In this document: positions 1-34,998 of the stretch, piece by piece | Layout: each line of letters begins with the position of its first letter | How positions within the stretch are numbered: the first letter of the stretch is position 1 | DNA from: an uncultured bacterium | GTDB lineage: Bacteria; CSSED10-310; CAZUFC01 | Length of the DNA: 34,998 nt | Direction: 5' to 3' | Assembly (NCBI GenBank): GCA_964619725.1 | Contig: CAZUFC010000093.1 | Location: 1 to 34,998, forward strand | Notes under the pieces: model-generated | Told to the model about the DNA's origin: nothing | The model's database searches: none | What the model saw: the letters and a program-made list of their open reading frames with translations, nothing else | Translations under genes and position numbers: made by a program

Positions 1-317
1 AAGTCCAAGTCCAACACAGGGTCCTCAAATACGTCCGGATCGAAATCCACACAGGTATCAAGCGCGGTTACGATCGTCGCAGCCGATGCCTCGTACCGTA
101 TCGTCACCGTCAGCGTCTGTCCACGATAAGCATCACCCGATGGAGGACTCACGGATACGTCTGCTAGAGCCGTCCACGGCACCAGGAGAATACCGATAAG
201 CATGACGGGCAAAAGCATTTTTCTGTTTCTACTTGTCTGATCCCTCTTCCCAGCTCGGTTAAATACTCTTTTGTCTCGATCCCGGCTGGGTGGGAGCATG
301 AACTGTAAGCGTTTCAT
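1..317 (-). CDS. Partial CDS (runs off the window edge): secreted protein with a cohesin-like domain
   Basis: Not in the ORF track. Manual translation from ATG at 317 (SD GGAGGGAG just upstream, 20 nt after the stop of the giant gene): MKRLQFMLPPSRDRDKRVFNRAGKRDQTSRNRKMLLPVMLIGILLVPWTALA-DVSVSPPSGDAYRGQTLTVTIRYEASAATIVTALDTCVDFDPDVFEDP..., open to the edge. Basic region, hydrophobic stretch and ALA cleavage motif. The segments GQTLTVTI and ALDTCVDFDPDVF resemble cohesin strands. Alternative start at 218. Confidence 0.75.
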   Translation of the reverse strand, partial: MKRLQFMLPPSRDRDKRVFNRAGKRDQTSRNRKMLLPVMLIGILLVPWTALADVSVSPPSGDAYRGQTLTVTIRYEASAATIVTALDTCVDFDPDVFEDPVLDLD

Positions 318-337
318 TATCGCTCCCTCCCGTCTGT

Positions 338-3300
338 TTATTGAGCATTCTCTGTGATTGTCGAATTAAGCGATCTCCCGTAATGTTTGGATGATAATTC
401 TTCATTATCGGCATATCCTGAAACCTTCTCATCGAATACGCAATGCGATCCCGAAATTCCAGGCATCAAACCGATGGGAAGTTTGTCCGCTCTCATGGAA
501 TTCATCAGAGCCTTGTTGAATGGGAATCGAATACGCAGCAATTTATTTTCGCCTTTCAACATTCCGACTCCTGATTGCTGCGGCATGGCCGCCCGGCTGT
601 AATGGTAAAATCGCAGATGGTTCGACATTATGCCTTCTTCCATGATCCCTCTTGAGAAATCAGTCGTTCCGGTCCGCAAATAGTCTTTCATTTCAGCGGG
701 ATCAGTCAGAAATACCGGATCATAAACGATCAGGGCATCGACTGCCGCCAGGGTCGAAACGGTCTCTGAATGAAGAACAATCTCTGCGATGATATAAGAA
801 CCGTCAGCCGTTTCTTCGTACCCGGAAATTCTTAGTTCCAGATCATCCGCCCAGAAATTGCCCAGGCATTCCCGGCCGATGTCCTTATCTGCCGCAGGCA
901 CGTAGGAAACTCTGCCGTTCTGACTCAACCAGATCGAATGATCGGAAGAATTGATCGCCAGGTCTCCATTATAGTCGGCTCTTTCATCCCAATCGTCGTC
1001 TCCGGGAATCGTGCCGTTGGCCGCCAGCCAGATGATGAAGTCGCCGAATGCGTTCACGAATTCATCAGCATTGGCGTTCCCGCCCCGCAGGGACAGCATA
1101 TCGTCGGTTTCGGTTCCCATCGGCTCGAATCCGTAGCATTCCATATAATCGGCATCGTTCTCGTCAGACAGATTCACTATGGCAGGAGTTTCATAATCGA
1201 CTTCGATTTTGTCCGTCGTGATGACGTTCAGATGGTTGAGATGTGTGACGACCAGGAAATACTCGCCGCCCGGACATCCCGTCAACTCAACATCCCCCGT
1301 CTGGCCTGCAGTATCCAGCGGAACATCAGCGTAAGATGCTGCGACCACAGTGGCTGTTTCCGGCGTGCTGCCCGAACGGAGCTCAATGTCGACGGTCGAA
1401 GCCGTCTGGCTGCCGCCTGTATAGAATCCGTCCAGGTAAGCCGTAAGATTCAGTAAAGGAGCTCCGGCATATTCGTCGGCGCCCATGTCGAATTCGGTAT
1501 CCTGAGGTCTTGCGTCGTTGTCGAAATCATGGTCGACCAGTTCGGGTTCGAGCAGGTAATAAGCCTGTTCGATGCAGGGCGAAGTTTCCAGCAGATGATA
1601 ATCGCCGTCGCCGACGAATTCCGGATCAGCCGAAATGTTGCCTTCGCCGGAATCGCCGTCCTGAATGTCGGAATAGGTCGCGCTTACGCCGTTCAAATCG
1701 TCTCCGTTGTTCCAGAGTATGCAGTTGATGATCGACAGGGAACCCGAATTGTTGTAAATGCCGTGTGAATTGTTGTCGGCAAATGTGTCGTTTATGATCT
1801 GGATATTCGATCCGGAACCGTTCAGATATATGCCGTGACCGGTGTTGTTTGTGACGAAACTGTTGATGATGGTTATGGGATCATTCGCATGGATGTATAT
1901 TCCGTTACCCAGACTGACATCTACTGACGGAGTTGCATCCAACGTATTGGAATTAACGGTGATTCCATTGCATATTGCCGAAGATACCCCGTTGTTCATG
2001 TAAATTCCGCCGCCGTAAACGTAAGAATAATCCCTGCTTCCGTCTCCGTTGCCGTACGCATAGGATTTGTTGCTTTCGATGAGAGTATTTTCGTTTATTT
2101 CGGTCTGCGAATTTTGCATCAGGTATACTCCGCCTCCATAGCTATAGGCGTATCCGTTGCTGCGATAGTTGGTATTTCTTCCATAACTGTATGCCGTATT
2201 TTGCCGGATGGTGCAGTCGCTGATGGTCGTATCGGCGTTGGAATTGCAATAGATGCCGCCGCCGTAAGAATAGGCGTATGAGGTTTTTTCGTTGTAGGAG
2301 TTGTAGGCGTAGGCGTAAGACTTGTTGTTTTTCAGATAATTGGCTTCAAAATCGAGTGTGCTGTTCGATTCGGCGTATAAGGCGCCGCCGTAGGCATAAG
2401 CGTAGAGATGACCGTTGTAGCTGATGTTTACATAGGCTTTCGCCTGATTGCTCTGAATTACGTTCTGGTAGACGTGGGAATCACCCTGCAGGAAGAGCGC
2501 GCCGCCTCTGGCGTAACCGTCTCTGGCGTTGGTGTAGGCAGAATTGCTCGTGAAAGTGTTGTAAGATATTTCCGGCGCAGCGGAAGAATCACAGTAAATC
2601 GCTCCGCCCTTGGTCGTCGAACCGTCGATCGTGCTGTAGGCCTTATTGCCGGAGAAGTTATTGTTCGTGATGATCACGGTATCGTCGACGTCCGAGCAGG
2701 CGACAGCGCCGCCGGCGAATGAAGAGGTGTTGTTCTGGAAGTTGTTGTTTTCGATTACGACCAGCGAGGAAGACTGCACCTGTACGGCAGCTCCGTAACC
2801 GTTCGTCGATCCCACTATCTGGTTGTTCATGAAAGTGCAGTCATGGACCCAGACGTCGTAGCAGGCGCCGAAGTATGCGCCGCCGCCTCGAACCAGGTTG
2901 CCCAGTTCCCCGGCTTCATTGGAGTCGAAAACGCAGTCTTTGATGTGTATGTGGGAGCAGGCATAGCAGGATAGTCCGCCGCCGTAATTCTGTTTTCCGT
3001 TCATTATGGTGAAGCCGTCTATCGTGATGTTTTCGGCTCCTCCGATCATAACGACCGTATTCTTGTCGCCGCCGTCGATTATAGTCAGATTGGCCAGCGG
3101 ATCGCGAACGCCGCCGCCCTTGGGATAGCCGCCCAGCAGAGTCGTGTCACTGTATATTTCCATCGTCTCGTAATAGACTTCTCGGGCCACATGGATGTCA
3201 GCGCCAGGAACAGCAATACTCAGGGCTCCGTTAATGCTCGCTTTGGCTGTTCCCCAGCTCAGTCCGTCATTGGAATCGTCGCCGTAAGTCTTGTCGACGT

Positions 3301-6300
3301 AGAATTCTGCTGCAGGCGTGGCTGTGGGCGAACCCGTCGGCGTCGGCGTATAAGGCGTTATGCTGGGCGCCGGCGTGGGATTCACGTTCTGAGTCTCATC
3401 CGCCCCGATATCGACTATCAGGTCGTTGTAGGGTCTGGCATCGCCGTCGAAATCCGTCGTGGGAGCGAAAGTGTTCTGCCCCCGGTCTATACAGCAGGAA
3501 TTGGGCAGAAGATGGTAATCGCCCTCTCCTGCGAAAAGGGGATTGCAGGGCGGGTAAAGGTTGCCTTCTCCGGAATCGCCGCCCTGTATGTTGCAGTATT
3601 CCGCGTTGACCGCTTCCAGGTCGTCCGTGTTGCCCCAGAATATGCAGTTGCGGATCGTCGGAGCGCTTCCGCCCGTTCCCTGAACGCCGTAACCCGCATT
3701 GTCCGCAATTGTGTCGTTAATGATCATGGGCGATGAAGAATTAAGGTAAATTCCGGTACCCTGGTTGCCCACGATGAATGAATTGTAAATCTCGACAGGC
3801 GATTCACTGATATATATTCCGTAACCGTAAAGCACATCCGTGGTCGGGGAATTCACCAGGGTGTTGTTTCTTACGGTAATGCCGTTCATGTCGATATCGG
3901 AACCAGTACCGTAAATCGCCATTCCGCCGCCGTAAGCATAAGAATAATCGCGGTTGCCTTCCCCGTTTCCGTATGAATAGGACCTGTTGTTCTCGATGAC
4001 CGTCCCGCCGATAAGGTCGAGTTCCGAACCGTTGGCGCAATAAAAGCCGCCCCCGTAGGAATAAGCGTAACCGTTGCTGTGGTAGTTGGTATTTCTTCCG
4101 TAAGAATAGGCTGTATTATTACCGACTGTATCCCCGGAAATCTGAATGTATGAACCGTTTTCGCAATAAAGCCCGCCGCCGTAACTGTAGGCGTAGGATG
4201 TCCTCTCATTGTAACTGTTTCTGCTGTATGAGTAGGCGGAATTTCTGTAAATGGTGTTTTCAGAGAGCGTTATATCGCATCCGTTGACGCAGTAGAATCC
4301 TCCACCGGAAGCATAGGTGTAGGTATGACCGTTGTAGCTTTCATTATAGAAGCAGTAAGCTGAATTCCTCTGAACGGTGTTGTTTTCGAGGTTAAGCGTT
4401 CCTCGACAGTAAAAACCTCCGCCTCTAGGATTCTTTTCTCTTTGTCCCGTAATGCTGGCGGAGTTATAGGATATTACGTTGTCTTTGAAGAATCCATTGC
4501 CGTAAGAATCGACATAAACGGCTCCGCCGCGTGCATTGACGCCGTTGCAGACATTATGATGAATGTTGTTGTCCAGGAAGGTCATCACTGCGTTCGTATT
4601 TCCGATACCGATTCCGCCGCCGCCGAATTCCGAAGTATTGTAACTGATCGTGTTTTCGCTGACGGTGATATCGTTGCCGCCGCCGCAGTAGATTCCGCCT
4701 CCGTTGGCGCCGTCGCCGTCCGCTTTGTTAAGCGTAATGATATTGTCTGTAACGTGTATATCCGCGCCGTGCAGATACAACCCGCCGCCGAGCGCCAGAT
4801 TCTTCGATCCGGGACTGCTTACCGCTTCATTGTTTTGGATGGTGTTGTTAGTGATGAGAATATCGCGGGAGTGACTGACGTAGAATCCTCCGCCGTATTC
4901 GCCGCGACCGTTGCGAATGATGAAGCCGTCGATTTCCACGTTGGAGATGCCTGTAATCGTAACGGCCAATCCGTTATTGCCGGCATCGATTACCGTGGGG
5001 TATGTTTCAGGATTCCTTAATCCGCCTCCCGGAGGATATCCGGCCAGTAACGTTAAATTGCTGATGCAGAATACGTTTTCATAATATTCGTACCCGGCCA
5101 CATGTACGCTGCCGCCTCCGACGGCTCCCGCCTCCGTGACCGCGCCGCCGATCGTCGCTTTAGCCGTCGACCAGCTTAAACCGTCGTTTCCGTCGTCTCC
5201 ATAAACCCCGTCGACATAAAAGTCTATGCCCGGAGTGGGGCTGGGTCCCGGAGTAAACGTTCCTACCGGAGTCGTAAAAGGCGAAGGCGTCGGATTGGCA
5301 GCCGATACTTCATCAGCGCCTATATCGGGCACACCATAGTTGTAAGGTCGATATTCTCCGTCGAAATCGTGGTCCGGCACATCCTCGAATCCGCCCCGGT
5401 CTATGCAGCAGGACGTCGACTGAAGATGATAATCTCCGCCGCCGACAAAGAAAGGATCGCACGGCGGATCAAGATTGCCTTCTCCGGGATCGCCGCCCTG
5501 AACGTCGCTGTAAGTAGCGGTTATTCCCTCCAGATCGTCCGTGTTGCCCCAAAGGATGCAGTTGCGGACGACCGGCGACCCGCCTGTTCTGTAAACGCCG
5601 TATCCCGTGTTGTACGCTATCGTGTCGTTGATGACCCAGGTATCGGTCCCGTTCAGATAAACGCCGTCGCTGAGGTTTTCGACGACCATCGTGTTGATGA
5701 GAGTTACCGGGGATTCCGATATGTATATTCCGCCGCCGGTCGATTCGGTGTCGGGCGAGGAAGTCACCCTGTTCGCCCGGATGATCGCTCTGTCGATAGT
5801 TAGCTGAGCCCCCGTACCGAATACAGCGATGCCGCCGCCCCGTGAATAGGCGTATTCACGACTTCCGCCGTCTCCGTCGCCCTTGGCCTGGGCGGTATTG
5901 TCGTAAATTTCTGTATCGGCTCCGATCATAACCTCTGAATTGTTCGCGCAATATATCGCTCCTCCGTAAGCATATCCGTATCCGTAAGCGTGATAAGCCG
6001 TATCCCTGCCGTCGCCGTAAGCCCTGTTGTCGTCGATAAAATCTCCCGTCGTTTCAAAATATGAACCCCCTTCGCAATAGACGCAACCGCCGTAAGCATA
6101 ACCGTAACCTCGCCGGTCGTTGCTGGTATTACGGCAATAACAGTAAGCCTGGTTGTCATGATATACATTGCCGATCGACATTACCGAGCATCCGCTCGCA
6201 CAATAGAGGGCGCCTCCGTAGGAATAATTATACGCATTGCCGCCGTAACCCGCATTCCAGTAATTATAGGTCTGGTTGTTGGAAATCGTATTGCCCGACA

Positions 6301-9007
6301 GAGTCAAATCGCCGCGACAGTATATCGCTCCGCCCCGCATTGTTTTATCTCTCTGTCCGGAAAGCTCGGCCGCATTATTGGAGATCGTATTGCCGCTGAA
6401 AAGCGCGTTGCCGATGGACCCGACATAAACCGCTCCCCCTCGAGCATCAGGACCTATACATTTATTGTAGCGGATAATGTTGTCCGATACGGTCGCCAAT
6501 CCTTCAGGATTACCCACGCCGAATGCTCCGCCGGCATAATATGAAGAATTGTTGTTGATCGTATTGGCGTCAACGTAAACAGCGCCTCCGCCGCCGCAAT
6601 AGACGGCCCCGCCGTAAGACTGGTCGCCGCCCGTATAATTGTATTTTATTATGTTTTCAGTCGCGATGACGTTGTGGCCATGAAGGTAAAGAGCTCCGCC
6701 CAATGCCAGGTTTTTGGAACCCGGACTGCCGGGACAGGAGTTATTGATGATTTCGTTTCCCGATATCTCCACATTCAATGAACTGCTGACATGAATGCCG
6801 CCGCCGTAATCGCCCCAGCCATGCGTTATTATGAAACCGTTCACCAGCACATTGGAAACGCCGCCGATCGTTATGACCGTATCGATATTCCCCCCGTCAA
6901 TCACTGTTATATACGTGTCGGGATCGCGTATCGTCCCGCCGTGATTGTAACCGCCGAATAAACGCACATTGTCGCCGATAATCAGGTTCTCATAGTAATC
7001 GCCAACAGCTACATGCACGTTTCCGCCGCCCGAAGACGCGGCCTGAGCCAAAGCCGATGCGATACTCTGCTTCGCCGTTCCCCACGTTAATCCGTCATTG
7101 CCGTCGTCTCCCAACTGCACGTCGACGTAATAATCATTGCCCGGCGTCGCCAAGGGCGTCGGCGTTCCCACCGGAGTATGAAACGGCGTCGGCGAAGGAT
7201 TAGCCGCCGTCGTCTCATCAGCGCCGATGTCAGGAAGATCATTATTATACGGCCGGAAATCACCGTCGAAATCATGGTCGCGGATGTCTTCGATGCTGCC
7301 TCTGTCTATGCAGCAGGAAGTCGATAAAAGATGATAATCTCCGCCTCCCACGAATAACGGCATACACGGAGGGTCCAGGTTCCCTTCGCCTGCATCGCCG
7401 CCCTGGATGTCGCTGTAGGTTGCGGATATGCCGTTCAGATCATCCGTGTTGCCCCACAAAATGCAGTTGCGCACGATCGAGCCGTCGCTGCTGTTCGCAT
7501 ATATCCCGTTGCCCGCATTGTATGCTATCGTATTGTTTATGACGAAAGTGGAGGTGCCGTTCAAATATATTCCGTCCCCCGTATTCTCCACTATGATGCT
7601 GTTGTAAATGTTCGTCGGCGTCGAATTGACGTAGATGCCCCCGACATGCTGATTGTTCGGCGATACGCTGCTTACGTTGCCCCGGATTTCCACCTGATCC
7701 ACATCATATACGCCGCCTGATCCCGTCAGATACAACGCGCCGTACGTCCAGGCGCCTTCACGGCTGGAACCGTCTCCATCGCCGTGAGCTTTCGTTAAAC
7801 TCCCTGAAATGACTACGCCCTCGCCCAGCGTCACATTTGAATTGTTCGCAGTCGCTATTGCACCGCCGTACGCATATCCATAACCGTACGCATGGTAAGC
7901 CGTGTCGCGGCCGTCGGCCTGAGATCGATTACTCTGAAGGGTCTCATGCGTCAGGGATACCGTCGAGCCTCCCTCGCAATATATCGCCCCGCCGTAACTG
8001 TAAGCATATCCCCGGCGGTTGCTGCTCGTGTTCCGGTTGTAAACGTACGCCGTGTTCGATGTATACGTGTTGCCGGAAAGAGTCGCCGATGATCCGTTCG
8101 TAAAATACACGCCTCCGCCGTAAGCATATTTGTACTTGTTGCCGCTGTAACCGCCGCTGTGATAGCCATAAGCCTTGTTTCCCGTCAGCGTGTTGTCCGT
8201 CATCGTTATTTCACCCGAACAATATATGCCGCCACCTTTCGTGTTCGTGTTATGCGCTCCGGTCGAATCCGCCTTGTTCCCCGATATCGTATTGCCCGTC
8301 ATCTCAACTACGCTGTCTCCGTCAATCTTGATTCCGCCGGCCAACGCGCTCGAATTACTTGCCGTATTATTCTGAATCGCTGAATTGCTGATCGTTACCA
8401 TCGAATTCATTATCGCCAGACCCGCTCCGCCTGCAGAACCTGAACATGTATGATCCCGCAACATCACACCATCAAATGTGACCGTCGAATCCTGAACGGC
8501 TGCTCCGCCGCCAGAACCGGACGACGTACATTCCTTTATTATACAATCGGATATCAAACAGTCCGTCGCTCCATTACAATACATCCCACCGCCGGTCGTT
8601 CCTGCTCCATACCGAATCACGAATCCGTCAAATTCAACGCTCGCCGCCGTTATCGTCAATACCGTACCTGAATCATCTCCATCCAGAACCGTTTCGAACA
8701 TTTCCGGGTCTCGCACACCCCCGCCGTTCGGATATCCTCCCAACATCACCGTTCCGTCAAAATCCAATACTGGCTTTTCGTGATAATAACCATGCGCCAC
8801 ATGGATCGTCGTAGCCTTCGTTACCAGGTCCAAAGCCCCCTGGAGCGTCGCCTTCGCCGTCACCCAGCCTAATCCGTCATTACCGTCGTCTCCGTTCAAC
8901 TGGTCTACATAATAATCCGTTTGCGCTCCCGCTGAATTCGTCATCAGCAAAAGCATTGACATTACCGCAATAAATAAATTGGCGGCCTTCAGAGAATGTT
9001 TTTTCAT
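338..9007 (-). CDS. Giant secreted or surface protein (2889 aa): four tandem pectin-lyase-like parallel beta-helix modules joined by Pro/Thr linkers, then an Ig-like region, a dockerin-like repeat and a cohesin-like domain
   Basis: Signal peptide ending AGA-Q and SD AAGGAGGAGG. Four copies of (Y/F)YVD..GDD.NDGL.W.TAK.(S/T)(I/L), many GG(A/G)(I/V)Y and I..N beta-helix rungs, and four choice-of-anchor-Q-like ends (NCI.W.N.DDL...GDYHL...S.CI......D.GADE). TPTP-type linkers. Dockerin-like pair GNANADEFVNAFGD / ADYNGDLAINSSD. Confidence 0.9.
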   Translation of the reverse strand: MKKHSLKAANLFIAVMSMLLLMTNSAGAQTDYYVDQLNGDDGNDGLGWVTAKATLQGALDLVTKATTIHVAHGYYHEKPVLDFDGTVMLGGYPNGGGVRDPEMFETVLDGDDSGTVLTITAASVEFDGFVIRYGAGTTGGGMYCNGATDCLISDCIIKECTSSGSGGGAAVQDSTVTFDGVMLRDHTCSGSAGGAGLAIMNSMVTISNSAIQNNTASNSSALAGGIKIDGDSVVEMTGNTISGNKADSTGAHNTNTKGGGIYCSGEITMTDNTLTGNKAYGYHSGGYSGNKYKYAYGGGVYFTNGSSATLSGNTYTSNTAYVYNRNTSSNRRGYAYSYGGAIYCEGGSTVSLTHETLQSNRSQADGRDTAYHAYGYGYAYGGAIATANNSNVTLGEGVVISGSLTKAHGDGDGSSREGAWTYGALYLTGSGGVYDVDQVEIRGNVSSVSPNNQHVGGIYVNSTPTNIYNSIIVENTGDGIYLNGTSTFVINNTIAYNAGNGIYANSSDGSIVRNCILWGNTDDLNGISATYSDIQGGDAGEGNLDPPCMPLFVGGGDYHLLSTSCCIDRGSIEDIRDHDFDGDFRPYNNDLPDIGADETTAANPSPTPFHTPVGTPTPLATPGNDYYVDVQLGDDGNDGLTWGTAKQSIASALAQAASSGGGNVHVAVGDYYENLIIGDNVRLFGGYNHGGTIRDPDTYITVIDGGNIDTVITIGGVSNVLVNGFIITHGWGDYGGGIHVSSSLNVEISGNEIINNSCPGSPGSKNLALGGALYLHGHNVIATENIIKYNYTGGDQSYGGAVYCGGGGAVYVDANTINNNSSYYAGGAFGVGNPEGLATVSDNIIRYNKCIGPDARGGAVYVGSIGNALFSGNTISNNAAELSGQRDKTMRGGAIYCRGDLTLSGNTISNNQTYNYWNAGYGGNAYNYSYGGALYCASGCSVMSIGNVYHDNQAYCYCRNTSNDRRGYGYAYGGCVYCEGGSYFETTGDFIDDNRAYGDGRDTAYHAYGYGYAYGGAIYCANNSEVMIGADTEIYDNTAQAKGDGDGGSREYAYSRGGGIAVFGTGAQLTIDRAIIRANRVTSSPDTESTGGGIYISESPVTLINTMVVENLSDGVYLNGTDTWVINDTIAYNTGYGVYRTGGSPVVRNCILWGNTDDLEGITATYSDVQGGDPGEGNLDPPCDPFFVGGGDYHLQSTSCCIDRGGFEDVPDHDFDGEYRPYNYGVPDIGADEVSAANPTPSPFTTPVGTFTPGPSPTPGIDFYVDGVYGDDGNDGLSWSTAKATIGGAVTEAGAVGGGSVHVAGYEYYENVFCISNLTLLAGYPPGGGLRNPETYPTVIDAGNNGLAVTITGISNVEIDGFIIRNGRGEYGGGFYVSHSRDILITNNTIQNNEAVSSPGSKNLALGGGLYLHGADIHVTDNIITLNKADGDGANGGGIYCGGGNDITVSENTISYNTSEFGGGGIGIGNTNAVMTFLDNNIHHNVCNGVNARGGAVYVDSYGNGFFKDNVISYNSASITGQREKNPRGGGFYCRGTLNLENNTVQRNSAYCFYNESYNGHTYTYASGGGFYCVNGCDITLSENTIYRNSAYSYSRNSYNERTSYAYSYGGGLYCENGSYIQISGDTVGNNTAYSYGRNTNYHSNGYAYSYGGGFYCANGSELDLIGGTVIENNRSYSYGNGEGNRDYSYAYGGGMAIYGTGSDIDMNGITVRNNTLVNSPTTDVLYGYGIYISESPVEIYNSFIVGNQGTGIYLNSSSPMIINDTIADNAGYGVQGTGGSAPTIRNCIFWGNTDDLEAVNAEYCNIQGGDSGEGNLYPPCNPLFAGEGDYHLLPNSCCIDRGQNTFAPTTDFDGDARPYNDLIVDIGADETQNVNPTPAPSITPYTPTPTGSPTATPAAEFYVDKTYGDDSNDGLSWGTAKASINGALSIAVPGADIHVAREVYYETMEIYSDTTLLGGYPKGGGVRDPLANLTIIDGGDKNTVVMIGGAENITIDGFTIMNGKQNYGGGLSCYACSHIHIKDCVFDSNEAGELGNLVRGGGAYFGACYDVWVHDCTFMNNQIVGSTNGYGAAVQVQSSSLVVIENNNFQNNTSSFAGGAVACSDVDDTVIITNNNFSGNKAYSTIDGSTTKGGAIYCDSSAAPEISYNTFTSNSAYTNARDGYARGGALFLQGDSHVYQNVIQSNQAKAYVNISYNGHLYAYAYGGALYAESNSTLDFEANYLKNNKSYAYAYNSYNEKTSYAYSYGGGIYCNSNADTTISDCTIRQNTAYSYGRNTNYRSNGYAYSYGGGVYLMQNSQTEINENTLIESNKSYAYGNGDGSRDYSYVYGGGIYMNNGVSSAICNGITVNSNTLDATPSVDVSLGNGIYIHANDPITIINSFVTNNTGHGIYLNGSGSNIQIINDTFADNNSHGIYNNSGSLSIINCILWNNGDDLNGVSATYSDIQDGDSGEGNISADPEFVGDGDYHLLETSPCIEQAYYLLEPELVDHDFDNDARPQDTEFDMGADEYAGAPLLNLTAYLDGFYTGGSQTASTVDIELRSGSTPETATVVAASYADVPLDTAGQTGDVELTGCPGGEYFLVVTHLNHLNVITTDKIEVDYETPAIVNLSDENDADYMECYGFEPMGTETDDMLSLRGGNANADEFVNAFGDFIIWLAANGTIPGDDDWDERADYNGDLAINSSDHSIWLSQNGRVSYVPAADKDIGRECLGNFWADDLELRISGYEETADGSYIIAEIVLHSETVSTLAAVDALIVYDPVFLTDPAEMKDYLRTGTTDFSRGIMEEGIMSNHLRFYHYSRAAMPQQSGVGMLKGENKLLRIRFPFNKALMNSMRADKLPIGLMPGISGSHCVFDEKVSGYADNEELSSKHYGRSLNSTITENAQ
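1470..8917 (-). repeat. Four intragenic ~1.7-1.9 kb module repeats (approx. 8917-7215, 7137-5310, 5225-3395, 3305-1470)
   Basis: Each module runs from the YVD motif to D(I/M)GADE. The module ends are strongly similar in both protein and DNA. Boundaries are approximate. Confidence 0.85.
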
Positions 9008-9538
9008 CTCCTCCTCCTTACGGTTTCGATAACGTTAATTTTTCTTCTGATAGACATATCTCTGCTATTTTGTATCTTACCAATTCTATTAATTTTTAAA
9101 AACAGACGCTCACGTAGAAAACTTGCAACTTAAATCCGCAACCTCATCCGTTCATTCACAACTGCTGTTCCGGATGAATACGCCTCGCTGCTTATTTTCC
9201 TCTCGTCTGCCATTGCAATTAGATTCCCGTCATTTCAAAATAAGAAAGAATAACGGAAAGTCAAGCAAAACGAAATTATTTTTGGGCTTTTTTTGCGCTG
9301 TTCAGTCTAAAATGAAGGCTGGGCTTTGATTTAAGCAGCAAAAAGAAAAATGCAATTTTTGCATTAAATTTCGAATATGTTCCATATTGAGCCGGTTAGT
9401 GCGCAGACCTTTACACATATCTTTCAGGCAATGGGTATAAGGTTCAAAGTGACTCTGCCGGCAGGCGGCGCACCTTTGATGGTTAATAGCGGATAAAGGT
9501 TTCATAAGCGTGAATATTCCCCAAAAAACCAGAAGGGA

Positions 9539-9916
9539 TCAACGGAGGGAGGCATTAATTTTTTCCTTCAATTCCGACATATTGAAAGGTTTTTGAATAA
9601 ACTGATCGCATCCTTTTTGCATGATTTGGGAAGCTTCTCCCTGGATGGAATAACCGCTGGAGAGCAGGACTTTAACGGACGGAGCGATCTGTTTGATGCG
9701 ATCGAAGAGTTCGCTGCCGGTAATGTCAGGGAGTTTTATATCCACGATGACGAGAGAGACGGCGGCCTTGTTTTCAGTGAGGAGTCGAACTGCTTCGACG
9801 CCGTTTTCAGCGGAGAGAGTGTTGTATCCCAGGCGATCGAGCATTTTAGAGCCGACGTCCTGAATAAGGACTTCATCATCTATCAGCAGAATCGTCTTTT
9901 TTGTTTTTTCATTCAC
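9539..9916 (-). CDS. Stand-alone response regulator receiver protein (CheY-like, 125 aa)
   Basis: Motifs ILLIDDE, VIVDIKLPDITG (phospho-acceptor Asp), LLSSGY and FIQKPF. The likely start is GTG at 9916 with SD AGGGGG; the track's upstream extension overlaps the preceding gene. Confidence 0.88.
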   Translation of the reverse strand: MNEKTKKTILLIDDEVLIQDVGSKMLDRLGYNTLSAENGVEAVRLLTENKAAVSLVIVDIKLPDITGSELFDRIKQIAPSVKVLLSSGYSIQGEASQIMQKGCDQFIQKPFNMSELKEKINASLR

Positions 9917-9956
9917 TTTATAATCCCCCTGTTCAGAAGGTAATGAGTGAAAGCAT

Positions 9957-12053
9957 TCAGGGATATTGTTGATATTTTTTCTGATAAACGTCGTACGGAA
10001 TAGTTTTTCCGTCGTGAATGCGCATAATGAAAATGGGCCTCCAGAAATCGCCGTTTTTCTTGCAGGCGAGCGGCCCGGTAACTCCACCGAATTTCCTTTG
10101 CGAGCGTAAATAGTCAGCCATAAGGCGTCTGCTTTTGATTTTTTTAAGACAAACGGCACTGAGGAGAAGTCTGGCGGCTTCGTATCCGAACACGGTGAGT
10201 CGATTGGGTGTATCCTGGTAAGTGTTGCGATAAGCCTGCAGGAAGGCGGCGGCGGAAGGATAAGTATCTTCGGGGTAGTAGATGTCGGCATAGAAGAATC
10301 CCTCGGCATATTCTCCTCCGATATCGATCAGATCGGGCGAATTCCAGTTGCTTATTCCCAGAACGTGAGCTGCAGGAATGTCGTGGAATTGCAGTTGAGG
10401 AGCAATCATGGCGGCAGTTCTTGCATTATCGGGGAGGAAAAGCGCTTCAAAGTCCAGGTCCTTGATGCTTTCCAGCGGACCCCTGAAATCGGTTTCACCG
10501 GGATAATATTCTCTTTCGGCAACGATGGTCCTGCCGGCTTTTTCGATCTCTTCCCGGAACCAGTCGCTTAACTTTTTGCCGTATTCGTGCGAGGGTCTCA
10601 AAATTGCGAATTTTTCAACGCCGAGTTTTTCCATTGCGAACCAGGATATGGCTTCAATTTCCTGCTTTGAGGTGGAGCTGATTCGGAAAAGATAGGGATC
10701 GAGGGAGGGAAGATCGGGATCGGAAGACCCAACGGCCACGACAGGTATTTTATAAAGGCCCGCTTTTTCCGCAATTTTACGCGTATTCCTCGACAAAAGC
10801 GGTCCTATGATGGAAATGACCTTTCCTTCCAGCGCCATATCAGTGAACAACTCTTCCACGGTCTGATCCGTGGAAGAGGTATCGCCTTTCAACAATTCGA
10901 AGAAGCAATCAGGATAATTTGATTGAAACTCTTCCTGAGCCAGCAGAACGCCCTTGAGGACGTGACGGCCGAAAACGGCAGGCCTGCCTGAAAGGGGCAG
11001 CATAATGCCCACCCGGTAGGACAGGGTATCCCCGATTTCTTCCAGCCATTGTTTTTTTTCAGATATCTGCCGTAATGCCTCCGGATCGTCCGTATGCTTT
11101 TCAGCGAAATCAAGGACCTTCAGCGCTCGTTCCATATCTCCGCGTTTTTCATAGATAAACGCCAACTGCATGCTCAAAGGCAGCAAAGCATATCCCCTGC
11201 TGTGAATTTTCATTAAACCCCTGATTTCTCTTTCGCTGAGCTCTTCAGTAATGATGTCTTTCATCTCCGCCATGATCATGTCCGTTTTCGCTTCTTCATC
11301 TTCCGCATACCCTTCCATCAGGGTCATTGCGTGTTCCAACCTGTTCAAAGCTGTTCTAGGATCGCCGAGTTTCCTGAAAAGTCGTCCTTCATGATAAAAA
11401 ATTTCTGCTTCCTCTTTATCGTTTGCGGCATAATCCCCGGCTTTTCTTAATTGCGTCAGAGCCTTTCGCGTTCGATCCAGGTTCTCCAATGAAAAAGCCG
11501 CATGCAAATGAAGCTGATAGATCAAGTCCCGATTTTCCGCCGTTTTCAACAAGGATTCGATCCTTTTCAGCGCCTCTTCCCACCTGTCTAAACCTTGAAG
11601 GCTTATAACAGACAGGTATTCCGCCTGCCTGCTTATGAAAACATTCTGCCTGCTCCTCAACGGGTTCAGAATGCGGAGAGATTCCTCGTATTCTCCGGTT
11701 TCCGCCGCCAGACGGCCTTTCAGCAGCTCCTGTTCATCAGATAATTCAGCATCGCCTGTCTGGTAACGGCGATCAAACAGCAGTTCCTGAGCGCTCCTAT
11801 AATCTCCCAGCATTATATTAATCTCGGCCCCCTTAATCGAAGCGCGAACAAGATCATCATGCGTTTCAGCTTCACCCCGATCGAGAAACCGCATCAAACG
11901 CTCCAGCGCCTCTTCATATCTTTCCTCCCCATAAAGTTCAGCAGCTCTTTCGAACTCGGCCTTCTGAAAATCAGGAGGTCTGCAGCATATCGCCTGTAAA
12001 ACTGCCGCTAACAATAGACATACAAAGGCTTTTTTTGTCGGGTTTCTTTTCAT
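9957..12053 (-). CDS. TPR-repeat lipoprotein with a C-terminal periplasmic-binding-protein domain (LpoA/LppC-like PBP activator)
   Basis: Signal MKRNPTKK-hydrophobic-AICC (possible lipobox), a TPR-like helical N-half, then VGIMLPLSG, IIGPLLS and Y.PGETDF motifs of the LppC/Peripla_BP_6 type. Start chosen at ATG 12053. Confidence 0.75.
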   Translation of the reverse strand: MKRNPTKKAFVCLLLAAVLQAICCRPPDFQKAEFERAAELYGEERYEEALERLMRFLDRGEAETHDDLVRASIKGAEINIMLGDYRSAQELLFDRRYQTGDAELSDEQELLKGRLAAETGEYEESLRILNPLRSRQNVFISRQAEYLSVISLQGLDRWEEALKRIESLLKTAENRDLIYQLHLHAAFSLENLDRTRKALTQLRKAGDYAANDKEEAEIFYHEGRLFRKLGDPRTALNRLEHAMTLMEGYAEDEEAKTDMIMAEMKDIITEELSEREIRGLMKIHSRGYALLPLSMQLAFIYEKRGDMERALKVLDFAEKHTDDPEALRQISEKKQWLEEIGDTLSYRVGIMLPLSGRPAVFGRHVLKGVLLAQEEFQSNYPDCFFELLKGDTSSTDQTVEELFTDMALEGKVISIIGPLLSRNTRKIAEKAGLYKIPVVAVGSSDPDLPSLDPYLFRISSTSKQEIEAISWFAMEKLGVEKFAILRPSHEYGKKLSDWFREEIEKAGRTIVAEREYYPGETDFRGPLESIKDLDFEALFLPDNARTAAMIAPQLQFHDIPAAHVLGISNWNSPDLIDIGGEYAEGFFYADIYYPEDTYPSAAAFLQAYRNTYQDTPNRLTVFGYEAARLLLSAVCLKKIKSRRLMADYLRSQRKFGGVTGPLACKKNGDFWRPIFIMRIHDGKTIPYDVYQKKYQQYP

Positions 12054-12157
12054 TTTATCGCCGCCTGCCCCGGTCATCCTTTCAGTTTTTCCCAATTACC
12101 TGGACGCTGAATCACATAAATCTTGCTTTACCGATTATTCCAATCCCATGAAAACGA

Positions 12158-13045
12158 TCAGCCGGGCTGTAAGAAATACCAGGGATTCACGGGCCTGCCT
12201 TCTATTCGAATTTCGTAATGAAGGTGAGGACCTGTGCTGCGTCCGGTATTGCCCAGCAGTCCTATCATATCATATCTTTTAACCCTGGCGCCCTCTTTAA
12301 CGGATAATTTATTCAAATGGGCATAGTACGTAATGAATCCGAATCCGTGATCGATCTTTATCGTTTTGCCGTAGTCTCCGTCCCATTCCGCAAAAATGAC
12401 CGACCCTTCAGCCGTAGCGAAAACAGGCGCATTCAAGGAGTTGGACAGATCGAGCCCCGTATGCATGCGTAATTCTCCGGTAAAGGGGTCTTTGCGGCTT
12501 CCGTACCCCGATGATATCCAGCCTCCCTTGATCGGCCTGCCGAACGGCAACGAAGAAATGAAATCGGATTTTTTCGTAAAATACTTCTTAAGTGCATCGT
12601 TTACTTCCCACTCATTTTTCTTTCTGGAGCGCGCGTATTGAATATCCAGCCATAAATCACGTATAAGTTCTTCTTCTCTGCTTTTTAAAAGGGAATTGTA
12701 ATATTTATGATTAATTCTCGGCGTCTCGAAACCGCCCACGCCCTGATCAGATTCCAGTCCGATCAACTCCTGCAATTCCGTGTTGAAACCCGTCAGTTCA
12801 TCCAGTGAAGTACGGAGCTCCTCTACCTGTTCCTCCAGAAACTTTAATTGCTCCTCCCTCCATTTTTTTTCCTCAGTCAGCCGGGCGGCGGTCAGCTCCA
12901 TTTTTTTGTAAGAGCTGTATATTTTAAAGGAAAAGAGCGTTAAGCACAGAAAGGTAAGCCCTATAAAGAATTTGTTTTTGAAGAAAACACGCTTTTTTCC
13001 TTTTTTCGATCCGGTCATCAAATCTCTTGCAGTGAATTCATCCAT
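12158..13045 (-). CDS. M23 family metallopeptidase (murein endopeptidase, NlpD/MepM-like)
   Basis: N-terminal TM segment and coiled coil; HTGLD (HxxxD), YAHL and GRSTGPHLHYE (HxH). Confidence 0.93.
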   Translation of the reverse strand: MDEFTARDLMTGSKKGKKRVFFKNKFFIGLTFLCLTLFSFKIYSSYKKMELTAARLTEEKKWREEQLKFLEEQVEELRTSLDELTGFNTELQELIGLESDQGVGGFETPRINHKYYNSLLKSREEELIRDLWLDIQYARSRKKNEWEVNDALKKYFTKKSDFISSLPFGRPIKGGWISSGYGSRKDPFTGELRMHTGLDLSNSLNAPVFATAEGSVIFAEWDGDYGKTIKIDHGFGFITYYAHLNKLSVKEGARVKRYDMIGLLGNTGRSTGPHLHYEIRIEGRPVNPWYFLQPG

Positions 13046-13134
13046 TTTTCGGCCAGTATCCTTGATGTCGACTCACTTCCTTTTTTTTTCGAAATAGTGA
13101 TCAAGCTTTTTTTCAGAAGCTTGAATTGATAAGA

Positions 13135-13162
13135 AATTTACTAATATTTCACCAAATGTCAA
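13135..13162 (-). promoter_or_regulatory. Putative sigma70 promoter for the M23-LppC-receiver unit
   Basis: TTGACA-16 nt-TAAATT on the minus strand. Confidence 0.5.
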
Positions 13163-13309
13163 GTAAAATAGCTGTTTGTTATCCAAACTTTACGAAAACA
13201 GTCGATCAGCTTCGGAAAAAACAGGAAAAAAGGAGCTGCGGCGATTCAATCCGGTTTTTCGCGTCATTAATCGTTTAAAGGCGCTGTTTTCGGTGATTCG
13301 AGTTCTGAT

Positions 13310-13337
13310 TTGAAATATTTTAAAGCTTTGCTATAGT
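13310..13337 (+). promoter_or_regulatory. Putative sigma70 promoter for secA
   Basis: TTGAAA-16 nt-TATAGT with an extended -10 TG; SD AAGGAGG downstream. Confidence 0.5.
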
Positions 13338-13373
13338 AAAAGCGGCTTTTGCCCTGAAGGAGGCGACGCTGAA

Positions 13374-16013
13374 ATGGTAATGAAGCTGATACGGAAAATC
13401 TTCCCTCCGAAAAACGAGAGAGAATTAAGGAAGATAGGGCCGCTGGTCGATGAGATTAATGCATTGAGCGGTTCATACAAATATTTATCGGATGAAGAAT
13501 TGAAGAATAAAACCGGGGAATTCCGGCGAAGGCTTTCGCAAGGCGAAAATCTTGACGACATATTAGTGGAATCTTTTGCAACTGTGCGCGAAGCTGCAGC
13601 CCGCGTGCTCAACATGCGTCCTTTCGATGTCCAGCTTATAGGCGGCATAGTGCTTCACAGAAGTAAAATCGCTGAGATGAAAACAGGAGAGGGTAAAACT
13701 CTGGTGGCCACGATGCCTGTATACCTGAATGCGCTGACGGGAAAGGGCGTTCATGTGGTAACGGTGAATGATTATCTGGCGCGACGCGACAGCGAATGGA
13801 TGGGAGAATTGTATAAATTTCTTGGACTCACCGTGGGGGTCATTCAACATGACATGGATGATGCATCCCGCCAGGAAGCCTATCGAGCTGACGTCACTTA
13901 CGGCACCAACAACGAATTCGGATTCGACTACCTTCGCGACAACATGAAATTCAGGTTGCAGGATTTCGTTCAACGGGGACATTACTATGCGATCGTTGAT
14001 GAGGTGGACAGCATACTGATAGACGAAGCCAGAACGCCGTTGATTATTTCAGGACCGACCGAAGAATCCACGGACAAGTATTACAATATTAACCGTCTGA
14101 CCGGTCGGTTGAAGAAGGAAATCGACTATCAGGTCGATGAAAAGTCCCGTGCAGCCACTTTAACTGATTCGGGGGTCGCCAAATCGGAAAATTTTCTGAG
14201 CGTGAAAAACCTGTATGATCCTGTCCATATGGATACTCTCCATCATGTGAATCAGGCGCTGAAAGCCCATACGCTCTTTCGCCGGGACGTGGACTATGTC
14301 GTCAAAGACAATCAGGTGGTCATCGTAGATGAATTTACAGGCCGTCTCATGCCGGGACGACGATATTCCGAAGGACTTCACCAGGCATTGGAAGCCAAGG
14401 AAGGCGTACCGATAGCGAATGAGAACCAAACGCTTGCGTCCATCACTTTTCAGAATTACTTCCGGCTGTACGACAAACTGGGCGGCATGACAGGAACGGC
14501 GGAAACGGAAGCGGAAGAATTCATGCACATCTACGGACTGGACGTCGTGGTTATCCCCACTAACAGGCCGCTCATACGGATTAATCATTCAGACGTCATT
14601 TACAAAACCGCTAATGAAAAATTCCGCTCCGTTTTAGGCGAAATTGAGGAGCTCCATCAGGAAGGACGTCCTGTCCTGGTTGGAACGATATCCATTGAGA
14701 ATTCTGAAAAACTTTCGCGTATGCTGCGCCGCAAGAAAATCAAGCATCACGTTCTGAACGCCAAATATCATGAACAGGAGGCTCAAATCATATCCCAGGC
14801 GGGTCAGCCGGGCGCGGTCACCATCTCTACCAATATGGCGGGCCGCGGAACCGATATCGTGCTGGGAAAAGGCGTCGTCAAATGCCCTAAAGACGAGTTG
14901 GGAAATATTTTATGTTGTCTCGACTGCGAAAAGGATTGCTCCAAATGTCCGAAAGGGAACCCCGAAGAATACAGCGGTTGCCTGGCTCACGTCCCCTGCG
15001 GTTTACATATCATCGGAACTGAACGCCATGAGTCCCGCCGTATCGACAATCAGTTGCGCGGCCGTTCCGGACGTCAGGGTGATCCGGGTTCTTCACGGTT
15101 CTATCTCTCTCTTGAAGACGATCTGTTGAGGATATTCGGTTCGGAAAGAATGGCGTCGCTTATGGATCGAATGAATATTTCAGAAGATGAACCCATCGAA
15201 CATAAATGGATCACAAGCGCCATAGAAAACGCTCAGAAAAAAGTAGAAGCGAACCACTTCAGCGCCCGTAAGCACCTGCTCGAATACGACGACGTCATGA
15301 ATAAACAAAGAGAAATAATCTACGGACAACGACGACGAATTCTAGAAGCCGACGAAGTAAGTGACGTCGTGCAGGACATGATGGAGGAAACTCTTTCCGA
15401 GATCCTCAATTATTGCGCTCCCCATTCCGATCATCCCGAAGACTGGAAAATAGACGAACTCAATTCTGAACTGGAAAACAAATTCGGACTCACCGATCTC
15501 AATTTCGACTTCCTGTCAGAAGAAACCAGACAGCAGGACCTGCAAGACTTCATCTGGGATAATATACAATCCTACTACAAGAAAAAAGAAAAAGCCCTCG
15601 GCGAAAAATTTATGAGGCGCTTCGAAAAAGACGTCATGCTCAAAGTCGTAGACGATCTCTGGAAAGACCATCTGCTCGCCATGGATCACCTTCGGGAAGG
15701 AATCGGCCTCAGAGGTTACGGACAAAAAAATCCCCTGATCGAATATAAAAAAGAAGGCTTCGACCTCTTTGAAGAAACTATCGTAAGAATTCGTGAAGAT
15801 ATCGGCAGGTATCTCATGATCCTTCAACCCAGACCCGTTCCTGTTACCATACAGAGAAGGAGAGTTCCCGCAGCGCCTTCACCCGCTCGTTCCACCGCAG
15901 CTAATGTTCACGGCGCATCTAAGAATCCCGGGAAATCCAAAAAGAAAATCGGAAGAAATGATCCCTGCTGGTGCGGCAGCGGAAAAAAATATAAAAAATG
16001 TCATGGCCGCTAA
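13374..16013 (+). CDS. secA: Preprotein translocase ATPase SecA
   Basis: [56 protein letters not shown], and the C-terminal SEC-C motif [19 protein letters not shown]. Confidence 0.99.
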
Positions 16014-16115
16014 TTACAAAAAGCGATTTCTTGACTCGTCACTACTTTTCATGATATGGCCTGTCCGAAGGTTTTATAATGCACAGGATATACTGTGTCT
16101 TAATGAGGAAAAAAA

Positions 16116-18005
16116 ATGATACATAAAGGAAGTTTATCTAAGATAGGATTCCCGCGAATCATCCAATGGCTGATCAGCGACGAAAAAAGAGGCACAATCA
16201 AAGTCAATTGGAAAAAGCAAAGTAAAATTTTCCTTTTTGAAAATTCGAAGCTGCTTTCCGCCTTCTCTGAATCGGCCCAGGATAAACTCTGGTTTTACCT
16301 GTTCAAAGAAGGTATTCTCTCTGAAGAACAATTGAAAAACATCAGAGAAAAACAGGTTAAAAACGGCTCCGACTTTGAGGAAATACTGCATGAATCCGGC
16401 TATCTTTCCGAAGAAACGATAGAAAAGGCGAAGCAGGAATCCATTAAATCCATCGTATTGACGCTTTTCGACTGGGTTGAAGGCGATTTCTGGTTTTATC
16501 AGGACAGGTTCCCTCCTGTGGACTTCCTGGAGCAGCAGCCGAGTTTACAGGAAATATTGAGGGACGGTCTTCAACGCATCAGACAATGGCGAACTTACCA
16601 GAAAATTTTCAAGCCGAAACATATAATTATGCTCAAACCCGGCGTGTCGCTAGAAAAAGCCCTCAACAGACCACTCACACCTCTGGATGCAAAAACGGCG
16701 AAACTGCTTAGAAATGAACACTCGGTTGAAGAAATATGCCGGGTTACCCCTTTCACTCAATTCGAAACTCTAGAAGTCCTTTATGATTTCTATGAGCATT
16801 CCTCCCTGCTCATTAATCCAGGTCAGGCAGCGGAAAAAGATCAAGAGATAGAGAAAGCCGAATCATATCATCAAAAGGGACAGTACTGGCAGGCGTTCAA
16901 CATCATTAAACAGCAGTTCGATAAAGAACCCAAAGATCAGAACCTGCAAAAACTGCTCACACGCTACAGCCGCGACCTCGGCGAAGATTTGAAAGAAAAA
17001 ATCGGCAGTCTTGAAAAAATACCGGTACAGATAAAAGTCCTGGATCAGGAAATCTGGAAAAATCTCAATTTTGAAGCTGTTGACGGATTCATCATTTCGC
17101 GGATAGACGGAAAAACCTCGTTAAAGCAAATCCTTAAGCTGATCAAAATAGACAATAAAAAAGTCCTGATCACGATTTATCGCCTGTTGACGCAGGGAAT
17201 AATAGAGCTGATCGAACCGACGGTGAGTAAAGAGGAACAGGAAGCGCTGCTGCGAGAATTAAGAAAGAAAGAGCGCCGGTTAAAGAAACAGAACCATTAT
17301 GAGGCGTTGGGCGTGGAATCCGGCGCCGGAGAATTTGAAATCAAACGGGCTTATTATGAAATGGTTAAAAAATACCATCCTGATTCCGTTTGGGACGATC
17401 CGTCGGGAGAAATAAAGCAGAAAGCCAACAACATTTTCATGCGCATACAAAGAGCCTACTCAGTGCTGTCTGATCCTCACAAGCGGGAAAGATACGACAT
17501 CGGTCAGGGTATAAAAAAGGGCGTCGGCGAATCGCCTGAAGAACGCAGAACTTATGAAAAGGCCAGGTTGCAGTTCAGAAACGGATTAAGGCATCTGAAG
17601 TCTCGCGAATATCATAAAGCCATCGAATATTTCCAATCAGCCATAGACCTGAATCCCAATGATCCGGTCTTCTACGGTAAACTGGGCGAAGTCTGCTCCA
17701 AGAATCCCCGATGGTACAAAACCGGAAAAAACGCCGTCAGAAAAGCCTTGGAACTCGATCCGGAAAACCCCAATTATTATTGCCTTCTGGGATTGCTTTT
17801 CAAATACGAAGGCGACCTGGTCTCTGCAGAAATCCAGTTCAAAAATGCTATTCAGATCGAACCCGAAAATATGATTGCAAGAAGAGAACTGCATGCCCTG
17901 GGCAAAAAACTGAAAGACCTGCCGAAAAGAGAAGTAGCTGAACCCGACGGCATGGAAATGGTCGTTAGAAAGAAAAAATCAGGAAAATCCCCGGAGGAAG
18001 AGTAA
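16116..18005 (+). CDS. Class C J-domain protein: DUF4388-like N-terminus, internal J domain, C-terminal TPRs
   Basis: NHYEALGV...EIKRAYY...KYHPD...IQRAYSVLSDP..R..YD. N-terminal GSLS....P.II and LFDW.EGDF.F pattern. TPR-like repeats (AIDLNP, ALELDP, AIQIEP). Confidence 0.85.
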   Translation: MIHKGSLSKIGFPRIIQWLISDEKRGTIKVNWKKQSKIFLFENSKLLSAFSESAQDKLWFYLFKEGILSEEQLKNIREKQVKNGSDFEEILHESGYLSEETIEKAKQESIKSIVLTLFDWVEGDFWFYQDRFPPVDFLEQQPSLQEILRDGLQRIRQWRTYQKIFKPKHIIMLKPGVSLEKALNRPLTPLDAKTAKLLRNEHSVEEICRVTPFTQFETLEVLYDFYEHSSLLINPGQAAEKDQEIEKAESYHQKGQYWQAFNIIKQQFDKEPKDQNLQKLLTRYSRDLGEDLKEKIGSLEKIPVQIKVLDQEIWKNLNFEAVDGFIISRIDGKTSLKQILKLIKIDNKKVLITIYRLLTQGIIELIEPTVSKEEQEALLRELRKKERRLKKQNHYEALGVESGAGEFEIKRAYYEMVKKYHPDSVWDDPSGEIKQKANNIFMRIQRAYSVLSDPHKRERYDIGQGIKKGVGESPEERRTYEKARLQFRNGLRHLKSREYHKAIEYFQSAIDLNPNDPVFYGKLGEVCSKNPRWYKTGKNAVRKALELDPENPNYYCLLGLLFKYEGDLVSAEIQFKNAIQIEPENMIARRELHALGKKLKDLPKREVAEPDGMEMVVRKKKSGKSPEEE

Positions 18006-18102
18006 TTCATACGGTTTTGGTCTTCGTAAGGTTTTGCGGACAAAAGCAGACGGCGGCCGGGCGATGGCGCCGGTCGGAATTTGATCAGAATTAAACGTAA
18101 GG

Positions 18103-18141
18103 AAAAAGAAAGAGGTCCGGCAAGTCAATGCCGAACCTTTT
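18103..18141 (-). terminator. Intrinsic terminator between convergent genes (favours the minus strand)
   Basis: Minus strand reads AGGTTCGGCA-TTGACT-TGCCGGACCT followed by CTTTCTTTTT. Confidence 0.6.
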
Positions 18142-18231
18142 CGTTCAATTGTCGTTTTTACTGTCGCGTCGAAGTTTCTGCAGATCGTCGTAAATTCGAC
18201 TTCGGCAGATTCAGACGCTGAGATTATCCGA

Positions 18232-19482
18232 TCAATGAATCACCAGATAGGGCCAGATATCGCTCATATGTCCTGCGTTGTCGGTCGCTATAATGTTCAG
18301 GAGATATTCGTCTGCGGGAGCGCCCGGCGCCATGTTGAACTGGGCGCCGAATGTGCCGTCTCCGGCTGCAAAATCTCCATGTTCTCCATCATCGTGAAGG
18401 AAAATACCCGTGGGCAGTATGCCGTAGTAGAGTTGCACTTCTGCGATATCCTGGAGACCGTCCGGGTCTACGATCATTGCCAAAACCAAAAAGTCGCCGC
18501 CGGTCTGCGAATAGATTTCCGTGTCGAAGAATCCGGCGTAATGGATTTTCGGACGACTCGGATTCCCGGGAGGCGCTCCGAAACTCTGCTCATTCGTATA
18601 ATTCAACGCCTCGATTTCCCATCCGGGCACAGGAGGCGCTCCGTAAGGATCGCTCCCTTCATAAATCGTCAGATAAGGCCACATCGCTGAATAATTTCCG
18701 GCTTCATCCCATGCTATGATTTCGAAAATGTAATCCGAAGAGGGAAATCCCGCAGGTATTTCGAATTGAAGTCCGAACACGCCGTCTCCTGCATCGAAAT
18801 CTCCGTGAAGTCCGTCATCTTCCAGATTCAGGCCTGTCGGCAGACCCTCATAATACAGCGAAGCGCCCGCTACATCGAACGGAGCGACGTCATCCTGGAT
18901 CAAAGCTCTGATCGTCAGCAATCCGCCTTCATCAGAAGAAATCTCTGACTCACCGTATCCTCCTATCAAAATACTGGGCGGCTCAATGTCGCCGTCAGGA
19001 ACTGTCAGAAACGAATATTCCTCGGTTTCCATGCACAGATCGGTGGACGGCGAACCCAGTGTCGTCGGAGCAAAAGTCTGAGTATCAAGAGTGCATGCGT
19101 CAATCGTTACCCAGACCTCTTCCTGATAATTGAATTCCAGCTCGGGAATATATTCCAAAGCCACTCCTCCGGGAATGAAATCCACCACCGGGGATACTGG
19201 TTCGGAATTGACCGTCATGAATATCGAATTCGTGTCTATTCCGCATTCGGAATACAATTCCAGGTATATCGTCGTATCCACCGCTACGTTGATTGCCTCC
19301 GGTTCAGGATCATGCGCGCCCGTCGTCGGCGCTTCACATGACGTTGATGGAGCTCCCTCAATGGTCGAATCGTAAGATATCGAATCCACGAAATCATAGT
19401 CGCTCGCTGCCGCAGGCGATGCAAGCAACGCTATCGCTGCTGATATTACTGCAAAAAATATCGACTTTCTCGGCTTCTTCAT
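18232..19482 (-). CDS. Secreted acidic protein (416 aa): Ig-like domain plus two tandem choice-of-anchor-X-like domains
   Basis: Start MKKPRKSIFF at 19482 with SD AGGAGG; signal peptide ending PAAA. Two ~105-aa repeats with LYY.G/..LPTG..L.DDG.HGDF.AGDG.FG...D.AG..S..WPYL.I. The track's start at 19656 lies inside a riboswitch. Confidence 0.8.
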   Translation of the reverse strand: MKKPRKSIFFAVISAAIALLASPAAASDYDFVDSISYDSTIEGAPSTSCEAPTTGAHDPEPEAINVAVDTTIYLELYSECGIDTNSIFMTVNSEPVSPVVDFIPGGVALEYIPELEFNYQEEVWVTIDACTLDTQTFAPTTLGSPSTDLCMETEEYSFLTVPDGDIEPPSILIGGYGESEISSDEGGLLTIRALIQDDVAPFDVAGASLYYEGLPTGLNLEDDGLHGDFDAGDGVFGLQFEIPAGFPSSDYIFEIIAWDEAGNYSAMWPYLTIYEGSDPYGAPPVPGWEIEALNYTNEQSFGAPPGNPSRPKIHYAGFFDTEIYSQTGGDFLVLAMIVDPDGLQDIAEVQLYYGILPTGIFLHDDGEHGDFAAGDGTFGAQFNMAPGAPADEYLLNIIATDNAGHMSDIWPYLVIH

Positions 19483-19563
19483 TTTCACTAGTCCTCCTGA
19501 GATTAAATGTGATTGTCGTTGAACGTTTTCCATGAAAATGAGGAAGCTGTTTTGTCCCCTTTT

Positions 19564-19662
19564 CTTTTCCCTTGGTAGTCCGGCTGCCGTGAACGATTCT
19601 CGTTCCTTAGGCCCGTGACTTTGCGTCCCGTCCTTTCGAACGGTTTGCCCTTTCATGGAAAA
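19564..19662 (-). ncRNA. c-di-GMP-I (GEMM-I) riboswitch, gene-proximal copy
   Basis: Minus strand GGGCAAACCGTTC-GAAA-GGACGGGACGCAAAGTCACGGGCCTAAGG...GGCAGCCGGACTACC matches the class I consensus (GNRA-capped P2, GCAAA junction, P3). It has G at the Vc2 position-20 equivalent. Confidence 0.95.
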
Positions 19663-19723
19663 CGCTGGTTAGGGCCAATTCAGAGTTTAGTTACATCCTC
19701 TCACCTCCCGTTTTTTCGGAACA

Positions 19724-19764
19724 CAAAAAAACCCGCCTTCTCTTTTCGCGAAAACGGGTTTTTG
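19724..19764 (-). terminator. Intrinsic terminator; expression platform of the distal riboswitch
   Basis: ACCCGTTTTC-GCGAAAAGA-GAAGGCGGGT running into a T7 tract on the minus strand. Confidence 0.8.
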
Positions 19765-19780
19765 CTTTTCTTTCATTTTC

Positions 19781-19878
19781 AGCTCCTTTGGCAGCCCGGC
19801 CGCCTCTTCCATTTCCTGGATTTAAGGCCCGTGACTTTGCGCCCTACTTTTTCAAATAGTTTGCCTTTTCATGGAACC
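19781..19878 (-). ncRNA. c-di-GMP-I (GEMM-I) riboswitch, promoter-proximal copy
   Basis: Minus strand GGTTCC-ATGAAAAGGCAAACTATTT-GAAA-AAGTAGGGCGCAAAGTCACGGGCCT...GGCGGCCGGGCTGCCAAA-GGAGCT; P1 is GGTTCC/GGAGCT. Confidence 0.9.
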
Positions 19879-19899
19879 GAGAGTTGCCTCTCAACTACC

Positions 19900-19928
19900 T
19901 TTATAAGAATCTTCTCCACCCTTGTCAA
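19900..19928 (-). promoter_or_regulatory. Sigma70 promoter for the riboswitch leader
   Basis: TTGACA-17 nt-TATAAA about 20 nt upstream of the first aptamer. Confidence 0.75.
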
Positions 19929-20152
19929 ATATCGACAAAAAAAAATTCAACAGCGAGCTCCGGCAAGCTGAAGATATTCTCTTTATTGCTTTTTGTCCAT
20001 AAATCCAAAACGCCTTCCCACGAACTCGAATGCCGATTAAAACCTGGCCGCCGGACAGGCGCTGATTGACTTTCCCCTCTCTTGTGTTATTGTTGAGCTG
20101 TCGACGGAGCTTGCTCTGTCGCCTTTCAAACCGCTTCACTGTGTGAAAAAGG

Positions 20153-21088
20153 ATGCTTAAATCAAACACAGAACACGACGATCCCCTGAAAACCGCCTTC
20201 TGGATCGTGACTGAACGGTGCAATCTGAATTGCGATTACTGCTTCTACCAGATGGAACCAGGCAGAAAAGATAATGCGGAGCCCTCACTGGATGACATCC
20301 GTTCAGGATTGAAAAACATGCGCTCAGCCGGTATTGATTCGCTGATTTTTACCGGCGGTGAACCCTCTTTGAGAAATGATCTGGAAATCATTCTGAAAGA
20401 ATCCGCAAGCAAAGGCTTCTCTCTCTTGCTGCTCTCCAACGGAACGCTTATCGACGATTCACGCGCCCGGTCCCTGAGACAAAGCGGATTAAAAAGCATC
20501 ACCCTCAGTTGGAACCGCGCCGCAGAAATAAACGATTCGACGTCTTTCGAAACTCAAAAAAAAATTATCAGGCGCAAAATCGAAATTTTAAAAAATGCAG
20601 AATTCGATTTTATAAGCGTCATCATAGTCATAAGCCGAAAAAACGCCCGTTTCATTGACAAAATATGGGCTTCTCTGGCTGACGCAGGCATCGGAGTCTT
20701 ATTCCAACCCGTTTACGTCAAAACAGGCTATAAATTCGAAAATAACTATTCGCTCAGGTTTCTTTCACCCTCAGAACTTTCTTCTCTCTGGCATCAATTG
20801 ACCCCCTGGGCTGATGCCTTCAATACCCATAACTACCTGAATCTTCTGGAATCCTTTTACTCACGCGCCGACAAAAAACCCTCCCGATGCGACATGGGTG
20901 TATCCGCAATGGTCTTAGGGGCAGCCGGAAACATCTCTCCATGCTTCCATCGTAATGACCTGCAAGCCGGAAACATCAAGCTGGTTTCTCCTCATACATG
21001 GAAAAAAAAGATCAAATCCCTCAGCCGGCACACATCCAAAGCGCAATGCTTTGGGGAACATTGCCTCTCGCTTTTCATGCATATTTAA
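20153..21088 (+). CDS. Radical SAM protein with a twitch/SPASM-like C-terminal domain
   Basis: CNLNCDYC (CxxxCxxC), FTGGEP, SNGTL; C-terminal C..G........GNISPC and a final CFGEHC. Confidence 0.9.
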   Translation: MLKSNTEHDDPLKTAFWIVTERCNLNCDYCFYQMEPGRKDNAEPSLDDIRSGLKNMRSAGIDSLIFTGGEPSLRNDLEIILKESASKGFSLLLLSNGTLIDDSRARSLRQSGLKSITLSWNRAAEINDSTSFETQKKIIRRKIEILKNAEFDFISVIIVISRKNARFIDKIWASLADAGIGVLFQPVYVKTGYKFENNYSLRFLSPSELSSLWHQLTPWADAFNTHNYLNLLESFYSRADKKPSRCDMGVSAMVLGAAGNISPCFHRNDLQAGNIKLVSPHTWKKKIKSLSRHTSKAQCFGEHCLSLFMHI

Positions 21089-21202
21089 TATGGTCAATGC
21101 AGCGACAGATCGGCAGCAATCATCATAAACTGGTTCTCTCTGGCCTCTTCCACATCGGCTTTTGAATTAATGCCATTGCCTCGCACGAAATGTCGGAGAC
21201 TA

Positions 21203-21232
21203 TTGACAAAAACAAATATTTCTTTTATTAAT
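21203..21232 (+). promoter_or_regulatory. Putative sigma70 promoter for the hrcA operon
   Basis: TTGACA-17 nt-TATTAA(T), about 70 nt upstream of hrcA. Confidence 0.55.
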
Positions 21233-21302
21233 GGGTTGCGGGGCGTGTAGCTGCTTTCCCGCTATAAGTTTATAATCCTTGTGAATTCGAATTGGGCTTA
21301 TC

Positions 21303-22388
21303 ATGACTGATGTAAATAATATAAATGTCGCCGTCAACGGTGAAGCATATAGCGATTCTAAACTTTCCGAGCGCGAACAGAAGGTACTGGAAGCCGTCGT
21401 TATGAATCATGTGCAATCGGGCAAACCTATCGGTTCCCGGACCATGGCGAAACTTTTCGATTTTAAATTAAGCCCGGCCACATTAAGAAACGTAATGGCT
21501 GATCTGGAAGAAAAAGGATATCTGAAACATCCCCATAAGTCTGCGGGGAGAATTCCCACGGAAGTGGGATACCGGTATTACATAAACCATCTTGAGCAGG
21601 GCTCTATGATCGGTCAAGACGAGAAACGGCTAATCAAGGATTTTTTCGGAGAGGCAGAAAATATTGAGGTAAAGAGTCTCCTGACGAAAATACCGGAAAT
21701 ACTGTCTATGCTGACTAACTATATGGGGATTGTGTTTCTGCCGGCCCATGAGACGTTCGTCCTGCTCCACATCGAATGCATAAGATTAAATGCCCGCAAG
21801 GCGCTTCTGGTTATGGTTCCGGACACAGGCATCGTTCAAAACCGCGTTATAGCTCTGGATGAATCGATCACCCAGGATGAATTGAACAAAATATCGCGTT
21901 TTCTCAACGATCATTTCGCGGGTATGGCTTTTTCTGAGATCAGAAGAAGAATTTTAAGCATGATGAAGCAGGAAAAATCGATGTATGATTCATTGATCAA
22001 ACAGGCGTTGCAAGTCAGCAAGGATGCTTTCAAGGAAGAAAAGAAAGGCGAATTATACGTCGGAGGAGCCTCTAACATAGTCAACCAACCCGAATTTGCA
22101 GACTTTAATAAATTAAGAGACATCTTCAAAGCTTTCGAAGAAAAAAGCAAAATCGTTAAAATACTGAATGAATGTTTAATTGACCGGGAAATGAATATTT
22201 CCATCGGTTCGGAAAACACCGTACCGGATTTGCATGAAATCAGTTTCGTCACTTCAACTTATAAAAAGGAATCTCAGGTAATGGGGGCATTAGGGGTTGT
22301 CGGACCGGTCAGGATGCCTTATCCTAAGATCATGAGTCTGGTTAAATACACGGCGAAGACGCTGAGCCGTTTTTTATCCGCTGACTAG
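21303..22388 (+). CDS. hrcA: Heat-inducible transcription repressor HrcA
   Basis: PIGSRT, LSPATLRNVMADLEEKGYL.HPHKSAGRIPT..GYRYY, GVVGP.RMPY; located upstream of grpE-dnaK. Confidence 0.97.
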   Translation: MTDVNNINVAVNGEAYSDSKLSEREQKVLEAVVMNHVQSGKPIGSRTMAKLFDFKLSPATLRNVMADLEEKGYLKHPHKSAGRIPTEVGYRYYINHLEQGSMIGQDEKRLIKDFFGEAENIEVKSLLTKIPEILSMLTNYMGIVFLPAHETFVLLHIECIRLNARKALLVMVPDTGIVQNRVIALDESITQDELNKISRFLNDHFAGMAFSEIRRRILSMMKQEKSMYDSLIKQALQVSKDAFKEEKKGELYVGGASNIVNQPEFADFNKLRDIFKAFEEKSKIVKILNECLIDREMNISIGSENTVPDLHEISFVTSTYKKESQVMGALGVVGPVRMPYPKIMSLVKYTAKTLSRFLSAD

Positions 22389-22463
22389 AAGATCGTTAAA
22401 ATGTGTATTTTGTTTATATTGAGTAAATTGAGTAGAATCTGTTTTTTGATGTGAGCGCTTATA

Positions 22464-23531
22464 ATGAACCGGGAAGAAAATAAAAAAGACGCTGATTTCG
22501 AAGAAGAATTCAATGATCAGATTGAAGAGGAAGAATACGAAGAGGACATTCTTGCAGATAACGTGATCGAATTTTCTGAAGAGGATGCGGCAGATGCCGA
22601 TCAGTGGATAAAAGATTCTATCGAATCGCTTTCACATCCGCAGAAACCCGGTAAGACTCCGAAGAAGGTTCCGACTGAACAAGATGCGAAAACAGGCGAA
22701 GAAGCGGAAGATAAAGGAAAAGTCAAGCCGGAAAAGCGGAAAAAGAAAAAAAGCGCTGAAACCGAAAAGAGCGAAGCGATGCTGGAGGCGATGAAGAGGA
22801 ATTTTGAGGAAAGGCAAAGAGAAGCGCGGAGCGCTGTAAGCCGTTTGAAAAATGAAAGGGACGAAAGGGATAAAGAAATCAGCGAGTTGAAGAGTGAGCT
22901 GAAAGAGGCGGAAAAGTACCGTGATATTTTAGCCCGCGTACAGGCTGATTTTCATAATTATAAACTCCGAAACGAGCGCATGACGAACGATCTGGCCATG
23001 CAGAAAATCAGCGGATTCTTGAAAAGGCTCCTGCCGGTGATCGATCATGTTCACATGGCGCGTCGCGCTTTTGAAACGGATTCCTCGAAAGAGCAGCTAA
23101 AAGAAGGCATCGAAATGGTTTTCGATCAATTCTCCAGGGTTTTGAAAATGGAAGGAGTGAACGAAATCGAGGCGGAGGGCGCTAAATTCGATCCTTCTTT
23201 TCATGAGGCTTTTTTAACGGTTGATACGACGGAGCATGAGCCGGAAACGATTGTGGAAGAATTTCGTAAGGGTTACATATTTAATGACAAGCTGTTAAGG
23301 CCGGCGCTGGTTTCCGTTGCCGAAAACAAAGAAAAGGCAAAAACTGCGTATTCGGCTGAGAAAAATAAAAAAACGGTAAACAAAAGCGTAGACAAAGGCG
23401 GCGATTTACAGGAAGATAAAGGCAGTGAATCGATTAACGCAGAAAAGGGAAACAAAACCAATCAAGCTCTCGGAACTGAACAGAATGCTGAGGAACGAGT
23501 GGATTCAGACACCGAGGGGGAAAATCATTAG
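22464..23531 (+). CDS. grpE: Nucleotide exchange factor GrpE with long charged N- and C-terminal extensions
   Basis: R.QADF.NYK.R, LLPVID, FDP..HEA, KGY....LLRPALVSV. Confidence 0.95.
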   Translation: MNREENKKDADFEEEFNDQIEEEEYEEDILADNVIEFSEEDAADADQWIKDSIESLSHPQKPGKTPKKVPTEQDAKTGEEAEDKGKVKPEKRKKKKSAETEKSEAMLEAMKRNFEERQREARSAVSRLKNERDERDKEISELKSELKEAEKYRDILARVQADFHNYKLRNERMTNDLAMQKISGFLKRLLPVIDHVHMARRAFETDSSKEQLKEGIEMVFDQFSRVLKMEGVNEIEAEGAKFDPSFHEAFLTVDTTEHEPETIVEEFRKGYIFNDKLLRPALVSVAENKEKAKTAYSAEKNKKTVNKSVDKGGDLQEDKGSESINAEKGNKTNQALGTEQNAEERVDSDTEGENH

Positions 23532-23560
23532 AGTTCAATAATTTCAGGAGGGATGACTGA

Positions 23561-25498
23561 ATGGGGAAAGTCATTGGTATAGATTTGGGAACGACTAATT
23601 CATGTGTTGCGGTAATGGAAGGTTCCGAAGCCATTGTAATACCCGACACTGAAGGTAATCGGACGACGCCTTCAATTGTGGCGTTTTCCGAAGAGGGAGA
23701 GAGACTTGTCGGGCATATTGCCAAAAGACAGGCCATTACGAATCCGGAAAACACGGTTCTTTCCGCTAAACGTTTGATAGGCCGTCGTTTTGATTCCGAC
23801 GAGGTTCAGAGGTTTATTGAAATTACGTCATTTCACATCGTGGAAGCGCCGAACGGTTCTGTGCGCGTAAGAATAAGAGGCACGGAATACAGCATACCCG
23901 AGATATCGGCCATGGTTCTGCAGAAGATGCGTCAGATAGCGGAAAATTATCTTGACGAACGAATTTCGGAAGCGGTGATAACCGTACCGGCCTATTTTGA
24001 CGACAGCCAGCGCAAGGCCACCAAGGATGCTGGAAAAATAGCAGGGCTGGAAGTTTTACGGGTCCTTCCCGAACCGACGGCCGCTTCTCTGGCTTACGGC
24101 AAGGACAAGGAAAAAAGCCAGAAAATAGCGGTGTACGATTTGGGCGGCGGAACCTTTGATATTTCTATTCTTGAAATAGGCGACGGCGTGATCGAAGCGC
24201 GCTCAGTCAACGGTAATTCCTTCCTGGGCGGAGACGATTTCGACCAGGAGATCATCGACTGGTTGACCGAAACCTTCCAGCAACAGGAAGGGATAGACCT
24301 GAAAAGCGACAGGATGGCGCTGCAGCGCCTTAAGGAGGCTGCGGAAAAATCAAAATGCGAATTGTCTTACATGCCGGAAACGGAAATTTCACTGCCCTAC
24401 ATCACAGCAGACGATACCGGCCCCAAACACCTTAAAACCACTCTGACGCGTTCAAAATTGGAAGAATTGACCAACGACATTGTTGAACAAACCTTTGAAC
24501 CGACTCGCCAGGTTCTTGAAGATGCTGATTTAACCGTTAATGACATTGATGAAATTCTTATGGTGGGCGGACAAACACGCATGCCTAAAATAAAAGATTC
24601 CATTTCAAATATGTTCCAGAAAGAACCCGTGCAGGACATCAATCCTGACGAGGTGGTCGCTCTCGGCGCTGCCGTTCAGGGCGGTATCCTGAAAGGCGAA
24701 GTGAAAGACATCCTGCTTATCGACGTTACGCCCTTATCGCTCGGCGTCGAAACTCTCGGGGGCATATTCTCCCGCATCATTCCCCGTAATTCCGCCATTC
24801 CCACCAAAAAAAGCGAAATCTATTCCACTGCAGAAGATAATCAAAGAACCGTCTCTATTCACGTACTCCAAGGCGAAAGAGAACTTACAGCTCACAATAA
24901 ATCCCTCGGACGTTTCGATCTCGTCGGCATTCCGGCAGCTCCGCGAGGCGTGCCGCAAATTGAAGTCACTTTCGCTCTGGACGCCAACGGCATCCTCACC
25001 GTTTCCGCTAAAGAACTCACCACAAAAAAAGAGGTCGGTATTCAGATTACAGGCACCAGCGGACTCACCGATCTCGAAATCGAGGAAATGATTAAAGATG
25101 CCGAATCTCACAGAAAAGAAGATCAAAAACGAAAAAGCGTCCTCAAAGCCAGAAATGATGCCCAACTCCTTATTTACGCTACTCAAAAAACTCTTGCAAA
25201 TGTCGCAGATCACCTCTCACCGGAAGAAAGAGAAGATGTCGATCGCTTGATCGAAAAAACGCAGGATGCCATCGAATATCGAGATTCAGATAAAATCGTC
25301 TCAGCAGCTCGCGCACTCAGAGAAGCCAGTACCAAAATATCCATGAAACTCTTCGAAAAAGGCATTCGCGTTACAGCTCCCTCTACCGATAATATCCCCG
25401 CTTCCATGGGCGCTGCTGATGAAACGGAAAGAGAATTTGAGGAAGACAACGAAGAAACGCCCGTGATTATTGACGATCTGGAAGAAGAGGAAGAATAA
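23561..25498 (+). CDS. dnaK: Chaperone DnaK (Hsp70)
   Basis: [53 protein letters not shown]. Confidence 0.98.
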
Positions 25499-25678
25499 AA
25501 ATATTTCATATTATCTGTTTCAGTCGAATCGTTGACGTCCGCTTTCGCTTGATTGATTCGGCTGACTCTCTGCGGATAGAATCTTTATATTGAGCAATCG
25601 AATTCCCCGATTTCACGGGTTGAATTCGCTTAAGCGAATCCAGGTTCGGATTTTCTATGTCTTGAGGGAACTCCGGTT

Positions 25679-26575
25679 ATGCAAAGCCGCAATGAACACA
25701 ATCCCGATCCAAACGACATCTGGTTCGATATTACCGTGGTCGCACCCTGGCGCAGGGCCGCTTTGATTGAGGAAACAGCCTGTCTTTTTCCTATTATGGG
25801 GGCTTACTGCCATTCACCGGCAGTATACGGACCAGCTGATAACGCTGAAATACATATTTGCCTTGGTATGGAATTTCATAACCTCATCAATGAAATAAAA
25901 AATAAACTGAGTCAAACGATCGGCGACGACGATATCCTTTCTTTTTCCGCAATCAAACGAAAAATTGAAAAACGCTATGACAAATGGAAAAAATACTTCC
26001 TTCCTCTCAAAATCGGAAAAAAATGGATTATTTCGCCTCCCTGGGCATCAGAAAATGCCGACAAAAATCGAACGCTCATACTCATACAACCGGGAGAAGG
26101 CTTCGGCACCGGCGCTCATCCTACCACGCGCTTTATCCTCGAATGGATCGAAACCCTCCAAAATCCGCCGCCCGCCTTTCTCGATGTGGGCGCCGGTTCA
26201 GGTATCCTGTCCATTGCCCTGTTAAAAGCAGGATGCCAGACAGGCGTGGCGATCGAACAGGATAAAGCCGCAGTCCTCAACGCTCTCGAAAATCTGAAAC
26301 TCAATAACCTACATTCTAAATTGCATTTGTTCCACTGCGCCCTCCAAACCTGGAAATCTCACCGTACCTTCCCCCTTATTGTCGCTAACCTGGACTGCTC
26401 TACGTTTAAAAAATATTATGACTTCATCGATCAACGCCTGGACCCCGGCGGCTCAATGGTCCTCTCAGGGATACTCAAAATACAACTTCAGGAACTCATG
26501 AAAACCTGGAAAAATAAACGCAAAATCACTCATCTGACTAAAAACGACGAATGGGTCGCACTGGTCCTTAAATAA
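25679..26575 (+). CDS. prmA: Ribosomal protein L11 methyltransferase
   Basis: WKKYF.P, I.PPW, PG.GFGTG.HPTT, LDVGAGSGILSI, LSGIL; expected synteny with dnaK and rsmE. Confidence 0.9.
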   Translation: MQSRNEHNPDPNDIWFDITVVAPWRRAALIEETACLFPIMGAYCHSPAVYGPADNAEIHICLGMEFHNLINEIKNKLSQTIGDDDILSFSAIKRKIEKRYDKWKKYFLPLKIGKKWIISPPWASENADKNRTLILIQPGEGFGTGAHPTTRFILEWIETLQNPPPAFLDVGAGSGILSIALLKAGCQTGVAIEQDKAAVLNALENLKLNNLHSKLHLFHCALQTWKSHRTFPLIVANLDCSTFKKYYDFIDQRLDPGGSMVLSGILKIQLQELMKTWKNKRKITHLTKNDEWVALVLK

Positions 26576-26587
26576 ATAAGCATCGCC

Positions 26588-27343
26588 ATGCCTGCAGAAA
26601 GATTCTATGCGCCGCCTCATTGCTTTGAAAAATCAAAAATCCTCCTGCCCCCCGATGAATCCTACCACGCCTGCAAAGTCCTTCGGCTAAAAAAGAAAAA
26701 TTTGATCAGAATCTTCGACGGAACCGGCGCCGAATACAAAGTTGAACTGGAAAAACCCGATCCCGAAAAAGCCGTAGGCAGAATCATTGAAAAATATTTC
26801 CCGGATGTTGAAAGTCCGATTAAAATTATACTTTGCACCGCCGCAGTCAAATTAAACTCCTTTGAACGAATTCTTAAAAATTCAGCGGAAGCCGGAGCAT
26901 CTGCTATTCTGCCGCTCATTACCGAACGAACTGACCCGTATCTCCAGAGCGGCTTTGAAAAACGTTACGCTCGCTTCTCCAAAATTATCCTCAACGCCGT
27001 TAAACAATCTGGAAGAACTCTTGTACCGAAATTGCTGCCCTTCGCTGATCTACACCGCTGCCTCACTCAATACCAAAATATTTCAGGAAAATTCATCCTT
27101 ACAGAACCGCGCAATCAATCAGAAATTCATCTGCCGGATTCCCAGGACTTTTCAGAATTAGCGCTCCTCATCGGCCCCGAAGGAGGCTGGACTCAACGCG
27201 AAATCACTTCTGCGCGCCAGAGCGGCTTCGCTCCCTTTTCCCTCGGACCACGAATACTGAGAACCGAAAACGCCGCCATGATCGCCGTCGCTCTTTTCCA
27301 GTTGCTCCCCTCCATGAGACGCGGATCTGTCTCCACTGCCTGA
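26588..27343 (+). CDS. rsmE: 16S rRNA m3U1498 methyltransferase RsmE
   Basis: H..KVLRL, KQSGR, LIGPEGGW, SLGPRILRTENAA. Confidence 0.95.
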   Translation: MPAERFYAPPHCFEKSKILLPPDESYHACKVLRLKKKNLIRIFDGTGAEYKVELEKPDPEKAVGRIIEKYFPDVESPIKIILCTAAVKLNSFERILKNSAEAGASAILPLITERTDPYLQSGFEKRYARFSKIILNAVKQSGRTLVPKLLPFADLHRCLTQYQNISGKFILTEPRNQSEIHLPDSQDFSELALLIGPEGGWTQREITSARQSGFAPFSLGPRILRTENAAMIAVALFQLLPSMRRGSVSTA

Positions 27344-27370
27344 CGCAGCATAAGGTAAAATTCGCCTTTT

Positions 27371-27388
27371 ATGGGCAACCCATTTTTT
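27371..27388 (+). terminator. Possible terminator of the heat-shock operon
   Basis: ATGGG-CAA-CCCAT followed by a T run; the stem is short. Confidence 0.4.
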
Positions 27389-27404
27389 ATTCGACTGACT
27401 CGAT

Positions 27405-27667
27405 AAAAAAAAAGGAGACCTCTGCAGTTTTAAACTGAATCTGAGGACGTCATTCCCCTTCGGTGAGGTTCGAAGAAAATGAGCCGGGAGCGAAGCTTCC
27501 GTGGCTATGAAGAAACATTCGTGTTCGGCCGCCTAGGGGATAGCGGCAAAAGGGGAATGCCAGGGGCTAAAGAAAGGAGAATATTTTTCTTTCATTTCAC
27601 CACTTTGCATTCTCGCTCCCGGACAAATCTCGTTCTCTCAATTAACGATTAACACCGTCGGTGTGCC
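27405..27667 (-). ncRNA. Candidate ~260-nt structured RNA of unknown family (or a small-ORF mRNA)
   Basis: Upstream promoter, long imperfect rod 27484-27622, 10-bp pseudoknot pairing 27550-27559 with 27451-27460, and a 3' hairpin followed by T9. Several stem mismatches resolve as G-U pairs only on the minus strand. Confidence 0.6.
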
Positions 27668-27671
27668 TATT

Positions 27672-27701
27672 ATTATTAACTTATCACCAACAGAAAGTCA
27701 A
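27672..27701 (-). promoter_or_regulatory. Putative sigma70 promoter pointing into the candidate RNA
   Basis: TTGACT-17/18 nt-TAATAAT on the minus strand, with no long ORF downstream in that orientation. Confidence 0.55.
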
Positions 27702-27875
27702 GAGAAAAATGAAAACATCATTATTTTTTGTAATAATATGTAACGTGTAAAATAATTTAATTTTTTAAAAAAAATTTTATAAATTGGTCGGAGTTTACGC
27801 CTCGCCCGGTAGACTATCAGCAACTCAGACTCCACCGGCCCCCGGAGGTAAATTCTGTTTAAACCAAGGAATCCC

Positions 27876-27904
27876 TTGACATTATTGATTTTTAAGTTTA
27901 CTTT
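27876..27904 (+). promoter_or_regulatory. Putative sigma70 promoter for the ECF sigma gene
   Basis: TTGACA-17 nt-TACTTT. Confidence 0.55.
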
Positions 27905-27965
27905 GCTTAGGAGTGAAAGTTGAAGTTAACCGGACCTCATCATCAGACATACATGAAGGAGAAGC

Positions 27966-28565
27966 TTGGATTTGCTTAGTATAGAACGGGAAAAGCAAAT
28001 AGTGGATAAGATCAGGAGCGAAAAAGACGGTAAAGCTTTTGAGGAGCTGGTCGAAGCGTATGAGGGCCCGATATTCAATTTTGTATTAAAGATGTGCGGG
28101 AATCGTGAGGATGCATTTGAGATAGTGCAGGAGGCGTTTTTAAGCGCATACAAGTCATTTCATCAATTCAGGGGAGATGCGCGGGTAAAAACCTGGTTAT
28201 TCCGTATAGCGGCGAATGCTTGCCGGTTGAAGAGAAGGAAGCGCAAGTATGAGCCGAATCATTTCCTGAAACTGGAGCAGCAGAAGAAGGACGAGGCGAA
28301 CGAATTCCGTGTTCTCCAGGTGCCTCATCCCGACAAGGACCCTTCTGAGGAGTTATTGAACAGCGAATTGAGGGAATTGATATCGCGAGCGATCAACGAA
28401 TTGGAGGCTGAGTATAAATCGGTATTTGTATTACGCGACATAGAGAAGCTTTCGACGGCGGAGACGGCAGATGTATTGGAGATATCGGTACCGGCGGTGA
28501 AATCGCGTTTGCACCGTGCGCGTCGTTATTTACGGGATCGTATCGTAAAATTTTATCAGGATTGA
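27966..28565 (+). CDS. ECF-type RNA polymerase sigma factor
   Basis: Region 2 (EDAFEIVQEAFL...F.G....KTWLFRIA.N) and region 4 (LSTAETADVL.IS..AVKSRLHRAR). TTG start with SD AAGGAG. Confidence 0.95.
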   Translation: MDLLSIEREKQIVDKIRSEKDGKAFEELVEAYEGPIFNFVLKMCGNREDAFEIVQEAFLSAYKSFHQFRGDARVKTWLFRIAANACRLKRRKRKYEPNHFLKLEQQKKDEANEFRVLQVPHPDKDPSEELLNSELRELISRAINELEAEYKSVFVLRDIEKLSTAETADVLEISVPAVKSRLHRARRYLRDRIVKFYQD

Positions 28566-28628
28566 CAAGGGACTTCACCGGTATGCTTGCATACATGCTT
28601 TGAGGATGTCGCTAACAGAGAAGAAAAG

Positions 28629-29996
28629 GTGAGAATAACTTCGGGACGCAAAAGAGTAGTGATAATCGGTGGAATGGCGGCCGGATTGAATGCGGCATCA
28701 GCGCTTTCACCGCGTTCGGATGCGGAAGTAACGGTTATAGAAGGTTCGGGATTTTTCGGATATGGTATCTGTTCATTGCCGGATTACATTGCTGACAGAA
28801 TAGACGGTAAAATGATACTCCGAGGCCGAACGTCCCGAAGCTTCCGGGAAAGGTACGGAGTCACGGTTCTTTTAAGTCATCTGGCGACGGAAATAGATAC
28901 TTCACTGGGGCGAATTGAAGTGGAGAACCTGGAGACGGGTTCCCGGCGTTATTTATTTTATGACAGTCTGGTATTGGCGACGGGCGGCAGGATAAATACG
29001 CTGGGTCTGGAGCTGGCTGAATTGCCCGGCATTTTCGGGTTGCGTTCATTCGATGATGCGCAACGATTAAAGGAATGGATGCGGATAAACACTCCTCGCC
29101 GGGTGTTGATAATCGGGGCAAGTTTTCAGGGTATTGCCCTGGCGGAATCCTTTCACTCCCGCGGAATGAAAGTGATTCTGGCCGATGAATCGACCGCCGT
29201 CCCTTATAAAATGGGAAAAGATTTATCGGAGAAAATCACTCGAATACTGCAACAAAAGGGCATTGAAATAGCGCATGGTTTTCGTCCCGCCTCTTTTGAA
29301 CGCCCGGTTAATACTCGAAACATCAACGTCGAAGCGGAAGATGGACGAACGGTGACGTGCGATTTGGTTTTTCTCGCCCTGGGCTGCTCACCCAATACCG
29401 AATTAGCCGAAAATGCGGGATTGGAAATCGGAAGCGCCGGGGGAATTCGCGTCGACGAAAAAATGAAAACCTCAATTCACCGTGTCTATGCGGCAGGAGA
29501 TTGCGTAGAAATTAAAAATACAGTCACGGGAAAATCCTTCCTTCACTCCCATGCAGCGCCGGCGGTAAAACAGGGAAGAACAGCGGGTAAAAATATAGCA
29601 GGAGAATGGGCCGTCTTCAAAGGTTCCCCCGGTACATTCATGGGTAAAATATTTGATTATGAATATGCCGGAACGGGATTAACTCTCCAGAAAGCCCGGG
29701 AAGCAGGTTTTAAATCGGATCAGATTACGATAAGTTCAAAACTCCGCAGCTATCCAGGAAATGAAGGCGAAATACACGTCAACCTGGTCTTCGATAAAAC
29801 AGATCATCGTTTACTAGGCGTCAGAATACTGGGCGAACCCGGAACCGCCTCCAGAATCCACGGGCCAGTCGCAGCGCTGCATGCCCGCCTGAAACTCGAA
29901 GACATGGTTCAGATAGATTTCGGCTATAATCCAAAACTCTCTCTGCCCGCAGACCCCTTCAACGTAGCCGCTACAGCCGCCCTTCAATCGGATTGA
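28629..29996 (+). CDS. FAD-dependent pyridine nucleotide-disulfide oxidoreductase (CoA-disulfide reductase / NADH oxidase-like)
   Basis: VVIIGGMAAG, YGICSLP (single redox Cys), YDSLVLATG, VYAAGDC and a C-terminal dimerisation region. Probable start is GTG 28629. Confidence 0.85.
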   Translation: MRITSGRKRVVIIGGMAAGLNAASALSPRSDAEVTVIEGSGFFGYGICSLPDYIADRIDGKMILRGRTSRSFRERYGVTVLLSHLATEIDTSLGRIEVENLETGSRRYLFYDSLVLATGGRINTLGLELAELPGIFGLRSFDDAQRLKEWMRINTPRRVLIIGASFQGIALAESFHSRGMKVILADESTAVPYKMGKDLSEKITRILQQKGIEIAHGFRPASFERPVNTRNINVEAEDGRTVTCDLVFLALGCSPNTELAENAGLEIGSAGGIRVDEKMKTSIHRVYAAGDCVEIKNTVTGKSFLHSHAAPAVKQGRTAGKNIAGEWAVFKGSPGTFMGKIFDYEYAGTGLTLQKAREAGFKSDQITISSKLRSYPGNEGEIHVNLVFDKTDHRLLGVRILGEPGTASRIHGPVAALHARLKLEDMVQIDFGYNPKLSLPADPFNVAATAALQSD

Positions 29997-30578
29997 AACG
30001 CGGTCAAGGCAGGAATGCGTTTTTTTCATTTGCATTTAGTCCATCCGCTAAATTGCACGAAACGGCGCTAATTTACACGAACAAGAAGAGCGTCAGAAAA
30101 TTCTCACGCGCCGGCCGACTCCTGATTATCTTTTGAATTCCAGAAATCATTCTAAAATTACCAATCTCCTCAAACGTAATTCTCTTCTCTATTCGCGTGT
30201 TCCCGCGTTATTTCTCAGACAGTCGCCGATTACCACTTTTTGTGTGCTTTATTTTTAATGTATTCTCTGTCGGAAGTTCTATTTATTGCTTCATGATGAA
30301 AGCCAGTTCATAATAAGGCGGCAAATTGCTCACACGCTAGGCGCCGAATCAACCTCTGAAGGCCTCCCGGAATCACATGCCGCATATTTCCAGCTATGTT
30401 TTTTGCCAAAATTCCCAAAATTGCTTGATTTTGGTCGAGTAATCAATATAATTACTCGCGTGAAGGGCGCACGTTGCGTGAACCTTACGAAAGCGGATAC
30501 GGCGAACGACATATCAGACAGGTGAAGCCGTTGGTTAAAAAAGGTTAGAGAAGTGAAAAGAGAAACGAAACAGTTATA

Positions 30579-30920
30579 ATGAAGGCGTCAGTTATAAAAA
30601 TGAATTCAAAGGGACTTGTCATTGAGACGGCAACAATGATAGAGGATCGACGGGAGTACAGGCTGCATCTGAAATTGGGCAACCTGAGCAGCGTATTTGA
30701 GGTATGCGCGAACCGTCGATACATATACGGCGAGAGGTCGAAGGCCGACGGAGAGATCAGATTGAGTTACCGTTGCAGTTTGCAATTTTCAGATTTGAAT
30801 TCTGAGAAGCGCAAACTTCTGAAGCGATTTATTTCATTCCTTGATCTTCAAGGAGTAACTTATTCTGAGATAAGAGCTTCAATCGAATATATCGAAGGAG
30901 ATATTGCGGCGGGTTTTTGA
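30579..30920 (+). CDS. Small protein with a degenerate PilZ-like barrel
   Basis: MNSKGLVIET (DxSxxG-like) and YRCSLQFSDL..E....L..FI (PilZ C-terminal pattern); no RxxxR motif. Upstream TTGATT-16-TATAAT at about 30426-30453. Confidence 0.5.
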   Translation: MKASVIKMNSKGLVIETATMIEDRREYRLHLKLGNLSSVFEVCANRRYIYGERSKADGEIRLSYRCSLQFSDLNSEKRKLLKRFISFLDLQGVTYSEIRASIEYIEGDIAAGF

Positions 30921-31007
30921 AGTCGGCCCTTTTAATCGGCTGACACGGAGTCCGCCCTTCATGCTATTTTATTTTTTCGAGTTTTTTCGTATGGATTTTG
31001 CTTTCTT

Positions 31008-31460
31008 TCAGGCTTGAACCGTATGATCGGCCAGAAAAAACTTTTCCAATTCGAATTTGCCTGGTTCCATAAATTCGACATCGGTGACTTTGATTTCCAA
31101 CAGGGTAAAATTTTCATCATCAGCGGTTTTCCAATGGACCTTGAAAAAGGGAATTTTAGAGGCCAGCAATTTACGAGTTTCTTCATCTTCGATTATCTCG
31201 GCATTGCCTGCTCCCCTGACGTATCCCTTTTTTTCCGAAACATCCAGTTCCATACAGAACTCAACCTTCTGATTATTCTTAATTTGTCGGATTTTGGCCG
31301 ATGTAGAAAAAGTGGCCACCCAGAATCTTTCATTATAGTAAATCAGCATGACGGGTCTGACTTTGGGAAGATCATTTTCGCATGTAGCCAGAAAAACCAT
31401 CTGCATCCTTCCGAAGAACCCCCAAACTTTCCTTTTCAGTATTCTGGTTTTTTCATCCAT
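31008..31460 (-). CDS. Pyridoxamine 5'-phosphate oxidase-like FMN-binding protein (general stress protein 26-like)
   Basis: FLATC....P.VRPV, T...SAK..QI..N.KVE, VRG.G.A. Confidence 0.88.
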   Translation of the reverse strand: MDEKTRILKRKVWGFFGRMQMVFLATCENDLPKVRPVMLIYYNERFWVATFSTSAKIRQIKNNQKVEFCMELDVSEKKGYVRGAGNAEIIEDEETRKLLASKIPFFKVHWKTADDENFTLLEIKVTDVEFMEPGKFELEKFFLADHTVQA

Positions 31461-32040
31461 AGCAACATCCTTGAACCTAAAATTTTAATACATGTAGACA
31501 ACTAGCGGCGGTAAATGCCGTCTTCATATGACCGAATTTTTCAAGAAAATTTTGAGATTTTAGAAGGAAAAATACTGTCGTTGAAAAACAAATGTCGGAT
31601 AAACTCAAATGGACGCTCAATTTCGACAAGCTTTTTTCCACCCCCAATTTTCATACTATATTGATCCTTTTCTTAATGTCAACAGCAGCTCTCAGCAGCA
31701 TTACGCGTCAGACTTCTCAGGCTGAGACTCTCGATTTACCGCTTAAATTGGATCGCACGGCTCAACGGCGGGAATCGAGAATAACGGTGGGTCGGAGACG
31801 AAATCTCGAACCTGGAGTAGGCGGAAAAGGAGAAAAAAGTGCATAAAAGTTTGAAAACATTTATTCATCAACTCTTTATGCTTTATTAATAACAGCTTTC
31901 ATTTTCTTTCAGGAAGCCGCATCAAACGTTGGGGACAAAAAAATTCAAAATCATTTCGTTAAGAATTCAAAATGTTTCTGAATTCTCCTGTTGTTTCACT
32001 TTAAGGAAAATGATAAATTGATGGACAGAGGGCTGAAGCT

Positions 32041-32673
32041 TTGAAAAACGGGCCGGCGATTGAAATAAAATTCATCATGTTATTTCTGATAATCGATTTC
32101 ATTATCGTGGGAATAGCGGTATGGTTTCCGGGAACTGCGGCCATACCTCATTACCGTTTTCTGGAAAAACAATGGATAACGACCGTATCTCTCATCAAAC
32201 TCCTGATCGCATCCATCCTTTCGTTAGCCAGTTACGTCGTTCTTAAATTCAGTTCCAGCAAGCATGGAGGAGCTTTCTGGCTGATAGCCTCCCTGGGTTT
32301 ACTCTTCCTGGGAATAGACGAATGGTATTATTTGCGGGAAAGAGCCGCAGGATATCTGCAAAGACCCGATCTGATGGAACCTCTCATGGCCCTTATTTAT
32401 TTTATTATCGCGGTTCTTGTCATTATGACATTCTTTAAAAATCTCAAAGATTTCAAGGACGCTTTCATATTTATGGTAGGAGGCATTCTGCTTTTTGGCC
32501 TCAAAATTATCACGGGATTGGCCCACGTTTATGTGGGGGCGGTCATGGCTTACATTATCGGAGGTTCATTGAAAATATTCGGGGAAACTCTGATCATCGT
32601 CGGATTTCTCAACGGTCTGCTTTTGAATGTGCATTTTTGCATAGGTGATAAAGAGGAGAGCGGCGATACCTAA
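32041..32673 (+). CDS. Uncharacterised multi-pass membrane protein
   Basis: About six hydrophobic segments and a W......LFLGIDE.....E motif. TTG start is uncertain. Confidence 0.7.
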   Translation: MKNGPAIEIKFIMLFLIIDFIIVGIAVWFPGTAAIPHYRFLEKQWITTVSLIKLLIASILSLASYVVLKFSSSKHGGAFWLIASLGLLFLGIDEWYYLRERAAGYLQRPDLMEPLMALIYFIIAVLVIMTFFKNLKDFKDAFIFMVGGILLFGLKIITGLAHVYVGAVMAYIIGGSLKIFGETLIIVGFLNGLLLNVHFCIGDKEESGDT

Positions 32674-32859
32674 ACGCATTTTGGGACTGATCGAACAGGG
32701 GTAACCATTTTTGCGTATGTGTTCTTTTCTTATCACAGTCCGTAATTGCGAAGTCTTTGCAATGTTTTCCAAAAATCGGGGCCTTTTAACCATCGTCTGC
32801 ATTTTATATCGGAAATTTAATTCGATAATTTATTTTCAGGCATGCCTGGGTATTGCGAA

Positions 32860-34674
32860 TTAATACAACCTGTTTTCCGGCAACACGTAAAAGTCGCTGT
32901 AACGGATGCCCATTTTATGAATAATGACGTTTTCAAATCGTTTATGAACGAGCACGTTTACGGGACCTGTAAAAAGCAGGGTCATAGGTTGATGTCTTTG
33001 AAGTATCCGGTTGAACTCGTGGTACAAGGGGACGCGTTCATCGCGGTCGAAAATCTTGCGAGCCTTTTCCATTAGTTCATCCGCTCTTTCGTTTCTGAAT
33101 CCCGGAGCGTTTCCGGCCCTGGGCTTATCCTGTGAAGAATGCCAGGAATAATAAGGATCCGGCCAGGGACTACTCCCCCCGCGGTATAACGAAATGCTTT
33201 CGAAGCGCCTGTTGTAATAATCCTCAATAAATACCGACCACTCGAGAGGATTCAGCGTCATAGCGATTCCGTGTTTTTTCATTTCTTCCTGGATGAAGGT
33301 TCCCCAGCGAATATATTCGACTCGGCCGCTCGGTACCTTCAATTCGAACTTGAAAGCTTCGCCTTTCTTATCCAGAATTCCGTCGCCGTCGTTGTCGGTC
33401 CAGCCGGCCTCTCGGAGAAGCTTGTCGGCAGTGTCAGGAGCGAACGGCAAAGGTTCCAGATCGTGGCTGTATTCGGGGTAGGCGGTTTTAAAGACGCATG
33501 ATATCACCTGGCCCGAATTCCTGTGAAATTTTTCCAGCATGGTTTTGCGGTCAATCAGATGAGTCATGGCCCTGCGCACGCGAACGTCGTTGAAAGGGGA
33601 AATACGGCAATTCCAGCATATATAACTGTAACCGATTCCAGTGTGATCATACTGATAATAGTTGAATTTGTCGGTTATTGAGGGGTCTTTAGACAACTGG
33701 TCCTCCCATACGTCAATATCAACCACGTTAATGTCCAGCTTCTCCTTGCGCATCTCCTCCAGTTCGGTCACTTCATCCCGTATAAAACGCCAATGAATTT
33801 CATCCAGATTAAAAGCAAATTCCGTGCCTTCTCCCCAGTAATCAGGATTCCGGACCAGGATCAATCTTTCAGCAGTCTGCCACCCGTCTTCAGGAAACAT
33901 GAACGGACCTGTCCCTATCGGAGGATATCTGAGCTTATTAAAAATTTTACCGAATCCTTCTTCTCCGGGAATGACGGAATAATCTTCTATTCCCTTATCA
34001 GCAGCATATTTTCGTATCCTTTCCTCATAGTAATGGCGCGGAAGGACATAGAAATCATATCCGCAACGCAGGAGACCTCCGAAATATTTGTTGCGATAAT
34101 GAAATACAACCGTATGATCATCAATCTTCTCCACTCGATCCACATCCATCAGGTCCGCCTTGAGATGAGCGGAATCGACGCGAGGGTCCATTATAGTCTC
34201 AAAGGTAAAAACAACGTCATCGGCAGTAAAGGGCTCCCCGTCAGACCAGCGAATATTTTTCTTCAAAGTAAAAGTATAACTCAATTTATCTTCCGCGATG
34301 GAATAACTTGCCGCCAGTTTGGGTTTCAATTCGAAAGTATCCGGGTCCAGCGTTATCAAATTTTCAATAATATGCCGGCTAACACTGTTCACCACCGACT
34401 CATTAGATATCAAAGGATTCAAAGTGCTCGGTTCCTCCGACTGCATAACCAGCGTCCCACCCTGGGGAAAAATGTTTCGGTTGCCCGTTTCATCATAGTT
34501 TCTCTCATAAACGAAACCCCCGGGAATCCGATCCATGCGGCTCACTCGCTTCTCTAATTTCTCCAGCTTGTCGTAAAACTCAACCTGACGCTCATAAAAA
34601 CGCTCGTTCTGCACAAGAATCAAACCGGCAGTCAAAACCAGAACGATCAAAAGGACTAAAGTCAGATATTTCAT
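32860..34674 (-). CDS. ABC transporter peptide-binding protein (family 5, OppA/AppA-like)
   Basis: EPSTLNPL, P.LA.SY.I..D...YTF.L...I.WSDG.PFTADDV.FT, PIGTGPF, FND.RVRRAM. N-terminal membrane anchor; start ATG 34674. Confidence 0.93.
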   Translation of the reverse strand: MKYLTLVLLIVLVLTAGLILVQNERFYERQVEFYDKLEKLEKRVSRMDRIPGGFVYERNYDETGNRNIFPQGGTLVMQSEEPSTLNPLISNESVVNSVSRHIIENLITLDPDTFELKPKLAASYSIAEDKLSYTFTLKKNIRWSDGEPFTADDVVFTFETIMDPRVDSAHLKADLMDVDRVEKIDDHTVVFHYRNKYFGGLLRCGYDFYVLPRHYYEERIRKYAADKGIEDYSVIPGEEGFGKIFNKLRYPPIGTGPFMFPEDGWQTAERLILVRNPDYWGEGTEFAFNLDEIHWRFIRDEVTELEEMRKEKLDINVVDIDVWEDQLSKDPSITDKFNYYQYDHTGIGYSYICWNCRISPFNDVRVRRAMTHLIDRKTMLEKFHRNSGQVISCVFKTAYPEYSHDLEPLPFAPDTADKLLREAGWTDNDGDGILDKKGEAFKFELKVPSGRVEYIRWGTFIQEEMKKHGIAMTLNPLEWSVFIEDYYNRRFESISLYRGGSSPWPDPYYSWHSSQDKPRAGNAPGFRNERADELMEKARKIFDRDERVPLYHEFNRILQRHQPMTLLFTGPVNVLVHKRFENVIIHKMGIRYSDFYVLPENRLY

Positions 34675-34755
34675 AAGCAAACTTCCCAATCAGTTAAATT
34701 CCATATGCCGGAACAGGCCCAAAATCCGCTAAACCGGCAAAATCATCAACGCTAA

Positions 34756-34783
34756 AGTGTACTAAAGGTCGCTATGCTGTCAA
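34756..34783 (-). promoter_or_regulatory. Putative sigma70 promoter for the peptide-binding protein gene
   Basis: TTGACA-16 nt-TACACT on the minus strand. Confidence 0.55.
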
Positions 34784-34998
34784 GAAACCGGCAATAGAAT
34801 TAATAATCCGCGAAACTTCACGAATTTACGCGAAAAAGAGGGGAAATCGGAAAGCCAATCGCCGCCGTCAAACCTTTAGCTTTCAAAATCCATAGCTGAA
34901 CCGAGAAAAAAAAATAAAATAAATCGTTCAATGTGGTGAAAGGGCGTGTCCTTCCGGTAAGCATGCACAGGGCAAATTTTTTTCCACGGCAAGGCATG

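Follow-up and report, generated by a model that had tools for sequence, protein, structure and literature searches.

The RsaE/RoxS RNAs of Gram-positive bacteria carry C-rich motifs that are unpaired. The C-rich regions are highly conserved and pair with ribosome-binding sites. 6S RNA forms a rod of some 180-200 nt in which a closing stem and a long terminal stem flank a large central bubble. A rod-like fold also brings to mind viroid-like elements and Obelisks, the latter being about 1 kb, circular and protein-coding (PMC10827157, in part). The locus described here, which lies in a 34,998-nt stretch of bacterial contig DNA (the window), shares features with each of these.

The locus shows the pattern of C-rich, anti-SD-like small RNAs, of which RsaE/RoxS is an example (PMC8216469, in part). 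Like RsaE/RoxS, the rod described below has CCCC and UCCCC motifs together with an anti-SD-like stretch suited to purine-rich ribosome-binding sites, the sequence conservation of its C-rich regions is very high and its host is without a clear Hfq. However, the rod gives no match to the RsaE/RoxS family model (RF01820), and it is a 139-nt unit with paired ends, not a set of separate hairpins. It also differs in belonging to a deep-branching lineage and in that its gene has a cis complement in the 3' tail. Our overall reading is that the locus is very probably a real and unclassified small RNA gene, in which the rod is a discrete expressed module with a core under very strong constraint.

The Locus and Its Neighbors

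The host assembly comprises 9.17 Mb and is 90.9% complete. RsmE, encoded to the left of the RNA locus, is present in 14/14 same-phylum genomes, with an identity of 25-31% in the 13 others. Identities this low mark the host as a deep, lone lineage and make the relatives too distant for synteny beside rsmE. The genes around the rod encode PrmA, RsmE, an ECF sigma factor and an oxidoreductase (Pfam), and none of them points to a protein partner. The oxidoreductase gene takes the slot after the ECF sigma gene, where no anti-sigma factor is recognizable. The listed start of the ECF sigma ORF, a TTG at 27966, is just 3 nt past the GGAG of AAGGAGAA (both within 27957-27968), and the real start may be further downstream, for example at an in-frame GTG near 28002.

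Table 1. Features of the RNA locus and its neighbors, in positions of the window.
Feature	Position	Strand	Remarks
rsmE	26588-27343	plus	Pfam; left neighbor of the RNA locus
Terminator-like hairpin, then UCC and T9	27405-27448	minus	Hairpin 27448-27417; UCC and T9 27416-27405
Tail arm AAGGGGAAUG	27451-27460	minus	Pairs with the loop arm, or with CAUUUUCUU in a local tail hairpin (27482-27449)
Rod, structured unit	27484-27622	minus	139 nt; 5' and 3' ends pair (CCGGGAGCGAG/TTCGCTCCCGG); nested helices, asymmetric inner loop (MFE)
84-nt core	27509-27592	minus	Nearly invariant among RNA-library relatives
Apical hairpin GCCGC-UAUCCCCUAG-GCGGC	27528-27547	minus	10-nt loop with CCCC; unpaired probability at least 0.9
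Single strand	27548-27578	minus	31 nt, 26/31 pyrimidines
Loop arm CAUUCCCCUU	27550-27559	minus	Can pair with the tail arm, as a pseudoknot or in an alternative fold
Anti-SD-like stretch UUCUCCUUUCUUU	27569-27581	minus	Exact complement of AAAGAAAGGAGAA
5' leader	27623-27666	minus	Small hairpin ACACC-GAC-GGTGT at 27664-27652
Sigma-70-like promoter	TTGACT 27701-27696; AATAAT 27677-27672	minus	18-nt spacer; 10/12 consensus matches
ECF sigma gene	27966-28565	plus	Pfam; right neighbor of the RNA locus
Pyridine nucleotide-disulphide oxidoreductase gene	28587-29996		Pfam; directly after the ECF sigma gene

Other features of the region were also noted. A weak inverted repeat (27381-27396/27696-27711; 16 nt, 75% complementary) encloses the entire RNA unit and is probably a product of chance in AT-rich DNA. 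A repeat scan found no direct repeats flanking the unit, and a GC-rich stretch at 27783-27852 has no fold beyond that of shuffles (z +1.26 and +0.40). Further away, the minus strand carries tandem c-di-GMP-I-type riboswitch aptamers at 19571-19659 and 19786-19874 (78.7 and 65 bits; Rfam). They are upstream of a minus-strand ORF of about 430 aa (18232-19530) without a Pfam family.

A Rod as the Structured Unit

The first-pass annotation of this DNA described a stand-alone structured RNA of about 260 nt. The part of this that stands is the rod. Its MFE is -49.5 kcal/mol on the minus strand (z -3.69) and -55.2 kcal/mol on the plus strand (z -4.13), and 0/200 shuffles were as good in either case. 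The entire 271-nt unit, on the other hand, reaches a z of only -1.88, with 8/200 shuffles folding equally well. Two flanking hairpins that had been proposed are present in the letters but their structure is at chance level. One is the ACACC-GAC-GGTGT hairpin of the leader (-6.8 kcal/mol for the leader as a whole, 86/200 shuffles as good) and the other is the terminal hairpin before T9, with its weak stem (-7.3 kcal/mol, 30/200 shuffles as good). Among the elements listed in Table 1, only the rod and the 10-nt complement between loop and tail beat chance. Taken together, the fold of the rod, the modest z of the whole unit and the weakness of leader and terminator identify the 139-nt rod as the structured unit.

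Could the rod be no functional RNA at all, but a palindrome that arose by chance or an element acting at the DNA level, within an intergenic region that is long and AT-rich? The chance-level flanking hairpins and the low z of the whole unit are what such an origin would give. However, no shuffle matched the rod, and its core recurs in 4/4 RNA libraries compared, beside flanks that are different yet paired (see below). This origin is most improbable.

The nested helices, the C/U-rich strand (31 nt; predicted as about 30) and the GCCGC/GCGGC hairpin of the earlier description are all found in the minus-strand MFE structure. Its helices are CCGGGAGCGAG/TTCGCTCCCGG, GTGGT/GCCAC, ATGAA.AGA/TTTCTTCAT and ATATTC/GAATGT. 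In the inner loop, 31 nt of the 5' side face 7 nt of the 3' side, and the apical stem has 5 bp. Three CCCC motifs are located at minus-strand rod positions 57-60, 68-71, and 84-87, and they differ in how exposed they are. The motif at 84-87, in the hairpin loop, has an unpaired probability near 0.9 or more and that at 68-71 one of about 0.5-0.9. The motif at 57-60 is predicted in a small 3-bp stem, with an unpaired probability near 0. The last 10 nt of UUCUCCUUUCUUU open the 31-nt single strand, and unpaired probabilities in this anti-SD-like stretch are 0.4-0.9.

The exact complementarity between the loop and the 3' tail, also part of the first description, proved sound. It is 10 nt long and 100% complementary, a length reached in 6/5000 dinucleotide-shuffled tails. 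A second set of alternatives involves AAAGAAA (27592-27586), whose possible partners are UUUCUUU within the anti-SD-like loop (27575-27569) and, on the 3' side of the rod, UUUCUU (27515-27510). Unpaired probabilities for these alternatives are intermediate, and they may make up an internal switch by which the loop is masked or exposed.

Known RNA Families

At gathering score, Rfam places no family at the RNA locus; the two c-di-GMP riboswitches elsewhere are the sole matches in the window. When the threshold is relaxed to E<=10 over 27300-27970, five rows appear, all at chance level, the best having an E of 0.31 and 18.7 bits, where the gathering score is 55. Neither 6S (RF00013) nor RsaE/RoxS (RF01820) has a row at E<=10 in that interval, and no ribozyme family matches at E<=10 (Rfam). 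The Rfam check that had been suggested, with 6S included, is therefore negative for the rod at both thresholds. In addition, no description of such an RNA was found in the literature at the level of listings and abstracts.

The host has its housekeeping RNAs in other places. A canonical 6S RNA is at C21:57498-57677 (112.7 bits), and SRP RNA (70.8 bits), RNase P RNA (300.3 bits) and tmRNA (188.6 bits) are all on other contigs and above their cut-offs. With all four accounted for on other contigs, the rod is not a diverged version of any of them. This agrees with the original statement that it does not look like tmRNA, SRP or RNase P RNA. The suggestion of a divergent 6S-like RNA is not supported, given the canonical 6S on another contig, the silence of the 6S model and the rod itself, with its 139 nt and its asymmetric 31/7-nt loop.

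Could the host have a second RNA of the 6S-like kind here, with rod and open loop serving to bind RNA polymerase? Two 6S RNAs exist in some bacteria. The rod resembles 6S RNA in having an internal open region, and it is present, apparently in abundance, in RNA libraries. However, it is shorter, its loop is strongly asymmetric (31 versus 7 nt) and its apical stem is just 5 bp. Together with the canonical copy already in the genome and the absence of an RF00013 match even at E<=10, this makes a second 6S RNA very unlikely.

Relatives in RNA Libraries

Relatives of the rod emerged from public sequencing runs. An index of such runs lists 14, of which 4 are DNA runs from one study and 10 are RNA runs from 8 other studies. 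One of the DNA runs may be the source of the host assembly. Each of the 10 RNA runs holds a small share of the query words. Contigs were compared for 4 of these RNA runs, from 4 studies (aquatic, wetland, salt marsh, and sediment), the other six (X8-X10, X12-X14) being left out. In 4/4 there is exactly one matching contig, 151-164 nt long, and each contig covers 27509-27592 (84 nt) with 1 other letter and then diverges from the window. The comparison took in 27300-28000, of which the leader, the tail and the neighboring genes are without cover in the library contigs. Near-identical cores in short contigs of all four libraries, together with the lack of an Rfam match, bear out the original call of a novel non-coding RNA.

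The flanks of the library contigs tell us more about the fold. On the right, where they were read over 30 letters past the core, CTCCCGG ends at letter 30 in 4/4 contigs, the same as in the window. The sole left flank that reaches the outer helix has CGGGAG starting at letter -24, again as in the window, and the flank lengths are thus 24 and 30 nt. The outer helix CCGGGAG/CTCCCGG is in the same register, and the matching flank ends and registers indicate that both this helix and the rod length are kept. The stretches that lie between this helix and the core do not match the window in sequence, yet they pair with each other (GCAGT/ACTGC, GTTG/CAAC), and in pairs 8-132, 28-116, and 29-115 (minus numbering) both sides have changed compared with the window. 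The four contigs share the same helices, and their differences from one another, including those of 1-2 nt in length, fall in predicted inner loops. Flank pairings and pair counts of the variants were read by hand.

Contigs by themselves are silent on strand and on transcription, and RNA libraries can also contain DNA. One clue is that the letters beside the insert in 3/4 contigs end in what we take to be Illumina adapter. Adapter-like ends imply short inserts, and this points to a small RNA species and not to carried-over genomic DNA. Arithmetic with contig and adapter lengths, as a way to find a fixed end, reads for either strand and was dropped. The simplest reading of the library variants is that they derive from unsampled relatives.

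Could the core be conserved because it encodes a peptide? The rod is overlain on the plus strand by an ORF of 57 aa, for which Pfam gives no family and a protein search no homologue. The other open frame of the core has 27 aa, and stops close both its sides in the window. The left flanks of two library contigs differ by 2 nt, which disfavors a conserved reading frame.

DNA copies were sought widely. BLAST over 41 genomes and a single-sequence covariance model over 151 genomes, same-phylum genomes included, matched the host's own genome alone, and within that genome the rod is single-copy, with no second copy found. Exact scans with two core blocks each gave 0 matches in species-representative genomes, in JGI metagenome contigs and in viral contigs. 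The two blocks were non-overlapping in each collection (one range was common to the genome and metagenome scans), so that a copy with one change would be caught and more diverged copies missed. Matches in phages (2 records) and plasmids (1) all have at most 26% cover and an E of at least 0.1, as expected by chance.

This pattern raises the idea of kinship between the rod and an RNA-only or mobile element, a viroid- or satellite-like rod present in the host genome as a DNA copy. With the window's own study set aside, the core came up in RNA libraries only, the genome, metagenome, and viral collections contain 0 exact matches, and the shape is that of a rod, as in viroid-like elements and Obelisks. 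However, many DNA runs are absent from the run index. Moreover, the copy in the window is DNA-encoded in the chromosome, single-copy, between rsmE and the ECF sigma gene and with its own promoter and terminator. It has no flanking direct repeats and matches no ribozyme family. Known viroids have sizes of 220 nt and more (PMC8781251, in part), and 139 nt is well below that. Finally, the library contigs end in adapter-like letters and not in wrap-around repeats. We regard such an origin as highly improbable.

Strand and Transcription Signals

The promoter proposed in the first-pass annotation (TTGACT..TAATAAT) was recovered on the minus strand, with the matches and spacer given in Table 1, and transcription from it is expected to start near 27666. 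This AT-rich region has 5 promoter-like sites against 1.4 +/- 1.2 in shuffles. A similar site, TTGATT-17-TATATT, precedes the tmRNA gene of the host. At the other end, the hairpin and U9 on the minus strand have no upstream minus-strand gene to terminate, and rsmE is served on the plus strand by a terminator-like site of its own (27371-27383), a weak one (-4.4 kcal/mol). A simple terminator scan omitted the minus-strand hairpin 27448-27417, whose stem has inner loops. On the plus strand there is no promoter-like site before the rod and no U-tract after it. A plus-strand promoter-like site at 27649-27676 faces the ECF sigma gene at a distance of about 290 nt. Its -10 box overlaps that of the divergent minus-strand site (27701-27672), and the two could compete or be co-regulated.

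The base pairs of the rod give a less clear answer. Three G-U pairs in the minus-strand rod (MFE) had been put forward as evidence of strand. They are present, but two of the three are at helix ends, and the library variants add one wobble for each strand. All four variants share a junction pair that is G.U on the plus strand but A.C on the minus strand, whereas in one variant a neighboring pair shows the reverse, with the wobble on the minus strand (both read by hand). Since one wobble favors each strand, the tally based on pairs is balanced. On the plus strand the three G-U pairs of the window leave the mirrored rod 3.2 kcal/mol weaker, and the plus-strand MFE relies on a flank pairing specific to the window, which the variants cannot form. 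Overall, the RNA is probably, though with considerable room for doubt, made from the minus strand, with the promoter (27701-27672) at one end and the U-rich terminator (27405-27416) at the other.

What would a plus-strand RNA be? In this scenario it would be a purine-rich decoy with the consensus SD AAAGAAAGGAGAA and three GGGG(A) motifs that titrates CsrA or the 30S subunit, perhaps produced by read-through from rsmE. Its GGA motifs, three in number and in one case placed in a hairpin loop, recall the CsrA sponges CsrB, RsmY, and RsmZ, and the host does encode CsrA (C7:53364-53519, 70.2 bits against a cut-off of 27). The weak rsmE terminator would allow for read-through, the plus-strand fold is at least as good (z -4.13) and one junction pair of the variants is G.U on this strand only. 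Nevertheless, three GGA motifs are few compared with the CsrB type, the rod is not a string of hairpins and there is no family match. The absence of a plus-strand promoter-like site before the rod and of a U-tract after it, the weaker rod topology (by 3.2 kcal/mol), the need for a flank pairing that is impossible in the variants and the order of hairpin and T9, meaningful on the minus strand only, all count against it as well. A plus-strand decoy is thus rather unlikely. A resemblance of the plus-strand hairpin loop to helix 45 of 16S rRNA was unsupported and was dropped.

The Anti-SD-Like Loop and SD Usage of the Host

The anti-SD-like stretch of the minus-strand loop can be compared with the sequences that precede the genes of the host. 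AAAGGAGAA is the commonest 9-mer before predicted starts, with 73 occurrences upstream and 1 mid-gene, and AGAAAGGAG has 42 and 0, counts that are partly circular because the starts had been picked for having an SD core. The SD consensus of the host is extended and A-rich, with AAAGGAGAA, GAAAGGAGA, and AGAAAGGAG among the top 9-mers. The host assembly contains no 16S rRNA gene. The best Hfq candidate is sub-threshold (24.4 bits) and within a 278-aa open frame.

It had been noted that the loop is complementary to the SD of the divergent ECF sigma gene. A specific partnership is not supported, for AAGGAGAA is found before 117/3531 predicted starts. Is there a better target? Across the genome, no perfect complement to the loop region exceeds 14 nt, a length reached by 2 of the 225 matches of at least 11 nt, and about 3 such 14-nt complements are expected by chance. 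In other words, the genome contains no extended specific mRNA target for the loop beyond complements at chance level. An RNA duplex scan of 11451 start regions returned whole-length duplexes of -50 to -62 kcal/mol, which are implausible, and it was discarded.

Possible Modes of Action

How might the rod act? The best mechanistic guess, read from the sequence, remains that of a small RNA whose anti-SD-like loop would be gated by a pseudoknot. The primary transcript would have about 260 nt, from promoter to terminator, and may be trimmed to the rod. Regulation would be by base pairing through the open pyrimidine-rich loop, with UUCUCCUUUCUUU and the three CCCC motifs, and the loop would occlude purine-rich ribosome-binding sites of mRNAs in the manner of RsaE/RoxS-type RNAs. 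The tail segment AAGGGGAAUG would pair with one CCCC motif or fold locally, and so may serve as a built-in mask or switch. Built-in switches of this kind, whether formed by tail and CCCC or by the AAAGAAA alternatives, are plausible on the predicted folds. A role of the rod in translation control, exerted by way of the anti-SD-like and C-rich loops, is a tentative proposal, somewhat less probable than its negation.

One observation that this mechanism does not cover is the extent of the conservation. A pairing seed does not account for the invariance of all 84 nt, and this is the main unexplained fact about the rod. The invariance keeps two other readings alive, the plus-strand decoy discussed above and a ribonucleoprotein scaffold. 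In the latter a protein or machine (the ribosome, S1, RNA polymerase, or another) contacts the whole core while the rod protects the ends. A core kept with 1 change while the adjacent helices and loops are replaced exceeds the needs of a pairing seed, the ends of the rod are paired as in stable RNAs and the genome offers no extended mRNA target. However, the neighborhood of PrmA, RsmE, ECF sigma and oxidoreductase genes suggests no partner, and no known protein-binding RNA family matches. A scaffold is rather unlikely.

A bolder idea goes further than the sRNA mechanism preferred here. Perhaps the rod is the first genomic representative of an environmental small RNA family, both widespread and abundant, whose fixed core would be a translation mimic acting as a global decoy for ribosome recruitment; we consider this a long shot. 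Equally speculative is what the core would then mimic, namely the anti-SD tail of 16S rRNA (on the minus strand) or the consensus SD (on the plus strand), which would set it apart from a regulator with few targets.

Implications

If the gene is real, it represents a new bacterial small RNA family that is met in RNA libraries of four habitats and has this one assembly alone as its genome anchor. The window would then be the entry point to the family, because it supplies the promoter, the terminator, the neighboring genes and the host lineage. The preservation of 84 nt nearly letter for letter, beside helices that change freely, would be unusual for a small RNA that acts by pairing, and it points to a conserved partner. 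The host belongs to a deep and little-sampled lineage without a clear Hfq, and the exact complementarity of the open loop to its preferred ribosome-binding sequence provides a directly testable link between this RNA and the control of translation.
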